A stretch of 64,000 bases of DNA from a virus. The DNA is taken from positions 7,681-71,680 of the IMG/VR virus record IMGVR_UViG_3300031566_000019; one strand, written 5' to 3'. Positions 1-64,000 of this stretch are shown here, piece after piece. How positions within the stretch are numbered: the first letter of the stretch is position 1; each line of letters opens with the position of its first letter. The notes below the pieces were generated by a model. It did not search any database, was not told the DNA's origin, and worked only from the letters and a program-made list of their open reading frames with translations. A program made the position numbers and the translations under genes.

Positions 1-1508
1 AGGGAGCCAACGAAGTCCGCGATGCGAAGTTCCATCTTGGCCTGCAAGTTCTTCATGACCTTCGTGGCCGTGCTCTTGCCAACCTTCTTGCCCGAGAGCG
101 TGACGACGGCGAGCTCGTCCACGTCGAGACCGTAAAGATCGGCCGGCGTCGTGACCATCCCGTTCGCACAGAGCGCGTCGAGCAGTGTGTCGCCCCAGTC
201 CTTGATGTCGAGCTTCTTGACCCAACGCTTGACGGAGCCACTCTGCTGCGCGGGGCACTTGAGTGAGTTCGGGCAGAGCGTGTAGGCGCCATCTCGCTCA
301 AGCTTCGTGCTGCACGAGGGGCACTTGGTCGGTGTTTGAAAGCGGGCGTTCTTGGAAGGAGTGAGCACCTTCTCGACGTAGGGGATCACGTCGTTGCGGC
401 GTGACACCAGGATCTTGTCGCTCATGCCAAGCAGCATGTCGGGACACTTGGCCGCAAGACGCCCCAAGTTGTCCACGTTGTGCAGGCTCGCTTGCGACAC
501 GGAGGCCCCTGCGAGATTCACGGTGTCGAAGTAGGCGACGGGAGTGATGCGTCCGCTGTTGCCAACTTGCCACACGACTTCGCGGAGGCGCGTCGGTTGT
601 TCCTCGTGGGGGAACTTGAAAGCACGGGCGCCTTTAGGTCGGCCGTCATGCTCTCCAAGGTGGTCCATGATGGTGAGCAGGTTGCACTCCACCACCAGGC
701 CATCGATGTCGTAGTCGAGCTTCTCACGCGTGGAAGCGATGTAAGCGTCGTAGACCTTGCTCACGTCGCCGCTGTTTTTGCAGGTGGTCCAGTTCGGAGT
801 GACAAAGCCTAGGGCCTTGAGCAGCTTGAACTCCATCGCCTTGCTCGTGACCTTGTGGTCTTCGCTGATGAGCTGGTAGCAAACGATGGTCAGATGCTTG
901 CAGTGTGCCGGGTCCGACTCGCGCTTTGAGATGCCGCTCGCGGCGTTGCGCGGGTTCTTGTACTCGGGGACGTGTTTCTTGTGGTCGCTCTTCTTGAGGA
1001 CGATCTCACCGCGGACGTAGCCGGTCAGGTCCTTGGCCTTCTCCACGGCGCCTTTCATCAGGAGCACGTTGCGGGTGATATCCTCACCGGTGATGCCGTC
1101 ACCGCGGGTCAACGCCTGCACGAGTTTGCCCTTCTTGTAGCGAAGGGAGATGGAGATGCCATCCAGCTTCTCACTGACGACCAAGGTTCCGTTGGCCTCC
1201 TCGATGTCGCCATCACGCTTGGCCGTGGCAATCTTGAGGAGAAGGTCCGTATCCCACTTGATGAATTCGTCGGTGGTCTGGACCTTGAGCAGGCTCCCCA
1301 TCGGGGCGCTGTGCTTGACCTTCTTCCACTTGGTCTTTTTGGCTTGGGCTCCGACGCGTTTGAAGAACGCGTTTTTGGAGTCGAGCTCGCGCAACTCGTC
1401 CTCGAGGGCGTCGTACTCGGCGTCGCTCATCACGGGGTCGCCGTTGTAGTAGGCGTCTTGGGCCTGCTGTAGCTGCTCTACGAGATCAGAAATTTCACGT
1501 TGGCTCAT
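1..1508 (-). CDS. ligA: NAD-dependent DNA ligase (partial, runs off the left edge; absent from the ORF track)
   Basis: Translated by hand from ATG at 1508 with an AGAGGA RBS: MSQREISDLVEQLQQAQDAYYNGDPVMSDAEYD (NAD-binding domain Ia), SEKLDGISISLRY (KxDG adenylation motif), RGDG..GEDIT, NPRNAASG, zinc finger CPSC..C..C, then an HhH-like region. Confidence 0.97.
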   Translation of the reverse strand, partial: MSQREISDLVEQLQQAQDAYYNGDPVMSDAEYDALEDELRELDSKNAFFKRVGAQAKKTKWKKVKHSAPMGSLLKVQTTDEFIKWDTDLLLKIATAKRDGDIEEANGTLVVSEKLDGISISLRYKKGKLVQALTRGDGITGEDITRNVLLMKGAVEKAKDLTGYVRGEIVLKKSDHKKHVPEYKNPRNAASGISKRESDPAHCKHLTIVCYQLISEDHKVTSKAMEFKLLKALGFVTPNWTTCKNSGDVSKVYDAYIASTREKLDYDIDGLVVECNLLTIMDHLGEHDGRPKGARAFKFPHEEQPTRLREVVWQVGNSGRITPVAYFDTVNLAGASVSQASLHNVDNLGRLAAKCPDMLLGMSDKILVSRRNDVIPYVEKVLTPSKNARFQTPTKCPSCSTKLERDGAYTLCPNSLKCPAQQSGSVKRWVKKLDIKDWGDTLLDALCANGMVTTPADLYGLDVDELAVVTLSGKKVGKSTATKVMKNLQAKMELRIADFVGS

Positions 1509-1579
1509 TTACATCCTCTGTACGGAGTGCATGTAGGTTCTACACTTTCTCCGGTCTGATTTGCGCGTCTTACGCGGAA

Positions 1580-2152
1580 TCAAGAAGTCACTGCTGCCGC
1601 GGCCTCCTCATCGACCTTGTTCTCGGGCCAGTACCAGTGACCCTCATCCTTCTCGACGTTGTAGGGGCGTCTTTCGTCCTCCCCCTCTTCGCGGATGCCA
1701 TCCCACAAGGCTTCGCTTCCAGACATCTGATTCCAACATACGCCGCGCCACCCCTTTGCTTCCGCTTCCTCGACGACCTTGCGGAGCGCGGTTGCTTGCT
1801 CAGGAATGGTGAACATGTAGTTCTGTTCCCTTTGCCGAGGGCCGTAGGTTCTGTCAAATTCCTCGAGCGCGGAAGCGACGGAAGCAACATGCTCCATGGG
1901 GATGACCACCTTGTCGAAGGTCGTCATCAGAGTCACCGTTTCCCACGGTGCGAGCTTGCCCTCCTTGGCGAGATCGAAGACGGGCTTGAGCCCACTCATC
2001 ATCATCATGGTGAAGGCCATACCCGTCGCTTGGAGATGTTTCTCGGCAAGGATACGCCAGATGGCCATCGCTCCCCCGTGGGCGTTGGAGAATCGTTCGT
2101 AGATCACGACATCGCCGTCGCGACTCACTGCGTATAACCGGGTCTCGCTCAT
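1580..2152 (-). CDS. hypothetical protein (~190 aa)
   Basis: Clean ORF in operon orientation. The start is probably ATG 2152, 7 nt after a TAAAAT box, rather than 2161, whose ATG lies inside that box. Confidence 0.75.
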   Translation of the reverse strand: MSETRLYAVSRDGDVVIYERFSNAHGGAMAIWRILAEKHLQATGMAFTMMMMSGLKPVFDLAKEGKLAPWETVTLMTTFDKVVIPMEHVASVASALEEFDRTYGPRQREQNYMFTIPEQATALRKVVEEAEAKGWRGVCWNQMSGSEALWDGIREEGEDERRPYNVEKDEGHWYWPENKVDEEAAAAVTS

Positions 2153-2227
2153 TTCCCTCATTTTACGGACAGAATTGGCGATCTCTGCCGAAAGGGCTAC
2201 CAGGGCTCTGGGGTGCCCAAGAGGGCC

Positions 2228-2878
2228 TTACCCTTCTGATCCCTGTCCTCCGAAGCCCTTGAAGAACCTCGAGGCACCCCCGGTGTCGCCGTACCAGATC
2301 ATCGGGGTTCCGTCGGCGCGATTCTCAGCCCCGTAGGCGGCGCCTTTGTTGCCCTCTCGACTGCCAGCCGAAGCACGCTTGACCGTCCCCGAACCCGAGG
2401 TCAGTTGGCCGCTCTCCCTGTCGAGCTCAGCCACGGGACAACCCGCTTCGCACTCCCAGTTGGGCACCGTCTCTTTCCCGTCCGCGCCCGCGTAGCTCAT
2501 GTCCTCCATCGGAGGCTTCTCTCCTTCGGAGAAGATGGTGCGCCCTCCACTGTTTTTGCGGTGAGCTGTGCCGGTTGCGACCTTACGAGTGCCAACGACT
2601 CGACATCCAAGGCGATGCACGAGCATCACGTTGGGGGGCCACCGTCCTCCGTGGTTTACCTGCCACTGCCCCCACCCTTTCTTGTGGTGAGGGAACTCGG
2701 CACCAATTCCCTCTTCAGAGGCGAACGCCCCTTTACCTACCGTCGGCGTCTTGTCAGCCTCGGATTGGTAGGCGATCCGACTCGCGGCAATGTTGAGGGC
2801 GCCGGCTTCGTGCTCCACGACATTAGCCGTGGTGCTCCCTGACTGACAGGGTTTTCGCGCCACGGTTACCACTCTCAT
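2228..2878 (-). CDS. stand-alone middle (variable, target-recognition-like) module of a beta-class phage DNA methyltransferase
   Basis: MRVVTVARKP..TANVVEHEAGALNIAASRI..GRWPPNV..WECEAGCPVAELD..YGDTGGASRFFK matches the insert between ARKP and SRFF in large phage N6/N4 MTases. It has neither DPPY nor FxGxG. Confidence 0.8.
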   Translation of the reverse strand: MRVVTVARKPCQSGSTTANVVEHEAGALNIAASRIAYQSEADKTPTVGKGAFASEEGIGAEFPHHKKGWGQWQVNHGGRWPPNVMLVHRLGCRVVGTRKVATGTAHRKNSGGRTIFSEGEKPPMEDMSYAGADGKETVPNWECEAGCPVAELDRESGQLTSGSGTVKRASAGSREGNKGAAYGAENRADGTPMIWYGDTGGASRFFKGFGGQGSEG

Positions 2879-3507
2879 TTGAACCCGCTGACCTTCGCGT
2901 ACGCCTTCACGAGTTTGACGTAGTCTGGGTTCATGGTCCCGGCCGCCGCCACGCTGTCAGCGAGTTTGAATGCCTCTTTGAGTGTGTAGCCCATCACTCG
3001 CATGGCAAACGCAGCCACCGAGGCACCCGTCCGATCTGTCCCGTTCATGCAGTGAACGTAGACGGGCATCCCGAGACGGTTGAGCTGCGCAAGACGGTCC
3101 ACATAACCGATGAAGTCGTAGGACCGCAGGGCCGGACCGAGGACGATGGAGTTGTTCCCGCCCTCGATCTGCCACCACATCACCTTGTCCTTGTCGCCGT
3201 GCAGCACCCCCGGCACCCACGGCGGATCTTCTTGATTGAACTGCGGCGGGATGTCGGGCCGGTTCGTGGGCCATGTTGCCTCCACGTCGATGCCGAACGC
3301 CTCCATCTCGGGCTGCCAGACATCGCGCTCGCCGCCTTCCACGTTGTCGATGACCGACACGTCGATGAAGGGCTGCTCCTCATTGATGCCAAGTACCTGG
3401 CGAAGCTCCTTGAAAGCGAACGTCCGGTCAGAACGGAGAGGAAGATTGCCGCGCCAGAGGTTCATTCCGACGTGGGCACAACGAGAGGGATCGAATACGG
3501 CTGCCAT
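2875..3507 (-). CDS. cysteine-based (tyrosine/dual-specificity-like) phosphatase
   Basis: P-loop VYVHCMNGTDRTG (HCxxGxDRTG) and N-terminal LWRGNLP. Confidence 0.85.
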   Translation of the reverse strand: MAAVFDPSRCAHVGMNLWRGNLPLRSDRTFAFKELRQVLGINEEQPFIDVSVIDNVEGGERDVWQPEMEAFGIDVEATWPTNRPDIPPQFNQEDPPWVPGVLHGDKDKVMWWQIEGGNNSIVLGPALRSYDFIGYVDRLAQLNRLGMPVYVHCMNGTDRTGASVAAFAMRVMGYTLKEAFKLADSVAAAGTMNPDYVKLVKAYAKVSGFK

Positions 3508-3510
3508 GGT

Positions 3511-4995
3511 CTACTCCAGTTCCTCGACGCGCTGTTTGGCCTGCTCGAGCAGATACGTTTGAACACGCTCTCGATTCTCAGCGCACTGCGAACAGACCTC
3601 AAGACGCTCACCCTTCTCCTTGATCTCCATCTCCGTGTCGCGCTCTTCGCATACGGGGCAGTCTCCAACCGAGGACTCCTCGTCACTCCCCCCGAACCCG
3701 AAGAAGTCCCCGAGACCGACGGACTCTTCTGCCGCGAACTCAGCTTCGGACTCGATAGTTGCACCGTTCCAAGCATTCTCTGCTCGGTCCCAGTGACGGA
3801 TGCGCTGGTCCGCGATGCGTAGATACTCAGCATCTTGGTCGATGCCGATGAAGTTGTGTCCCGTCCGCAGACACGCGAGTCCCGTCGTGCCACTCCCCAT
3901 GAAACAGTCCACCACCGTGGCGCCCTTGGGGATGTCTTGTAGGAGTGCTTCCATGACGCCGACAGCCTTGACCGTGGGATGCTCATTCTGCACGACGCGT
4001 CCCGTGTCCGACTCTCGAGCCACGATGCCCGTGTTGCGTTCAGCCGAGCTGGCCTTTGCGACGTAGTGGAACTCGCCCGGGGTGTCGAGGAGCGCGATGG
4101 CATCGCGGATCTCGTAGCCAAAGTCTTCGACGGCACACGCCCCCGTGTGCCCCGTAAGTTCCTCGTCAGGAGCGACCAGCAGCAGGTGTGCGCCTGGCCG
4201 AAGGACTCGATCGATCTCTTCCATGTGGGGCTCAGGGTTGCCCATGGTGATCATCCCATGCACCGACGCGTCCTCGTGCTCCTCCCACGGGTAGTCCTCC
4301 AGGCTAGGCTGCGCGATGATGACGGGCTCACACGAGGCAGGCGGAGAGATCATCGTGATCAGGTAGTCAAACAGTTCTGGAGGCAGCTCGTTCATCTCAA
4401 TTTCCTGTACCTGCTTAAAGTATCGAGCAGCGCTTCCGCTATCGTCGTAAAGAGGTCCCTGTTTTTGGTAGTCCCCTTGGTTGGGGCGGTACAGGCTTGG
4501 AACCGACGTGGATGAGGGATGTGGGCCCGTAGATGGGCGCTGTCCGCTCTGCTCCCCCAGACTCTGAACCGCACAGCCCTCTTCGCACTCCCATACGGCA
4601 ACCTGTTCTTCGGGCTGAGCTTCGCTTTCGTACTCATGCCCCGCACCTCCGCCGAAAGGCTTCGCGCCGTCTGACCATCGGTTGATGGTGTAGCCTGGCA
4701 CCACTATGGTGCCAGTCTGTTTACAACCAGCACGGTGCATCAGGACCACATTGGCAGGCCAACGCCCCGTCCCGTCTGCCGTCCCACATCCCATCTTGAA
4801 ATCAAGGCCACGCGTGCGGTTGTCCTCGTGCCCACGATCTCCACTTGCGTTTGCCTTGTAAGTCCCTTGGTCTTGAACTGAGGAGAACCCTATCCGGCAC
4901 GCATCGATGTTGATGGCACCTGCTTCGTACTCGGTGATGTTGGCAGTCGTGCTCGAGGCAATGCACGGCCGACGACTGACCGTCACTACCCTCAT
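3511..4995 (-). CDS. rearranged DNA methyltransferase-like protein: variable module, degenerate catalytic subdomain, intact SAM-binding half, C-terminal zinc ribbon
   Basis: The N-terminus parallels 2228-2878. Then DASVHGMITMGNP (DPPY lost), RVLRPGAHL, AVEDFGYEIRD, YVAKAS..NEHPTVK, VVDCFMGSGTTG, FIGIDQDAEY and CPVC..CSQC. Confidence 0.85.
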   Translation of the reverse strand: MRVVTVSRRPCIASSTTANITEYEAGAINIDACRIGFSSVQDQGTYKANASGDRGHEDNRTRGLDFKMGCGTADGTGRWPANVVLMHRAGCKQTGTIVVPGYTINRWSDGAKPFGGGAGHEYESEAQPEEQVAVWECEEGCAVQSLGEQSGQRPSTGPHPSSTSVPSLYRPNQGDYQKQGPLYDDSGSAARYFKQVQEIEMNELPPELFDYLITMISPPASCEPVIIAQPSLEDYPWEEHEDASVHGMITMGNPEPHMEEIDRVLRPGAHLLLVAPDEELTGHTGACAVEDFGYEIRDAIALLDTPGEFHYVAKASSAERNTGIVARESDTGRVVQNEHPTVKAVGVMEALLQDIPKGATVVDCFMGSGTTGLACLRTGHNFIGIDQDAEYLRIADQRIRHWDRAENAWNGATIESEAEFAAEESVGLGDFFGFGGSDEESSVGDCPVCEERDTEMEIKEKGERLEVCSQCAENRERVQTYLLEQAKQRVEELE

Positions 4996-5213
4996 AATTC
5001 CTTGATGCCTTCCAGGAACTCCTCACGATCGAAGGTGCTCCAACGATCCTTGAGAACCTTGCCGCGCCACACGATGATCTCGGAGTTCTTGACGATGCCT
5101 CCATCGATGGGAGGCCAGCCGTCCGCCGGAGTGTCCTCGAGCGCGCAGGCCGGAACCGTCACACGCCAAGACGCCCGAGCTCGATAGTAGACGCGGTTGT
5201 CACCTTCCATCAT
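4992..5213 (-). CDS. small hypothetical protein
   Basis: Fills the gap between neighbours; its TGA overlaps the next ATG (ATGA). Confidence 0.65.
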   Translation of the reverse strand: MMEGDNRVYYRARASWRVTVPACALEDTPADGWPPIDGGIVKNSEIIVWRGKVLKDRWSTFDREEFLEGIKEL

Positions 5214-5219
5214 GGACGC

Positions 5220-5936
5220 TCACCCGATCAGAATACGGCCCCCGAATTTGCTCACCGCCATCTGGCCCTTGGCGATGCGTTGGTCGAGGGAAAAGAGACG
5301 GTCCATGTCAATCCCCGACGGGATTTCGATTGGGTATTCTCCGTTCTCCGAGTAGATCTCCCAACCATTGAGTTCAAGACCACCACTCCCAAGCTGACCC
5401 AGGATATACGGGGTGTAGCTGATTTCGACACGAAACCCCCGAGTCTCATAGAGCGCGGCTGCGAAGATGTCCGTATCGACCAACGTGACGAGCATGGCAT
5501 CGGATCGCTTGTACGGTGGCACTTTGAGCAACCGTTCTTGAGATTGCTTGGCGAAGTCGCTACGCATTTGCATCGCAGCTTTGTAGAACGCTTCATGTGC
5601 GTCGCCTCCGTCCGCAAGCTGTACTGTGACGGAAGGGACGCAGTGCTCCTCGTCCGTGTGGTAGAGGCGGCGCCCGCCTATCTTCGGCCAGGATGCGCGG
5701 ATGATTTTCCGGCCCCACGAAATGCCCCCAGGCACCGGCGTCATTGTCGTCGGCACGACCTTGGGTCGAGTGAGCACGAGGTGACTCCGTGTCAGGCTTG
5801 TGTGCTCCGGCGTCCAGATCTTGCTCTCTTTGCCGGAGAACAGAGGGACGATTGGACTCGCATTCGCTGTCGTAGTAACGAGCAGCGAGGTGCCGCCTAC
5901 CCCGAGCATCTGTAGGAACTGTCGCCTGTTGGTCAT
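5220..5936 (-). CDS. hypothetical protein with a twin-arginine (Tat) signal-like N-terminus
   Basis: MTNRRQFLQMLGVGGTSLLVTTTANA-S: RRxFL, a moderately hydrophobic h-region and an AxA cleavage site. Confidence 0.75.
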   Translation of the reverse strand: MTNRRQFLQMLGVGGTSLLVTTTANASPIVPLFSGKESKIWTPEHTSLTRSHLVLTRPKVVPTTMTPVPGGISWGRKIIRASWPKIGGRRLYHTDEEHCVPSVTVQLADGGDAHEAFYKAAMQMRSDFAKQSQERLLKVPPYKRSDAMLVTLVDTDIFAAALYETRGFRVEISYTPYILGQLGSGGLELNGWEIYSENGEYPIEIPSGIDMDRLFSLDQRIAKGQMAVSKFGGRILIG

Positions 5937-5945
5937 GGCTACACT

Positions 5946-6635
5946 CTACTCTTGTGCGGAGAGGAGTCGCTCGTAGGTTCCCTCGAAACCCGACAAGTCG
6001 ACGGAACGCAGATCCCGGTAGTCAAACGGGATGCCCTCGGTAAGGCTGATCATGGGACCACGGAAACCCAACAGGGTGCTGTTGTAGCGGACGAATTCCC
6101 GCTGGATGCGGAGGCGCCCCTCGACGAACTCGATCCCTCTTTGCACGATGCGCCACAGCCCCGAACTGCGCTTCTTTGGATCGTCATTCGGTGCCTGCTC
6201 AATGAGCCCCCAGTACAGGAGCCGGGAGAACTCGCCGTCCTTGCCCATGAACTTCGGTGCCCTCGAAGGGACATGGACGAAATCACCAGGATGCAGGTCG
6301 TGGTACCGCTTCATCCAAATCAAAGCGATGGCGTTGTTGATGCTGAACGGAAGAGAGCGAGCTTTGGCGATGCGGTCACACGCCCCACAGATGACACCAT
6401 CCTTGGTGTACATCCCTTCCGCGACACGATCCCGTTCCTCCTCGAGGCCGCTGCCCGTAAGTGGCTCACCGACGACCTTGCGCAGGTGCCCCATGTGCTC
6501 CCGCATAAGTGCCTTGGCGCTGTCCACGTCTCCGGCCTCCAAAGCATTCTCGATGCGCTTGAGCTGTGCTCGGAGTTTGTCGAAATCCTCGTCCGGCTCG
6601 GAGACCCCTATTACTGTGGCGAAGTCAAACTCCAT
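5946..6635 (-). CDS. phage protein with CxxC and a winged-helix-like C-terminal domain
   Basis: The true start is probably ATG 6635 (TGATG overlap), not 6956. CGACDRIAK..FSRLLYWGLIEQ..SGLWRIVQRGIEFVEG resembles a recurrent phage wHTH-like family. Confidence 0.7.
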   Translation of the reverse strand: MEFDFATVIGVSEPDEDFDKLRAQLKRIENALEAGDVDSAKALMREHMGHLRKVVGEPLTGSGLEEERDRVAEGMYTKDGVICGACDRIAKARSLPFSINNAIALIWMKRYHDLHPGDFVHVPSRAPKFMGKDGEFSRLLYWGLIEQAPNDDPKKRSSGLWRIVQRGIEFVEGRLRIQREFVRYNSTLLGFRGPMISLTEGIPFDYRDLRSVDLSGFEGTYERLLSAQE

Positions 6636-7339
6636 CAGGGTTTCCTCGCCACAACAACAGGTTCCCAAGCCGGCTTCAAAGCGGTCCCGTACCCCTCCCA
6701 CAATTTGGCCAGCTCCGTCGCGGGGATCGTGATGGGCACATCCACGGCAACCTGCTTGGCCCCGGTACCGTAAGCCCCGACGCCCTTGCCTCCTTCGTCC
6801 GTCGTCTGTCGGACCCCCCGGCCATGCACGATGTCGTTCATGTTCTCGCCGCCGACACCACGTTTGGTCCCGACGACTTCGCGCTCCGCACCAGCCTGCT
6901 TGTCGATCATTTTTGAGATGTTCGTGGATTTTGGGAAGCCACTTCCGTAAATCCATGCCTCAAGTTGGGGCTTGCTGAACAACGCCTGCTCCATCGCGCG
7001 CGCCATCTTGTGGAAAGTTCTTGTACCACCGAACGCTTTGACCACCCCACCAGGCTTGAGTTTTCGGAGCACAAGTTTCCAGAACTTCACATCGAAAGCG
7101 ATGCCGGTGGCGTCCCAGACTTTGCCCATGAAGCCGCCCGTTTTTCTCACTTGGTCGTGTGAACCAAGTTTCGTACGGCCGAAAGGAGTGTTGGGGTCGT
7201 TCTGTCGAGGAGACCCTCCCCGACTCACCTGTGTCAGGTCATAAGGCGGGTCGCAGACGAAAGCATCAATCGAGCCATCTTCGAGTTCCTCGATGCGTTC
7301 GAGGCAGTCCCCGTACAACAGTTGCACTACAACGGCCAT
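6635..7339 (-). CDS. N-terminal catalytic half of a beta-class N6-adenine-type DNA methyltransferase (no SAM-binding motif I)
   Basis: ATG 7339 overlaps the dnaB TAA. GDCLERI..IDAFVCDPPY..FMGKVWD..LKPGG..AFGGTRTFH..WIYGSGFPKS..ALKPAWEPVVVARKP-stop. Confidence 0.88.
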   Translation of the reverse strand: MAVVVQLLYGDCLERIEELEDGSIDAFVCDPPYDLTQVSRGGSPRQNDPNTPFGRTKLGSHDQVRKTGGFMGKVWDATGIAFDVKFWKLVLRKLKPGGVVKAFGGTRTFHKMARAMEQALFSKPQLEAWIYGSGFPKSTNISKMIDKQAGAEREVVGTKRGVGGENMNDIVHGRGVRQTTDEGGKGVGAYGTGAKQVAVDVPITIPATELAKLWEGYGTALKPAWEPVVVARKP

Positions 7340-8922
7340 TACAGTTCCAAGTCGGGGGTCTCGTGCTGACGCTTCGCCTTCTTGCGCCACTTCTTCTGGT
7401 CATCGTCGTCACCGCCGCTCTTGGCTTGCTGCATGGCGGTGTCGAGCTCAGCCATGGTCGTGGTGTCATCCGTAAGGAGCCGACGCCATGTGAAGCGCAC
7501 GCTGACAGGGATGCGTTCAAACGGTTTCTGATCGCGCGACTTGAGACACTGGAAGATGGCCTTGTCGATCTTCCGTAGTTCGTCATCAATCCAAGTAGCT
7601 GTCACGATGTCTGCCGACCTCTCACACTCGTTCGCGTACGAAAGGTGCGTCAGATTGTACCGGCCTCCGCTCTTCTCAGCCGCTCGATAGCCTTCACGCG
7701 AGATCTGAAACAGGCACAAGACCGCGATCCCCATGCCGCGGTTGAACGACATCGCCATTCGCTTGAGATCTCGGACGACTTCGTTGAGCTTCTCCGTCGT
7801 GTTGGAGTACCGGCCACGCGCGCTCATCAAGCCAGCGTGGTCGACGACGATCATGGAGAAGGGTGTCTTCGAGAAAATGAGCTCGGCACGGCCCCGCAGA
7901 TCGGCCATCGAGAAGTCCGACTTGTCGGGATCGGCAACCTCCAGGTGGATGGAGCCGTACTCCTCAGCTTGGAGACTGTAGGGGCCCGCGTGGGGAACCG
8001 TCGAACGACCACCGAGGTCGGGGACCACGTACTCTCGAAGGAACCTCTCCTCGTTGTCGTTCAACAAGCCGTCGCGGATCTTCTCGTAGTCGAGGCCCCC
8101 GTCGATGCCGAGCTGTTCGCGGATATCCGCGAAGTCCTCATGTGCCGTGTGCATCGTGTAGATGATGTTGCGGCACTGCATGTAGGGCATCTCGAGCGAA
8201 AAATAGACGGTCGAGAACCCGAAGTAGACAGCTTGGACGTAGGCCCAATGGAGCGCGAACGTGGATTTCATCGAGCCCGTGAACCCTGCATGAATCCACA
8301 ACTCGTAGCGCTTGGCCCCTTTGAGGGCGGCATCAATCTGCGAGATGCCGCAGTACTGACCGATGCCGAATTTGGGATCCGCCTTGACCCGGTCATACCG
8401 GCTCAGGAAGTCCTCACCGTCCTGCGTCAGGTTGCCCGAGAGCTTCGACCCGAGCGTGGGCGCCACGATGTTGTGGCTCCCGTCGAGGACATACCGAATC
8501 GCGTCGATGGCTCCGAGGAGTTTCGTGCTCTTGCCTCGCGGGTCTTTGAGCTCGATGCCTGTCGAGATGATCTTGGCCCCCTCCTTGAACAACTCGATGG
8601 CGACGCGGTTACGACGGTCGCGGGCCTTCTCTTCAAGGTAGGTGAGAAAGTCGCCACGCGTACGCGGCTTGATCATCGCCAGCCGCTCGAGGCGGTCCAC
8701 CACGTCCGCTTCTTGAACGGCCGTGAAGTGTTGCCTCATCGTCTGGATAGATGGGACGTGTCCGTAGGTCTTGAAGAAGTCCTGCAGGTACGTCCAGACG
8801 ATGTTGTCTTCGGGGGTGTCGAAGCCAAGCCCCGACTCCTGCATCGCATGGTAGTTCTGCGCGAAGAGTTGCTCGCTGTCCGTAGCCTGAGCGAGGAAAC
8901 AGGATCGAAGGATGTTCTTCAT
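7339..8922 (-). CDS. dnaB: DnaB-like replicative helicase
   Basis: Walker A AGFTGSMKST, FSLEM, MIVVDH, LFQISRE and ERSADIV (SF4 helicase motifs). Confidence 0.92.
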   Translation of the reverse strand: MKNILRSCFLAQATDSEQLFAQNYHAMQESGLGFDTPEDNIVWTYLQDFFKTYGHVPSIQTMRQHFTAVQEADVVDRLERLAMIKPRTRGDFLTYLEEKARDRRNRVAIELFKEGAKIISTGIELKDPRGKSTKLLGAIDAIRYVLDGSHNIVAPTLGSKLSGNLTQDGEDFLSRYDRVKADPKFGIGQYCGISQIDAALKGAKRYELWIHAGFTGSMKSTFALHWAYVQAVYFGFSTVYFSLEMPYMQCRNIIYTMHTAHEDFADIREQLGIDGGLDYEKIRDGLLNDNEERFLREYVVPDLGGRSTVPHAGPYSLQAEEYGSIHLEVADPDKSDFSMADLRGRAELIFSKTPFSMIVVDHAGLMSARGRYSNTTEKLNEVVRDLKRMAMSFNRGMGIAVLCLFQISREGYRAAEKSGGRYNLTHLSYANECERSADIVTATWIDDELRKIDKAIFQCLKSRDQKPFERIPVSVRFTWRRLLTDDTTTMAELDTAMQQAKSGGDDDDQKKWRKKAKRQHETPDLEL

Positions 8923-9998
8923 CGCTTCCTCCCGAACGGCTTGTTCGAGGACTTTTTCTTGAACGCTTTAAGCCGTGACTGCTCCTCTTGCACTTCTTCG
9001 TTCTGTTTCATCTGATCAAGAAGGTTGCGAGTTCCGGTAGGCGTCACGCCCTCGTCGTCTTCCCCTTCGTCGTCCTCGCCTTCGTCGTCCTCGCCTTCGT
9101 CGTCCTCGCCTTCGTCGTCTTCCCCTTCGTCGTCCTCACCCTCCTCGTCCTCACCCTCCTCGTCCTCACCCTCCTCGTCCTCACCCTCAACTTCTTCATC
9201 TCCGTTGAGATCCGAGAGCGCATTTTCGATTTCGGCAGCAACCTCTTCGCCCCCGGCCTCAAGCAAGTCGTCGGGGTCCACATCGGACACGGTTTGCGCG
9301 GCCGCGATGGCTCCTCCCACAATCTTGAGGGAACCCGATCCGGTCAACCGGATGTGGGGCCAGTGAAGAAGCATCCCCTCGAGCGCCTCACTGTAAGCAC
9401 GGTGGTCGGTCGTCATCAGCGGCGCAGCCGGTTGGTCAAGCACCCACGAAGGGCGCCCGAGATGGCGCCGCGTCTTGATGGCCTCGAGGAGCACCGATGG
9501 GGTTTCCTTGTTCGGGGCCGTCTTCACTCCGAGCATGAAGACCACGAGTTCGTAAGACTCGACCAGCTCATCGATGTACATGGCCGTGACACGAACGGTG
9601 TCGAGCTCCGTATCGTAAATCTTGTGGCCTTGCGCGTACGCAGTGTTGAGCCACGCCTTCACGAGATCCTTGTCCGACCAAACGCGGACATCCCACATGT
9701 GATTCTTGCGGTAACAGACCGCTTTGAAGTGCTTACGGAAAACGGACTCTTGGGAAGTTATCCACAGGTCTCGTTTCGTAAGACTGAGGAGAGGGCAACT
9801 CTCCCGCAGTCCAGGCACGTCCTTGGTCTGAGACAGCGACGGCCAAATGCGCTCCATGTTGGCCCTGCGGTGATGGTCGAGGGTGCACTCACAGTCGCGG
9901 CCGCCTTTGTCACCCGGCATCGTGATCATGGACGGTGCGTAGATCCACCCCTCCCCTTTACACTTGGGGCAATCTGGGTCTGCGTAGGGCCGCTTCAC
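8919..9998 (-). CDS. degenerate DnaC/IstB-like helicase-loader homolog with an acidic repeat tail
   Basis: Probable GTG start at 9998 (GTGA overlap). N-terminal CPKC..CEC zinc motif, AAA-like remnants (DLWITSQ, YELVVFMLG, LEAIKTRRHLGRPSWV), directly upstream of dnaB, but no GxxGxGKT. Confidence 0.6.
   Translation of the reverse strand: MKRPYADPDCPKCKGEGWIYAPSMITMPGDKGGRDCECTLDHHRRANMERIWPSLSQTKDVPGLRESCPLLSLTKRDLWITSQESVFRKHFKAVCYRKNHMWDVRVWSDKDLVKAWLNTAYAQGHKIYDTELDTVRVTAMYIDELVESYELVVFMLGVKTAPNKETPSVLLEAIKTRRHLGRPSWVLDQPAAPLMTTDHRAYSEALEGMLLHWPHIRLTGSGSLKIVGGAIAAAQTVSDVDPDDLLEAGGEEVAAEIENALSDLNGDEEVEGEDEEGEDEEGEDEEGEDDEGEDDEGEDDEGEDDEGEDDEGEDDEGVTPTGTRNLLDQMKQNEEVQEEQSRLKAFKKKSSNKPFGRKR
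9048..9188. repeat. 15-bp tandem repeat, 9 full units plus a partial, encoding (EDEEG)3(EDDEG)6
   Basis: Units such as gccttcgtcgtcctc and accctcctcgtcctc read directly from the sequence. Confidence 0.95.
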
Positions 9999-11458
9999 CC
10001 TCCTTGTACCCCCAAGAGTTCCAAGATGCCGCCGCCTTCGTCGTCTTTCTCTCGAGAGGGGGCGTCCTCGCCTAAGAGGCGAGCTGTAGCGAGTTCCAAG
10101 TAGTCGGGGTTCACGTCGAGCCCAACGTAGTCTCGGCCGTTGTCGAGACTCACAACGCCTGTGGTGCCACTCCCCGAGAAGGGATCGAGAACCCGACACG
10201 GGATCGCCTCATGCGCAGGGCAACCACATGTTGGATGCCACACTGTCGTGGTCTTCGATTGTCCGTGCTCAGAGTCCTCCCCGTCGAGTTCTCCAGGGGC
10301 ACCTGTCGCCTTCATGACCTCCTCACGCCAGTCAGGGGGCTCAGTCGCCTCCACAGCGCGTTCCCACGGGTTGCCGCACATGGGGCAGCACCCGCGCTCG
10401 GACGTGCCTGCAAGGACACAGGGCTCAATCAGCTCCGGCGGGAAAACGGCGAAGTGCGCACCTCGGTACGGTTTCGGCGTTACCGTCCAGACGGATCGCT
10501 TGTTGCGCCCGTTGGCAGGACCTTGCTGAGCAAGATCGTCGCTGAGGTCGTAGTCGTACTTCTTGTCGGGCCGCATCGCATCGTACTGCGCCCCGCTGCG
10601 TGAAGTGAGCCGTCGCTGGGGTTTCATCGACAGCGGCTCTTTGATGGCATCGTGATCGTAGAAGTACTTGGCCTTCTTCGTGAGCATGAAGATATGCTCG
10701 TGGGATCGCGTGACTCGATCCCTCACGCTTTCAGGGAGCGGGTTGGGCTTGGCCCAGATGATCTCGCTGCGCAGGTACCACCCGTCGTCCTGGAGCGCGA
10801 AAGCAGAGCGCCAAGGGATACCAACAAGGTCCTTGGACTTGAGACCTGGAGGTGCGACGGGCTTCTTGTCTTTGTAGGTGAGACCCCGTTCTTCGAGTCG
10901 TTTGGAGATCGAGAAGTTGCCATCCTTCTTCTGGCCTGCGCGTCGCTTTGTCGTCTCGGATTGGTAGCTCGCCCCCGAAGGCCCGGACCCCGCGTAACTG
11001 TCCCCGAGGTTGAGCCAGCATGTGCCATCATCACGAAGGACTCGACGGATCTCACGGAAGATCTCGACAAGATGTCGCGTGTACATCTGAGGCGTAGGCT
11101 CAAGGCCGAACTGACCGAGCCATGCACCACACCTCTGGCAAAACTGCCCACTCCCGGCCGTCTGCCTTTTGTCTGCTGCTTCGGCGCTTTTCCCCTTGGT
11201 TGGCTCGACCTGATTCGGATGGTGAGGTCTGCCCATCGGCCCCCACTCGTGATCGCACCCCTCGTCGCCTCCCCACACCTGTGCCTCACCCTCGTAATCA
11301 CGAAGACCCCAATACGGAGGGGACGTGATCATGCACTGCATGGAGCCCTCAGGGAGACGGCGCAACCCCTCAAGACAACTCGCCCCGTAGAACAAAGTGG
11401 CCGTAGCGGGATGGTCCCCGAGGGGTCTGCGTACTTCTACCGGCTCCACCTCACTCAT
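9995..11458 (-). CDS. intact beta-class DNA methyltransferase (N4-cytosine/N6-adenine family)
   Basis: ITSPPYWGLRDY, RVLRDDGTCWLNLGDSY, EIIWAKPNPLPES..RSHEHIF, AHFAVFPPEL and VLDPFSGSGTTG, with Cys-rich inserts. Confidence 0.93.
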   Translation of the reverse strand: MSEVEPVEVRRPLGDHPATATLFYGASCLEGLRRLPEGSMQCMITSPPYWGLRDYEGEAQVWGGDEGCDHEWGPMGRPHHPNQVEPTKGKSAEAADKRQTAGSGQFCQRCGAWLGQFGLEPTPQMYTRHLVEIFREIRRVLRDDGTCWLNLGDSYAGSGPSGASYQSETTKRRAGQKKDGNFSISKRLEERGLTYKDKKPVAPPGLKSKDLVGIPWRSAFALQDDGWYLRSEIIWAKPNPLPESVRDRVTRSHEHIFMLTKKAKYFYDHDAIKEPLSMKPQRRLTSRSGAQYDAMRPDKKYDYDLSDDLAQQGPANGRNKRSVWTVTPKPYRGAHFAVFPPELIEPCVLAGTSERGCCPMCGNPWERAVEATEPPDWREEVMKATGAPGELDGEDSEHGQSKTTTVWHPTCGCPAHEAIPCRVLDPFSGSGTTGVVSLDNGRDYVGLDVNPDYLELATARLLGEDAPSREKDDEGGGILELLGVQGG

Positions 11459-13059
11459 GCGTACTTCCTCGCGTCCCGCATGAGTGCTGTGAAGATGTCA
11501 TCGATGCTGTTGTCGTCGGTGACGGTGATGTCGCCCATGTTCTCGCCTTTGAGTCGTTTGCCCATGACCTTCTCGATGAGCTGCATCTTCTTCCGAAGAA
11601 CGCCCATCACCCGCACATCAATCGTACCGCGCGCAACCAAGTGGATGGCATAGCAGCGATCGTGTGTTGAGCCGATGCGAATCATGCGACCGAGAATTTG
11701 GAGGTAGTCTCCGGCCGACCACGGCGAGTCGTAGAAAATGATGGCCTTGGCTGCTTGAAGGTTGATGCCCTCAGCGGCGGCCATCGTGATCCAACAGACC
11801 TGCACGTCGGACGACGGATCTTGGAACGCCTGCATGTTTTCTTTGCGGACGTTCTCGTCGGTCTCGGCCCCCGTGATGCGCACCGACTTGATCTTGTACT
11901 TCTTGGAGTTCCCTACCTCCTCGAGCTTGTCGATCATCTTGCGGAAACGCGAAAACACGATGACCTTCTCCCCTGCGAGGTCCCCCTCCGTGAGGAGCTC
12001 AAACAGTTCCTGCATCTTGTCGCTGTCACCTTCGACATTGATGAGCTCAGGGTGGTCAACGATCTGCTGACAGTAGATGAGGGCCGTGAGTTTGGTGGTC
12101 TCGACCTCCTCACCGTCCTGCCTCTCGAAGAGACCGGCGAGGGCTTCCTTGTAGACACGCTCTTGGTCCCGCGTCATGCCACACTTGTGCTCGCGGATCT
12201 GGAGCACCGGCAGCTCCTTCGCCACGTCGAACTTGGCGCGTGCAAGGAAGTACGGATCGATCTTCTCGCGGAACGACGCAATCTGGTCGTTGCGGTATCC
12301 GATGATGACGGGGATCTGTCGGCGGCTGCCCGGAATTGCTTGCAGCCGTGTCAGACAGTACTGCGTCATGAACTTGTTCTTCGTGCTCGGAAACAGCCCC
12401 GGCACCACCAGCGAATAGATGGCGTAGCCTTCGATGAGGTTGTTCTTGATCAGCGTGGCCGTCAGAGCCCAGAAGCGTGATGAGTTGTTCGCCAAGTGGC
12501 GCACCACCTGGTAGGTCTGCGTGCTTGGGTTCTTGTACGCCGTCGCCTCATCAGTGATGAGCACGTAGTCTGTCCAGGCCTGGATGTACTTGATGTCGCG
12601 CCGCGCGGTCGCGTAGCCCATGATGAGAACGGTGGGCCCCGTGGAGTGCTCGAACTCCTTGTAGACCTTCTGCCGTTTGGGGGGCGTCCCGGTACAGGTG
12701 ATGACCTTGATCTTATCGGGCTCGCAGAACTTGTCGAACTCAAGCGCCCATTGCCCGACAACGCTCTTGTTCGTCAGGATGATGGTCTTCATGTTGGGCT
12801 CTTTGGCCCACACGTAGCAGAGCGCGGAGATGCTCTGGATCGTCTTGCCCAGACCGGTGTCGTCGCCGAGCAAGAACCGGTTCATCGTGACCAAGTGCAC
12901 GATGCCCTGCACTTGGTAGTAGCGATGACGGAACGGTTTTTCAGAACCGTCGAAGTCCGTGAAGGTCTGCTTGAGCAGAGGCGTCGGCTTCAGGGACAGG
13001 TCCGTTTTTTCACGGATCTGTTTGAGCCGAGTGTGAGCAGCCGCGAGCTTCGGGTCCAT
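11455..13059 (-). CDS. SNF2-family (SF2) helicase/ATPase
   Basis: LLGDDTGLGKT, ITDEAT, LTATLIKNNL, KVIVFS, EGINLQ and QILGRMIRIG. Confidence 0.93.
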   Translation of the reverse strand: MDPKLAAAHTRLKQIREKTDLSLKPTPLLKQTFTDFDGSEKPFRHRYYQVQGIVHLVTMNRFLLGDDTGLGKTIQSISALCYVWAKEPNMKTIILTNKSVVGQWALEFDKFCEPDKIKVITCTGTPPKRQKVYKEFEHSTGPTVLIMGYATARRDIKYIQAWTDYVLITDEATAYKNPSTQTYQVVRHLANNSSRFWALTATLIKNNLIEGYAIYSLVVPGLFPSTKNKFMTQYCLTRLQAIPGSRRQIPVIIGYRNDQIASFREKIDPYFLARAKFDVAKELPVLQIREHKCGMTRDQERVYKEALAGLFERQDGEEVETTKLTALIYCQQIVDHPELINVEGDSDKMQELFELLTEGDLAGEKVIVFSRFRKMIDKLEEVGNSKKYKIKSVRITGAETDENVRKENMQAFQDPSSDVQVCWITMAAAEGINLQAAKAIIFYDSPWSAGDYLQILGRMIRIGSTHDRCYAIHLVARGTIDVRVMGVLRKKMQLIEKVMGKRLKGENMGDITVTDDNSIDDIFTALMRDARKYA

Positions 13060-13076
13060 GCGACCGTTATACGCAC

Positions 13077-13745
13077 CTAGTCGAACAACTCGACCATGCG
13101 ACGAACGGCAGGCTTGAGCTGGAACCGGTCCTCACCGAGACGGTTCTTGAAATCTCGGAGAAGAAGAATCGAAGCTTGAGCTTTGGAGCCCTTCCCGCGC
13201 CCTTGGAAGACATCGAGCAGGTCTCGAGATTTCGCCCAAACCACGTTCGTGAACTTACGCTCCACCTTTGACACGAAGTTCTTGAGGAACCACTCGCCCA
13301 GCTCTTTCAATGCGGCATCCCGAGAAGGAGCCTCTTCCATGTGCGGGACACTCATGCGCTGCCACGAGCTCGGCACTTCCCCGAACCACATCCGCGCGCT
13401 CTGCATCGTTTTGAGTGCGTTTTTCAGGCGCGACGGCATCGAAGGCCAGTGCTGCCCGTTGACCACGTACCAGTTGAGAAACAGGGGATCGATGCCGTGC
13501 CGCTTCGCGATACGCTTCTCTGCTTGATCGAGTCCGTGAAACTCTGTCTTCATGGCGCGGATGAGTTCGTTCTTGAGGGACTCGTAGGCACCATCCAGAA
13601 CGGCCTCGCGTTCCCTCGGAGACATCGCCAAGGCGCGTGGAGGGGTGACTCCTCGTGCGGGCTCTTTCTTCTTCTCGGGTCCTAGAAGCTTCTCAAGCAA
13701 CCAAGACCTGGCGACTCTTTCAGGGCTAGCGGTGTGGAGGCTCAT
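13077..13745 (-). CDS. hypothetical basic protein
   Basis: Clean 222-aa ORF coupled to the upstream gene (ATGA); no recognisable motif. Confidence 0.7.
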   Translation of the reverse strand: MSLHTASPERVARSWLLEKLLGPEKKKEPARGVTPPRALAMSPREREAVLDGAYESLKNELIRAMKTEFHGLDQAEKRIAKRHGIDPLFLNWYVVNGQHWPSMPSRLKNALKTMQSARMWFGEVPSSWQRMSVPHMEEAPSRDAALKELGEWFLKNFVSKVERKFTNVVWAKSRDLLDVFQGRGKGSKAQASILLLRDFKNRLGEDRFQLKPAVRRMVELFD

Positions 13746-14563
13746 GTATCAGGGTCCCGAACGTCGAGGACGACGCGGCCGGGACCGGAGATTTGAAGAT
13801 CGGCCCCACGAACGGTCCGCGTCGCGCGTACCTGTCCATAGGGATGAATAGAGAAATCAACGTCGGGCATCTCAATTCGGCCCTGGACCTCTCTTTCAAG
13901 CGTATGCGGGATATGCGGCGCCTTTTCCACGATCTGTTTCGCCACATCCGCCATCGGAAGCGAGTGCAAGTTTGCCGCTCTCAGCGCACCTTGCGTCTTG
14001 TTTCCCACGATCCCGTCGATATTGCCCACGTTGAACCCGATGCGGTGCAAATGCGCTTGGACAAGGCGCTCTGTGATGCGACCCCCCTCCCACTTGCCAA
14101 CATCGACCTGAGCCGCACAACAGAACGATGGGAACCCGGCTTCTCCTCGACCGGCACCGAGCAAGTGGTCCATCAGCAAAGCCCATTCACCAAAGTAGTG
14201 GAACACGGTGTCGTGGGGTCCCGCCAAGGGATAGCGAGTGAAAGGCACGAGTCCGAGAGGCACCGCGATGGCCCAGAGCATGGCGATCTCACGCTCACGT
14301 CTTGAAGCGTTCGGACCCTCGTCGTCCTTGATCGTCAACTTGAGGTACGCCTCGCGCCCCGTTGGCACTGCGGACCATTCAGGCGGTAGCCCAGTAGGCC
14401 CTGGGTTCTCGCGTACCTGGTCCCAGGTCATCTCTAGCTGACCGGGCCCCTCGATCAAAACCGTTGCCTTCAACTTCGAGATGCGTCGCTCGAGCTGCCG
14501 CAAGGCTTCAACCGTGTCGGGCGTGAACGTCCCACGCTTGAACTGGACAAGACGGCCCCTCAC
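13742..14563 (-). CDS. peptidoglycan-binding domain protein with a degenerate M15 peptidase-like N-terminus
   Basis: VQAHLHRIGFNVGNIDGIVGNKTQGALRA is the PG_binding_1 signature (DGxxGxxT). The N-terminal region follows an M15-like layout but lacks the SxH..D zinc ligands. Confidence 0.7.
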   Translation of the reverse strand: MRGRLVQFKRGTFTPDTVEALRQLERRISKLKATVLIEGPGQLEMTWDQVRENPGPTGLPPEWSAVPTGREAYLKLTIKDDEGPNASRREREIAMLWAIAVPLGLVPFTRYPLAGPHDTVFHYFGEWALLMDHLLGAGRGEAGFPSFCCAAQVDVGKWEGGRITERLVQAHLHRIGFNVGNIDGIVGNKTQGALRAANLHSLPMADVAKQIVEKAPHIPHTLEREVQGRIEMPDVDFSIHPYGQVRATRTVRGADLQISGPGRVVLDVRDPDT

Positions 14564-14769
14564 GAGTTGGCTCCTGGCATCGACATCTCCTCACGATACC
14601 CTTGGAGCATCAACGCACAGGCTTCGCGGAGCGCTTTCAAGTCGGCTGCGTCCTTGATGAGAGCCCGCGTGCCGTACTCGTCCTCGAGGAAAAGGTCGCC
14701 GTCATCGAAGATGCGCACGATCTTGAACAGGTGATCGTGGAACGTGAAAATCTGGACAAGTTCGTTCAT
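14560..14769 (-). CDS. small hypothetical protein
   Basis: 69-aa ORF filling the gap; GTGA overlap with the downstream gene. Confidence 0.6.
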   Translation of the reverse strand: MNELVQIFTFHDHLFKIVRIFDDGDLFLEDEYGTRALIKDAADLKALREACALMLQGYREEMSMPGANS

Positions 14770-14775
14770 GAATCT

Positions 14776-16446
14776 CTAGCTTTCTACGCGAGTGAGCGCG
14801 ACTTCTGCGCTCAAAAGGGTCGAAGCTGTTGAGATGGCCATCAAAATGGTGGCCTTCACAACCTCGAGGGGGTCGCACAGAACAGGACTCTGGCGCAGAT
14901 CTCGGATCTCACCCGTCATGGCGTCCCAACCGGCCTCCCACGACGGGGCCGGTTGGGGGTCACCAGGGGCACAGGAGGCCCTGAGAACGGCTTGGACCAC
15001 CACAGAGGGCTCGTGGCCTGCGTTCTTGGCGAGCGTCCTGAGAGGCTCCCTGAGAGCCTTGACAAGGATCTCGTCGCCTACCCCTGACAGTGCGAAGATC
15101 GGGGAGTTGCCCCGGGAAGCGTTGACCGCGAGTTCCAAGAAGACCGAAAGCGCCAAGTATGCGATCCCCCCGCCGGGAACGACGCCCCCTTCGACAGCAA
15201 CCCTGACGGCGCCGAGAGCATCTTCGATCCTCGCTCGTCGTTCGCGAATCTCCGTATCGGACCAGCCGCCGACCCTCATGATGCAGAGCCCGTCGGTGAG
15301 CCGTGCGATCCTCGTGCGGAGTTCCTCGACGTTGTGGCTCGATCCCTCTCCTTCGATTTCACGCTGGAGTTGGGCCACGCGCTCCTCGATGAGGGGGAAC
15401 TTGTCCTCGTAGGCGACGAAGGTTGAGGACTCCCTACCGATGGTCGCCGTCTGTGCTGAACCGAGCATCCAGGACTCGAACTGCTTGAGTGGCGTGACTG
15501 CGGGGTCGATCACGGTTGCCCCTGTCAGCGCAGCAAGATCGTCGAGATGACTGCGCATGAAGTCGACATGACCCGGGCATCGCACGGCCGTCACTTCAAA
15601 CTTCCTGCCGTCATTTCGCTCGAGTTTGCGATCGTTGGCGACGAGCACCTTCACCGCTTCCCCGAAGCACCCGCGAGAAACAATGATGAGGGGGTGCGGG
15701 AACTGTGTGGCCTCCTCAAGGATGGGAGCGATGTGCTCCATCGTGGTGAGCTCGGAGTTCACGAGCGCAACGAGGGGCATGTCCAGGGGCCTGTCCGATC
15801 CGTCAGGGTTGAGCAGCTCGCTGCTTTCGCACCCCTTGTTGATCTCCATGCCCGTCTTGTGCACGAGCTCGATACCTCGTCCCCTCCCCTCTTCCACGAT
15901 GATCATGCCTTCGGAACCCACAAGGCCGAACGCTTCCACGATGGCTGATGCTGCTTCGTCGTCTCCGTTGGAAGCCGCGAGCGCGACCTCTTTCATCAGG
16001 GTCTCGTCCTCTACGTCCTCGGGGCAGCACACGTCGAACAGGTTCGCCCCTACCAAGTTGTCCGCAACCCGCTGTAGGTCTTGGGCAAGTAACACCGGGT
16101 GAGCCCCTGCAGCGATCCACTTGAGACTTTCTCGCAGGATGGCATGGACGAGGATGGCCGTCGTAGTCGTCCCGTCACCGCAGCTCTTGTTGACGTTGCT
16201 GCACGCTTCTTGAACGATGCGTGTGCCGAGTCTACGGATAGGGTCTTCGGGTTCGATCTCCCACGCGACAGACACGCCGTCTTTGGTGGAGAGCACGCCT
16301 CCCGGGCGGTCGAGCATGACGGTGCGCCCGCGGGGGCCATAGGTGGCCGCAACAGCGCGGGTCATTTCTTCGACCCCCTCGAGCATTCGCTTACGGGCGG
16401 CGATACCACGAGAGATCTTGACCGGTTTTTTCCTGGGTCGTTTCAC
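14776..16446 (-). CDS. groEL: phage-encoded GroEL-like chaperonin
   Basis: TYGPRGRTV, TKDGVSVA, GDGTTT, ARIEDALGAVRVAVEGGVVPGGG and DPLEVVK; divergent, with no GGM tail. Confidence 0.95.
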   Translation of the reverse strand: MKRPRKKPVKISRGIAARKRMLEGVEEMTRAVAATYGPRGRTVMLDRPGGVLSTKDGVSVAWEIEPEDPIRRLGTRIVQEACSNVNKSCGDGTTTTAILVHAILRESLKWIAAGAHPVLLAQDLQRVADNLVGANLFDVCCPEDVEDETLMKEVALAASNGDDEAASAIVEAFGLVGSEGMIIVEEGRGRGIELVHKTGMEINKGCESSELLNPDGSDRPLDMPLVALVNSELTTMEHIAPILEEATQFPHPLIIVSRGCFGEAVKVLVANDRKLERNDGRKFEVTAVRCPGHVDFMRSHLDDLAALTGATVIDPAVTPLKQFESWMLGSAQTATIGRESSTFVAYEDKFPLIEERVAQLQREIEGEGSSHNVEELRTRIARLTDGLCIMRVGGWSDTEIRERRARIEDALGAVRVAVEGGVVPGGGIAYLALSVFLELAVNASRGNSPIFALSGVGDEILVKALREPLRTLAKNAGHEPSVVVQAVLRASCAPGDPQPAPSWEAGWDAMTGEIRDLRQSPVLCDPLEVVKATILMAISTASTLLSAEVALTRVES

Positions 16447-16500
16447 AGCGCAAAGGAGGAACGTGAAGTGCCCCTCATTGTACGCGCGAAGATAAGCGAG

Positions 16501-16803
16501 TTACCGCGAGGCTGGGTACTCATCGAAGAAGTGGTCGCCCACGGCGTCGAAAAGCACTTCGTGGATGTCTTCTTGGTCCCCTGAAAGGCTAATGTCGAGG
16601 ATCTCACCGACACCGTTGCTGTCCTTGTCGCTGATCTCGATTTTGAAGACGGCTTCGGTCCAGTACTCGGTCAAGAACGCACGTAAAGCAGGCTCGTATT
16701 CCTCGAAGTCGATCCCGGCTTGTTTGAGCTGATTCGGGGCGATACGGATCGTGGCGCCTTTGAGGACGGCCTCACTCGTCTCACCTTCGTTCATCTGCAC
16801 CAT
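16501..16803 (-). CDS. hypothetical acidic protein (~100 aa)
   Basis: GGAGG lies 8 nt before ATG 16803 (MVQMNEG), so this start is preferred over 16875. Confidence 0.65.
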   Translation of the reverse strand: MVQMNEGETSEAVLKGATIRIAPNQLKQAGIDFEEYEPALRAFLTEYWTEAVFKIEISDKDSNGVGEILDISLSGDQEDIHEVLFDAVGDHFFDEYPASR

Positions 16804-16909
16804 CTGCGGGACCTCCGTGTGCGCCTGCACAGGACATCCTACCAAGAGGGTTAGAAGGGGAATCAGGGTCGTCATATAGCATGTACGGGCGTCTGTTCCT
16901 TTTTACATG

Positions 16910-16937
16910 AAAAAGCCCGACCAGATGGCCGGGCTTT
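16910..16937 (-). terminator. rho-independent terminator ending the structural/lysis transcript
   Basis: Minus strand reads AAA-GCCCGGCC-ATCT-GGTCGGGC-TTTTT: an 8-bp stem with one G:U pair followed by a U-tract, ~30 nt after the stop at 16967. Confidence 0.85.
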
Positions 16938-16966
16938 GCGCGCTTTGCGCGGGTAAGGGTTGTCGG

Positions 16967-17587
16967 CTAACTGCCGGTGTCTTCGGCCGGGGCTTCCTTT
17001 TTGCCCCCCATGACATGCTTGAAGAGCATCTCCCACAGGCCGACCGCAGCCGCACCAGTGGCGAAACCGCCAAGCACTGCATCCGAAATGGCGACACCGT
17101 CGACCATCAGGGCAGCAGCCACGTAGCCGGCCATGCTTGTGCCAGCCGCGACCCACGGCACCACCTTGGGTCCGAGCTTGTCCTTGAGGCCGAACTTGTT
17201 GGCGAAAAAGACCAGGAGCATCAAAGCGAAGGCAGCCGCGAGGCTCCATTGTCCGCCTTTCGCGGCATCGACAAGGGACTTGACCACAGACATGGCCTCC
17301 TCATCGCTGCTGATCTCAGCTTTGGCATCAGCCTTTTCATCGGCCTTGGCGTCAGTTCCGTCGGTGCCCGATTCCTCCGGGGAGGTCTCCTTGGCATCGT
17401 CAGTCTTGGCGTCGTCGGCCTTGGCTTCGTCCGTTTTGACATCATCTGCTTTGACCTCATCGGCCTTCGCGTCGTCTGCCTTTTCATCGGTCGCAGCCGC
17501 ATCCTCCGTGGGAGGTTGGGCCATCGCCGGGCTCGTGAGCATGAAGGCTGCGAGGAAAGCCAGCAGCACCATCATTCGGTTCTTCAT
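16967..17587 (-). CDS. holin-like membrane protein with a signal peptide and acidic linker
   Basis: Sec-type signal (MKNRMMVLLAFLAAFMLTSPAMA), a DDAKADE-type low-complexity spacer and three hydrophobic segments ending GFATGAAAVGLWE; last gene of the structural block; GGAG RBS. Confidence 0.55.
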   Translation of the reverse strand: MKNRMMVLLAFLAAFMLTSPAMAQPPTEDAAATDEKADDAKADEVKADDVKTDEAKADDAKTDDAKETSPEESGTDGTDAKADEKADAKAEISSDEEAMSVVKSLVDAAKGGQWSLAAAFALMLLVFFANKFGLKDKLGPKVVPWVAAGTSMAGYVAAALMVDGVAISDAVLGGFATGAAAVGLWEMLFKHVMGGKKEAPAEDTGS

Positions 17588-17967
17588 GATTGTTCTCCTT
17601 GATTGTGATTCAGAATCGCTTTCACGACCTGAGCCTTGGTGTCTCCCGGCCCGACCTCAAGGTCGTGCTGGAGGGAGTAGAGGTAAAGGGTAGTGTGAGG
17701 GATAGCCGCGAGCGTGTCGTGAGTCGCGCCCTCGAGGTCAAGTACGATCGGTGCACGAGCCCCCCCTTGGAGGGAGCCAGGCGCCGGCGGATCGTCCGGG
17801 TCGTACACTTTGGGTTGGCCGATGCCATTCAGTTCGCGCTCGACCACTCTCCGCATGTCCGAGGAGATCCCCGGGGACGCAAGAGTTCGATGAAGCTTTC
17901 GCCGCAGCCTTTTGAGGTGCGGTCGACGGACTTCCATCGAAATCATCTGCTGCGAAAAATGCTTCAT
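17584..17967 (-). CDS. hypothetical protein with a possible C-terminal Rho-N/HeH-like motif
   Basis: C-terminus TLYLYSLQHDLEVGPGDTKAQVVKAIL; ATGA overlap with the downstream gene. Confidence 0.6.
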   Translation of the reverse strand: MKHFSQQMISMEVRRPHLKRLRRKLHRTLASPGISSDMRRVVERELNGIGQPKVYDPDDPPAPGSLQGGARAPIVLDLEGATHDTLAAIPHTTLYLYSLQHDLEVGPGDTKAQVVKAILNHNQGEQS

Positions 17968-17977
17968 GAGCTACCCG

Positions 17978-20900
17978 TTAGGACTGCGGGTCGGTTTGAT
18001 TGCGACCGGGGAACGGGGCCATCGGCACCGTCTCAGGATCATCCGTCGTGCGTGTACGTCCCACGAACATGGGCTTACCGTTGATGCGGTAACGATCAGA
18101 GGCTGCGTAGCCTTCGCCGAAACCGGTTGGGCTGATAATGCCGCCGATGGTGATGCCCGTGTCCTTCTGCGACGGACGCTCGTTGCCGATGACACCCTGC
18201 GTCAGGATGACCATCTGAATCTCATCACCGTCCGTGGTGATGTCGTCCGTCGAGAACGCCTCCTCCACGAAGTTACGGATGAGAAGCGCCTTGCAAGCAA
18301 GCATGCCTCCCTTGAGCACCGGCTCGAGTGCGGGTGCGAAGGAATCCGAGAACCAGTCCACAGGACCACCCGGGTTACGGCCACCGAGCACGAAGGCTGA
18401 GCCACCACCACGGAACAAACGGAACCTCTTGCTGCCGCCCGGATTCGTGTCCGAGAACGCGGTGTACTGGAGAATCGCACCGTCTGCTTGAGCGATGAGT
18501 TCTCCGGGTGCGCCGGCGAACCGAGTGAACTCCTCACCTGCCGAAGCAGTGAGAGGAAGCAAGCTCTGCACGGGTCGGATGCCACCGAAGAACGTGTTCA
18601 CTGCGGACGAGTTGTCCCCGAGCGGGTTCTCTCCGATGAAGTCCGAGTCTTGGAGCAGGATGCCAAGTGGCAAACGCTCCGTCATGCCTGTCAGGCTGAG
18701 CTGCGTCGTGCCGTTGCCGGCATTGAGGCGCAAGTCATCCCCACCGATCAGGTTCGTGGTGGTGAGCTGGGCATTGAGCCCTTGCTCGCCAGTGGTGGGC
18801 ACCTTGAGCAGGAAGTTCGTGAGGTCGTTGACCTGAACCTTCACGTTGTTGCCGGCGGCTCCGACCTCAAACGCCACGATTTCGATTTGCGGCGAGTCGA
18901 TGTCGTTGAAAGCCACCACGACGCTCTGGAGTTCAGTGCGTGCATTGATCTTCGTCCACAACTCTCGAGCAATCACAGCCGGGTCGGGCGAGCTCGCATC
19001 GAACTCGTCCGCATTCAACGTGGCTCCGTTGACCGCTGTGAACACGTACGGCGTCCCATCGGGCACGAAAACGGTCGTGGCCGACGTGAGGAAGTTGAAC
19101 GTCGAGTTGTCTCCGATGATCTCGAGGACCGCGGAGGCACGGTTCGTGTTGGTCTGTGCCTGGCCTTCGGTGAAGGCTCGCGTCAGAATGCGCCACGCCG
19201 GAGTGTTGATCGCCGGTGGGATACGGTTCGATGCGATCACCGCATCGTTCGTGTACCCCACGTCGGTCGGGGTGCCTGGGAACAGGCGACCGCCCATGTT
19301 GCCGGTGCCCATGGTCGTGTAGAAATCGACGGCTGCGAGCACTTGGTACGAACGACCGTTCGGACGTTGCGGGATCTGGTTGCCATCCGAGTCAAACTGC
19401 TGAATCGGCTGAGCGAGCCCAAAGGCGTCCGACTGTGCCACCTGCCCATAACGGTTCTCATAGTCAGAGACCGTACGGACTTCCCCGGCACGAGACATGT
19501 AGGGGTCACCCTGGTACACGGTGCGCTCGTATGCGACGTAGAGGCGCTGCGAGTCAGGAGCCGCGGCCGGGATACACATGACGGCACCCGAGAGCTCGGG
19601 GTTGCCGTTGTCGGACCGCAGAGTTCCTTGGCCGTTGTGACGCCGAGCCATCACGTAGTTGTTCTCGTTGATAAACCCATTGCCGAACCCGAAAGCCGTG
19701 AACTCAAGAACGTACTCGAGCTGCTCAGGCAGCTCTCCGCTAGCGAAGTTCGGGCTCTTCGTGATGTCGATGGCGTTGAACGGGATGATGTACGTGTGGT
19801 CACCCGAGACCCCCGTGAGGTCCATCGCACCGTCTTGGCAGATGAACAGGGTCTGCTTGTCCGCATCCCGACGCAACAGATTGACGGTTGGATTGGCCTC
19901 TGGGGTCACGCGGTCGCCTTGGTAGGTCGCGCCACCCTTGGCCACGAAATCACGACGGTCGTAGACGCCGACGAGACGGGAGATGCCCAAGTATGGAGGC
20001 AGCATGATGCCCTTGAGCCCTGCCCCGAAGTCCGAGCTAACCGTGTTGTTGAGCTTCTGCGTAATCTCGGCAGCCTCGGCGCACCCGGTCCCGATATCGG
20101 TCGTGAGGCGTCCTTGGTAGCCGGGCTTGAGCGTACCGGTGATGGTAGCGAACTGGGCGTAGTCCAGGCCTGAGGTTGCACCCGTCTGCGCGTACAGGTA
20201 GGTCACCTGCGCGCCGCCGGTCATGTTGTCTTCACCACCGATGATGTTGAACACGGGGTTCGACACATCAGTCACGTCGCAGAACAAGTGGTTGAGGCCC
20301 TCGAGGAAGTTGCCCGAACCGAACACAGGACCGTTGTCCTGGTAGTACGGGATATCCTGTCGGCCAAACCGCGGCATGTACTGGTGTGGCACCGGGTAGC
20401 CCATGCGCAGACCAGTCGTGAAGATCTGTGCGTCGTCCTTCGGTCCCGTGAAGCCTCCAAGAATGAGTGCCGGGGACGGGTACTGCGTGTCGTTCAATGG
20501 GTTGGTGACCCACGGAGCCCCGAGCAAGGTCGGAGTGTTGAACGGCGCGATGGTCGAGGGGTTCGGCAAGATCGTGACGCCCTTGAAGGTCATCGCCTTG
20601 CGCTGGAACGGCCGGAACAGAAGGGTCTTCGATCCGTTGTCGAAGAAACTCTCGTTCTCACGATCGATCTCCGAGCTCAGCACCACATTGCCGCCGTAGT
20701 TTGGAGCGTTGGGAGCCCACTCACCAAGACTCGGCAAACGGTTCCACGTTTGGATGTGCGTGGGGCAGAAATCGACCTCAGCCGGGTTGCCCGGTGCTCC
20801 CGTTTCAGTCGGGAAGTTCGGATCAAGCACGGCCTTGCTCTGACGCATGATCGCACTGTTCGGGGTCTGCACCGCGATGCGATTGATCTGGTCAGGCACA

Positions 20901-23665
20901 CGAGCCATGCCACCGCGTCCAGGGTGGTACATCAACGTGACATTCAGGATCGCCTTGAAATCGAAGGGGGTCGTGAGTGTGCGTCCGGCCTTGGCGCCCG
21001 GGTTGATGTTGTCCACGTTCCAAGGGTTGCTAGCGCCCCCCTGTGCGGCCCGCAGGTCCGTCATGGTGATCGTCATGGCAGCAGGGCCACCTGCCGATCC
21101 GTTGCCGTCCTCCGCGTTGGTGATCTGCGATCGCAGCTCAGCCGTGACGGTCTTCGTCGTCGTGTTGTTGAAATCCACGATCCCTTGCGAGATGAACTTG
21201 ACGCGAATACGATTGGACTGGCTTGCCGGATTGGTCGTAAGACCCCCGTTGGCCGTCGTGGTTCCCGCACCGATGACCTTGAACGCACCGTTGTTCTCGG
21301 TCTTCTCATCATCACCGAACAGGATCAGGTACACCTCGGACGAGTTGCCCGTGATGTCCTTCCCGCCGTTGGTGAGCATGGACCACAAAGTTCGCTGACG
21401 ACGAAGCACCGGCTGCGTCAAAGCGTTTGGGTTGTTCTCGAAGGCCCCGTTGGAGTCCGCGCTCCACCAGTCGCCATCCACATCGAAATCGATGCCTGGC
21501 AGTACGATCTCACCCTCACCAAGCGGGATAGTGCCACCCGAAAGGAAGTTGCCCTCAAGCTGCGTGGCGCCGGTGATGCCCGTGATGACCGACGAGCTGT
21601 TGAGCACGCCGCCACACACGAGAAACGGCTTCTCGAAGTCGAGGGACTGGAGCGGGTACATCGGTCCGGGATGCTCGTCCTCCGTTTCGCCGGGCCCCGC
21701 GGGGGACAGCGCTTGGAGTCCTGCACCAGGCCCCGCCACGACGGCGTTGGCCTGATCGGAGCTCACCCACAACATGCTCACCGGGTTTTGCATCCCGGTG
21801 TTGGCGGTGGGGAAACGCGTCTTCCAGTATTCAAGCGGACTGACGAAACGAACGGCTCGAGTGCTCCCATCACGGAAGGTCTTGCGGGCGCCGTTGGTCC
21901 CATCATCACCACCGATGTAGAGAAAGACCGTCGTGCCGTCAGTGAACCCGGGAGTCGCGTTGTTCTGATTGTTCATGAACGCAGCAGGCTTGAAATCAGC
22001 CCCCACGTCCCAATCGACAAGGTCATCGAGTGTCTGAATGAACCCGGCGTTGATGGTGCCGTCCGGGTTGAGCAACATCGTCACGTCGCCTTGAATGGCG
22101 GCCGCGTCGGACCACACCTGACGGATCCCATCAGGCCCATCGATACCCTCGGTGCCCACGGGAACCGCAGTGCCTCCGTCTTGAAGCAAGTAATCGATTT
22201 CAGTGACTGTCACTCCCTCGGTGTCGCCACCAGGGGCGCCAGCTTGCTTCCACGTCGATCGCAGACGGTTACGGACCACGGCTGCGACGTTGTGCAGCAA
22301 GATGCGGGTGTAGTCCCAGTCCCCGATGTTGCACCCACGGCGCAGGTCGAGGACATCTTCTTGAGACACTTCGTCCGCGAACTTGCCGTCGGGACGGGTG
22401 TTGAAGAACTGAATGGGACTTCCCGATCCGGGATCGCCGCCCGAATTGCGGCCAACGTGGTTGAGGATGTCCGAGCCCCAACGTCCACGACCATTGGCGG
22501 GGACCGTAATGGTCGCCGGGCTCGCAGTGGTATCCACAGCCGAGATCCCAATGACCTCGTCATCGATGACCATGAAGGCCTTCGTGAGGTCCATGCTCGA
22601 GTCGTCCCATCCCGAGCCAATCAGGTTGTCAACCTCGATGAGGGTAGCCACCGTGAACTGTTCAGGGGCCAAGTCATTGATCAACGACATCGTGGTGAGC
22701 GCCGTGGCTCCGTCACGAGGATCGGGCAAGGTGGCTGCCGAAGGGTTACGATCGAAAGCGCCGTTCTGATTGGGTGCCCCCGACAAATTGGCGGCCACGT
22801 AAGGCTGGTTGTTGCGCCGAAAAAGAGCGCAGACCGGAATGGCGTACGAATAGCCGTCTACGGTTCCCAAAGTGTTCTGCGCGTCGCCGTTGCCAGCACG
22901 CCACAAGGAGGGGTCTCCAAGGGCATCACGCATGTTTTCGTAAATGAAGGAGGTGACCGCGCTCGCGGTGCCCTGAGCGAACACGTTGGGGTCCCCAAGA
23001 CCATCGGGGTAGACTTGAAGGTCAGGACTCGAACCCGCGCCCGAGCCACTTCCGACCACGCGAAGACGGTATTGGAGCTGCACGCGTTCGGTGGTCTCAT
23101 GACCGATGGTGGGGTCCGTGATGTCGTCAACGATGTTGGTTCCACCGAACTCGACGTTGCCGTACTTCCAGACCTTGTCGGATGCCGGTTTGTTGGCGGT
23201 GCTCGGATTCGGAGCGACCGAGGCCATCCACACCTCAAGAAACACGAAATCAATGCGCGTGTCACTCTCGGGAGGGGGGTACAGGCGCACTTCGTTGGAG
23301 GTCGATCCCGCAAGGGTGAGTTCAGTACCCGTGACCGGGACAATCCAACCATTGACGTTGGCGTACAGGACAGGGGCGAGTTCCTCGGGGTTCCCATCCG
23401 AGTCGTTCTTCTGCTGACCAAGTCGGAAAAAGTTCGACCAAGAAGACTCAGTCACGTAGTCCGCAAGCGCACGCGTGGGGTCGAGGAAGAACCCTGAATG
23501 AGCCTCAGCACGCACGAGTTGAGCGAGCTGCTCAACTTGATTCTGCTGCACCAGGTTCACTTCGCTGTCGAGCGGAGGCTTACCTTCCTGAAAAACGACA
23601 GCTTGAAACTGACGTGCGAATGCGCTGAGAGTACGAGAAACGCCATTACCGAAATCTTGTGCCAT
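17978..23665 (-). CDS. large virion/baseplate-associated protein, DUF6519/DUF4815-like N-terminus (1,895 aa)
   Basis: VVFQEGKPPLDSEVN, RIDFVFLEVW, ETTERVQLQYRLR, GTVDGYSYAIP and RPDGKFADEV..DVLDLRR; paralog of 31320-34745. Confidence 0.75.
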   Translation of the reverse strand: MAQDFGNGVSRTLSAFARQFQAVVFQEGKPPLDSEVNLVQQNQVEQLAQLVRAEAHSGFFLDPTRALADYVTESSWSNFFRLGQQKNDSDGNPEELAPVLYANVNGWIVPVTGTELTLAGSTSNEVRLYPPPESDTRIDFVFLEVWMASVAPNPSTANKPASDKVWKYGNVEFGGTNIVDDITDPTIGHETTERVQLQYRLRVVGSGSGAGSSPDLQVYPDGLGDPNVFAQGTASAVTSFIYENMRDALGDPSLWRAGNGDAQNTLGTVDGYSYAIPVCALFRRNNQPYVAANLSGAPNQNGAFDRNPSAATLPDPRDGATALTTMSLINDLAPEQFTVATLIEVDNLIGSGWDDSSMDLTKAFMVIDDEVIGISAVDTTASPATITVPANGRGRWGSDILNHVGRNSGGDPGSGSPIQFFNTRPDGKFADEVSQEDVLDLRRGCNIGDWDYTRILLHNVAAVVRNRLRSTWKQAGAPGGDTEGVTVTEIDYLLQDGGTAVPVGTEGIDGPDGIRQVWSDAAAIQGDVTMLLNPDGTINAGFIQTLDDLVDWDVGADFKPAAFMNNQNNATPGFTDGTTVFLYIGGDDGTNGARKTFRDGSTRAVRFVSPLEYWKTRFPTANTGMQNPVSMLWVSSDQANAVVAGPGAGLQALSPAGPGETEDEHPGPMYPLQSLDFEKPFLVCGGVLNSSSVITGITGATQLEGNFLSGGTIPLGEGEIVLPGIDFDVDGDWWSADSNGAFENNPNALTQPVLRRQRTLWSMLTNGGKDITGNSSEVYLILFGDDEKTENNGAFKVIGAGTTTANGGLTTNPASQSNRIRVKFISQGIVDFNNTTTKTVTAELRSQITNAEDGNGSAGGPAAMTITMTDLRAAQGGASNPWNVDNINPGAKAGRTLTTPFDFKAILNVTLMYHPGRGGMARVPDQINRIAVQTPNSAIMRQSKAVLDPNFPTETGAPGNPAEVDFCPTHIQTWNRLPSLGEWAPNAPNYGGNVVLSSEIDRENESFFDNGSKTLLFRPFQRKAMTFKGVTILPNPSTIAPFNTPTLLGAPWVTNPLNDTQYPSPALILGGFTGPKDDAQIFTTGLRMGYPVPHQYMPRFGRQDIPYYQDNGPVFGSGNFLEGLNHLFCDVTDVSNPVFNIIGGEDNMTGGAQVTYLYAQTGATSGLDYAQFATITGTLKPGYQGRLTTDIGTGCAEAAEITQKLNNTVSSDFGAGLKGIMLPPYLGISRLVGVYDRRDFVAKGGATYQGDRVTPEANPTVNLLRRDADKQTLFICQDGAMDLTGVSGDHTYIIPFNAIDITKSPNFASGELPEQLEYVLEFTAFGFGNGFINENNYVMARRHNGQGTLRSDNGNPELSGAVMCIPAAAPDSQRLYVAYERTVYQGDPYMSRAGEVRTVSDYENRYGQVAQSDAFGLAQPIQQFDSDGNQIPQRPNGRSYQVLAAVDFYTTMGTGNMGGRLFPGTPTDVGYTNDAVIASNRIPPAINTPAWRILTRAFTEGQAQTNTNRASAVLEIIGDNSTFNFLTSATTVFVPDGTPYVFTAVNGATLNADEFDASSPDPAVIARELWTKINARTELQSVVVAFNDIDSPQIEIVAFEVGAAGNNVKVQVNDLTNFLLKVPTTGEQGLNAQLTTTNLIGGDDLRLNAGNGTTQLSLTGMTERLPLGILLQDSDFIGENPLGDNSSAVNTFFGGIRPVQSLLPLTASAGEEFTRFAGAPGELIAQADGAILQYTAFSDTNPGGSKRFRLFRGGGSAFVLGGRNPGGPVDWFSDSFAPALEPVLKGGMLACKALLIRNFVEEAFSTDDITTDGDEIQMVILTQGVIGNERPSQKDTGITIGGIISPTGFGEGYAASDRYRINGKPMFVGRTRTTDDPETVPMAPFPGRNQTDPQS

Positions 23666-23678
23666 AGCTCAAAGTCCT

Positions 23679-24467
23679 TCAGAAGAGCAGCCCGTAGTGG
23701 GCGATGTATCTCTTCGAGAGTGAGTTCGTGTTCTTGAAGGCCAAGCGGATCAGCGTGGCGGGGTTACAGAAGGCGATGGGCACCAAGCGTTCCACAGGGA
23801 AGAAGTTCGCTCCGTCGTTGACCGAGATGAAAACCTCAAAATCAGTCGGCTCTTGGTCAAGTTCAAGAGCCTGCCGAATCGCAGGAGAGTTCTGACCAGC
23901 GAAGAACCCGAAGTCCGTGTTCACATCCGTGGTCGTGTCAAACTCGTAGATGTACCAGTAGACGACGAACTCAGTCGCGCCGACTCCACCGGTCAGGGGC
24001 CCGACATCAATGGTGTCGGTGACGATGACACCAGGGCGCTCGAGGCCAAACCCAGGTGCATCGTTTTGCGGCAAAACTGCCACGGAGTTGGGGGCGTTGC
24101 CGAACGGCAACGGGCCCGCCGTTCCGCGCCCGAACTGGAATCGTGAAATGTGGGTTGCCGTGACCGGCGCACCCTCGCTCAGGACCCCTGCGGGATCGAG
24201 ATCGTCGATGTCGCCCCCCTCGATGAGGGGGTTGAACAGGATGTTCTCGTACTGAGGGAACTGAACGAGCAACCCCGCGAAGTTCCGAGCCACGACCGAA
24301 TTCGGGTCGGAACTCGGTAAAACGAAGCTGTCGGACTCCACGGCCACCTTCACGCCCTCCGCGATGGGGACCATGTACTGGCCATTCCGAGACACAGAGA
24401 CCCCGTTTGGGGGGTTCTTCTCGACTTGGAGAATCTCGTCTCCGACGAGTGTGGCTACGATGCGCAT
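23679..24467 (-). CDS. putative virion structural protein
   Basis: 262-aa acidic beta-rich ORF within the structural block. Confidence 0.7.
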   Translation of the reverse strand: MRIVATLVGDEILQVEKNPPNGVSVSRNGQYMVPIAEGVKVAVESDSFVLPSSDPNSVVARNFAGLLVQFPQYENILFNPLIEGGDIDDLDPAGVLSEGAPVTATHISRFQFGRGTAGPLPFGNAPNSVAVLPQNDAPGFGLERPGVIVTDTIDVGPLTGGVGATEFVVYWYIYEFDTTTDVNTDFGFFAGQNSPAIRQALELDQEPTDFEVFISVNDGANFFPVERLVPIAFCNPATLIRLAFKNTNSLSKRYIAHYGLLF

Positions 24468-24475
24468 CGTACGTC

Positions 24476-24498
24476 TCTAAGGGGGGCAGTCCTATAAA
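24476..24498 (-). promoter_or_regulatory. candidate late promoter YYTAT-N14-TAGR
   Basis: TTTAT-AGGACTGCCCCCCT-TAGA in a 42-bp intergenic gap; the same spacing occurs at 43394 and 49588. Confidence 0.55.
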
Positions 24499-24509
24499 CG
24501 GAAAATGGA

Positions 24510-27500
24510 CTACGGAAGCGGGGGTAGATCGTCAATATCGGAGTCCAAGATGATCTTCATGGAGAAGATACTCAGGTCCATGCCAAAGGGCGTTCCAGGA
24601 GTTTCTCGAATTGCCGCCGCCGTAAAAAGGCCCCTGCCGTTGGAGACCGGCAATTGGTCTGCATGCGACACCGTGATGGAGTCGATCAGGTTCTTCTCAC
24701 CGTCGTAGACCCCCATTTTCACGATCTGCGAGTCGAGGTCGTTGAGTGCGATCCGGTTCGTCTCGATCACGAAGTAGTAAGGCCCCTGGAAAATGAAAGG
24801 ACCCGTACTCGCACTTGTCCCCACCACAGGAAGAATGTTGTCTGGGTTCGTCGCTCCTCGTGTCCAGTACCTCCACGTACCCGCGGCTGCGAGATCGAAT
24901 TGAAACCCGATGACACTGAACGATGGGGCCAACACCGCCGGATCAGGAACGACACCAACCGTGGGAGTAATCCCTCCCCCGCCGCTTTCATCTTGAACGA
25001 AACCGATGAACCCTTTCGCCGTGGTGACCGGGTTACGGATCAGAATGCCCGCTTTGGCAACGAACCTGAGATTGTTGACCGTGGTAACGGAGCCCCTACC
25101 GGGAGGGGTCGCGTTATCCTGCGTGATGATCCCCGCAAAGCTTACAGCCTCAACCGACCGAATCTGGATGGCCATGCTCGGCCCTCGGTTGGTCCCGACC
25201 CCTAAAGGCCCCGGGATCGAGTGATCGTACAAGAAACCAGGGTTGGTACCGCCCGAATGGCCAACATCGGCTTGGTAGGCGAGGCCCTTGTAGATCCCGT
25301 CTTCTGCGAAATACAACAAGCCGGTCGAAGTAGGCACAGGGTTGGTGATGGTGTCGGCAGGAACCCGGAGCTTCGAGGGTTGAATGTGCCCCGTGGTCCT
25401 GTCGAGCTGCGCCGCAAGATCTGGGCGCGGACGGATGGAAATAGACCCATCGATTTCGGGAAGCACCTTTGCACGCTCGAAACGAAGAGTCTGCGCTCGA
25501 GCCTCACTGCCGTACGTCGTGTCTCCGGCATAAAAATCCGTCACGGCCGGCAGCGAGAGGGTCTCCGTTCCGAAGAACACTTCACGCCGCAAAACGACGC
25601 CCCGAGTCTGCTCGCCCGCGTACAACGAGGGATCTGGATTGAAGGCCGTCGGGAATGCACTGAGCCCCAACAACGCTGTCCTCGGAGCCGCCCCTGAGAC
25701 AACCGTGCGTGTCGAGGTGTAGCCCCAACGACCCAACGACTGCGAAGTGTCGGAACCCGTAGTGATCACGATGACCCCGGTCTCAGGACCATCCCAGAGC
25801 CGATCCAAAATGATGGCGTTATCGCCTCCCGCATCTGCCGAAGGCCCGATGAACGGAGCGGTCACCGTGAAGGTGGTGGCGCCTGCGAAAGTGGAATCGA
25901 GCATGATCTTGGCGAAGACCTCTTCGCCGTACAGATCAGCATCGCGAAGACCAGCTCCTCGATTGGCGGTGACACGCGCTCCCGTCCCGAGCTGGGACTC
26001 CTCCATCGAGTAGGGCACGCAAGCCCCAAACAACACGACCTCTCCACGAGGGTTGTTGCCCGTGATGCCTTGGATGCCGTTGGGGATGACATCCGAAGGT
26101 GCCAGAGGAATATCGCCTCGGGACGTGGGCGGAGGGAGGCTCAAACGCACGATCCCCGATGAGTAGTCGACCTCGAGGAACTGCTTCTCCGTTGTGATGG
26201 AACCATCGATCACGAGCTCGCGGCCCATAATCGGCCGATCGAAATCGGGGATGGCTTGCGTGGCGTCGTTCGGGTCTTCTATTGCCGGGAACAGCACCAT
26301 GCGGAACCCAAGGTCCATCAAGTTGCCCGGGTTAGCCGCCTCAGGAAGACCGACACCGAAGAAACGACGCGTATCAAAGATCGCTTTGTCAGGGCGTCCG
26401 GCCGAAGATCCTCCGGGAGGTGGTGGCCCTCCCCCAATCGAGAGAGGATCTGACAACTGCTTCTCGAACCGCTCAACCCAGTTCGGGTTGATGAGGTTTT
26501 TGAGCCGCGCGGACTCAACCTTGTCGATGCGGAAAGCGTTGTACCAGAGTGCTTCAACCGGTTCGTGTAGCGTGAAGCCCACCGCCACATTCGGGCCGTG
26601 GATGGTGGCTTCCCAGGGTCCCGGACCCCAGTAGGTGAGGCCCGTTTGCGGATCTGTTTCAGGCACTCGAGCCAAGACCACGGTGTCGGGGCCCACGGTC
26701 GTACCCACCACGTCGAACCATCCCAAACAGTTCGGGATGCTGCCCAACGTAAGGTCGGGGAGGTCATCAGCTCGTGCAGTCGCATTGATGCGAATGATCG
26801 GAAACCGCGACGAGAACAGAGGAGGTTCGGAGTAAATGGTTGAGTCCGAAACCGTCAGCGTCCAGTTGCCCACCAAAGCCGACGGCGCAAAAGCCGTTGC
26901 CTCGACGTTGGCGATAGCTTCTCGGACTGGGATCGGAATGGGCAGGCGCACGGAGCCGCCATACGCCGTCGGCTCGCCCCCGATGGGGCTACCGAAAGGA
27001 GCTCGGGCGTTGGTGAAGCCACCGCCGATCCAGGTGCCGTCTCCGCTTCCGGGACCTGCGGCGCTGTCGTAGGGTGGGAAGTTGTCGTTGCCAGCCGCCT
27101 GCTCTGGCGAGACGGTCACAAAGACCTGCTCGCGGCCCGACGTGCTCACACCATCGTTGCCCCCCGGCGCCCCGGACTGCGGAATGGCAGCCAGCCGTGT
27201 CACGTAGGGCTTGATGACCGTGATCGCCCGAATCGCCCGAGCCCCTGCAATCGGCAAGTCGAAGAAGTTGGCGAACGATTTGTTCGGATGGATCTCGATG
27301 GTGAAATCCGTGATCGCCGAAATGCGGAAGACCTCGTAACGCGCCGTGTCCGTGAAGTTGGAGAGCGCCCCCATCGGCACCTGGCCTCCAACCGTGTCCA
27401 ACGAGCCAGGGTTCGCCCCATCGTCCGTGACGATCAGGTAGAGACCCCCGTTGGGCTCAGCCGCGTCACCGATGGTCCACGGCGTCGCCGGCACCGCGGT

Positions 27501-28079
27501 CGAGTTTGGGCCGTACGTGCCAAGGACAGTCGTAAAGATGGACGACGGCACCCCGTCTGGCCTCACCCCCACGGTCAGGAGATCACCCCCGTTAGGCCCC
27601 GCTCCCTGTGCGACGTCCCAAGTCCAGTCGGTGAACGGCGACTTGAGCGTAGAACCCACAACCTCAAAAGAGATCGGGTGCCCCACCAGCGAAGGGCCCT
27701 TGCTGCCGAATGTGTTGGTCCGCCAGTTGTAAGGGACGAAGTTGACCTCTGGAGGCCCGCGTTTGCCGACGTGATGCGTCTTGGACCGGATGGGTACCGG
27801 AGGCCCGAGCGGATCGATACCCTCAATGGGCTCAGGAGGGGTTCCGATCGCGTTGGGAGCGACTCGAGATCCCCAACTGTATTTGTACTGGGCGGCCCAT
27901 GAGCCCGACATCCCCTCGATGACCTTCGCAGCGAGGGCGGCCTTCGCAGCGTTCACCGTGGCGTCACGACTGATGTGCTCTTGCCACGGCTCAAGTGCCA
28001 GACGCGTCTTTCCCTGGGCCTCAAAAGCCTTACGGAGTTTGTCGAGGGTCTCCTTTTCCTGGTCAGTGAAGTCAGCCAT
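24510..28079 (-). CDS. large putative virion protein (1,189 aa)
   Basis: Long Pro/Gly-rich acidic ORF with an AAGGAG RBS, in the structural block. Confidence 0.75.
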   Translation of the reverse strand: MADFTDQEKETLDKLRKAFEAQGKTRLALEPWQEHISRDATVNAAKAALAAKVIEGMSGSWAAQYKYSWGSRVAPNAIGTPPEPIEGIDPLGPPVPIRSKTHHVGKRGPPEVNFVPYNWRTNTFGSKGPSLVGHPISFEVVGSTLKSPFTDWTWDVAQGAGPNGGDLLTVGVRPDGVPSSIFTTVLGTYGPNSTAVPATPWTIGDAAEPNGGLYLIVTDDGANPGSLDTVGGQVPMGALSNFTDTARYEVFRISAITDFTIEIHPNKSFANFFDLPIAGARAIRAITVIKPYVTRLAAIPQSGAPGGNDGVSTSGREQVFVTVSPEQAAGNDNFPPYDSAAGPGSGDGTWIGGGFTNARAPFGSPIGGEPTAYGGSVRLPIPIPVREAIANVEATAFAPSALVGNWTLTVSDSTIYSEPPLFSSRFPIIRINATARADDLPDLTLGSIPNCLGWFDVVGTTVGPDTVVLARVPETDPQTGLTYWGPGPWEATIHGPNVAVGFTLHEPVEALWYNAFRIDKVESARLKNLINPNWVERFEKQLSDPLSIGGGPPPPGGSSAGRPDKAIFDTRRFFGVGLPEAANPGNLMDLGFRMVLFPAIEDPNDATQAIPDFDRPIMGRELVIDGSITTEKQFLEVDYSSGIVRLSLPPPTSRGDIPLAPSDVIPNGIQGITGNNPRGEVVLFGACVPYSMEESQLGTGARVTANRGAGLRDADLYGEEVFAKIMLDSTFAGATTFTVTAPFIGPSADAGGDNAIILDRLWDGPETGVIVITTGSDTSQSLGRWGYTSTRTVVSGAAPRTALLGLSAFPTAFNPDPSLYAGEQTRGVVLRREVFFGTETLSLPAVTDFYAGDTTYGSEARAQTLRFERAKVLPEIDGSISIRPRPDLAAQLDRTTGHIQPSKLRVPADTITNPVPTSTGLLYFAEDGIYKGLAYQADVGHSGGTNPGFLYDHSIPGPLGVGTNRGPSMAIQIRSVEAVSFAGIITQDNATPPGRGSVTTVNNLRFVAKAGILIRNPVTTAKGFIGFVQDESGGGGITPTVGVVPDPAVLAPSFSVIGFQFDLAAAGTWRYWTRGATNPDNILPVVGTSASTGPFIFQGPYYFVIETNRIALNDLDSQIVKMGVYDGEKNLIDSITVSHADQLPVSNGRGLFTAAAIRETPGTPFGMDLSIFSMKIILDSDIDDLPPLP

Positions 28080-28088
28080 GGGAACTCC

Positions 28089-31000
28089 TTACGGGACGGT
28101 AGGCGGACCGAACGGCGCCGTGTCGTTGGGGCCGAGGCCGTTGCTATGACGAAGGAGGGTGACACCCGTCAGGGCGCGCGGGGTGTCTGAGGTAGAACCA
28201 GATCCTCCTTGAGTGAAGTTGTAAGCAATACCCGCGGCTTTGATGCGGGCACGCACCACGACGGGGGCAACCCCAAGTGGAGCGAGTGGGTTGAGTCCCG
28301 AGTTAGCAAACACGTTGACGGAGGGACCCACGTTGATGCGAACCTGACAGAACACAGTACCCGTGACAGCGTCGCGACCATTGAACGTCGCAGTCGGGTC
28401 GATGATCTGGCAACCTGCACCATCCGCGAGAGGGTCTTGTTTGGAAGGACCGTCCATGTCACGGCGCCCCATGTCCATCCACGTCGTAAGACCTGGGATC
28501 TTTGCCTCGAGCGCGATGAAGGCACTTCCCGGCCCCCCTGGTGTGTAGCCGAAGTCAGCGAGCTCAAGGCCGTCGATGCGGAAGGTGAGGAAAGGCTGCC
28601 CAACGACAGTGGGTTCTTTATCCGCATCCGCAACCTGGTTGGAGTACGCGGCATCAAATACACGGAGGTACACGCGCTCAGGATCGACCACGACGTTGTA
28701 GTCGGGCTGCCCCACCGAAGGGGTGAACCCTGTCGTGTAGTCGATTTGCGGGTAGATCAGCATGCCACTGAACGGGCATGGGTTCGTCACGCCATCCGTC
28801 ACCGGAGGATCACGGTCAGGCAGCCCTGACACCTGTGCTTCCGTCGTCACCGCTGCCGCCGAAGAAAGGTCGAGCAGGTGATAGTCGGTGCGCAGGAAGC
28901 TGGCGATGCCGAAGGACACGAGCGCTTCGGAGGCGAACCTCACGGGCAGCTCAAGCGGTCCCGCCACCGGGAACGGAAGCCCCGGTCCCACCAAGTTGCC
29001 CACGAGCAATCCTGCGTTATAGGTCGAGTCGATGCTGACGAGTGCGGAGTCCGCCACCCGATAGACCTCATCGTAGAACCGCTCCTCCACATCTTTGCGC
29101 GGGGTCTCAAGGCTCGGTCGCGGCGGGAAGTCTCCGGGGTCGGTGGTCTTGAAGTTCCCGTAGTCACCGCCGCCGTCAAATGAAGGCGACTGGTTCGTCG
29201 TGTGCATGAGGATGGAGTCCCCACCAGGATTCGGAAACAAGAACGAAATGTTCGGGTCCACCGTATCTTGCTGTTGGACCGGCTTGCGCATGAACAACCG
29301 CAAGCGTGCGTCGTGCGAAAAGTGAGATTGCGTCAGGTCACCGACAGAACGGATGGGGATGTCCCCACCGACAAGAACGATGTCGGCACTGTCGATGGTG
29401 GTGGGGCCGGTGCTCAGGTCCCAAGGACCGCTCACACTGTCCAAATCCACGTAGTCGAAATCCACGCGTTGATAGAAGGAAAGCCCCGTGTATCCGGCTC
29501 CGAGACCGTTGAGCAAATTGCTATCTGCGGTCAGCATCCCCATGTAGAGGACGCCGGGATGCTGGTGCCACAACCCGTTCGTGATGTCCGGGAGCGCGTG
29601 GAGATACCCAAGTCGGAACGCAGTGGACCACAGCCCACTCACACTCCAGTCGAGGGTGTCGATTCTCCAGTTCGTTCCTGGGCCTGACCCGTTCGGGAGG
29701 TGATGCTGCACGCCTGAGACGTACATGACTTCCCCGGGCTCACTAGCGAAGGTGTAGCTTGGCCCGCTGAGAAGAACGAGCGGGTCGTTTTCGTCATCGA
29801 AAATGGCCGACCGATGGAGGTGGTACGCCGAGGACGTAACTGGCGTTGGATTCGTGGTGTCGGTCAGATTGTCAACGCTCTCCGGGTTCGTGTAGTTCAC
29901 CATGTTGGCGCTCCACATCTCGTAACCGAAGAAGAAGTCGTCGGGCATCGTGCCGTCACGAGCAAACGACTCGAAATCGCTTTCCCGTTTGAAATGGAGC
30001 AGGAGGTAGCTCCCCTGGTCGGGGGAGCTCATGAGATCGAAGGTGTGTCGGTAGCGAGAGACCTGGAAAGTCCAGTAGTCCTTCAAGAAGTTCGCGTAAT
30101 CTCCGGCCTGCGTCAGATCCGTTCCCGGATCAAGGGACACAGGAGGCTTCGTGAAGTAGCGAGGCTTCTGAGCAGCGGGCGTGTGTTCGATCCCCGTAGC
30201 ACTCGAGTAGTCATCGAGATACGGGAGCCGGTACTGGAAGAAGTTGTCGTCATTGCCGCCGCCGTTGGCCGCCGTCGTGCCTCCAAGGATGGGGATGCCA
30301 CCAGGGACAATAGGGACGCCTGCATTCAAGTCCGAGCCAAGACGAACTTGACCCGCAGTCGGATCGGCGCCGGCAGGGATCGGGGACCCCGTCAGGACAT
30401 CCAACCCGGTATGAAGCTCGGCCATGTTGTACTGACCGGAGGCACGTCCAGGGAAAGCAAACACGTCGGGGGACCCCTCGGAGAACATGCCCCCGGGGTC
30501 GCCATCACACTCATCATTGATGCCCTGGCCGCACAAGATCGCTGCGACAACACGGGTCGTGAGGGGCTGCGCCAAGAACTCAGGAACGCCTCCGGCCGCC
30601 GGCCAACGAAGCAACGCAATCACACCACGGTCGGCGGGGAACACAGACCCCGACACCACCACTTCGGGATCGGCAGGAGCTGTGAGGCGAACACGAGCGG
30701 TCTCGATGATCGGGCCGATACGAACGAAACCACCTTCGTGCACGGTGCCCGTGCCACCACCAGGGTAGCCCACGTCTTCCACGTTGAACGTCGGGTCCGA
30801 GTTCGGGTCGTCACCGTCTACGGTGAAAGGAGCACCGCGGGTATTGGTCGCTCCGGGGCCAAAAATGACCGGCGTGAACGACTGCTGCGCCTCGAAAGGA
30901 GGGACCCACCACTCGTTGTAGATAAAAAAGTCTTGATTGGGAGAGGCCGGGACCGGGGAAGTCACCTCCCCACGCAGCACGTAACCCGCATCGCGGAGTT

Positions 31001-31316
31001 TGAGACGCCCCCAGTCGGGGACCCCCGTGAAACCGAGGACGGTCGAGAAGTTTCCGATGGTGGGCGGCTTCAAAGGAACAAGCGCACTGAGTTCGTCCAG
31101 GTTGCCCTGCACATCGTCCCCGAAGTAGATGCCTCCCGAGCCCGTGGTCGAGATGGCGGACGCTTCATGGGCTCCCTGCGGGTCGTTGAGATGTGCCTCA
31201 AGACCGTGGTTCTGTCCCTCGATAACCTCGTCCGTGAACGAGTTGGAGTCCACGGAGTTCTGGTTTGCGAGGCCAGTGCCCTTCTTGATGCTGCCGGGAT
31301 CTACGTTACGAGGCAT
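28089..31316 (-). CDS. large putative virion protein (1,075 aa)
   Basis: N-terminal LEAHLNDPQGAHEASAIS..DVQGNLDEL, a motif typical of phage fibre and virion proteins. Confidence 0.75.
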   Translation of the reverse strand: MPRNVDPGSIKKGTGLANQNSVDSNSFTDEVIEGQNHGLEAHLNDPQGAHEASAISTTGSGGIYFGDDVQGNLDELSALVPLKPPTIGNFSTVLGFTGVPDWGRLKLRDAGYVLRGEVTSPVPASPNQDFFIYNEWWVPPFEAQQSFTPVIFGPGATNTRGAPFTVDGDDPNSDPTFNVEDVGYPGGGTGTVHEGGFVRIGPIIETARVRLTAPADPEVVVSGSVFPADRGVIALLRWPAAGGVPEFLAQPLTTRVVAAILCGQGINDECDGDPGGMFSEGSPDVFAFPGRASGQYNMAELHTGLDVLTGSPIPAGADPTAGQVRLGSDLNAGVPIVPGGIPILGGTTAANGGGNDDNFFQYRLPYLDDYSSATGIEHTPAAQKPRYFTKPPVSLDPGTDLTQAGDYANFLKDYWTFQVSRYRHTFDLMSSPDQGSYLLLHFKRESDFESFARDGTMPDDFFFGYEMWSANMVNYTNPESVDNLTDTTNPTPVTSSAYHLHRSAIFDDENDPLVLLSGPSYTFASEPGEVMYVSGVQHHLPNGSGPGTNWRIDTLDWSVSGLWSTAFRLGYLHALPDITNGLWHQHPGVLYMGMLTADSNLLNGLGAGYTGLSFYQRVDFDYVDLDSVSGPWDLSTGPTTIDSADIVLVGGDIPIRSVGDLTQSHFSHDARLRLFMRKPVQQQDTVDPNISFLFPNPGGDSILMHTTNQSPSFDGGGDYGNFKTTDPGDFPPRPSLETPRKDVEERFYDEVYRVADSALVSIDSTYNAGLLVGNLVGPGLPFPVAGPLELPVRFASEALVSFGIASFLRTDYHLLDLSSAAAVTTEAQVSGLPDRDPPVTDGVTNPCPFSGMLIYPQIDYTTGFTPSVGQPDYNVVVDPERVYLRVFDAAYSNQVADADKEPTVVGQPFLTFRIDGLELADFGYTPGGPGSAFIALEAKIPGLTTWMDMGRRDMDGPSKQDPLADGAGCQIIDPTATFNGRDAVTGTVFCQVRINVGPSVNVFANSGLNPLAPLGVAPVVVRARIKAAGIAYNFTQGGSGSTSDTPRALTGVTLLRHSNGLGPNDTAPFGPPTVP

Positions 31317-31319
31317 GCC

Positions 31320-34300
31320 CTACTCCTGATTCCCCGTCGTCATGAGAAGGTTCTTGGTTCGGAAAATGCCGACGCCAGTGTTGCCCTCAGCGTCTGCGAA
31401 CTCGACGTTGTTGTTCGCATCGAGGACGGCCCATCGCGTGATCACCAGGAGGAGCAGTTCATCCTTTCGGAACAACACACTGTCTTGCAGCGATCGAGCA
31501 AGCACTGGGACGAAGACCTTGTGCCGCACGACGTTGCTCATGCCCTGAGCCATCGCCGTGGGACGGTGACTTGAGCGGTTGATGACCGGGTACACAGCGC
31601 GGAACTCGGTGTCCTTGAACGGTGCATCGGTGACAGGGGTGCCTCCGACCGTCCAACCGATCGAACCCTCAGCGGGGACGAGAGAGTGGAGCGCCAACGT
31701 GCCCACCTCCGCATCGAAATCGTCGATGGAGATGTTCGCCGTCGCAGCGAAGTAGTATTCGCCAGGGAACGTGGCAGGTGCCGGCGGCACCTCCGTGCGA
31801 CCGTCGTTGACGGGGAGCTGGTCGAGTGGGGCGAAGTACGGGAACGGGAGCTCCACGCTGCCCATGCCGACCTGACCGGTCCACACGTTCGTGCTGATGT
31901 ACATGGGCTCCACGTTGAGCGTGGAAGGCAACGGCCCAAGAGCCCCGGGGTACGGGAAGTCTTGAATGGTCGTGCTGATGGTGCCTTCCTTGGTGCCCAC
32001 CGTTTGCGGCGCGTTCGTGCGGTAGTAGACCGTCTGCTGGTAGCCCGCGCCGGCTGGTCCGAAGTTCGGCAGAGGGTCCTGAGCAAAGAAACGAACCTCG
32101 CACAAGGTCTGTCCGGCACCTGACAATGGAACGGCAGGCGCAGGGCCGGAAATATCGAGCGTCACAAGGCGCGTGGAGGCTCCGTAGTGCGTGTTCGGGT
32201 CGTCCACGTCCCGAGGGTTCCCATCGTCGCCATCGGTCACGAGGATGGACGTGGAGGCGTCTCCGAAGAACCGGCGAGGCAGCACGAAGGTGGTGGGGTC
32301 CCGGCTGACTACCGTTTCAGGCGTCAGGGTTCCAATGGGGATGCCCGCGTTTCCCCCACCTGCGGTCGGGTCGTTGGCGATGTACTCAATGGCGACTTCA
32401 CGGAACCCTTGTCGGAACTCGGGAGCGCGCCGGTCTTCCATGTCAGTCGGGCGCTGATCGGGTCCTGTGGGGAGCCAGTTCTCGAGCATTGGACCGTAAG
32501 GCCACGGGACAGGATCGGGGACAACCTCGTGGTCGGGAGTGTCGGTCGTGCCGAAGCCCAGGGGATAGGTGATCTCGAGCTCGACGAACACGCGTCGAGG
32601 GGAGCCCACGTCACCACTGATGAGCGTGCCCACCATGTCATGTGCCGCAGCGTTGATGCCTCCGGTGACTTGGGTGGGGTTCACATCAAGCGTGAGCTGT
32701 GCGTGAGGTGTCCCGAGACCGATGACCGTTGTGAGCTTCACGGTCTGATCCACCGCAAAGTTCCAGTTGCCGTCATCGTGGAATACCGAAAGGACATCCG
32801 TGATGGTGGTTCCCGGAGGGGCGAGCGCGGTGAAGAGACCGCCGGGTCCGGGCCACGACTCGACATTCGTTGGATCGAAGTCTCCGAGCGTTGAAGTGTT
32901 GAGCGAACTCAGATCGATGTTGAGCTCGTCCCCCTCAGCCCATCCCGCAAAGGCGGCTGCGAAAGCCGGGCGCACGACATACTCGCCTGGTGTCGTCCCC
33001 GAGACGTCCCCGGGAAGCAAAGCAAACACGACACGCTCCACGACAGGCTGATCCCCGAAGCGACGAGCAACATGGTCGAAGTTGCGAATGGTCTCGCCTC
33101 GAGTCGTGTCTCCCGAAAGTGGGGCCACACCGCCGGCGGCCGCAGTACGACCGACCTCGTTTGCCACGAGGTTGCGCGTAGACACGTCGCCCGAGCCTGC
33201 CCCCATCACCTGCTTGGAAGCGGTATCGATGGCCCACGTCCGCACAGTACCGTCTTGAAGACACTGCATCTGGTACTGGAGTTCCCCGGCGAAATCGTGA
33301 TCGGCGAACTTGACGTGCCGTCGAAGGTCGAGGACATCGTTGTCCACGATCTGGTCTGCGAACACACCATCGGGGCGTCCCGACTCGGTGGGGGCAACGG
33401 CCGCGAACAGATTGGGGTTGGCGATGCCTCCGTGGTCATAGCGGAGACCGCCATTCGTATTCTCAAGCGGATTGAACCCGATACCCGCCGTAGCGTCGTT
33501 CTTGCGGAACACGAAGCAAAGCGGGATCGCATAGACGAACCCATCAATCGTTCCGAGGTCCGACGCAGAAGAGGCGGTGCCCGCTCCGGCGATCCACAAC
33601 CCGTTGTCGAGCAGCCCGTAACCGATATCCGTCCCGGCGACACCATCTCGAGCATCGCTGTTGGCGACCACCGATTTGAGATCAGCAGGCACGAAAGGAT
33701 ACAGGGCAACGGGTGCAACCTGTGTCCCCTGCGCAAGGACAGCGGCGTTGGAGAAGCCGTCTGCTTGGAGTTTGAAGTCGATGCCCTCAGCCGCGCCGGT
33801 GTGCCGGATGCGGTACTGCACTTGGACACGCTTGGTCGTCTCGACCCCCACGATGGGATCTTCGATGTCGTCCTCGAGGGCGACGGTAGTCGAAGAATCC
33901 ACATTGCCGTGTCGGTAGATCGAATCCTGCGTGGGCTTGTTTCCTGTGTCTGCGCCACCCGTCAGGAATCCTCCCGAGGCCAAAATGCCGACGGGGTTGG
34001 AGCTGCCGAGTGTGATGGCGTTTCCAACGACACCTGGAGCATTGGCCGTGATCTGCACGTTGTTGGCGTTCGCCACCGCGGTCACGGAAGGCACCACCGC
34101 ATTGATCGCCGTGGCCAGGTTGCTTGCCGTCACAGCGGGGCTGATCGCGTTGATTTGGAACTGGAAAGCTGCAGGCGGGACGAGGACAGCAGTGAGGATG
34201 ACGCCATCGACCGTCACCGTGTTGCCCACAGCCACTGCAACCGGGTCGTTGACGAACAGGCTCCCCTTGGCGCTAGGGCTCTCGCTGACGAGCGCGAGCC

Positions 34301-34745
34301 AGACCTCAAGGAACACGAAGTCGGTGCGCTTGAACGTCGCGGGGGTGCCGTCGAAAGTGGTGGGCGCGTCAAGCTGAATGACGTTGTCGCCCTTCGTGTC
34401 CGTATCGACGTACTCGATATCGAGCAGCATCCCGGCAACGAGAGCTTGCACCTTCTGCATGTGGAAGGCGTTGGGGATGAAGTCAGGATTCAGCCCGGGG
34501 ATGTAGGGGTCGTCGTAACTGAACTCGTTGTACGCATCGCCCCGCGACTGACCACGCACCCATCCCGAAGGCAAGGTTCGCGCAAGCTGCCGGATACGGT
34601 CGAGATCGCGGACATCCTGCTCAAGGTTCTTCTCCGAGTCGAGAACGAGCTTCCCCTTCTGAGACACGACGGTGTCCCAGGACCGTTCCTTGGGATCAAG
34701 GTAACGGCTGACTGACGTGGGGAAGTACTTCGGGCGAGTAGGCAT
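31320..34745 (-). CDS. virion/baseplate-associated protein, DUF6519/DUF4815-like; paralog of 17978-23665
   Basis: VVSQKGKLVLDSEKN, RTDFVFLEVW, ETTKRVQVQYRIR, GTIDGFVYAIP and RPDGVFADQI..DVLDLRR. Confidence 0.75.
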   Translation of the reverse strand: MPTRPKYFPTSVSRYLDPKERSWDTVVSQKGKLVLDSEKNLEQDVRDLDRIRQLARTLPSGWVRGQSRGDAYNEFSYDDPYIPGLNPDFIPNAFHMQKVQALVAGMLLDIEYVDTDTKGDNVIQLDAPTTFDGTPATFKRTDFVFLEVWLALVSESPSAKGSLFVNDPVAVAVGNTVTVDGVILTAVLVPPAAFQFQINAISPAVTASNLATAINAVVPSVTAVANANNVQITANAPGVVGNAITLGSSNPVGILASGGFLTGGADTGNKPTQDSIYRHGNVDSSTTVALEDDIEDPIVGVETTKRVQVQYRIRHTGAAEGIDFKLQADGFSNAAVLAQGTQVAPVALYPFVPADLKSVVANSDARDGVAGTDIGYGLLDNGLWIAGAGTASSASDLGTIDGFVYAIPLCFVFRKNDATAGIGFNPLENTNGGLRYDHGGIANPNLFAAVAPTESGRPDGVFADQIVDNDVLDLRRHVKFADHDFAGELQYQMQCLQDGTVRTWAIDTASKQVMGAGSGDVSTRNLVANEVGRTAAAGGVAPLSGDTTRGETIRNFDHVARRFGDQPVVERVVFALLPGDVSGTTPGEYVVRPAFAAAFAGWAEGDELNIDLSSLNTSTLGDFDPTNVESWPGPGGLFTALAPPGTTITDVLSVFHDDGNWNFAVDQTVKLTTVIGLGTPHAQLTLDVNPTQVTGGINAAAHDMVGTLISGDVGSPRRVFVELEITYPLGFGTTDTPDHEVVPDPVPWPYGPMLENWLPTGPDQRPTDMEDRRAPEFRQGFREVAIEYIANDPTAGGGNAGIPIGTLTPETVVSRDPTTFVLPRRFFGDASTSILVTDGDDGNPRDVDDPNTHYGASTRLVTLDISGPAPAVPLSGAGQTLCEVRFFAQDPLPNFGPAGAGYQQTVYYRTNAPQTVGTKEGTISTTIQDFPYPGALGPLPSTLNVEPMYISTNVWTGQVGMGSVELPFPYFAPLDQLPVNDGRTEVPPAPATFPGEYYFAATANISIDDFDAEVGTLALHSLVPAEGSIGWTVGGTPVTDAPFKDTEFRAVYPVINRSSHRPTAMAQGMSNVVRHKVFVPVLARSLQDSVLFRKDELLLLVITRWAVLDANNNVEFADAEGNTGVGIFRTKNLLMTTGNQE

Positions 34746-34755
34746 CGGCGACCGC

Positions 34756-35409
34756 CTAGAATGTGAGGCGCCACGTTATGGTCAGGATCGACGTGGCCGG
34801 TTTCGAGATGACCGAGAAGGTCAGGTAGTTGACCAGCTCGTCATAGTTCGAGACGTCGATCGTCGGGTCGTAGGGAGAGCCCCCTTGACCGGCGAAGTTT
34901 GGGTTGTTGTTCTGAACTCCAGTGTTGTCGGAGATCGTGGAAAGCAGACCCATCTCGTTGAGGGGACCAACCGCCTCGGACTCACCGTAAATCGTGGTGA
35001 AGTCCACCACGTTCGTCGCGATGGAGACGGCCGCGCCATTGGCGTCACGGAACGTGGTCTCCGAAAACGACTTGCGCTGAATCTCGTTGTTGAGACGCCG
35101 CTGCTGGTTCCCTGGGGCGTCCGGGTTCAAGACCGCCCCTAGGGCACCGGTGCCAACCGAGAGCATGTTGATGCCGTGTGCGGGCTCGAGCGGGTCCTTC
35201 ATCAGGCGCGCTACGAGAAGCCCTGCATCGAGAGTCACGACGTTGTCCTGCTGCCGCTTGAGCAGGAGCACTTCGGTACGGGCGTCGCGCATCTCGAAAA
35301 AGACGGTGCCTTTGACCGTCAAGAGCGAGGGCTCCGCGTAGCGGTGTCCCATGCCGATCTTGAAGCCGGTTCTGGCCGGCTGGATGTTTTCACGAATGAC
35401 CTTGGGCAT
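34756..35409 (-). CDS. baseplate/tail-collar-like protein
   Basis: NVVT..VGTG..LNNEIQRK..FTTIYGESEAVGPLNEMGL..NYLTFSVISK..LTITWRLTF, the pattern of tail-collar/fibre-attachment domains. Confidence 0.65.
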   Translation of the reverse strand: MPKVIRENIQPARTGFKIGMGHRYAEPSLLTVKGTVFFEMRDARTEVLLLKRQQDNVVTLDAGLLVARLMKDPLEPAHGINMLSVGTGALGAVLNPDAPGNQQRRLNNEIQRKSFSETTFRDANGAAVSIATNVVDFTTIYGESEAVGPLNEMGLLSTISDNTGVQNNNPNFAGQGGSPYDPTIDVSNYDELVNYLTFSVISKPATSILTITWRLTF

Positions 35410-35417
35410 TGGGACTC

Positions 35418-35439
35418 CCTGTTATTTGCCTCTGATAGG
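35418..35439 (-). promoter_or_regulatory. variant of the candidate late promoter (CCTAT-N13-CAGG)
   Basis: Lies in a 40-bp intergenic gap; spacing is 1 nt shorter than the three exact copies. Confidence 0.35.
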
Positions 35440-35449
35440 ACGAAAACCG

Positions 35450-38400
35450 TTACGGACCCGTTCCTCCGCTGCCGAAGAAGAGGTTCGTGGTGGTGTTCGT
35501 GGTGGTGTCGTAGAGCTGTCCGAAGACACTCCACCCCACGCTACCGTCCAGACTCTCGAAGGATGGTGTTTCAGGTCCAAGTGGTGTGAACAAGATCGCT
35601 TCTTGGAGGTTTCCGCCGGCATTTTCGTCGCCGCCGCTCGCCTCCAAGAACGTGGAACTCGTGAACCCGCCGAAGCCATCTGCGGGGCCGTCACTGAACG
35701 AAATCGGGGTTGTCTCCGTGAACGCCAGTCCATCGAACCCGATGCCAATGAGCCCGTTTCCAATGTCACCCGGGTCGTTTCCAGGCGCTCCGGCTTCTGC
35801 CGCTCCGGGAATGCTGTCGTCGCAAAAGGGCGACAATCGACACTCCTCACCTTCCGCAACCTCACAGAAGTCGATGTCTTCGTACTGGATCTTCGAGTCC
35901 TGTTGGAAATCAAGAAACCGGAACGGATCGTTGAAAACGAAGGCCGGGTCGGTGTTGAAGACATCGTTTGGATCGTTGAACCGCGATCCCCATGCCAACT
36001 CAGAGGTCGCCTTACTAACCTGTGAAGTCTGAAAAGGAGGCGTCCCTTCGTTGAGTAGCGTCGTCCCATCCAAAAGGGGTTGCGAGCACAGATAAGTTTT
36101 CGTGAGTGGTTTTCCGGCCGCGTAGCTCACCGTCACGGACACTTTTGTGTCGAGCGGGTAACCAGACCCGTCAGGGCCGCCGGGAAAAACGGGGTCCAGC
36201 GCATTGAGCTGAACCGGTCTTGGGAACACAAAGTCAATGTCGTCGTTCAGGCTCGGATTGTTGACGAAGGGATCTTCGTCATCCGGCACGTCGAACGACG
36301 GATAGTATCCGAGCGTCATGTACGACGTGATCGTGATGGTCTGCGTCTCTTTGTCAAAGTCAAAACTGTTGGGCAAGTACGTGACCGTACGCCCCGCAGA
36401 GTTGACGAAGGTGAAATTGAACACCCGATCCACCGTCACATTGAGCGAAGTCAAGGGGATCGTTTCCGAGTCCGTCGACAGGACAATGCCTTGCTCAACG
36501 GTCACGTCATTCCCGAACTCACCGCTCGTGATGACGTTGTACTGATTGAGGACCATGTGCGGCGGCATGATCCAATCCTCAGACGCATACCGGTAGATCC
36601 GGTAACGGACCTCATCGATGCGCGTCTGCGAAATCGAACGAGAATCTAGGGCGCCAAAAGACACCGTCCCAAAAGTCGAGTTCTCTGAGGCTCGAGGAAG
36701 ACCGCGATACTCGACGTTGATCCATCCCGCGCTCGGCTCCGTGAACTGCGTAGCAAAATTGCCCGTAAATCCCGGAGGGGGCGGTAGGTCTGGCCGCAAA
36801 ATGGTGACGCCCCACCCTGGATCTCGATGGATTCGGACGCGCATTCGTTGGGTCCAATCCATCTCCTCAATCACGGCAGACAGGTCACTGTTGGGAACCT
36901 CGAGGGAATCCGTACGCGGAAGCTGCCACTGGTTGATGTCGTTTACGTCGCCCCCGAGCCAAACACCAAGCGTCCTTTTGGCCGTAGAAGGAGCCAAGAC
37001 AACCACCGACATGTCTTCGATCTCCACAACACACGCAGTCACCGAAGACGCGAACCCAAGAGTGGCTTGCGTATCAGAGCTCGACAGACTGAACAAAGCC
37101 AAGTCCGCGACCCCAAGCACCACGTCATCCACCACCACACTCACTGTGCTTACGTCGTAATCGGCCACCACGCGATAAGTGTGGAGTTCGCCGTCGTTCC
37201 AAGTGACATCGAAAGCGGCAACCTCCACCCCTGTCTCCAGAGAGAACAGGAAAACTTGGTCAGGGGTCCCTCCCGCGGCCACACGGAGTTGAAGACCCAC
37301 CCCACGCGCGCCGCCCAAAGGACCAACGTCTGAGCCGAAGAAAATACCTGTATCCCCTGTGATGTCGGTGGTCGCCACCGACTCCACTGTGAGGCGCTCC
37401 TCTAGGATGCGCCCATCGCCTGCGGGATCTGTCGTAGCTCCTGTTTCAAGGAGCTCAAAGGAGTAGAACAAGTTCTCCCCCTCGGCTTGGGTGAACTGCA
37501 TGCGTTGACCTTGCACGCGTTCCACCCCCAACCCCCCACTCTTTAGCCATCCTTGCGCATCTGGGAGAAGAAGCCCCGACAAAGAGACGCTACGCAAGTT
37601 GAGGAGACTGCGCTCGGTAGCCGACTCTTGATACAGGATCGTGGCAAGTCGAACTTCTCGAGTGCCGTCACTGACCACGTAGAGCAAGTCCCCCGCACCA
37701 AGGATGGCGCTGTCGAGCTGAAAAGTCGTGTCTACATCGATAGCAAGACGACGCGTCAGGAAAGGCTCGAGCCGCGCGTAACCGATCGTCAGATCTTGCC
37801 CTTGGACCCCGGGCTCATCATCGCTCGAGGTCGCTTTGAGTAGGATTTGGTCTCCGGTTGAGTCGATGATCCGCGAGCCAAAGTCTTGTGTCAGAAACCA
37901 AATGTTGTTGGGGTCGTCCTCAGGGAGATCGTTCATCTCCGCAGACACCACGATCTGTCGAACGTGCTGTGTAGTGACGCCCGGCTCAATCCCGTAACGA
38001 ACGAAGTACCAGTCAGACAAATTGCTGGCGCGCCGGTCTAAAGACCCCCAGAAAACCTCACCCTCGTTTCCTGTCGGATACAGGAGAACACCATCGGGAG
38101 GGATGGAGAAAGGAGGAGCCCCCTCCAACTGCAAGGCGTTCCCCGCAAAAGAGCCCCCCACAAACAGCTCGGCATAGCCTTCAGGAAGCCGTTTGATGTC
38201 GTTTTTGACGACTAGACGGTAAGTGTTGGGACGGTTCGTCTCACCATCACCATCCCACCGTTGCTCAAACATCGCCGTGAAATCCCGGTTCCCATACAAT
38301 TGAGCATTTGCCGGGAAGGGGTTGGACGAGTCGATTGACACGGTGCTCGTGCCGTTCGTCTGGTCCACGATTTCGATGACCTCGTAAATCCCTTCTTGCG

Positions 38401-41026
38401 TACCTTCAAGAATTTGGAACCGAATAAGATCATCGGAGATCAGACGTTCTCGAATGAGTTTTGGGAGAGCATCGCTATCGGTTCGGAACGTGGTTGGATC
38501 GAGAATTTGAATGGGAGTCTGGTAGGCCAACTGCCATGACTCCGCGAGTTCGGGGAAAGAGGGATCGACGAGCATCCCGATGTGCTGCACGTCATTGATG
38601 AGGAGAGCCCCAACCAAATAGAGGTGATTGTTCGTGTGACAACCGAAACCCACCCCTGTGAAAACACCATCGGGAAATGGGAGCGGAAGGCCAGGATCAG
38701 GTTCACCATCGATCGGGATGGTCGCCCCATCCGTGCGCACTTGAAAGCGCACCACCATCACGATGGTCTCCTCTTGGTCCGCCGTGATTTCGCGTTCGTA
38801 AAACCCCACGGTCCCCGTATCAAAGGACCCGCTGACCTGTTTCAAAATCTGAAAGAACCCTTGGGTTACTTCCAATGCCTCGGCGATGTTCCCCGGAAAA
38901 ATCGTGCCGTCGTTTTCCGCAAAGTCGATTTCAAGAGCAGAGTTGTCCCCGACAAGCACCCAAGGATTATCCGGGTCCAGCGCAGGATCTACGGTGCCTT
39001 CGTAGAAAACCACCTCCCCTTGAGTCCCGCGCTCCTCCCCTTCAAGAGCAATCTGATGCGGATTGCGATTGAGCAGGAGCGTTGTGGGGCTGTTGAGCGC
39101 CGCCGTGTACTGCTGCTGAAACGCGATGAACCGTGGACTACGCAACAACGGCTTGCGTGTCTTGGGGCCTCCGGGGCCGAGAACAAGCCCCATCGGGAAC
39201 CGCGAGAACTCTTGGCCGTTCGTACCCCCACCAGGGAGACCGACCCCACTTGAATTTCCCCCTGTAGGACACAGGGGCTTGCAGTCGTATTTGTTAAGGA
39301 CGACTCCAAGTGTATTGAGACCACCCATCGCCATGATGGGAGAGGGAAACCAGATGTAGTCGACCCCTACGTCCATTATGCCCGGGGGCATCAACGGGAT
39401 CGGGATCGTCAGAAATATCTTGGCGTAGTACGGATTGACGTTTTCGACTTCGACGGCGACACCGTTGACGGAGACCACCACGTCTCGCTTCGTGGCCGGC
39501 GTCGCGTCTCCCCACCCTTTGACGAGTGGTCCTTTCTTCGTGAGCAGAAAGTTCTTGGCGTTCGCTCCCGAACCGACGAAAGGAGCCGACTGATTGTGCA
39601 GGAAGTTCCATGCCGCCGAGAAAACCGTCTGCGTCGCGGTAAACAGCAGGTCTTGAAGCGGGAAATCGAGGATCTCGTGGACACCTGCGGGGTCGAGATG
39701 GAACTGCACACCAGCGGGAAACCCTGGCGGTGCGGTGAAGCTCGCAGTGAGACCGGCCACGATGGGTTCGCCATTCACGACGACCGTGTACGTGTCCGCC
39801 TTCTGATTGCGTGCCAGCGAAACAACGACCTGTTGGCTCGTCCAATCGATGCTGGAGCTCGCGCTGAAAAGACCAGACTCGATCTCGAGCGTGTCCACGC
39901 CCGCGATGCGTTTGAACGCAAGGCTCACCTGCACGGCACTGTCGTTGATCAAGATCAACACAACCGGGTCCGTTCCAGGCTCGGGGTCGATCTTGACTGC
40001 TGCCGACGCATCGAAAGTCACATCGACGCGGTAGCTCGAGTTCGGAAGCAATTTGCCCGACGTGTCGAGGAATCTCCACCCGTAGGAGAAACCGACCTGC
40101 TTCGACATCAGGATTTCGTCGGTGCCCTGTGTCGTCGTCCCGCTGCCGATCTCCTGCGCGATGAAATCGGCCTGTGGAGCTGTGGGCAGGTAGGTCCCAT
40201 CGTAGTCGATGGCCGTCGCCGGGCTGACAACTCCCGTGTACTGCGCGCTCGTCATCCCGAGCACGTCGAGTTTCACCTGACTCGCATCAAGGTTGTACGG
40301 GTGCGTGACTGTCTGCGGCAGAATGGTCTGCGGATACGTTGTCTCGTAGCCGTAGGCATCGGGGTCTTCAATGCCGGGCGTGAATCCGGCTTCGGGAAGC
40401 ATGTCCTGCTCAAAATCGTAGACGAGCTCCGAACCAGAGATGGGAGTGATCGTGAACGGAGGAGGCTCGCCCTTGCACAGCACATTGGCTTGGTTGAGAG
40501 GGGCGTAGGCCGCGATGGCCGTACCTCCGATGTCTCGGGGGCCGACCACGACGACCGTGTAGAGGCCTCCGAGCGTGGTGCCGGTGTGATTCAAAATCAC
40601 GGAGGTCGGCCCCCACGTCCCCATGACGCCTGCTTGGACACTCAAAACGGTGGCCGGGGCAGCTCCCGTCACATCAATGAGGGTGTAGCTCGCGGGATCG
40701 AACAGATCCGCATCGGGCGACATCTCTTGCGAGAAGAACACCTCGATGATGAAACCCGTGATCGATATCGCAGCGATGACCTCGGGAGGAGCCGACAAAC
40801 TGTCGATGCAGCCGTAGGGACCGGTGCCGTAAGCACAGCCTCCGTATCCGCCCGTGACCGCGATGGTGGGTTTGCCGAACCCTCCAAGAGAGCCGTAGGG
40901 ACTCAGACCATAAGCGTATCCACCGTAGCCCCCAAGGGGAGGCACAGTGGCTGGTAGAGACACTCCACCGAGACCCCCATAGGGGCCGTAGCCGTAGGGC
41001 TCAAGTCCGTAGCCGAAGACGCTCAT
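35450..41026 (-). CDS. large multidomain virion protein (1,858 aa) with YGxxPYG repeats and lectin-like beta-sandwich repeats
   Basis: N-terminal Gly/Tyr repeats; repeated segments such as DGELHTYRVVADYDVSTVSVVVDD. Confidence 0.75.
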   Translation of the reverse strand: MSVFGYGLEPYGYGPYGGLGGVSLPATVPPLGGYGGYAYGLSPYGSLGGFGKPTIAVTGGYGGCAYGTGPYGCIDSLSAPPEVIAAISITGFIIEVFFSQEMSPDADLFDPASYTLIDVTGAAPATVLSVQAGVMGTWGPTSVILNHTGTTLGGLYTVVVVGPRDIGGTAIAAYAPLNQANVLCKGEPPPFTITPISGSELVYDFEQDMLPEAGFTPGIEDPDAYGYETTYPQTILPQTVTHPYNLDASQVKLDVLGMTSAQYTGVVSPATAIDYDGTYLPTAPQADFIAQEIGSGTTTQGTDEILMSKQVGFSYGWRFLDTSGKLLPNSSYRVDVTFDASAAVKIDPEPGTDPVVLILINDSAVQVSLAFKRIAGVDTLEIESGLFSASSSIDWTSQQVVVSLARNQKADTYTVVVNGEPIVAGLTASFTAPPGFPAGVQFHLDPAGVHEILDFPLQDLLFTATQTVFSAAWNFLHNQSAPFVGSGANAKNFLLTKKGPLVKGWGDATPATKRDVVVSVNGVAVEVENVNPYYAKIFLTIPIPLMPPGIMDVGVDYIWFPSPIMAMGGLNTLGVVLNKYDCKPLCPTGGNSSGVGLPGGGTNGQEFSRFPMGLVLGPGGPKTRKPLLRSPRFIAFQQQYTAALNSPTTLLLNRNPHQIALEGEERGTQGEVVFYEGTVDPALDPDNPWVLVGDNSALEIDFAENDGTIFPGNIAEALEVTQGFFQILKQVSGSFDTGTVGFYEREITADQEETIVMVVRFQVRTDGATIPIDGEPDPGLPLPFPDGVFTGVGFGCHTNNHLYLVGALLINDVQHIGMLVDPSFPELAESWQLAYQTPIQILDPTTFRTDSDALPKLIRERLISDDLIRFQILEGTQEGIYEVIEIVDQTNGTSTVSIDSSNPFPANAQLYGNRDFTAMFEQRWDGDGETNRPNTYRLVVKNDIKRLPEGYAELFVGGSFAGNALQLEGAPPFSIPPDGVLLYPTGNEGEVFWGSLDRRASNLSDWYFVRYGIEPGVTTQHVRQIVVSAEMNDLPEDDPNNIWFLTQDFGSRIIDSTGDQILLKATSSDDEPGVQGQDLTIGYARLEPFLTRRLAIDVDTTFQLDSAILGAGDLLYVVSDGTREVRLATILYQESATERSLLNLRSVSLSGLLLPDAQGWLKSGGLGVERVQGQRMQFTQAEGENLFYSFELLETGATTDPAGDGRILEERLTVESVATTDITGDTGIFFGSDVGPLGGARGVGLQLRVAAGGTPDQVFLFSLETGVEVAAFDVTWNDGELHTYRVVADYDVSTVSVVVDDVVLGVADLALFSLSSSDTQATLGFASSVTACVVEIEDMSVVVLAPSTAKRTLGVWLGGDVNDINQWQLPRTDSLEVPNSDLSAVIEEMDWTQRMRVRIHRDPGWGVTILRPDLPPPPGFTGNFATQFTEPSAGWINVEYRGLPRASENSTFGTVSFGALDSRSISQTRIDEVRYRIYRYASEDWIMPPHMVLNQYNVITSGEFGNDVTVEQGIVLSTDSETIPLTSLNVTVDRVFNFTFVNSAGRTVTYLPNSFDFDKETQTITITSYMTLGYYPSFDVPDDEDPFVNNPSLNDDIDFVFPRPVQLNALDPVFPGGPDGSGYPLDTKVSVTVSYAAGKPLTKTYLCSQPLLDGTTLLNEGTPPFQTSQVSKATSELAWGSRFNDPNDVFNTDPAFVFNDPFRFLDFQQDSKIQYEDIDFCEVAEGEECRLSPFCDDSIPGAAEAGAPGNDPGDIGNGLIGIGFDGLAFTETTPISFSDGPADGFGGFTSSTFLEASGGDENAGGNLQEAILFTPLGPETPSFESLDGSVGWSVFGQLYDTTTNTTTNLFFGSGGTGP

Positions 41027-41051
41027 CTATCACAGCACAAAGTGGGTTCGG

Positions 41052-43367
41052 TTAGACCGTACCGGTGAGGGACACGGTGAGGCCGTCCGATCCGACGGGA
41101 AGAGGTGACGGGTAGGTCACTTGGATGAGCAGGGACTCGATCGCACCAGGCGCGACCGCAATCGGGAGATTGGCAATGGGGAGAAGGAGCGCAGGGCCCG
41201 TAGGAGCTGCGACCGGGATCGGGAAAGCACCCGGCAAGAAACTCAGGTCAAACCCTGCGGCTCCGTAGCCGGGGCCTGCCGCCGGGTCCACGATGGGCAC
41301 CAGAGCTCCCACAGGGCCCACGAAGACCTGCAAGAAGGTGCCGGGTGGGAAGGGGCCTCCGACATTGAAATAGAGCTGAAGGGGCCCTGCGGCGCCAGGA
41401 GGGCCACCGGCCCCCGGGGGCACCGCGAACCCCGCAGCGTAGTTGATGATGTCGAACTCTTGCGTGATGAACGGCGGCGCAAACGCGACCGTCGGGACGT
41501 ACATCTGACGCGAGAGCGTGTCCTGTACCGTCCCGCTAGCAGCCAGCGTGATGCGTCCTTGAGCATCGACAGTGAGATTGGTGCGCGTGTAGGCACCAGG
41601 GGCAACGCCCGTAGCCGTGAGGTTGACAGCGATGGCGCCGTCATCGACACCCGCGTACGAGATACTCGTGCCGGTGCCGGCTCCAAGCACACGGTTGTCC
41701 GAAAGACCCGCGGCAGGGGAGAATGTGATGAAGGGAGCGCTTGACGGAGCCGCACCACCACCACCGCCACCGGCGATCTCGTCGAGAGCATCCTGCACGT
41801 TCTCCGACAAAAGACCGGAAGACGTGTTGTCGTAGAACAGAGAACGGCCGTCGGTGAGCGCCTGTCGAGTGACGGAGCCAACGATCGTGACATCCGGGTC
41901 GTACTCTGAGGACGCCGCACGAAGGTACGAAGTGCCCACGACCCCCGTGTCGTCGATGGTGATCGTCAGGAACCCGGGAGCTCCTGCACTGTCATCACCG
42001 AGACGGGTACGACGGAGGTTGACGGCGAGGTCGCCGGGAACTGCCGCAGCCGTGGGGTTGGCTTCGATGCCATCCGTGACAACGCCGCCAGTGTCGATGG
42101 TGAGCGTGCAGTCCTCGAGCGAAAGCTCTTCGGACCATGTCTGAATGGCAAATGAGGCGGGATCGTTCCCGGTTTGCTCAAAGGTGCAGTGAGAGAACCG
42201 CCCGATGACGCCACCGTTGAGGGACGGGTCCACCTGACCGATGCTTGGTCCGATGAAGGCCGTCTCGCTCGCAATGAGCTCGGCGGTCCCGGCGGACACG
42301 TCCACAAGGAACGCAAGGGAATCACCCGAAAAGGTGTCCTCCTGGATGACGCGACAATCGTGAAGAAAGGCGCGTCCCTGTTCGACGGAAATGCCGGCGC
42401 CTTGGCTCGGTGCCGCACCTCCCGACTGAAGAAGCTCAGTGTTGAGCAGGTAGACGTCGCCGTCACCAATCTTGCGCATGAGCGCGTTCGTGGTGGTGCC
42501 CACGTTCTCGAGCACCATGTTGGCGATCATGGCGTACTCGCCAAGGTTCGCCATGTTCGCCGTCATCGTGCCCGCGGGGGCACCGCCGTTTGCACAGCGA
42601 ACAGTCACGCTACGGTCGAAGTCAGGGTGGTCCCCGGTACCGCCTCCCGTAGAGGGCCATCCAATGACATGGACGTACGGCTTGAACTCGATGTCTTCTT
42701 GATAGAACCCGGGACGGACCGCGATGATGACGGGCTGCGTCGCGCTCGGAGCAATGCCGCCGTTGAAGTCCGCATTGGTTTCGGCAGCAAGGATGCCGGC
42801 ACTGATCGTGGAGAAGTCCGCGAACCCCTCAGCGACGGCCGGATTGTTCGGCGCGGCCAGGTTGTCTTTGCCGCGGTTCGCATCGACGTAGATGATGCGA
42901 CCACTTGCAGAGACGTGCTGAATGAGACAGAGCAGCCGGTTCAGGTTGAAGTTCTGGTCGTTGGCCCAGCCCTCAGCCGACACATCCACCGGGATGATGC
43001 CGCTGCCATCGCGACGTTCTCCTGCCGCGACGAGTTTGAGATCACCGAAAATCGTGTCAAAGCGTAGACGAACGTACTGCTCATCTTGACTCGGGAGACC
43101 CGCATCGATGACGAGACGGATCAGGTACGGTCCCTCGTTGTCGACGGTGAAAGTCACCGGACCAGGGCCGAAGATGTTGCCGATCAAGGTGGCAGCGGAA
43201 GGGTTACGGTCCTTGTCCTCTGGAGCGAAGGCGATCGACCAAGCGTAGGTGGTCGCAGGTCCCCCGACTTGATCGAGCTGGACCACGTCCCCTGTGCGGA
43301 GGTCGTCGCGACTCGCCCCGACGACCGGGTTGATGCCGTTGACGAGACTCTGAATCAATGCGGGCAT
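41052..43367 (-). CDS. tail fibre/tailspike-like protein
   Basis: PKD-like N-terminus (TYAWSI..VTFTVDNEGPYLIRL), beta-helix entry (IIYVDAN..FSTISAGI..IAVRPGFYQE), NVQDALDEI and the fibre repeat TGVAPGAYTRTNLTVDAQGRIT. Confidence 0.75.
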   Translation of the reverse strand: MPALIQSLVNGINPVVGASRDDLRTGDVVQLDQVGGPATTYAWSIAFAPEDKDRNPSAATLIGNIFGPGPVTFTVDNEGPYLIRLVIDAGLPSQDEQYVRLRFDTIFGDLKLVAAGERRDGSGIIPVDVSAEGWANDQNFNLNRLLCLIQHVSASGRIIYVDANRGKDNLAAPNNPAVAEGFADFSTISAGILAAETNADFNGGIAPSATQPVIIAVRPGFYQEDIEFKPYVHVIGWPSTGGGTGDHPDFDRSVTVRCANGGAPAGTMTANMANLGEYAMIANMVLENVGTTTNALMRKIGDGDVYLLNTELLQSGGAAPSQGAGISVEQGRAFLHDCRVIQEDTFSGDSLAFLVDVSAGTAELIASETAFIGPSIGQVDPSLNGGVIGRFSHCTFEQTGNDPASFAIQTWSEELSLEDCTLTIDTGGVVTDGIEANPTAAAVPGDLAVNLRRTRLGDDSAGAPGFLTITIDDTGVVGTSYLRAASSEYDPDVTIVGSVTRQALTDGRSLFYDNTSSGLLSENVQDALDEIAGGGGGGAAPSSAPFITFSPAAGLSDNRVLGAGTGTSISYAGVDDGAIAVNLTATGVAPGAYTRTNLTVDAQGRITLAASGTVQDTLSRQMYVPTVAFAPPFITQEFDIINYAAGFAVPPGAGGPPGAAGPLQLYFNVGGPFPPGTFLQVFVGPVGALVPIVDPAAGPGYGAAGFDLSFLPGAFPIPVAAPTGPALLLPIANLPIAVAPGAIESLLIQVTYPSPLPVGSDGLTVSLTGTV

Positions 43368-43393
43368 GGGCTTCCTCGGCCGGAGCTGCCGGT

Positions 43394-43419
43394 CCTATCT
43401 TGCGGGGGCCTATAGGCCC
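43394..43419 (-). promoter_or_regulatory. candidate late promoter CCTAT-N14-TAGG overlapping a 14-bp palindrome
   Basis: CCTAT-AGGCCCCCGCAAGA-TAGG; perfect palindrome GGGCCTATAGGCCC at 43406-43419. Confidence 0.55.
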
Positions 43420-43428
43420 GCCACCGAG

Positions 43429-44859
43429 CTACAAGAAGAACTGGGCAGACACGTCTTCTCCCAGGACGGTGAAAGGCGTACGAACGCCCAAGCGCTCCAG
43501 AGACAGCCCGTAGGACTGCCCTGTAGCGACCGCAGGCATCCTTGTGAGGGTCGTCAGGATGCTCGGCGCAACTCGCACCTGGGTCGCCCCAGAACCCGCA
43601 GGGACGAGCCCTACGGCCCCTCCGTTGTTCCCGAGCAACGTCTCGAGACGGTAGCTTCCCGTGTTTGGCCCCTCAAGGATGGTGATAATTTCACCTTCTG
43701 ACGCATCGGAAAAATCCTGATCCGTATCTTCAAGAACGCCATCTTCGTCCACGATTGTCGTGACATCCCCTGACAGGCCCGTGGGGCTCGTCGTGTACGG
43801 TCTTGGGACGGGGACCCCTTGGGTATCCACATCATCCCCCGAAATTAACCGTTGGATGCCAACGACTCGGTAGCGTCCGAGTGTTGCGGAATCTTGACCT
43901 CCATTGGAGGGGCTTGAATTTGGACCGTCCAAAATCTCCAAGACGGCACCCTCACAAACAGCTCGGAAATCTCGAGTAGGATCGGAAAAAAGGAGTTGCC
44001 CCGTGAGGGTGGTGCCGCCGTCCCCCGTAATCTCCTTCATGCCGCAACAGAATTTGCGGAACTCTTCGTAGTACCAAGGGTCAAGTTCGATGAACGGAGC
44101 GGCTCTGAACAGATTCTCAAATGAATCCAAAAACAGGTGCCGGTACTCAAACAAGGATGTCGCAGGACGAAGAGCACGAAGAATGCGAAGGTTGTTCCGC
44201 AACACACGGAACGGGTCCTCGGGGAACCCGGTCCCCAGCTCACCGGTGATCAGCTCACCGGTGGTGGGATCGGTGAAAACCGTGACGCACAAGACGTTGA
44301 TTTCAAACTCGTGCTGCTCCCCGAACCCCCAGTAACTGATTTCTCGATCCGAGAAATCAACTTTGGCAAGTACTTGAATGACCGCTTCGGTCAGAAGCTC
44401 AAGCCCCTCTTGGACCGTCTCCTGTGTGGAACCTTGAAGCAGCAGCAGAATCATGCGCCGCAAGAACTCGCGATACGTCAAGTCACCATCCACCTCGGGG
44501 ATGCCTCGAGGGTCCTCATTGGTGTTGGGGAACACCAGCGTCCCAATCATCTGCCAAAGATACTCTGGACGAGCGAAGTCCACGTCGGACTCCAGGCCAG
44601 TGTCCTCAAGCGTGAGCTGAAGATCCGCGAGCTGCTCGGCGATGGCTTGGTACTGCACCCAGTAGTACGGGCCCGGGATCTGAGCGACGTAGTTCGATGG
44701 AAGCACCTGTTGAAAAGTGCTGAGGATCGAATCAACGATGTCTCTCTTCGTCCGGGACCCTTGCTGCCCCTCTCGAGAAACAGGCGCCGGGTTCTGCTGT
44801 CGCGTGAACGGCAGGTACGGCGTCTTGGGCAGAATCAGTGGCTTCTTCTCATCAGACAT
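43429..44859 (-). CDS. baseplate wedge protein, P2 gpI/Mu gp48-like
   Basis: Start probably ATG 44859, overlapping the J-like stop. YREFLRRMILLLLQGSTQETVQEGL and ILRALRPATSLF; canonical position after baseplate J. Confidence 0.7.
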   Translation of the reverse strand: MSDEKKPLILPKTPYLPFTRQQNPAPVSREGQQGSRTKRDIVDSILSTFQQVLPSNYVAQIPGPYYWVQYQAIAEQLADLQLTLEDTGLESDVDFARPEYLWQMIGTLVFPNTNEDPRGIPEVDGDLTYREFLRRMILLLLQGSTQETVQEGLELLTEAVIQVLAKVDFSDREISYWGFGEQHEFEINVLCVTVFTDPTTGELITGELGTGFPEDPFRVLRNNLRILRALRPATSLFEYRHLFLDSFENLFRAAPFIELDPWYYEEFRKFCCGMKEITGDGGTTLTGQLLFSDPTRDFRAVCEGAVLEILDGPNSSPSNGGQDSATLGRYRVVGIQRLISGDDVDTQGVPVPRPYTTSPTGLSGDVTTIVDEDGVLEDTDQDFSDASEGEIITILEGPNTGSYRLETLLGNNGGAVGLVPAGSGATQVRVAPSILTTLTRMPAVATGQSYGLSLERLGVRTPFTVLGEDVSAQFFL

Positions 44860-47800
44860 TGCGTCTGTCCTCACCGAACGTGAAGAGGAAGTTGCCGACA
44901 TCGAAGAACTCAAGGCGACTCGCTTCGATGTTCTGTGCCAGCACATCTACCGAGGTCACGGTGTACGTGGCCGCGTAGGCGTGCAGAACAGGGCGATCGT
45001 TCACAGGCAACGAGAGAAGGACACGATTCTGCGTGATCTGCTGTCGGATAGCCTCAACCTCCGCATTCGTGTTGGCTTGCGGGAACTTCTGACTGATGGT
45101 GGCATCGTCCGAGTACCCTGGAATGGCCAACCCAGCATTTCCGATGATGAACGCTTGGTTTGGAGAGTTGACGATGGACAGAGGGTCCGACTCAAGAAAC
45201 GCCAATGCGAAATCATCTTGGAACACCCCACGGAAATCCGTGGTCGGACCTCCTGCGTTACTCGTCGGGTTGTTGAGCTCGTCGTCGAGCAACCATGTCC
45301 TGACCGTGTCCGTAGTGAGGGGCACCTGCGGCGTACCAAGTAGCAGGAGGGTCTCCGACTCGGTGACTGTCGAAATGGATTCCCGTACTACACGAGCACC
45401 AGGCCCTCGAGCGAGCTTCGTGAGGGGCGTCTGCACATAACTGACACCCGTCGTACCGTCGATGACGGCGATGACATCCGATTGTCGAACTGCGGACCCG
45501 AGGGGGAGCGCACGAAGGAACGTGGCCAAGTTCGTGCGCAATCGGGTGTCTGCCCTGGAGCGCGAAGCTCCAGATTGAAGTGTAATCGTCGCGGTGATGT
45601 CTGTCGGAATCTCCACGGCCTCCTTGACCAAGACATCCGCAGTAAGATGCTTCTGCGCATCCAGTGCGTCCTGCGTCGTTTTGATGACGAAGTTTGTCGT
45701 GTACGCGACGGTGAAATTCTCAGCGTGGTCGTAGTCCACAAGCACTGTCTCACCACTAGAGATGCTGCTGTTCTCGGTACGCCGGATGGCAACTGCCGTG
45801 GTGGAGTTCCCGGCGATGATAATGAAATCTGCGTTGCCACTCGGGTCCGTCGGTCCCCGGTATTCCACGGTGCCGCTCTGATTGAACACGCGAACGGTCA
45901 GCAGGTTGACACCAAGGTTGTTAAGGAACTCATCAAACTGGGCCAGCATGATGTGGCCTTCCGAAGAGATCGCAATGGGCTCCCCTGAGGGCACCCCGTT
46001 GACCTGATTGATCCTCAGGAAATCCCCCGCTCGGACCGAGCGCCCATCAAGAAGAGGGTCGGATGGCCGCACGAAGTTGTAACTCGTGTCAGGCAACGTG
46101 CCCGACACCTGCCCGGTCACCGAGACCACAGAATTCACAGGCTGCCGGGTGAACGTGAAAGTGTTGGAGGTCTGGTAACGATAGTCGCCGAGCACTACAT
46201 CGCCCAAACTCACCGCAGGTTGGGCGATCGTGGTGTCAAGCTTGATCGTCTGAAAATCTTGGATCACCACGTTGGTGAGGTTGAAAAAAGTGCCACGCGA
46301 AGCATTGCGAAGCCCCAACCCCAAAGCCACATCGTCGAGCATCTGAGCGAGAGGGTTGCTGATGGACAAGTTCGTGTCCTGAGCTCGGAACACGAGATCA
46401 TTCGGGTTACCGATCAAAACAAACTGAACATCCCGCGCAACTTCAAAGGTGAAAGCGAACACGTCGGTAACTTGACCCGCGGACTCGCCCCGAACCCACA
46501 CATCGACTTTGCCACCAACATGCTTCTTGAAGTCATCATCGTAGTCGCGCTGCATGAGCGCGTCACCGGCCTCCACCACGCGAACTTCTTGCACGCCTGC
46601 CACGTCAGCCGTGGTCTGGAGGGTGCCCTGCTCCGTTCCGGTATCTACCCCTGCGAGTGCGTTGCGGGCTCGGATGGAGAGCTGGAGGTTCGTCTCCTGA
46701 TTGAGGCCACCGAAGGTGTTGTTCGGGTTTGAAACCCCGAGCCCGGGAATCGAAGACACAAGGGTTCTGATCTGACCCGCGCCACGGTTGCCCGCGGTTC
46801 CAGCTTGAATCGCTTGCACCTGCACATCCACTTGGAAAAACCCGGTCGTTGGATTGAGGAAGGCAGCAAGGTTTTCAAGGGGAATCGAAGCGTCCGTCAC
46901 CGTAGCGAACTGGACGCCCCCGCTCGCCACTCGGGTACCAAGCGGGATGAAAATAGTGGCGTTGGGTTGTTGCCGCGTGAAGAAGGTGACGAAGCCTCGA
47001 GCTCGAGTGCCCGCACGACGGAAGACCCCGTTGCGAGCTGCGAGTTGGTTAACCGACTCGTCGATGATCGTCTGTACCTCTCCAGGGTTCTGGAGAGAGA
47101 ACACCTGTTGGAGGGCTTGTTTGTACGGGGACTGGTTGACCGGCGTGGGGCCCCCGGTCGAAGTCACTCCGTCGATTTGGAGCAGAGTGTCGAAGGACTG
47201 AATGCGGTACAAGAAATCCACCAAGAGCCGCATCCTGATGATTTCATTTGCAGCCGGGTCCACCACCGTGTCACGGATGACTGCCCCCTGTTGGACCGCA
47301 AGCTGTGGTGTAGTCCGCGTGAGACTGTTGATGGTGTCCTCGACCACATCGAGACGAGCCGGGGAGGGAAAGGTCCCAAGGTTCTCGTTAACGATGGTCG
47401 GGGTGGCCGCCACTTCAATGGAGAACGCCGACTCAATCTCGGTCTGCACATCAGGATCGAAGAACAGCGCCGTGGCCACATAGTAGAGCGGCTCCGTGAG
47501 GGGTGTGCTTGAGAACTCACCGATGGGCGCCGTAGGTGGCGTATTGAGCGGACCGTATTGCCGGTTGTGACTGAACGTGTAGAAGCTGCGCTCAACCACG
47601 GACTCCGTGGTCACAGTCGTCTTGATGCGTGTGACTGTCTCGGGGACCTCCGTTACGTTGACGAAGTCGGTCTCGAGCAGGTTCTCCTGCTCTTGTTCCG
47701 TGATCGCAGCCGCGAGCTCGGGAGTGAGTGGGATGTCCTCCAGGTTCTCAACGATGTCATTGCTTGAAGTCTGTGTTTGCAAGATCTTGACATAGAGAGG

Positions 47801-48400
47801 GTCTGCCGCCGGTGTCCCGTCAGGGTTCGTCGCAATCGTGTTTTCTGACTCAAAAGAAAGGATCGTTGAAGTCTCCTCCACCTTCTCAAAGTCAATGACG
47901 ACGTTGATGTTGACACGCTGGTATCCCGAGGCACCGCCCCCTTGGAAACGAGACGCATAGAAGTTCAACCCTCGGAAAGTCGTCGAGTTGACCCCCTCTG
48001 CACGAATTGTCACCGAGTCTTGGAACTGCTCAACGCTGACGTTCGTAGGGGGCGTGCTGAGGAGACCGATGTCAGCTTGCTGTACAAGGGTGGCCTCGAC
48101 TTGAGCAGGCATCGAGACCGCACCAGAAAAACTGATGGATCGGACTTTAATGGCATTGAGCCCTGGGGCGAGCTCCAACCCGTCGGGGAAAGAGGATGGG
48201 TTCGGGAACGAGAACTTGGTCCCCTCAAACACGATGAGATCGGGGTCCGACGTAAACGGCTCCCCCCGAACACTGATCTGCATGTCCACGGTGTCGGGGG
48301 CCATGACGCCCGCAAAGAACCGATTTGGAATCGTAGTGGAAAACAGAGTGACCTCGCGAGGGACTCCATCAGGGCCGAAAACTTTGGGTGTATCTACCAT
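44852..48400 (-). CDS. baseplate J-like (T4 gp6-like) wedge protein
   Basis: LAARNGVFRRAGTRARGFVTF..IPLGTRV..VQAIQAGTAGN..GGLNQETNLQLSIRA; C-terminal LGSAVRQSDVIAVIDGTTGVSYV. Confidence 0.88.
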   Translation of the reverse strand: MVDTPKVFGPDGVPREVTLFSTTIPNRFFAGVMAPDTVDMQISVRGEPFTSDPDLIVFEGTKFSFPNPSSFPDGLELAPGLNAIKVRSISFSGAVSMPAQVEATLVQQADIGLLSTPPTNVSVEQFQDSVTIRAEGVNSTTFRGLNFYASRFQGGGASGYQRVNINVVIDFEKVEETSTILSFESENTIATNPDGTPAADPLYVKILQTQTSSNDIVENLEDIPLTPELAAAITEQEQENLLETDFVNVTEVPETVTRIKTTVTTESVVERSFYTFSHNRQYGPLNTPPTAPIGEFSSTPLTEPLYYVATALFFDPDVQTEIESAFSIEVAATPTIVNENLGTFPSPARLDVVEDTINSLTRTTPQLAVQQGAVIRDTVVDPAANEIIRMRLLVDFLYRIQSFDTLLQIDGVTSTGGPTPVNQSPYKQALQQVFSLQNPGEVQTIIDESVNQLAARNGVFRRAGTRARGFVTFFTRQQPNATIFIPLGTRVASGGVQFATVTDASIPLENLAAFLNPTTGFFQVDVQVQAIQAGTAGNRGAGQIRTLVSSIPGLGVSNPNNTFGGLNQETNLQLSIRARNALAGVDTGTEQGTLQTTADVAGVQEVRVVEAGDALMQRDYDDDFKKHVGGKVDVWVRGESAGQVTDVFAFTFEVARDVQFVLIGNPNDLVFRAQDTNLSISNPLAQMLDDVALGLGLRNASRGTFFNLTNVVIQDFQTIKLDTTIAQPAVSLGDVVLGDYRYQTSNTFTFTRQPVNSVVSVTGQVSGTLPDTSYNFVRPSDPLLDGRSVRAGDFLRINQVNGVPSGEPIAISSEGHIMLAQFDEFLNNLGVNLLTVRVFNQSGTVEYRGPTDPSGNADFIIIAGNSTTAVAIRRTENSSISSGETVLVDYDHAENFTVAYTTNFVIKTTQDALDAQKHLTADVLVKEAVEIPTDITATITLQSGASRSRADTRLRTNLATFLRALPLGSAVRQSDVIAVIDGTTGVSYVQTPLTKLARGPGARVVRESISTVTESETLLLLGTPQVPLTTDTVRTWLLDDELNNPTSNAGGPTTDFRGVFQDDFALAFLESDPLSIVNSPNQAFIIGNAGLAIPGYSDDATISQKFPQANTNAEVEAIRQQITQNRVLLSLPVNDRPVLHAYAATYTVTSVDVLAQNIEASRLEFFDVGNFLFTFGEDRRNV

Positions 48401-48411
48401 CGCTAGATCTC

Positions 48412-49584
48412 CTACCTGGGCGCCACCCCTGGGAGGGTGCCGGTTCGAGGATCAAGTCCGAACCCTTGGAGTCCCAACGAGAGGCCGTTGCTTCCGGCCA
48501 AAGCAGCCGTCCCCGGTGCCGCGAAGACGGTATTGATGACGACGGGATGGTTGGACGCGTTTGCGGCAACGATTTCGACCTCAAACACCGTCGGATCAAA
48601 TTGAGACGGGAAAGTGCGTACCGAAACGACCGAAGCAAGACGCTCCCGAGAAGACACGGCCTGGTAGCGTGCCTGCGCCGTCTGGAGGCGCTGAAAAATC
48701 GTGAGGGTCATCGTGATATCTTCCGTGATGACAGACGCCCCCGCTCCGACAGCCTTCGTACCAATGCGTTCAAGCAACGTGGTCCCGTACTTCGCATTGA
48801 ACGGGTTGGACCCCTTGATCGTGCTGAGAATCTTGAGCACCGACTGGTTCAACAAGTCCTCATTGATGACCGTCAAAGGCTCGCCTGCTACATCGATCCG
48901 ATAGTCGTTTTCGATGCCGTAGCCTTGGCAGCGACGACAGTGCTGTTGGTACGTCGTGTAGGTGACTTTGAAGAAAGGGTTGCCCTTCACTGGCTCTACG
49001 AACCTCGGGAACCGGGAACTGACGGTGCGCACCGAGGCAAGCCCCGGATTGATGTTGAGCACATCCCGTTCAGCAAACTCCCAAGCCGGATAGACCACAC
49101 GACCTCGCGCTCGGATCTGATGGACAAAACCAAGGCTCTTTCCCGCAGGCCCTTCCACGCGCACTCGTGAGCGCGGTCCTTGGTCCAGGCGGTCTCGGAC
49201 ACGTATGTATCCATTGATGTTGGCGCACACCAAATCAACCGCTTGGTTGGCAAACGCCGCATTTAACAGCTCGACCACTCGACTCGCGGGCACGCGCGAT
49301 CCCGTAGGAAGGTCCACCGTCACGGTCTGTGTTCGATTGGAAAGGGTGACCGTGTTTTCGTTTTTGACGATTTTGAAAGGGCCCGACCCTGACCCCGACA
49401 ACAACGCCGACGTAAGCAACCCGTGCGCCGGGATCGACACGTCATCGTTGGCCGTGATGCGCACCCGACTTGAGGACGCCACTGGCTGCAAAGTGCGCAG
49501 CTCCTGGCGGTCAGCGCCTAGAGGCACCTCCTCTTCAATCGTCAGGTGGGGACACGCATGTCCCAGTTGGAAATCAAAGCTCAT
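48412..49584 (-). CDS. gp25/gpW-like baseplate protein with an N-terminal extension
   Basis: C-terminal LNQSVLKILSTIKGSNPFNAKYGTTL (gp25 pattern), preceded by CRRC; immediately upstream of the J-like gene. Confidence 0.75.
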   Translation of the reverse strand: MSFDFQLGHACPHLTIEEEVPLGADRQELRTLQPVASSSRVRITANDDVSIPAHGLLTSALLSGSGSGPFKIVKNENTVTLSNRTQTVTVDLPTGSRVPASRVVELLNAAFANQAVDLVCANINGYIRVRDRLDQGPRSRVRVEGPAGKSLGFVHQIRARGRVVYPAWEFAERDVLNINPGLASVRTVSSRFPRFVEPVKGNPFFKVTYTTYQQHCRRCQGYGIENDYRIDVAGEPLTVINEDLLNQSVLKILSTIKGSNPFNAKYGTTLLERIGTKAVGAGASVITEDITMTLTIFQRLQTAQARYQAVSSRERLASVVSVRTFPSQFDPTVFEVEIVAANASNHPVVINTVFAAPGTAALAGSNGLSLGLQGFGLDPRTGTLPGVAPR

Positions 49585-49587
49585 GGG

Positions 49588-49610
49588 TCTACTCTCTGGC
49601 GTCTAATAGG
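49588..49610 (-). promoter_or_regulatory. candidate late promoter CCTAT-N14-TAGA
   Basis: CCTAT-TAGACGCCAGAGAG-TAGA in a 30-bp intergenic gap. Confidence 0.55.
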
Positions 49611-49614
49611 CAAA

Positions 49615-50562
49615 TCACCCCACGGCCCAGGGGTCCACACCCACCGGATCGTCAAAAAGCGTGTCGAACAGCGAGATACCTGTTGGATTGGTCTCCGTGC
49701 CCAGCTTTGTGGTCGTGAAATCCGGCTCTCCGTCGCTGTTCGTTTGGTAAAAAACGCCATCCATCTCCGATACGAGCCGGGTGAGGTGGAGGTTGCGCGC
49801 ATAGCGGGAGGGATCTGGGGGGTTCGGAAGATCCTCGACTGAGCCTCCGATGGCTTGTTGGATCAGCGTGTCGCGCTCCTCCATAAGCTGCTCCCGGAGG
49901 TCCATCAGTTTGATGATGCGCTGTTCCAAATGCTCAAGTTCTCCGAGCTCCTGTCGAACCCACCGACGTGCGTGGTCCATGCGAATAGCCACGTTGCCCC
50001 CAGCATCCGCTTGGTCGAAATACTTGCCAGCCAGGGTCATGGCATCTCGAGGGAACGTCGGAAGGGCACCGGCATATCGACCACCAGGCCCATAAGAGTC
50101 CGTGCTGCGTGGAGCGATGGCACCACCATGGGGCTGGTCATACGGCGTCGACTCAACACCCTGGTCCGTGAAGACTTCGTTGGGGTTGTCATCAGGACTC
50201 TCAGTGGGGTCGTTGTTGGTCGAGAATAGGATTTCATCCGGTTGGAGCCACATGGAGATGCTCATAGGGCTGCCACCCTGAGCGATGTACGCTTGACAGA
50301 GTTTCTCAAGCGAAGACCCCGGCGTAACCAAGTATTTCGTCCGCACCTCCGACACAGTCTGGACAACGCGTTCAGAGCCATTTTGCGTGTCCTTCACCGT
50401 TTCTTCACGCGTTTCGTAGAAAGCGGTGATGCGACCAAGCCTGCGGAGTTCGGCGTTGAGTACCTTGACGCGTGAAGAAACATTGCGGCGTTCGTTCAAC
50501 GTCCAGTTGCGGAAAGCCCCCCACTGCGCTTTGCGCATGGACCCGAGATAGTTGAACGGCAT
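49615..50562 (-). CDS. hypothetical protein with a coiled coil, structural block
   Basis: 315-aa ORF with a TGATG overlap; heptad segment ELEHLEQRIIKLMDLREQLMEERDTL. Confidence 0.75.
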   Translation of the reverse strand: MPFNYLGSMRKAQWGAFRNWTLNERRNVSSRVKVLNAELRRLGRITAFYETREETVKDTQNGSERVVQTVSEVRTKYLVTPGSSLEKLCQAYIAQGGSPMSISMWLQPDEILFSTNNDPTESPDDNPNEVFTDQGVESTPYDQPHGGAIAPRSTDSYGPGGRYAGALPTFPRDAMTLAGKYFDQADAGGNVAIRMDHARRWVRQELGELEHLEQRIIKLMDLREQLMEERDTLIQQAIGGSVEDLPNPPDPSRYARNLHLTRLVSEMDGVFYQTNSDGEPDFTTTKLGTETNPTGISLFDTLFDDPVGVDPWAVG

Positions 50563-53252
50563 CAGTCGTTTCCTTTGAAAAGCGCAGCGAACACGTCAAT
50601 GGCCAGGTTGGGGATGCCACCGGCGAACAGGACGATGCCACCACCGTAAGAGTCCGATTGCGGGTTTGCAGGCGGGGTGGGCTTGTTCTGCGAACCAATC
50701 AAGGCCGTGGTCACCCCATCTGTACCGGGGGCCACAACAACGAGGCCCGCCGCTGGCGTGATGGAGAAGAAGAACCGAAGCAATCGTTGGATGAGAGCAT
50801 TGAGTCGGTTGAGGAAGGCTTGGAGTTCGCGGATACGGCTCTGAAGAAATTCGATGTAGCGCCGAATGGTCTCCGCGATGCTTTCAATCGCAGCTTGAAT
50901 GGCCCTGAGCAGCGCGAGGATCTGATCGAAGAAACGATCGATGGCTGGGATGCCTTGCGGGAACAGCCGGAAAGCAATCCAGCCGCGCTCTTGTGGGCGC
51001 ACTTGAGGCCCCACAGCGACTTGGAGCACGAACTGTGCCCCCTCATACACGCTGTCGGGGATCAGGTTGCGAACGAAATCCATGGACTGCAGTCGAGCCC
51101 CTTGTCGGATATATGCAACCGGCGCCATGTCGACTGACCCGCGTCCTCGGTTGCTACCTTCCGTCACCGACGCGAAGAAGAAGTGTGGGTTTCGTTGAAG
51201 AAGAGCACGGCTTCCAGTCTGACGAGTTATGTTGTCCGCGATGCGGCCGCCCGTTACTCCGAGTGACTGCGGGTTCGGAGACAACCCGAAAGTGTTGTTG
51301 TCGTTTTGAAGAAGTTCAAGAAGAGACCCCCCTACCTGACCTTGACTCCTTCGGATCTCATCAACATCGGGGTCCGTAGTGACTCCGATGTTGCCAAAGC
51401 GCGGGTCGAAGAAGATGCCGAAGTTGAGAAGATCCTGAGCACGCTCGACAGCAAGTTGGCGTGCGGGGAGCGGCGGCAAATTCTGGGTAAGGAATCGGTT
51501 CGTCAAATTGATGCAGTTGATGAACAGCTTGCGCCTGAACTTCGGCAACGACGCGCCGGCTTCATTGAAGTACTTCTTGACCTGGCGGCGTCCGGTGAGC
51601 TGGATCATCAGGAATTTTGCCAAGTCTTCAAGACCCGTGGACAGGCGAGCGTTATCCTCGTAGGTACCCCAAAACGGGTTGATCCTTCCATCAGCGAGCG
51701 CCTGCCCCGACGACGGCGGGAAATCAACGGGCTCTCCGCTCTCCGAGAGAATGACAGGAAGATCTGACCGACTCAGCACCAAAACGGCCAACGCTTCAGC
51801 CACAGCACGCAAGTACAGTTCCGTGCTCGCGTCGGGGAACAAAATGGGTGTCACGGCCGAAGGAGGTCCGGCATCCAGAAGCCCCACCGTGTCAGGATTC
51901 TTGAGTGTGAGTACGGGCCCCTCACGGTCACGCAAAGCCGTTTGGTCCGCGACAAACTGGTAACCCGTTGCGGACTTGATGTCCCGAGTCACCGCACGCA
52001 CACGAACGAAGAACCGCTCTGGCTGGTTGTCATCGTTTTTCCGTGCAATTTTACCGGGGCCCGCGGGGCCAAAAAGACCCGTATTGAGCTCAAAATCGGC
52101 ATCGAACGGCATGTCATCAAACAGGAAAGTCGCGCCGTAGCCCTTGCCTGGAAAGAACAGATTCTGACTAAACGGAACGTAGAAAGTTTTCTGGAGGTAG
52201 TGCTTGTCTCCGCTCTGGAGCAGGTCAAGCGGGATCGGGGCTTGGTCGTTGAGGTTTTTGATACCGTAGATGCGAACAGCGTCGCTCTTGAACTCTCCCA
52301 AGAAGTCAACAGCATCGTTCCAGTTGATGTTGCCGTTGACATCGACCTGTTGAATCCCACCACGAAGGAGGATCTGGTTCCCGTCTTCATCGAGGACATC
52401 CACAACCTCCGTCTTGGACGGCTGGTTGTTGAGGTCCATGGACTGCGCCGAGCCTTCGATGACACGCTCGGCCACGAGTTTGATGGGTTGCTCAAGCGTG
52501 GAGAACTCCACGAAGAATCCCGCGGGGGGGAGAATGGGCGTATCGGGAAAAGGCGCCCCCGGAATAGGGGCCATCTGCCACGTCAAGTTCACCGCGTTAT
52601 AGGGGTTGGCGAGGTTGTCTTCGACAGAACGCTTGGGACCGATGCCACGGAAAAACCCCTTGCTGAACGAGAAGATCGTCGCCCCGTCGTACCCGTAAGT
52701 CGCTTGGACGTTGGTGACCGAGCTGTTCAACCGGTTCCGTCCCCTCCGATTGAAAAGCGCGAGAATGGACCGGATGAGTTGGACGATGCGGTTGATGCCG
52801 CGGATATCGGCCTGGACAAACAAGAACACTGCCAGGCACGTCGAAAAGGAACTGATGTTCGGACGGTTGGGGTCCGAAGTGTCTTGCAGACGTGCCACCA
52901 TGCGGGCTTCGTAAGACAGGTAGCCGCCCTTGAGCGCCTGAAAATCAGGCCCCTCGAGCGCGTACATGTCCCCGTGGATGTAGATGCCCAACTGTCGGAG
53001 GTCGTTGAGAAGCGCCTCGATAAGACGCTTGATCGCTTCGATGAGGGCGATCAAGGGATCAAGCAATCCGCTGAGGAACACCTTAAGCAACTCGAGCACC
53101 GCCAAAAGAATGTCGAGGATGCGGATGATGAACGAGAAGAACGCATCAACCGCCTCGCGCACCGGCTCCAGAAAGTCCGGGATCTCAAGCGAGATGGTCT
53201 GCCAGGTGCCTACAACGCCTTGTTGTTCTGGTCCTAATTCTGGATTTGGCAT
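50562..53252 (-). CDS. large hypothetical virion protein with terminal amphipathic helices
   Basis: 896-aa ORF with a GGAGG RBS; long Leu/Ile-rich helices at both ends. Confidence 0.75.
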   Translation of the reverse strand: MPNPELGPEQQGVVGTWQTISLEIPDFLEPVREAVDAFFSFIIRILDILLAVLELLKVFLSGLLDPLIALIEAIKRLIEALLNDLRQLGIYIHGDMYALEGPDFQALKGGYLSYEARMVARLQDTSDPNRPNISSFSTCLAVFLFVQADIRGINRIVQLIRSILALFNRRGRNRLNSSVTNVQATYGYDGATIFSFSKGFFRGIGPKRSVEDNLANPYNAVNLTWQMAPIPGAPFPDTPILPPAGFFVEFSTLEQPIKLVAERVIEGSAQSMDLNNQPSKTEVVDVLDEDGNQILLRGGIQQVDVNGNINWNDAVDFLGEFKSDAVRIYGIKNLNDQAPIPLDLLQSGDKHYLQKTFYVPFSQNLFFPGKGYGATFLFDDMPFDADFELNTGLFGPAGPGKIARKNDDNQPERFFVRVRAVTRDIKSATGYQFVADQTALRDREGPVLTLKNPDTVGLLDAGPPSAVTPILFPDASTELYLRAVAEALAVLVLSRSDLPVILSESGEPVDFPPSSGQALADGRINPFWGTYEDNARLSTGLEDLAKFLMIQLTGRRQVKKYFNEAGASLPKFRRKLFINCINLTNRFLTQNLPPLPARQLAVERAQDLLNFGIFFDPRFGNIGVTTDPDVDEIRRSQGQVGGSLLELLQNDNNTFGLSPNPQSLGVTGGRIADNITRQTGSRALLQRNPHFFFASVTEGSNRGRGSVDMAPVAYIRQGARLQSMDFVRNLIPDSVYEGAQFVLQVAVGPQVRPQERGWIAFRLFPQGIPAIDRFFDQILALLRAIQAAIESIAETIRRYIEFLQSRIRELQAFLNRLNALIQRLLRFFFSITPAAGLVVVAPGTDGVTTALIGSQNKPTPPANPQSDSYGGGIVLFAGGIPNLAIDVFAALFKGND

Positions 53253-53255
53253 CAG

Positions 53256-53570
53256 CTACCTCCCTCCCCCTCGTTTGAGTCGCGCAAGCTGATGGCCCAG
53301 TTCGTCTGTTTCCCGAAGGTCGTGTTCGACTTGTTGTTCGATGATGCCGCCCATCTCTTTCAAGATGTCCGCGTACCATTTGAGCGTAGGCAACTGAGCC
53401 GTGTCCCCGTCCTTGACGTGGTCTTCGTTGTTGACCCACTGGTTTGGTTCGATCCCCTGTGCCCGAAGTCGTTCAATGACCTCTTCGGGGGTCATCTTCG
53501 AACAATCGAAATCAAAGGGACTCCGGTACTCGTACGGCTTGCGCTCCCTCTTCCTTTTTCGAGTGGTCAT
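53256..53570 (-). CDS. small hypothetical protein
   Basis: 104-aa ORF; ATGA overlap with the giant gene; C-terminal coiled coil. Confidence 0.7.
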   Translation of the reverse strand: MTTRKRKRERKPYEYRSPFDFDCSKMTPEEVIERLRAQGIEPNQWVNNEDHVKDGDTAQLPTLKWYADILKEMGGIIEQQVEHDLRETDELGHQLARLKRGGGR

Positions 53571-56500
53571 GCGCCAGCGTCTCCCACCGACTTCGACAGT
53601 CGAAGTTGTTTGAGTTCTTGACGCCGCTTCTTGGGAAGTTCTCGATCGAACCTGCGGATGAGCTCCAAGGTGCCATCTTCACGATTGACTCGGAAATCGA
53701 GCCACGCAAACCGTTGCTCACGGAACTGATCGTCGTTGTCGAGCACATCCTCGATGCGGTCGGGCAACACGGGGCGACCATCTCCATCGTCCGCGGTCGG
53801 GTTGTTCACGTTGGTCTCGAGCGTTGAGTAGCTCGGGACGCCGGGCAACGCGCCCACGGGGAACTCAGCATCCAAACGGAAGTCGTTCACCCAGAACCGC
53901 CTATCGAGGACTCCGAGGGAGTCCGTGGTGTTGGCGTACGGACTGATGGACACCAGACCGCGCACCCCGTCGATCAGCTCGTTGCTCATAACCCCTTTCC
54001 CTTCGTCAGGGATCAAAGGGTTACCGAGATCTGCGACGTGCTCGTCACGCTGGAACACGAAGTAGCTTCCGAACTTGTCCTCTCGGAAAAACACATCGAA
54101 CTCCTCTAGGAAGCTCAGCGTGCGCTCTCGCATGAGCAGAATCAGGTCTACCGCATCCGTAGAAAACAGTGCGGAGGGCCGAAACACCCGATACGAGAAG
54201 GGCGCGATGCTCAGGAGGTTTCCACGGAAGGAGTTGGCAGGAGACCCGTTGTCACCCGCAAACGCCGTGGGCCTCAGGTCGAGCTGTCCCTCCACGCCCG
54301 GGCCTCCCGGGGGGTCCGCGAACGGAGCCGTAGAACCCGAGATCGTTGGAAGCACCGCGTACTCCGCGTCAACCCCGAAGGTGACGTTGCCGCCACCGGG
54401 ATCGGCCGAGTACTCGGTCTCCGAACTCACAGTCAGGGAATCCCCCGCGATCTCAGTCACGCGATACCACCCACGGTTGTCGTCGAGCTCGGAAGGACCC
54501 CCGGCAAGGAAAGGCACCTGCTGTCCTGCCTGAGCCGTCGTGCGCCCTGGGACGCTGCGGTCCCCAAAGGGCCTCGTTCCGCGCTCCTGGCCCGTCGTGG
54601 GGACTCCTGAGGGGCCTTGAACGAGCCCCGCAGAATCGATCAGGACGATGTCCCCTTCTTGGATGTTGAGGGCCGCGAAGTTGACGGTGCCGTCGGTGTC
54701 TTTGAGACGCCTCGGATCTGTGGGGTTGGCTTCGGAAGGGACGAACCCTCCGTCTTCGCTCGAGTAGTCTGCCGTGCGCTCAAGAAGCATCGTGTCAACG
54801 ATCTGGCTGAAAAGCTGAGCGTTGCTCTGCTGATGCGGGACAGGTACTTGTCGCAGGTAGACCTCAAACTTCTTACCTGGAACGTCTGCGGCCGGGACCT
54901 TCGTGATGCCGGGCTCCTTGAGCCAGATCTGCGTTGCGGACTCGATGCCTGCAATCTCGATCTCCTCGAGGAGAGTCGTGCCGTCATCATCGAACAGTCG
55001 GAAGAAGTCTCCGGGGTTCACGTTGACGAGGTCATCGTTGAACGGACCAAGGTTCGTGGCATCGTCAGCGGTCACGACGTAGGGGTAGACAAACCCTTCT
55101 GTCCCCACCGGTGCGCTCCCGAAATCGGAGATGATGCCTTCGCGGATCTCGTAGACGTAACGCAGTGGCCCGAGCAGCTCCCCGATGCCCTCGAGCACCG
55201 TATGGAAACGACGGATGCGACGAATCTCCCAAGTCACCGGTTCGTCCGTGGAAGGTTCACCAAAAGCACTGGGGTCACGGAACCCGATGTCCGCAGCAGC
55301 CACCGAGTTGCCCGCATCGACCACCCGCTCAGCACCCCCGGCCAAGTTGAGCGTCGGTTTCGACCACGAGGGCTCAAGAAAGATGCCTGCTTGTGCGTGG
55401 AACCCCGGAGCCAACAGACCAGTGATCGTGAGCAGGGTGTCTCCAGGCATGATGGCGAAGAGCCCTGCAACGGTATGGATGGAGTTCCAATCGGAAAGCC
55501 CGACAGGGGTTTGGTCGATCTGGAAAAACTCGGGGACGTTGTCGTAGACGTACGCGTTGGGGTCGGGATCAAAAGATGTGTTGAGGATCGGAGTGGCCAC
55601 AAACACTCCGAGCTCGTTCAGGCCAGGAGCACCAGCAACAAGATCAGCTCCCGCCAAGTCCCACCCTGCTGCACCGCCCGGCCCAAAAATGGCGATGCCA
55701 TCGAAGCCACCAATGGGGGTGGGGAGCGGCGCCAAAGACCCGACCGTGTTGTGGTTGAAAGGTTTGGGCTCAGTCCCACCAATCAATAAATCCTCGGCAT
55801 TCTCCATCGTGATGTCGACCCGATAGAATCCCGATACGAGAATCCCCTCGGCGAGAGCATCGATCTCGGCGGCCGTGAACGCAGTCCCGGCAAAGTCCTC
55901 GACGGTGAGGGGGTCTACGGTGAAGACGTTGGTGCCGTTGTTGACCGCCGTGTACGCAATTTTGTAGTTCGCAGTCGTGTAGTTCGCGGCATCGGGATCA
56001 GGCTGCACGATGAAGTACAGGAAACCACCCGCCGGGTCCCAAGCTGACCCTCCTCCAAGCAGTGTCGTGTTTGAGACCGTGACGGTGCCTCCGACATCGA
56101 CATCCGTTGAAACAAGGGATGGGAATTTGACGCCAGCCCATCCGGGAGTGTTTGCAGGCAACGTGGTCTGGGACGCACCCAGATCTCGCTGTTGCGTCGT
56201 AAGATCGGCCGCCGATGGCTCAAGCGCGTACTTGACGAGATAGGTGCCAGCCGTAGCCGCTCCCTTGGGGGCTAGATCGTCCGTCCCAAGGATGACGAGA
56301 ACATCCCCCGCCTCAACGGCCGAAAGTCCCTCTCCCGTAACGCCGAGAAGGGTGACGCCATCGCTCGAGATACGGTTGTTTCGGTCTGGGGTGCTCCCCG
56401 CGATACCGGTGCCCTCCGCGATGGGGATCACTTGCCCTTCCCCAAATCTTGAAGACGCAAGTGCCGTGAAGGTAATCGGACTCGACGTGACAATGGGCGT

Positions 56501-59500
56501 GTTGCCGTGCCCCTCAAACCCCATCACTCGAACCGTGCCGCGCCCATCTCCCGCCGGAAGCGGATTGAACGTCCCGACGAACGGGTACACATCCGTTCGA
56601 GCAAGGAAAGTGAACGGTGCCCCGCCATTCACAGAAGCAGGCGCATTGACCGTGTTGGTCGTGACCGACTTGCTCTCAATCTCAAGCACGCTGAGTTCAG
56701 AGAACACCGGGATGCCCACCACCGCGGGCTCCCCACGCGGAAGGACCGATCGCAAATCAAGCCCTTCGCTGAGCGTAAGCCTGTCGAGCTGAATGAAGGC
56801 GGTCCCACTTGAGCCTCCCGAGAAATCGAGATCGATGGTGAACCAGAGCGGGACAGTGTCTCCAGGGTTCAACGGGTCTTCGGGGAGGTCAGGGGCACCC
56901 CCGAGGCTGATGGCGTACCAAGAGCCGGCCGTCGTGATCGTCAATACGTTGTCGGTAGCCGACGCCGCTGTAATTGCTGAAACGAATGGGGCCGACGAAC
57001 TCGTGGCCGTGTTGGCCCCGAAGTCGAGGACCAAGGTGTCCACGATGACGGGAACCGGCGTGATGTTTGTCGGAGCCGTCCACAGATTGATGGTGATGAG
57101 GTTGCCGGCGCCGAGCGCCATGAAGTTGTTCAGCCCACCAGCCACGCCCGCGGGGGTTCCGTCATTGAGCACCAAAAGTGCCGTGGAGATCTGTGTGATG
57201 TCGAAGGTCGTGACGACAGCTCCGCTCTCGTTGATGACCATCCCTGCCGGGTTGACGGAAGGCGCCTGATTCACAAACGACATCGCCGTCTTGAACAGGT
57301 AGCGCATCGTGTCTCCGAGCGCAGTCGGCGTCACAAAACGCGGAGGCTCAATGGAACTGCCACTCGCATCCCCCGTAGCAAGCCCCACCGACAGGATGCC
57401 TTGTGAACCTGCGGGGAGACCGAGGGCACTCTGTCCCGTCTCAACGAGCAGCACATCGAACTGGCGCACATCCCCAAGGCCACTGTGTGGTGTGTATCCG
57501 CCGGCGGTATTGACCGGCCACACGTCGAACTGCGTGTTGATCGTGGCCGGGGGCTCCCCGCCTGCAAAGACGCCCAAAATCTCTCCGTCGGCACCCTCAA
57601 CTTCGTCCGGGTAGACGGCGCTGGGAATCCCAGTGTCCGCGTACAGGTCGTTGAACGCTCCTGCCACGATGCCGAGCTGATCGATCTCGGTGTTCTGAGC
57701 GTAGAGGTACGGCAGTGTGTAGTCGCCACTGTCGTTCGTGAAACCGCCTGTGAGCGCCGGGATGGCAGCGGGTTCCGTTGCCCCGTTACGGAACGTAACC
57801 GAGCCCTCGATGTTCGTGAGGGGCTTGGGCGGCTTCTGACCGAGGAGTTCCTTGATACCGAAGATGCTCGGGTCCGAGAACGAAGGGAACGTGATGTCAC
57901 GGAGTTCGCCATCAGGGCGGTCCACTCCTACGTCGAATCCAACCCGGAAACTCGGGAGCCCTTCGAGTTGAGCCTCTGTGTTGCTCTTGGTCGAAGGCTC
58001 GTCAGGATCAACGGATGAGTCAATCTCAGCATCCGAAGGAGTGACGAAAACCGTGTCTCCTCGGAACAGCGCAATGGGGCCATCCGAAGATGCCGGGTCC
58101 TCCGAAACCTCGAGCAGATCGTTGTCGCTCTTGAGGATGGTGGCCAAATCCCCGGGGATATGGTCTTCCGTAGCAAAAGTGATGATGCACCCAAGAAGGA
58201 TCTCTCCCACGAACACCGAACGCCCAACCGTGTAGGTCTCGGGGGTGCCGGTGCCCACCAGTGCAGAAGGGAAGTCGAAGGACGCGCTCTCCGAAGTCTG
58301 CACGTCGAGGATGCGACCATCAGGGCGCCCGAACGTGATCTTCGGCCGTCGGTTGATGTCCGCGTTCGTCTCTTGGAAAGCAGGCGTGAAGAAATCGGGG
58401 TCCCCCGTAGTGAGATCGATGACCTCACCTCCCTGAGCTGCAAGCTGAGTCACGTCCGGCAAGCCGTTCGCCCCGAGCGGGAGCTCGTGGAGCGGAAGGG
58501 GCGTGGCGATCACTGCGGGACGCGGATCGGCTGCGAAGTTCGTCCCACTGAATGGGATAGAGTCAAACTCCGGGAACCCGGTGGGCGAGTACGCGAAGAT
58601 ACGTGCTCGAGCGAGTCGGTTCTGCACCGTGACCGAGCCGATGTTCTCGACCTGTCCGATGACAGGGTTGCCCACGTCAGCAATGCTCTTGAAGAACGTG
58701 CTCGCACGCTTGGGCAACTCGATCTTGAAGTTGCCTCCGCTCCCCTTGATGGACAGCCGCTTGACCTTCTTGCGGAACGCATAGACCCCCGGTTTGACGG
58801 GGTCGGCCTCGAGGTCAGCTTGGATGCCAGGATCGGTGAGGGTGAAGTACTCGGCCTGCTCAGGGAAAATGCGAGAGAACCGGCTCGCCACACCGAGACG
58901 CCGGTACTTACCGAACGCCTCCAAACGGAGGGGGAACAGTCGCAGACGCTTGCGAGTCCGAGCGTAGAGAACGATGTCATCCACGTCGTTCATCGAGAAC
59001 TCGCGCTGGAGGTTCTGGAGGTCCCCGAGGAAGTCAGGATCGATGAAATCCCCCTCGAGCTGGTCGCCCGCGATGATGAAGTTTGAGGGATCGACAACCG
59101 GGTCCCGCGTCAGGAAAGTGGCCTTCGGGTTGTACCCAAAGAACACTTCCGAGAAGAGGTTACGGTTGTTGAGCTCCCCACTGATCTCATCCTCGTAGCC
59201 GGGAGGTGTGACCTCTTTGTGCTTGCCAACGAAGAACTGGAACTTGCCGTCTCGGTCGCCGATGATGTTGCCCGAGATGGTCTCGGTGATCTGTTCAAAC
59301 GCGAGGATCGCTTCGTTGTAGAACTCAAGGAACACGCGCGCAGCTCGGTCGGTGTCTTCAAGCCCACGGCGCTGCGACTTGAGCCCAAGACGCCCTTGGG
59401 TGGCGTTCTCAGTCGGGGGAATGACCGCAGGTGCGGGGCCAAGGGAAGGCAGAGACGCCGCAATGTCCCGTGCCACCTCATCCGCCACCTCTCCGAGATA

Positions 59501-62500
59501 CGAGAGCAACGGCAACGTCCTGTAGAAGAACGTGTCGGGGTTGGAGAACGTGTACGACCCAAGGAGTATCTGGCCGAGGCGATTGTTCTCCTCCGAAGGT
59601 GACGCGACGTATGAGAACTTCGCTACGAAGCGCGGGTTGAGGATGAAGTCCCCAAGCTGGATCGGAGAGATAGCCCGCTGACGCGTATGACGGAGGTAGA
59701 GGCTTTGAGTAGGAAGGAGCGGCCCCTGCGGAGGACTGAGGAATTCAACCGCACCATCGTCAAGATTGATCGTGTAGTCGATCGACTCTCGGAGCGTGCG
59801 CCCAGGAAGTACATTGCCAGCAGCATTGGTCTCTCCAAATAGGATGAGTTCGTACGGCTCCTCAGAGGCAACAGCCCCACGACCCAAGAACTGAGAAGGA
59901 GTGGGCGGGTACACTGGCCGTACGCTGATCTTCGCGACGTCCTGTCCAAACGCAAACCCCCGAGGGAAGAAGCTCGTGATGTCGATCTGCGTTCGGTTGC
60001 CATCCACCAAATTGGCGCCCGACACGATGAACGGGAATCCCCCAAGCTCAAGGAGGTACCCGGGCACGAGAATGCCCGTCAGGTCTGCCAGGAATTTGAT
60101 GCTCTGGAAGCCACGGTTGACAGGCTCGTACTGCGCTGAGAGTTCGAGCCAAAACCCATCAGGGGCTTCGGGCACGATGTCCGTGGCAAGCGGGATGTCG
60201 CTGATCAGCGACAGAGAGTCGCCTCCCGGATCACGGGAGCCGGCTTCGAGCTGGGTCTCTGGGATGAAGTCAACCGTGGTCAGGTTCGTAGTTGCGTCGT
60301 ACGTGGACTCCGTGATGTAAAACGGGAACTCAGCCACACGCAGGAGTTTGCCGGGTGTGACGTCACTGGTCCGATCCGTCTCGAGTGTGAATTTCGTCTT
60401 GTCCACCTCGATACGAAACGGAGGCCGGTACACGGGGGACTGGCTAGCGGTATAGGTCTGCTCTCCGCCAAACGCCTCAAACACCGCGTAGGAAACAAGC
60501 ACTTCGCTCGTCACGTCTACGGGCTCCGCAAGGATGGCAACGTAACTCTTGCTCTCGTTGTTGATCTCAAACGTAGCGACCGGGGAACTGCCGATGTTGT
60601 AGAGCGTCGAGCCCACATACAGCGCGACATCCACCTCTTCATCGACGGTGCGCTCAGTCGGGTTGAACAACCACCGACTTTCCACCCCCGAGGCAGCCCC
60701 ACTCTCTGGGGTCGCGGGTTCCAACCGCACAAACAACGGAAGTTGCTCGGTGATCTCGACAGACTCTTCACCTGCTTCGGGATCTTCGGGATCGACAGGC
60801 ACAAACAGCAGGTCACCGGTCCCGTTCTCGGCTCGGAAGTAGTTGGTCTCGACAACCTGGAACTCGCGCAGCGGTTTCGTGAACGCAAACGACGCTTGGA
60901 GCGGGTTGAGCGTCACGTCCTGCCCTGAAGTCTCCGTGACCATCTCTTCAACCAAGTAGACCTTCGTGCCTCCGTAGGAAGCCATGTCCGGCGTGTTGAA
61001 ATTGAGTTCCCCATCCGCGGGGTCGTACTCGACGATGCCCGCAGGGAGATCGATGGGACTCGAATCGGGGGTCAGGAACTCCTCGACGTAGACGGCGTTC
61101 TGGCCATCAAACTGGACGAAAACTTCGGCGCCGAAGTTCAGGAGCCCTGAAACGTCCTGCACCTCAATGACATCCCCGACCAGCGGGAAGGACAGGACGC
61201 CAGGGACTTTGATGAGGTTGCCGTCCGCGAACGTGTAGGTCTTGTCCCCCACGCGAATCGAAAAGTTGTCGTTGACGAACCGCTCGGAGCTCGGGGTTGG
61301 GACCTCGAGCGCCGAGTTGACGATCACACCAAGGTCAGTCTGTGTGAGCGCGACGAGCTGGGCGACAGGAGACGTGTCCTCGAGCCCGTAGCGGATGCTG
61401 ATGGCACGACCACTCTGGAGTGCGTCCCCAAGGTCAGCACTGAGGCGAGTGCCTTCTTGTGTCGTTTGATTGAGAGGGACATCCCCAAGAGGGGAGAGCA
61501 CTCGGACCTTCCACGGGTCCTCGGGAAGGTGTTGGAACTGAATGTACTGGGTATCCGCGATGAGACCCGGGTCGAACTCTTCAACCGTCTCCCCATCGTA
61601 GAGCTCCCACGGCACAGGACCGTCCGTAACCGGGAACTCCTGTTCAACCTCAAGACTGTTCGTGAGCGTTGCATCCTCGGCCACGACATACGTGCCCTTC
61701 GCGTCGCCCTGCGTCACTTTGAGATGCCACCCTGCTTTGACTTCGAGCGTCACGAAGTCGATGTCAGACGAGTCATCCGTGAATGTCGTGGTGGCTGCTG
61801 TGAAGGTGCCGCGACCACCAAGTTGCTTGAGGGCCCCCACGGTGTCGATCAACAACGCGATGCCTGCGTCCCCCCCGGCAGGGAGGATGTAGTCCTCGTT
61901 CAAGATCTGGAGATTCAGAGGAGACCCGGCGGTGGACAACCGCAGACCGTTCCCCGGCAGTCGCATGGACGACTCGATGACTTGGCCCTGCCCAAGGAAC
62001 AGATTGTCCGTGGGCTGCTCGACCGTCGCGTTCTCAGTGTGTTGGAACGCCCACGAGAACTTCTCGATCCCGAACTCGTAGAACACTTCCTCGTAGTTCT
62101 CGAGGTTGAACTTGACCAGGCCGTCTTGGATACGGAAGAAGACACCTTCGTCGTAGCCAGCTCGGTCTTCAAGCGGCGGCCGGTCCAAGAGCACGATGGG
62201 GGATTGCGAGATGGACGGGGTGAGCACCACGTTGTCGAAACGCCCAATGTGGCGGACATCCGAGATACTGTCCTTCGTCCCATCCAAGTTGAAAGGACTG
62301 CGGAAGACCCCCACGGACGTTCCGTTGTCAGGCAAGAACACCAGATCGGGCGCAGGGTCCACGTCATTTGGCGACGCAATCCGTACGATCCATCCGGGCA
62401 AGAACCCGAGCGCGGAGGGCCCTGAAAGGTCTTTGGTGCCGTTGGGTCCGAACCCAATCTCGATTTCTCCGTAACGGAAACCATTGACGACGGAAGTCGC

Positions 62501-64000
62501 CCCGATGGACACGCGCCCGTTGAGTGCTTCCACTACAGCAGCCGTCACAGACCCCAGGCTCGTGGCAATCTCTTCGGCGGTGAAGGTACCTCCCGCAGAG
62601 GTCTCCACGCCTCCGGGGTTCAAGGCAGCGTTCCAGGTTGACTGGGCGCCGTCCACGGAGAAGACAAGAATCTCAGTGCCCTCGAGCGTGAAGTCATCAC
62701 GAACCCGAGACCAGATGCGTGCTTCCTTGGCGTACACCGAAGGCTGCACACCCGACTGGAGGAAGTACATGACCTTCCCATCGAATCGCTTGAGGTCTTG
62801 TCGTCCAAGAATGACTTCGCTGCCTCCCGAGCCCTGTCGCCGATCGACATAGGCAACCCCGCGCGGAATCCTGAACCGGAAACGAGGACGCTCATCGTCG
62901 TCATCGAAAGTCCTGATAGTCCTGATCTGTCCGTTGTCGGAGAACAGCACCACGTCCCACGGTCCCTCGATCTCACGGACCATCCCGGAACCGTTGCCAG
63001 GGCGGATACCCGCAGCCGTGTTCGTGTTCGGGATCGTTCCCGTACCGTCGGGGTTGTGCAGAACGCCCGAAGTTCCCGGCGTGGGGGTCGGGATGGCGTC
63101 AGGGATGTAGATGCTGTGGTTCTTCCCGTCCACCGTCGTGGGGCCACCGCCGCTGTCCACGAGCCGTATAGGAAGCCTCATGGGCACGGGACGTTGGGTG
63201 AGGCTCACACCGTCGTAGAAGACCTGAGCTCCGAGGTAATCAGGGTCGAAACCTTCTTCGTCGGGGTCAGCCTTGGCCAGGTCCTCCTCCGAGAACTTGA
63301 GGCGTCCCGTGGAGAGCGCGACCCCAATCTGTCCCTCCAACACGATGACGGCTGCAAGCTGTGCTTCCGTGTCTGCAAACCGAACCTCGAGAGGCTGCCT
63401 GGACCCAATACGGAGGAACGGGTAATCGGTGGGGCCTGGGATCGGAGCGATGAACAACAGGTTGAGATCTGCGTCCTCAAGAAGACCAAGAGGCTCGATC
63501 TCAACTTGATCGACGAACCCTTGGTAGGAGTAGAAGATCGTCTGCCCGGCGTACTCGTCAACGAAGGAGGGATTCCATCGAAGTGTGCCTGACTCGTTGC
63601 CCACTACACCGGAAAGCGTGGGCTCTGTCTCAAAAGCAAACTCCTCGACCTCTTCCTCTGGCACGACCTTGATGCCACCGAAGCCCGAAGCAGCAACAGG
63701 CTCGGCCACCGGAATCGAAGCGGCATCAGGACGCGTTCCGATCCTGACCATGCAGTATGCGTCAGAGTCTCCGCTGTCTCCTGGAAGGAACTCCCCCGCA
63801 ACGATGCGAACCGGAGAAGGTGAAAGAACGTAGGACTCGTCCTTGAGAATGACCCCCAAGTTGCGCGGAGGCGTTCCACGGATAGGCGCCCATCGCTGGA
63901 GCCGACCATTCCAAATGAATCGCGTCTCGTAGCGGTCGTTCTTGGACCACCAGAACGCCGGAGGATCGAGCAGGTAGTCGAGGTCAATGGCACGGTCGCC
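53567..64000 (-). CDS. giant virion protein, more than 3,477 aa (5' end outside the window)
   Basis: The frame stays open past the track's TTG at 63859 to the window edge (GDRAIDLDYLLDPPAFWWSKNDRYETRFIWNGRLQRWAPIRG). Acidic and beta-rich, upstream of the baseplate genes. Confidence 0.85.
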   Translation of the reverse strand, partial: GDRAIDLDYLLDPPAFWWSKNDRYETRFIWNGRLQRWAPIRGTPPRNLGVILKDESYVLSPSPVRIVAGEFLPGDSGDSDAYCMVRIGTRPDAASIPVAEPVAASGFGGIKVVPEEEVEEFAFETEPTLSGVVGNESGTLRWNPSFVDEYAGQTIFYSYQGFVDQVEIEPLGLLEDADLNLLFIAPIPGPTDYPFLRIGSRQPLEVRFADTEAQLAAVIVLEGQIGVALSTGRLKFSEEDLAKADPDEEGFDPDYLGAQVFYDGVSLTQRPVPMRLPIRLVDSGGGPTTVDGKNHSIYIPDAIPTPTPGTSGVLHNPDGTGTIPNTNTAAGIRPGNGSGMVREIEGPWDVVLFSDNGQIRTIRTFDDDDERPRFRFRIPRGVAYVDRRQGSGGSEVILGRQDLKRFDGKVMYFLQSGVQPSVYAKEARIWSRVRDDFTLEGTEILVFSVDGAQSTWNAALNPGGVETSAGGTFTAEEIATSLGSVTAAVVEALNGRVSIGATSVVNGFRYGEIEIGFGPNGTKDLSGPSALGFLPGWIVRIASPNDVDPAPDLVFLPDNGTSVGVFRSPFNLDGTKDSISDVRHIGRFDNVVLTPSISQSPIVLLDRPPLEDRAGYDEGVFFRIQDGLVKFNLENYEEVFYEFGIEKFSWAFQHTENATVEQPTDNLFLGQGQVIESSMRLPGNGLRLSTAGSPLNLQILNEDYILPAGGDAGIALLIDTVGALKQLGGRGTFTAATTTFTDDSSDIDFVTLEVKAGWHLKVTQGDAKGTYVVAEDATLTNSLEVEQEFPVTDGPVPWELYDGETVEEFDPGLIADTQYIQFQHLPEDPWKVRVLSPLGDVPLNQTTQEGTRLSADLGDALQSGRAISIRYGLEDTSPVAQLVALTQTDLGVIVNSALEVPTPSSERFVNDNFSIRVGDKTYTFADGNLIKVPGVLSFPLVGDVIEVQDVSGLLNFGAEVFVQFDGQNAVYVEEFLTPDSSPIDLPAGIVEYDPADGELNFNTPDMASYGGTKVYLVEEMVTETSGQDVTLNPLQASFAFTKPLREFQVVETNYFRAENGTGDLLFVPVDPEDPEAGEESVEITEQLPLFVRLEPATPESGAASGVESRWLFNPTERTVDEEVDVALYVGSTLYNIGSSPVATFEINNESKSYVAILAEPVDVTSEVLVSYAVFEAFGGEQTYTASQSPVYRPPFRIEVDKTKFTLETDRTSDVTPGKLLRVAEFPFYITESTYDATTNLTTVDFIPETQLEAGSRDPGGDSLSLISDIPLATDIVPEAPDGFWLELSAQYEPVNRGFQSIKFLADLTGILVPGYLLELGGFPFIVSGANLVDGNRTQIDITSFFPRGFAFGQDVAKISVRPVYPPTPSQFLGRGAVASEEPYELILFGETNAAGNVLPGRTLRESIDYTINLDDGAVEFLSPPQGPLLPTQSLYLRHTRQRAISPIQLGDFILNPRFVAKFSYVASPSEENNRLGQILLGSYTFSNPDTFFYRTLPLLSYLGEVADEVARDIAASLPSLGPAPAVIPPTENATQGRLGLKSQRRGLEDTDRAARVFLEFYNEAILAFEQITETISGNIIGDRDGKFQFFVGKHKEVTPPGYEDEISGELNNRNLFSEVFFGYNPKATFLTRDPVVDPSNFIIAGDQLEGDFIDPDFLGDLQNLQREFSMNDVDDIVLYARTRKRLRLFPLRLEAFGKYRRLGVASRFSRIFPEQAEYFTLTDPGIQADLEADPVKPGVYAFRKKVKRLSIKGSGGNFKIELPKRASTFFKSIADVGNPVIGQVENIGSVTVQNRLARARIFAYSPTGFPEFDSIPFSGTNFAADPRPAVIATPLPLHELPLGANGLPDVTQLAAQGGEVIDLTTGDPDFFTPAFQETNADINRRPKITFGRPDGRILDVQTSESASFDFPSALVGTGTPETYTVGRSVFVGEILLGCIITFATEDHIPGDLATILKSDNDLLEVSEDPASSDGPIALFRGDTVFVTPSDAEIDSSVDPDEPSTKSNTEAQLEGLPSFRVGFDVGVDRPDGELRDITFPSFSDPSIFGIKELLGQKPPKPLTNIEGSVTFRNGATEPAAIPALTGGFTNDSGDYTLPYLYAQNTEIDQLGIVAGAFNDLYADTGIPSAVYPDEVEGADGEILGVFAGGEPPATINTQFDVWPVNTAGGYTPHSGLGDVRQFDVLLVETGQSALGLPAGSQGILSVGLATGDASGSSIEPPRFVTPTALGDTMRYLFKTAMSFVNQAPSVNPAGMVINESGAVVTTFDITQISTALLVLNDGTPAGVAGGLNNFMALGAGNLITINLWTAPTNITPVPVIVDTLVLDFGANTATSSSAPFVSAITAASATDNVLTITTAGSWYAISLGGAPDLPEDPLNPGDTVPLWFTIDLDFSGGSSGTAFIQLDRLTLSEGLDLRSVLPRGEPAVVGIPVFSELSVLEIESKSVTTNTVNAPASVNGGAPFTFLARTDVYPFVGTFNPLPAGDGRGTVRVMGFEGHGNTPIVTSSPITFTALASSRFGEGQVIPIAEGTGIAGSTPDRNNRISSDGVTLLGVTGEGLSAVEAGDVLVILGTDDLAPKGAATAGTYLVKYALEPSAADLTTQQRDLGASQTTLPANTPGWAGVKFPSLVSTDVDVGGTVTVSNTTLLGGGSAWDPAGGFLYFIVQPDPDAANYTTANYKIAYTAVNNGTNVFTVDPLTVEDFAGTAFTAAEIDALAEGILVSGFYRVDITMENAEDLLIGGTEPKPFNHNTVGSLAPLPTPIGGFDGIAIFGPGGAAGWDLAGADLVAGAPGLNELGVFVATPILNTSFDPDPNAYVYDNVPEFFQIDQTPVGLSDWNSIHTVAGLFAIMPGDTLLTITGLLAPGFHAQAGIFLEPSWSKPTLNLAGGAERVVDAGNSVAAADIGFRDPSAFGEPSTDEPVTWEIRRIRRFHTVLEGIGELLGPLRYVYEIREGIISDFGSAPVGTEGFVYPYVVTADDATNLGPFNDDLVNVNPGDFFRLFDDDGTTLLEEIEIAGIESATQIWLKEPGITKVPAADVPGKKFEVYLRQVPVPHQQSNAQLFSQIVDTMLLERTADYSSEDGGFVPSEANPTDPRRLKDTDGTVNFAALNIQEGDIVLIDSAGLVQGPSGVPTTGQERGTRPFGDRSVPGRTTAQAGQQVPFLAGGPSELDDNRGWYRVTEIAGDSLTVSSETEYSADPGGGNVTFGVDAEYAVLPTISGSTAPFADPPGGPGVEGQLDLRPTAFAGDNGSPANSFRGNLLSIAPFSYRVFRPSALFSTDAVDLILLMRERTLSFLEEFDVFFREDKFGSYFVFQRDEHVADLGNPLIPDEGKGVMSNELIDGVRGLVSISPYANTTDSLGVLDRRFWVNDFRLDAEFPVGALPGVPSYSTLETNVNNPTADDGDGRPVLPDRIEDVLDNDDQFREQRFAWLDFRVNREDGTLELIRRFDRELPKKRRQELKQLRLSKSVGDAGA

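What the first reader, a model, noticed from the sequence alone, without database searches (positions are those of the whole stretch)
2228..7339. Three-gene split and permuted DNA methyltransferase cut at a duplicated VVVARKP junction
Seen: 6635-7339 carries the catalytic half (DPPY through ALKPAWEP) and stops exactly at VVVARKP. Two other genes begin with that same strand: MRVVTVARKP (2228-2878) and MRVVTVSRRP (3511-4995). All three have their own coupled start codons, so they look like maintained genes rather than debris. Known: in large phage beta-class MTases these segments are normally one chain in the order DPPY, ARKP, variable region, SRFF, HPTVK, FxGSG. Inference: a heteromeric MTase in which one subunit supplies catalysis, one supplies SAM binding, and the variable module exists in two exchangeable versions, possibly giving switchable specificity against host restriction.
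Basis: partly seen in the sequence, partly recalled or inferred. Interest (0 to 1): 0.85.

Follow-up and report, generated by a model that had tools for sequence, protein, structure and literature searches.

The report
Split phage DNA methyltransferase, three genes
A very large soil phage encodes one DNA-methylating enzyme as separate catalytic, cofactor-binding and DNA-reading proteins that probably snap together, a conserved layout that may let the phage mark more than one DNA motif to escape host restriction.

Summary
All three genes lie on the minus strand.
- A (6635-7339) is the catalytic N-half (DPPY) and stops right after VVVARKP.
- B (3511-4995) and C (2228-2878) both begin with a copy of that strand.
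- All three starts overlap the preceding stop codon.

C is a T module only.

The layout is conserved.
- Among 43 distinct related phage loci with an Np-bearing gene, 40 carry a free-standing N gene. The other 3 are cut at the contig end.
- Of 52 single-chain N-T-Ch loci, 2 carry free modules.
- Some relatives hold arrays, with up to 6 N and 7 T genes around a single hub.
- dN/dS is 0.08-0.22 for A, B and C.
- Relatives carry inteins inside A- and B-type genes.

A model of A+B scored ipSAE 0.87 against controls of 0.00. It places A's DPPY strand beside B's SAM-binding strand. This may partly reflect likeness to solved single-chain enzymes.

The A+B heteromer is well supported. C as an exchangeable module is plausible but not shown, and there is no wet-lab evidence. 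Five literature searches found no description. This scan noted the same kit before on other DNA (8 notes).

The parts
6635..7339 (-). Gene A (N subunit): catalytic N-half of a beta-class amino-methyltransferase, 234 aa, ending at the strand VVVARKP followed by TGA
   Evidence: phrog_67 3.1e-27 and phrog_6025 9.3e-24. 45% identical to the N-half of mycobacteriophage methylases. N profile 2e-101.
7241..7252 (-). Motif IV, DPPY (A residues 30-33)
   Evidence: Invariant in 37 of 37 free-standing N subunits. Aligns to the DPPY of CcrM and M.RsrI.
6638..6658 (-). A's terminal strand VVVARKP (residues 228-234), first copy of the duplicated junction
   Evidence: All 37 N subunits stop 0-9 residues after this strand.
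3511..4995 (-). Gene B (hub): T module + degenerate N-half (Np) + SAM-binding half (Ch) + zinc-ribbon-like tail, 494 aa
   Evidence: PF01555 5.1e-16 on residues 332-395. Profiles T 2e-68, Np 1e-59, Ch 7e-53. 1640 relatives at E<=1e-5 among 8000 candidates scored.
4405..4995 (-). B residues 1-197: recognition module T, from MRVVTVSRRP (second copy of the strand) to ARYF
   Evidence: In the A+B model residues 1-6, 16-32 and 75-83 touch A residues 210-229.
4021..4404 (-). B residues 198-325: Np, a degenerate copy of the catalytic half. The motif IV position reads GNPEPH (252-257, 4225-4242).
   Evidence: hhalign of Np-Ch cores against N subunits: probability 83.6%, E 8.1e-6, 39 columns. The Np profile also hits the N-half of single-chain enzymes. 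The motif IV position is not conserved among 45 B-type proteins.
3694..4020 (-). B residues 326-434: SAM-binding half Ch, with HPTVK (339-343, 3967-3981) and D-C-F-M-G-S-G (363-369, 3889-3909)
   Evidence: M1.HpyAVI/DpnA 1.9e-10, M.BceJIV 6.9e-10, CcrM 4.4e-8. H339, T341, K343, D363, F365, G367 and G369 are invariant in 45 of 45. Structural matches to the C-terminal part of RsrI, CcrM and M.BceJIV, Z 6.3-6.8.
3514..3663 (-). B residues 445-494: C-terminal tail with CPVC...CSQC and a long helix, present only in the closest relatives
   Evidence: aligned in P0007 and P0011; pLDDT 86-95; strands 455-468, helix 475-493. Function not examined.
2228..2878 (-). Gene C: free-standing T module, 216 aa, from MRVVTVARKP (third copy of the strand) to GGASRFFKGF. 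It has no HPTVK and no FxGSG.
   Evidence: T profile 3e-51. phrog_3008 2e-9. 36% identical to the middle part of the single-chain enzyme of LR745208. Orthologues in L046 (65%), L030 (67%) and L047 (55%).
5946..6635 (-). Intervening gene, 229 aa from the ATG that overlaps A's stop; unknown function (phrog_2693)
   Evidence: 2e-12. No homologue seen next to the modules in related loci. Probably not part of the system.
5220..5936 (-). Intervening gene, 238 aa, with a twin-arginine-like N-terminus (RRQFLQMLGVGG). It recurs between N and hub in relatives.
   Evidence: Homologues between the N and hub genes in L046, L047, L028 and the L043-45/51-52 group. Any link to the methyltransferase is unknown.
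4992..5213 (-). 73-aa gene whose stop overlaps B's start. It is conserved directly upstream of the hub gene in three relatives.
   Evidence: L028 75%, L030 74%, L008 46%. No family hit. Absent in L007.
2875..3507 (-). Dual-specificity phosphatase-like gene between B and C (HCMNGTDRTG)
   Evidence: PF00782 4e-8, 33.6 bits against a cut-off of 33.5. Same position in L046 only. In L030 C follows B directly. Probably a passenger.

Best explanation
A, B and C are subunits of one naturally split beta-class (N6-adenine/N4-cytosine) DNA amino-methyltransferase of a huge soil phage. A supplies the half of the Rossmann fold that carries the catalytic DPPY loop. B is the hub: its C-terminal half binds SAM (HPTVK, FMGSG). 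In the assembled enzyme A's DPPY strand lies next to B's SAM-binding strand, so the active site is built from two chains. B's own degenerate copy of the catalytic half (Np) has lost motif IV. It probably serves as a built-in partner that grips A, in the way the second protomer does in the usual beta-class homodimer. The recognition module T (a zinc-type H/C/C/C module with three hypervariable stretches between constant docking elements) sits on A's constant C-terminal region. B carries one T in cis. C is a second, different T that keeps the same docking elements and could take that place, or act in a second copy of the complex, to give a second target motif. The likely purpose is self-methylation of phage DNA against host restriction. 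Shown here: the anatomy, the conservation of the cut points, the co-occurrence, purifying selection, and a confident model of the A-B interface. Inferred: real binding, activity, DNA as substrate, the role of Np, and the exchange of T modules.
For: (1) Complementary parts. A has DPPY and no SAM motif. B has invariant HPTVK and D-x-F-x-G-x-G but a non-conserved motif IV position. C has neither. (2) The single-chain relatives have exactly N-T-Ch in this order. (3) The cut is conserved. Syntenic relatives L007, L008, L028 and L030 (DnaB ... ligase) have separate A- and B-type genes at 45-85% identity. All 37 free N subunits stop 0-9 residues after the strand. All 30 free T modules aligned were picked to begin at the strand, and all end 2-14 residues after GGASRFF except one that carries an N-type tail. 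(4) Co-occurrence. Of 43 distinct loci with an Np-bearing gene, 40 have a free N gene, and the other 3 have the hub at the very start of the contig. Of 52 distinct single-chain loci, 2 have a free N or T. Counting only loci fetched with B as bait: 36 of 39. (5) Np occurs only with a separate N. The one exception is L060, a single N-T-Np-Ch chain that keeps both strand copies. L042 has N and Ch on one chain, no Np, and two free T genes. (6) Purifying selection: dN/dS is 0.08-0.16 for A, 0.13-0.21 for B and 0.11-0.22 for C. (7) Inteins sit in conserved motifs of relatives: in A-type genes at YG|SGFPKS and in B-type proteins inside HP|TVK (P0013; sources name P0013 and P0041 'intein/homing endonuclease'). 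(8) Complex model of A + B(1-440). ipSAE was 0.87 in 3 of 3 runs and the best of 3 controls was 0.00. That mark was reached by 58 of 80 solved complexes and 2 of 110 mismatched pairs. The runs share at least 76% of contacts and the partner pLDDT is at least 68. Contacts: A 24-28 (strand before DPPY) with B 361-363 (strand before FMGSG); A 5-8 with B 382-385; A 105-114 and 123-134 with B 279-303 (Np); A 210-229 with B 1-6, 26-32 and 78-83 (T). (9) In the monomer model of B, solved methyltransferases align either to 311-419 or to 202-304, never across both. This fits Ch not being completed by Np in the canonical way. (10) C is identical to B at 20 of 27 positions that touch A, against 61 of 173 elsewhere. 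(11) Among T modules the constant elements are 53-80% identical and the three stretches between them 7-17%. N subunits have one variable loop (21%) between constant parts (57-62%). (12) Relatives hold arrays, for example L081 T-N-T-N-N-T-N-hub and L108 with six T, a hub, two N and one T.
Against: There is no experiment. Binding, activity, substrate and motifs are all unmeasured. The complex score may come partly from the model's memory of solved single-chain beta-class enzymes, as the tool warns for halves of a split gene. My own alignments were used, so the calibration holds only roughly. B's T is tethered, so how C gains access is unexplained. C folded alone is of low confidence (pLDDT 53.8). 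C is dispensable in evolution: L028 has none, and in L008 it is broken into pieces. B has C364 where 90% or more of relatives have P. Pfam recognises neither A nor C at E<=0.01. dS is saturated (1.3-4.2), and two pairs gave no estimate, so the ratios are rough. The contig is about 14% of the genome by CheckV, so further N, T or hub genes may exist, and the real partners of C may lie elsewhere. The evidence that Np is a remnant of N is moderate (hhalign 83.6%, 39 columns). Its role as a clamp rests on model contacts alone.
Confidence: 0.7

Rival explanations
1. B is a self-contained methyltransferase (T + Np + Ch) that uses its unusual motif IV position. A and C are leftovers, or have other jobs such as regulators or decoys.
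For: B models with high confidence through 190-430 (pLDDT about 87-98). Np is homologous to the catalytic half. In this clade the motif IV position often reads [ND]-P-x-P-[HYW].
Against: Across 45 B-type proteins that position is not conserved (for example GEPTEA, GDLDF, GAIQQE). Solved enzymes do not align across Np and Ch together. A free N gene with invariant DPPY accompanies the hub in 40 of 43 loci, and the other 3 are cut at the contig end. A is under purifying selection and hosts inteins in relatives.
Confidence: 0.08
2. The three genes are decaying fragments of one methyltransferase gene, broken by insertion of foreign genes and on their way to loss.
For: Unrelated genes lie between the pieces. 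C is lost or broken in some relatives. Cultured mycobacteriophages carry the fused form.
Against: The same cut points recur in dozens of diverged loci. dN/dS is 0.08-0.22. The starts are coupled. No frameshifts or indels appear in 4 runs. The hub has gained a dedicated extra domain (Np) that is found only in split systems.
Confidence: 0.03
3. A+B is a real two-chain enzyme, but C is not an alternative recognition head. It may be a second DNA-reading subunit present at the same time (division of labour, as in beta-class dimers), a regulator that competes with B's T, or the partner of an N/hub pair encoded elsewhere in the 86% of the genome not in hand.
For: B's T is tethered in cis. Beta-class enzymes work as dimers with divided roles (PMC7544214, passages read). 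The contig is about 14% complete. C keeps the docking elements.
Against: In fully split relatives the numbers of T and N vary freely around one hub (counts from 1 N + 1 T to 6 N + 3 T and 2 N + 7 T). That fits interchangeable parts better than a fixed second subunit.
Confidence: 0.2
4. The assembled enzyme does not protect phage DNA from restriction. Instead it methylates another substrate (RNA or host DNA) for regulation.
For: A two-subunit methyltransferase of Stx phages, annotated as a DNA adenine methylase, was reported to prefer 16S rRNA (bioRxiv 10.1101/2023.09.20.558713, passages read). No substrate is shown here.
Against: The nearest solved relatives are DNA enzymes. The genes sit in the replication module, between DnaB and ligase. 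Hypervariable recognition modules in arrays are what an arms race with restriction systems would produce. The Stx-phage enzyme is not detectably related to C (no Escherichia phage among 93 records).
Confidence: 0.07

Closest known systems
Single-chain phage beta-class amino-methyltransferases with the N-T-Ch layout (Pfam PF01555, phrog_67), for example Mycobacterium phage Adahisdi gp59 and a 533-aa ORF of huge phage LR745208
   Same: They hold the same segments in the same order: DPPY...EPVVVARKP, GALNID, GRWPxN, RFF, H[PS]TVKP, DPFxGSGTT. A is 45% identical to the N-half. C is 36% identical to the middle part of the LR745208 enzyme.
   Different: They are one polypeptide with one copy of the strand and no Np. 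Here there are three genes, each T starts with its own copy of the strand, and the SAM half carries a degenerate extra N-half.
Solved beta-class DNA methyltransferases (M.BceJIV, CcrM, M.RsrI, M1.HpyAVI/DpnA), which are homodimers
   Same: B's Ch aligns in sequence (E 1.9e-10 to 4.4e-8) and in structure (Z 6.3-6.8, rmsd 1.3-3.2 A over 75-90 residues). A's DPPY segment aligns to CcrM and RsrI. Dimer with divided roles (PMC7544214).
   Different: In those enzymes each chain is a complete fold. Here no chain holds both motif IV and motif I in working form.
METTL3-METTL14 and ciliate MTA1-MTA9 heterodimers
   Same: They are beta-class-like pairs in which one partner has an eroded motif IV and acts as a scaffold (PMC7544214, passages read). 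B's Np likewise has an eroded motif IV.
   Different: In those pairs the active subunit binds SAM itself. Here the SAM site and the catalytic loop are on different chains. No sequence relation beyond the class was tested.
Natural two-polypeptide C5 methyltransferases M.AquI and M.EcoHK31I, and engineered split M.SssI/M.HhaI
   Same: The active enzyme is made from two chains cut in or near the variable region. Engineered fragments sometimes need a short overlap to assemble (PMC3404938, passages read), which resembles the duplicated strand here.
   Different: They belong to a different class (cytosine-5). They have two pieces only, no pseudo-half and no arrays of alternative modules. No PF00145 hit here.
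Type I restriction-modification methyltransferases (HsdM2 HsdS)
   Same: Specificity lies in a separate, exchangeable subunit with variable regions between conserved ones (M2S1 composition: abstract of PMC3510504 as listed; the rest recalled).
   Different: HsdM is a complete gamma-class enzyme. HsdS is an unrelated fold. No HsdS or HsdM family hit here.
Multispecific cytosine-5 methyltransferases of Bacillus phages (SPR, phi3T, rho11s). Recalled from memory; no call.
   Same: A phage enzyme carries several recognition domains on one catalytic core to counter several host restriction systems.
   Different: There the recognition domains sit in tandem on one chain of a C5 enzyme. Here they are separate genes of an amino-methyltransferase.

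Membership tests
Beta-class N6A/N4C DNA amino-methyltransferase (Pfam PF01555 N6_N4_Mtase) | Motif IV (D/N/S)PP(Y/F/W) after a beta strand | tested here: met
   A residues 30-33 are DPPY. Invariant in 37 of 37 N subunits. Aligned to CcrM and RsrI.
Beta-class N6A/N4C DNA amino-methyltransferase (Pfam PF01555 N6_N4_Mtase) | Motif I FxGxG with the preceding HPTxKP element (SAM binding) | tested here: met
   B has H339-P-T-V-K343 and F365-M-G-S-G369. PF01555 scores 59.7 bits against a cut-off of 26.7. These residues are invariant in 45 of 45.
Beta-class N6A/N4C DNA amino-methyltransferase (Pfam PF01555 N6_N4_Mtase) | Motifs IV and I on one polypeptide in the order IV - recognition domain - I | tested here: not met
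   Motif IV is on A and motif I on B. The order is kept only at the level of genes. A and C get no Pfam hit at E<=0.01.
Beta-class N6A/N4C DNA amino-methyltransferase (Pfam PF01555 N6_N4_Mtase) | SAM-dependent methyl transfer to adenine N6 or cytosine N4 in DNA | not testable with these tools
   Needs expression and methylome reading.
Split phage kit: free N + free T + hub (Np-Ch or T-Np-Ch). No published name found; also noted before by this scan. | Free-standing N gene with DPPY that stops just after the strand E-P-h-h-h-x-[RK]-K | tested here: met
   A matches.
Split phage kit: free N + free T + hub (Np-Ch or T-Np-Ch). No published name found; also noted before by this scan. | Hub gene with a degenerate N-half directly before the SAM half | tested here: met
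   B scores Np 1e-59 and Ch 7e-53. hhalign of Np against N gives 83.6%.
Split phage kit: free N + free T + hub (Np-Ch or T-Np-Ch). No published name found; also noted before by this scan. | T module that begins with its own copy of the strand, carries GALNID, GRWPxN and H..C...C..C, and ends at GGASRFF | tested here: met
   C and B residues 1-197 match.
Split phage kit: free N + free T + hub (Np-Ch or T-Np-Ch). No published name found; also noted before by this scan. | The parts are encoded within a few kb on one strand | tested here: met
   All lie within 2228-7339 on the minus strand. The whole 71.7-kb contig holds exactly 1 N and 2 T.
Split phage kit: free N + free T + hub (Np-Ch or T-Np-Ch). 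No published name found; also noted before by this scan. | The subunits bind one another | tested here: inconclusive
   The model supports A-B binding (0.87 against 0.00), but a model is not a measurement.
Two-polypeptide cytosine-5 methyltransferases (M.AquI type) | C5 methyltransferase fold and motifs (Pfam PF00145) | tested here: not met
   No PF00145 hit for A, B or C at E<=0.01. The resemblance is functional only.
Type I methyltransferase (HsdM/HsdS) | HsdS specificity subunit (PF01420) and HsdM (PF02384) | tested here: not met
   No such hit for any of the 9 proteins scanned.

The most novel reading that the evidence does not exclude
Huge phages have turned one methyltransferase into a plug-and-play kit. 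A single SAM-binding hub carries a dead pseudo-half that clamps the partner. The hub accepts any of several catalytic halves (N) and recognition modules (T), so that n N genes and m T genes could write many different motifs. The duplicated strand is the docking element that makes the parts interchangeable. In this phage the kit would be in its minimal form: one N, one hub with a T attached, and one spare T.
Probability: 0.4. Interest if true: 0.85.

Novelty: new variant of a known kind. Interest (0 to 1): 0.74.

Why it matters
If the parts assemble as modelled, three things follow.

1. This would be a natural amino-methyltransferase whose active site is shared between two polypeptides and whose DNA-reading head is a separate protein. 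No such case turned up in five literature searches.

2. It would explain how huge phages with broad or changing hosts can cover many restriction systems with small genes instead of many whole enzymes.

3. It would give a ready-made scaffold for programmable DNA methylation, because the recognition part is a small independent module with defined constant docking ends.

It also matters for annotation. A and C get no Pfam hit and would be called hypothetical, while B would be called a complete methylase although it lacks a catalytic motif.

Tried and rejected
- Nucleotide search of 2000-9000 against 50,697 GenBank phage records found no match.
- A single-protein locus search with B gave only 3 loci, so I used alignment A1 instead.
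- B against GenBank phages: 29 records match, and 0 of 29 cover 80% or more of B; all match only the Ch part. I therefore found no cultured phage with the hub architecture.
- I did not trace where PHROG families 6025 (N-only) and 3008 (T-Ch) come from. Mycobacterium phage Cactus gp102/gp103 looks like a broken or two-piece gene, and I did not follow it. Salmonella phage 9NA gp61 is a single-chain methylase.
- C folded alone gave pLDDT 53.8, so no fold search was run on it and the fold of T remains untested.
- The fold search with B gave only partial matches with Z under 8. It says nothing on the T part.
- No listed holder of the stretch is on record as RNA, so there is no information on expression.
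- A recent duplication or target-site duplication at the junction is rejected, because the three DNA copies differ.
- An assembly artefact is rejected.
- A low-depth contig that replaces 96 letters at 3054-3151 in three runs probably comes from another organism. I did not pursue it.
- The Stx-phage two-subunit methyltransferase was considered as a relative and set aside: C finds no Escherichia phage among 93 records. It was not compared directly.
- Literature: five full-text searches listed no paper describing a naturally split beta-class phage methyltransferase with free recognition modules. I read passages only of PMC7544214, PMC3404938, PMC7824862 and bioRxiv 10.1101/2023.09.20.558713. Subscription journals and REBASE are not covered, and supplements were not consulted.

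Full report
**Where it lies.** The window is 64 kb of a 71.7-kb IMG/VR viral contig that CheckV rates about 14% complete, so this is a fragment of a very large phage. Six soil metagenome runs hold the stretch. The finding sits in a replication module on the minus strand. The gene order is: another complete PF01555 methyltransferase (9995-11458), a DnaB-like helicase (7339-8922), gene A, three small genes, gene B, a phosphatase-like gene, gene C, a 193-aa gene, and an NAD-dependent ligase (3-1508).

- A (7339 down to 6635, 234 aa) carries DPPY at residues 30-33 and ends ...ALKPAWEPVVVARKP, followed directly by TGA.
- B (4995 down to 3511, 494 aa) begins MRVVTVSRRP. C (2878 down to 2228, 216 aa) begins MRVVTVARKP.
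- Each start overlaps the stop of the gene before it: TAATG for A, ATGA for B and C.
- The three strand copies are alike as protein but differ as DNA, so the duplication is old and maintained.
- Contigs from 4 of 4 runs laid cover 2228-7400 without any inserted or deleted letter. The exact B protein is on record on 4 contigs.

**What the pieces are.**
- Pfam sees only the last third of its methylase model in B (residues 332-395 against profile 159-219 of 221, 59.7 bits). It sees nothing in A or C.
- PHROGs place A in phrog_67 and in phrog_6025, an N-half-only family. They place B and C in phrog_3008, whose profile starts at the strand.
- Against solved structures, A's first 36 residues align to the DPPY region of CcrM and M.RsrI. 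B 331-400 aligns to M1.HpyAVI/DpnA, M.BceJIV, MboIIA and CcrM.
- In mycobacteriophage records the matches to A and to C abut, and they overlap by just the strand.

Between ARYF (about residue 193) and FHYVAKASSAER...HPTVK lie about 125 residues that resemble the catalytic half itself (LRPGAHLLLVAP..., GYEIRDAIALL).
- tblastn places B 239-320 on the N-half of single-chain enzymes.
- A profile of this segment (Np) hits the N-half of the single-chain proteins listed.
- hhalign of 20 Np-Ch cores against 37 N subunits gives 83.6% probability (E 8.1e-6, 39 columns).
- Where motif IV should be, B reads GNPEPH. Across 45 B-type proteins this position is not conserved, whereas HPTVK and D-x-F-x-G-x-G are invariant.

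So B = T (1-197) + Np (198-325) + Ch (326-434) + a zinc-ribbon-like tail. C = T only, ending shortly after GGASRFF.

**The layout is conserved and widespread.**
- Four syntenic relatives (L007, L008, L028, L030; contigs of 83-619 kb) have separate A-type and B-type genes at 45-85% identity.
  - L030 has A - 84-aa gene - B - C, packed tightly.
  - L007 has A, then B overlapping A's stop, then two different C-type genes.
  - L028 has no C, and in L008 C is broken.
- B has 1640 relatives at E<=1e-5 among 8000 scored candidates.
- I built profiles for N, T, Np and Ch and classified all ORFs in the loci fetched with A and with the B alignment. Two architectures appear:
  - single chains N-T-Ch without Np;
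  - kits of free N genes, free T genes and exactly one hub (Np-Ch or T-Np-Ch).
- After removing duplicates, 43 loci have a hub and 40 of them have a free N. The other 3 have the hub at the very start of the contig.
- Of 52 single-chain loci, 2 have any free N or T. With the loci baited by B only, the count is 36 of 39.
- Copy numbers per locus range from 1 N + 1 T (15 loci) to 6 N + 3 T and 2 N + 7 T.
  - L081 reads T-N-T-N-N-T-N-hub.
  - L080 reads N|T|hub with 4-base overlaps.
- Two informative exceptions:
  - L060 is one chain N-T-Np-Ch that keeps both strand copies in tandem.
  - L042 has N and Ch on one chain, no Np, and a free T on either side.

Np thus goes with the separation of N from Ch.

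**The cut points are exact.** All 37 free N subunits aligned have invariant DPPY and stop 0-9 residues after the strand. The 30 free T modules were picked to start at the strand. All but one end 2-14 residues after GGASRFF, and the exception carries an N-type tail.

**The variable and constant parts of T and N are distinct.**
- T has invariant K9, N29, R34, R79, N83 and GGASR-F, and near-invariant H88, C92, C143 and C147. I read these four as a zinc site (an inference).
- Constant elements of T are 53-80% identical on average. The three stretches between them are 7-17% identical.
- N has one variable loop (21%) between constant parts (57-62%).

That is the pattern of specificity cassettes with fixed docking ends.

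**The genes are kept by selection.** Against orthologues, dN/dS is 0.08-0.16 for A, 0.13-0.21 for B and 0.11-0.22 for C. dS is saturated and two pairs failed, so these are rough but clearly below 1.

Relatives also carry inteins in the most conserved spots:
- between YG and SGFPKS in A-type genes of L007, L008 and L030 (my reading of the Cys...GN/S boundaries);
- inside HP|TVK in B-type proteins (P0013; sources name P0013 and P0041 'intein/homing endonuclease'; also L108).

**How it probably fits together.** I folded B with 45 relatives: mean pLDDT 80.4, pTM 0.65, with strand 2-8 and the region 190-430 confident. Solved methyltransferases align either to 311-419 (RsrI, CcrM and M.BceJIV C-terminal parts, Z 6.3-6.8) or to 202-304, never across both. 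So in this model Np does not complete Ch as a normal N-half would.

The complex job (A with alignment A2, B 1-440 with alignment A1) gave these results:
- ipSAE was 0.87 in all three runs, and the best of 3 controls was 0.00.
- That mark was reached by 58 of 80 solved complexes and 2 of 110 mismatched pairs.
- The runs share at least 76% of contacts, and the partner pLDDT is at least 68.
- The tool warns that halves of a split gene can pass by likeness to solved structures, and that my own alignments were not calibrated.

The contacts are nevertheless specific:

| A residues | B residues | Meaning |
|---|---|---|
| 24-28 (strand leading into DPPY) | 361-363 (strand leading into FMGSG) | Normal neighbour pair in this fold |
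| 5-8 | 382-385 | Strand-to-strand contact |
| 105-114 (helix), 123-134 (strand) | 279-303 | Np packs against A |
| 210-229 (constant C-terminal part; Y217, L221) | 1-6, 26-32 (GAINID), 78-83 (RWPAN) | T docks on A |

The model therefore rebuilds the single-chain enzyme from two chains and adds Np as an extra grip on A. I suggest that Np stands in for the second protomer of the usual beta-class homodimer (PMC7544214, passages). That is an inference.

**Where C fits.** C shares 20 of 27 residues with B at the positions that touch A, against 61 of 173 elsewhere. So it keeps the docking surface while its variable stretches differ. Alone it folds poorly (pLDDT 53.8), as a module that needs partners might. 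Whether it displaces B's tethered T, works in a second complex, or pairs with parts encoded elsewhere in the genome is open. The contig has only 1 N and 2 T, but it is about 14% of the genome.

**Comparison with what is known.**
- By sequence and fold this belongs with beta-class amino-methyltransferases. It fails the one-chain criterion.
- It works like M.AquI or M.EcoHK31I (two-chain C5 enzymes), and like engineered split enzymes, where a short overlap can be needed for assembly (PMC3404938).
- It also works like METTL3-METTL14 (one eroded motif IV) and like Type I enzymes (separate specificity subunit). It is a member of none of these.
- Five literature searches found no description. A survey of jumbo phage methylases mentions none (PMC7824862, passages). 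No GenBank phage record covers the hub architecture.
- This scan has noted the same kit in at least 8 other windows. I reached my reading before seeing those notes, and I tested the shared claims here.

**Verdict.** This is a real, conserved, three-gene split methyltransferase. The A+B heteromer with a shared active site is the best-supported reading (about 0.7). C as an exchangeable recognition head is plausible (about 0.4-0.5). Everything awaits expression and methylome tests.

Noticed in passing
window 9995-11458 (-): A second, complete single-chain PF01555 methyltransferase (487 aa, SPPY motif, 2.3e-39) lies 2.6 kb upstream of gene A. The phage therefore has at least two amino-methyltransferase systems. 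Relatives L007 and L008 have a counterpart upstream of DnaB.
   Followed up: partly
window 8919-10199 (-): This ORF has a long acidic tandem repeat (GEDEE/GEDDE units, about 50 residues) near its C-terminus. Its listed 5' part overlaps the methyltransferase gene at 9995-10199, so the true start is probably further downstream.
   Followed up: no
window 5220-5936 (-); L046 5329-5988, L047 5206-5979, L028 8622-9335, L043 6462-6857: A 238-aa protein with a twin-arginine-like signal (RRQFLQMLGVGG) lies between the N gene and the hub gene in this phage and in several relatives (37-54% identity). It has no family hit. Why it keeps this position is unexplained.
   Followed up: partly
window 4992-5213 (-); L028 9619-9837, L030 8315-8533, L008 8357-8572: A 73-aa gene has a stop that overlaps the start of the hub gene. 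It is conserved in the same place in three relatives and absent in L007. It could be a fourth component or a chaperone. No family hit.
   Followed up: partly
window 2875-3507 (-): A dual-specificity phosphatase-like gene (HCxxGxxR, PF00782 just above its cut-off) is inserted between B and C. It is shared with L046 only.
   Followed up: partly
L028 5140-7995: The DnaB-like helicase of this relative is 951 aa because of an intein-like insertion. The window's DnaB (7339-8922, 527 aa) has none.
   Followed up: no
L085 2143-2652: A T module ends with the C-terminal constant part of an N subunit (...WDGWGTALKPAWEPVCIGVKK). It looks like a recombination product between a T and an N gene.
   Followed up: no
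window 3514-3663 (-), B residues 445-494: A zinc-ribbon-like tail (CPVC...CSQC plus a long helix) is modelled with high confidence. It is present only in the closest relatives of B (P0006, P0007, P0011, L008). Before it, nearly all B-type proteins end in a conserved acidic stretch plus L-x-D-L-F-G, which may be a docking peptide.
   Followed up: no
window 3054-3151: In three of four runs a low-depth contig (depth about 3.5) replaces 96 letters with 99 others inside the phosphatase-like gene. It is probably a related strain or another organism.
   Followed up: no
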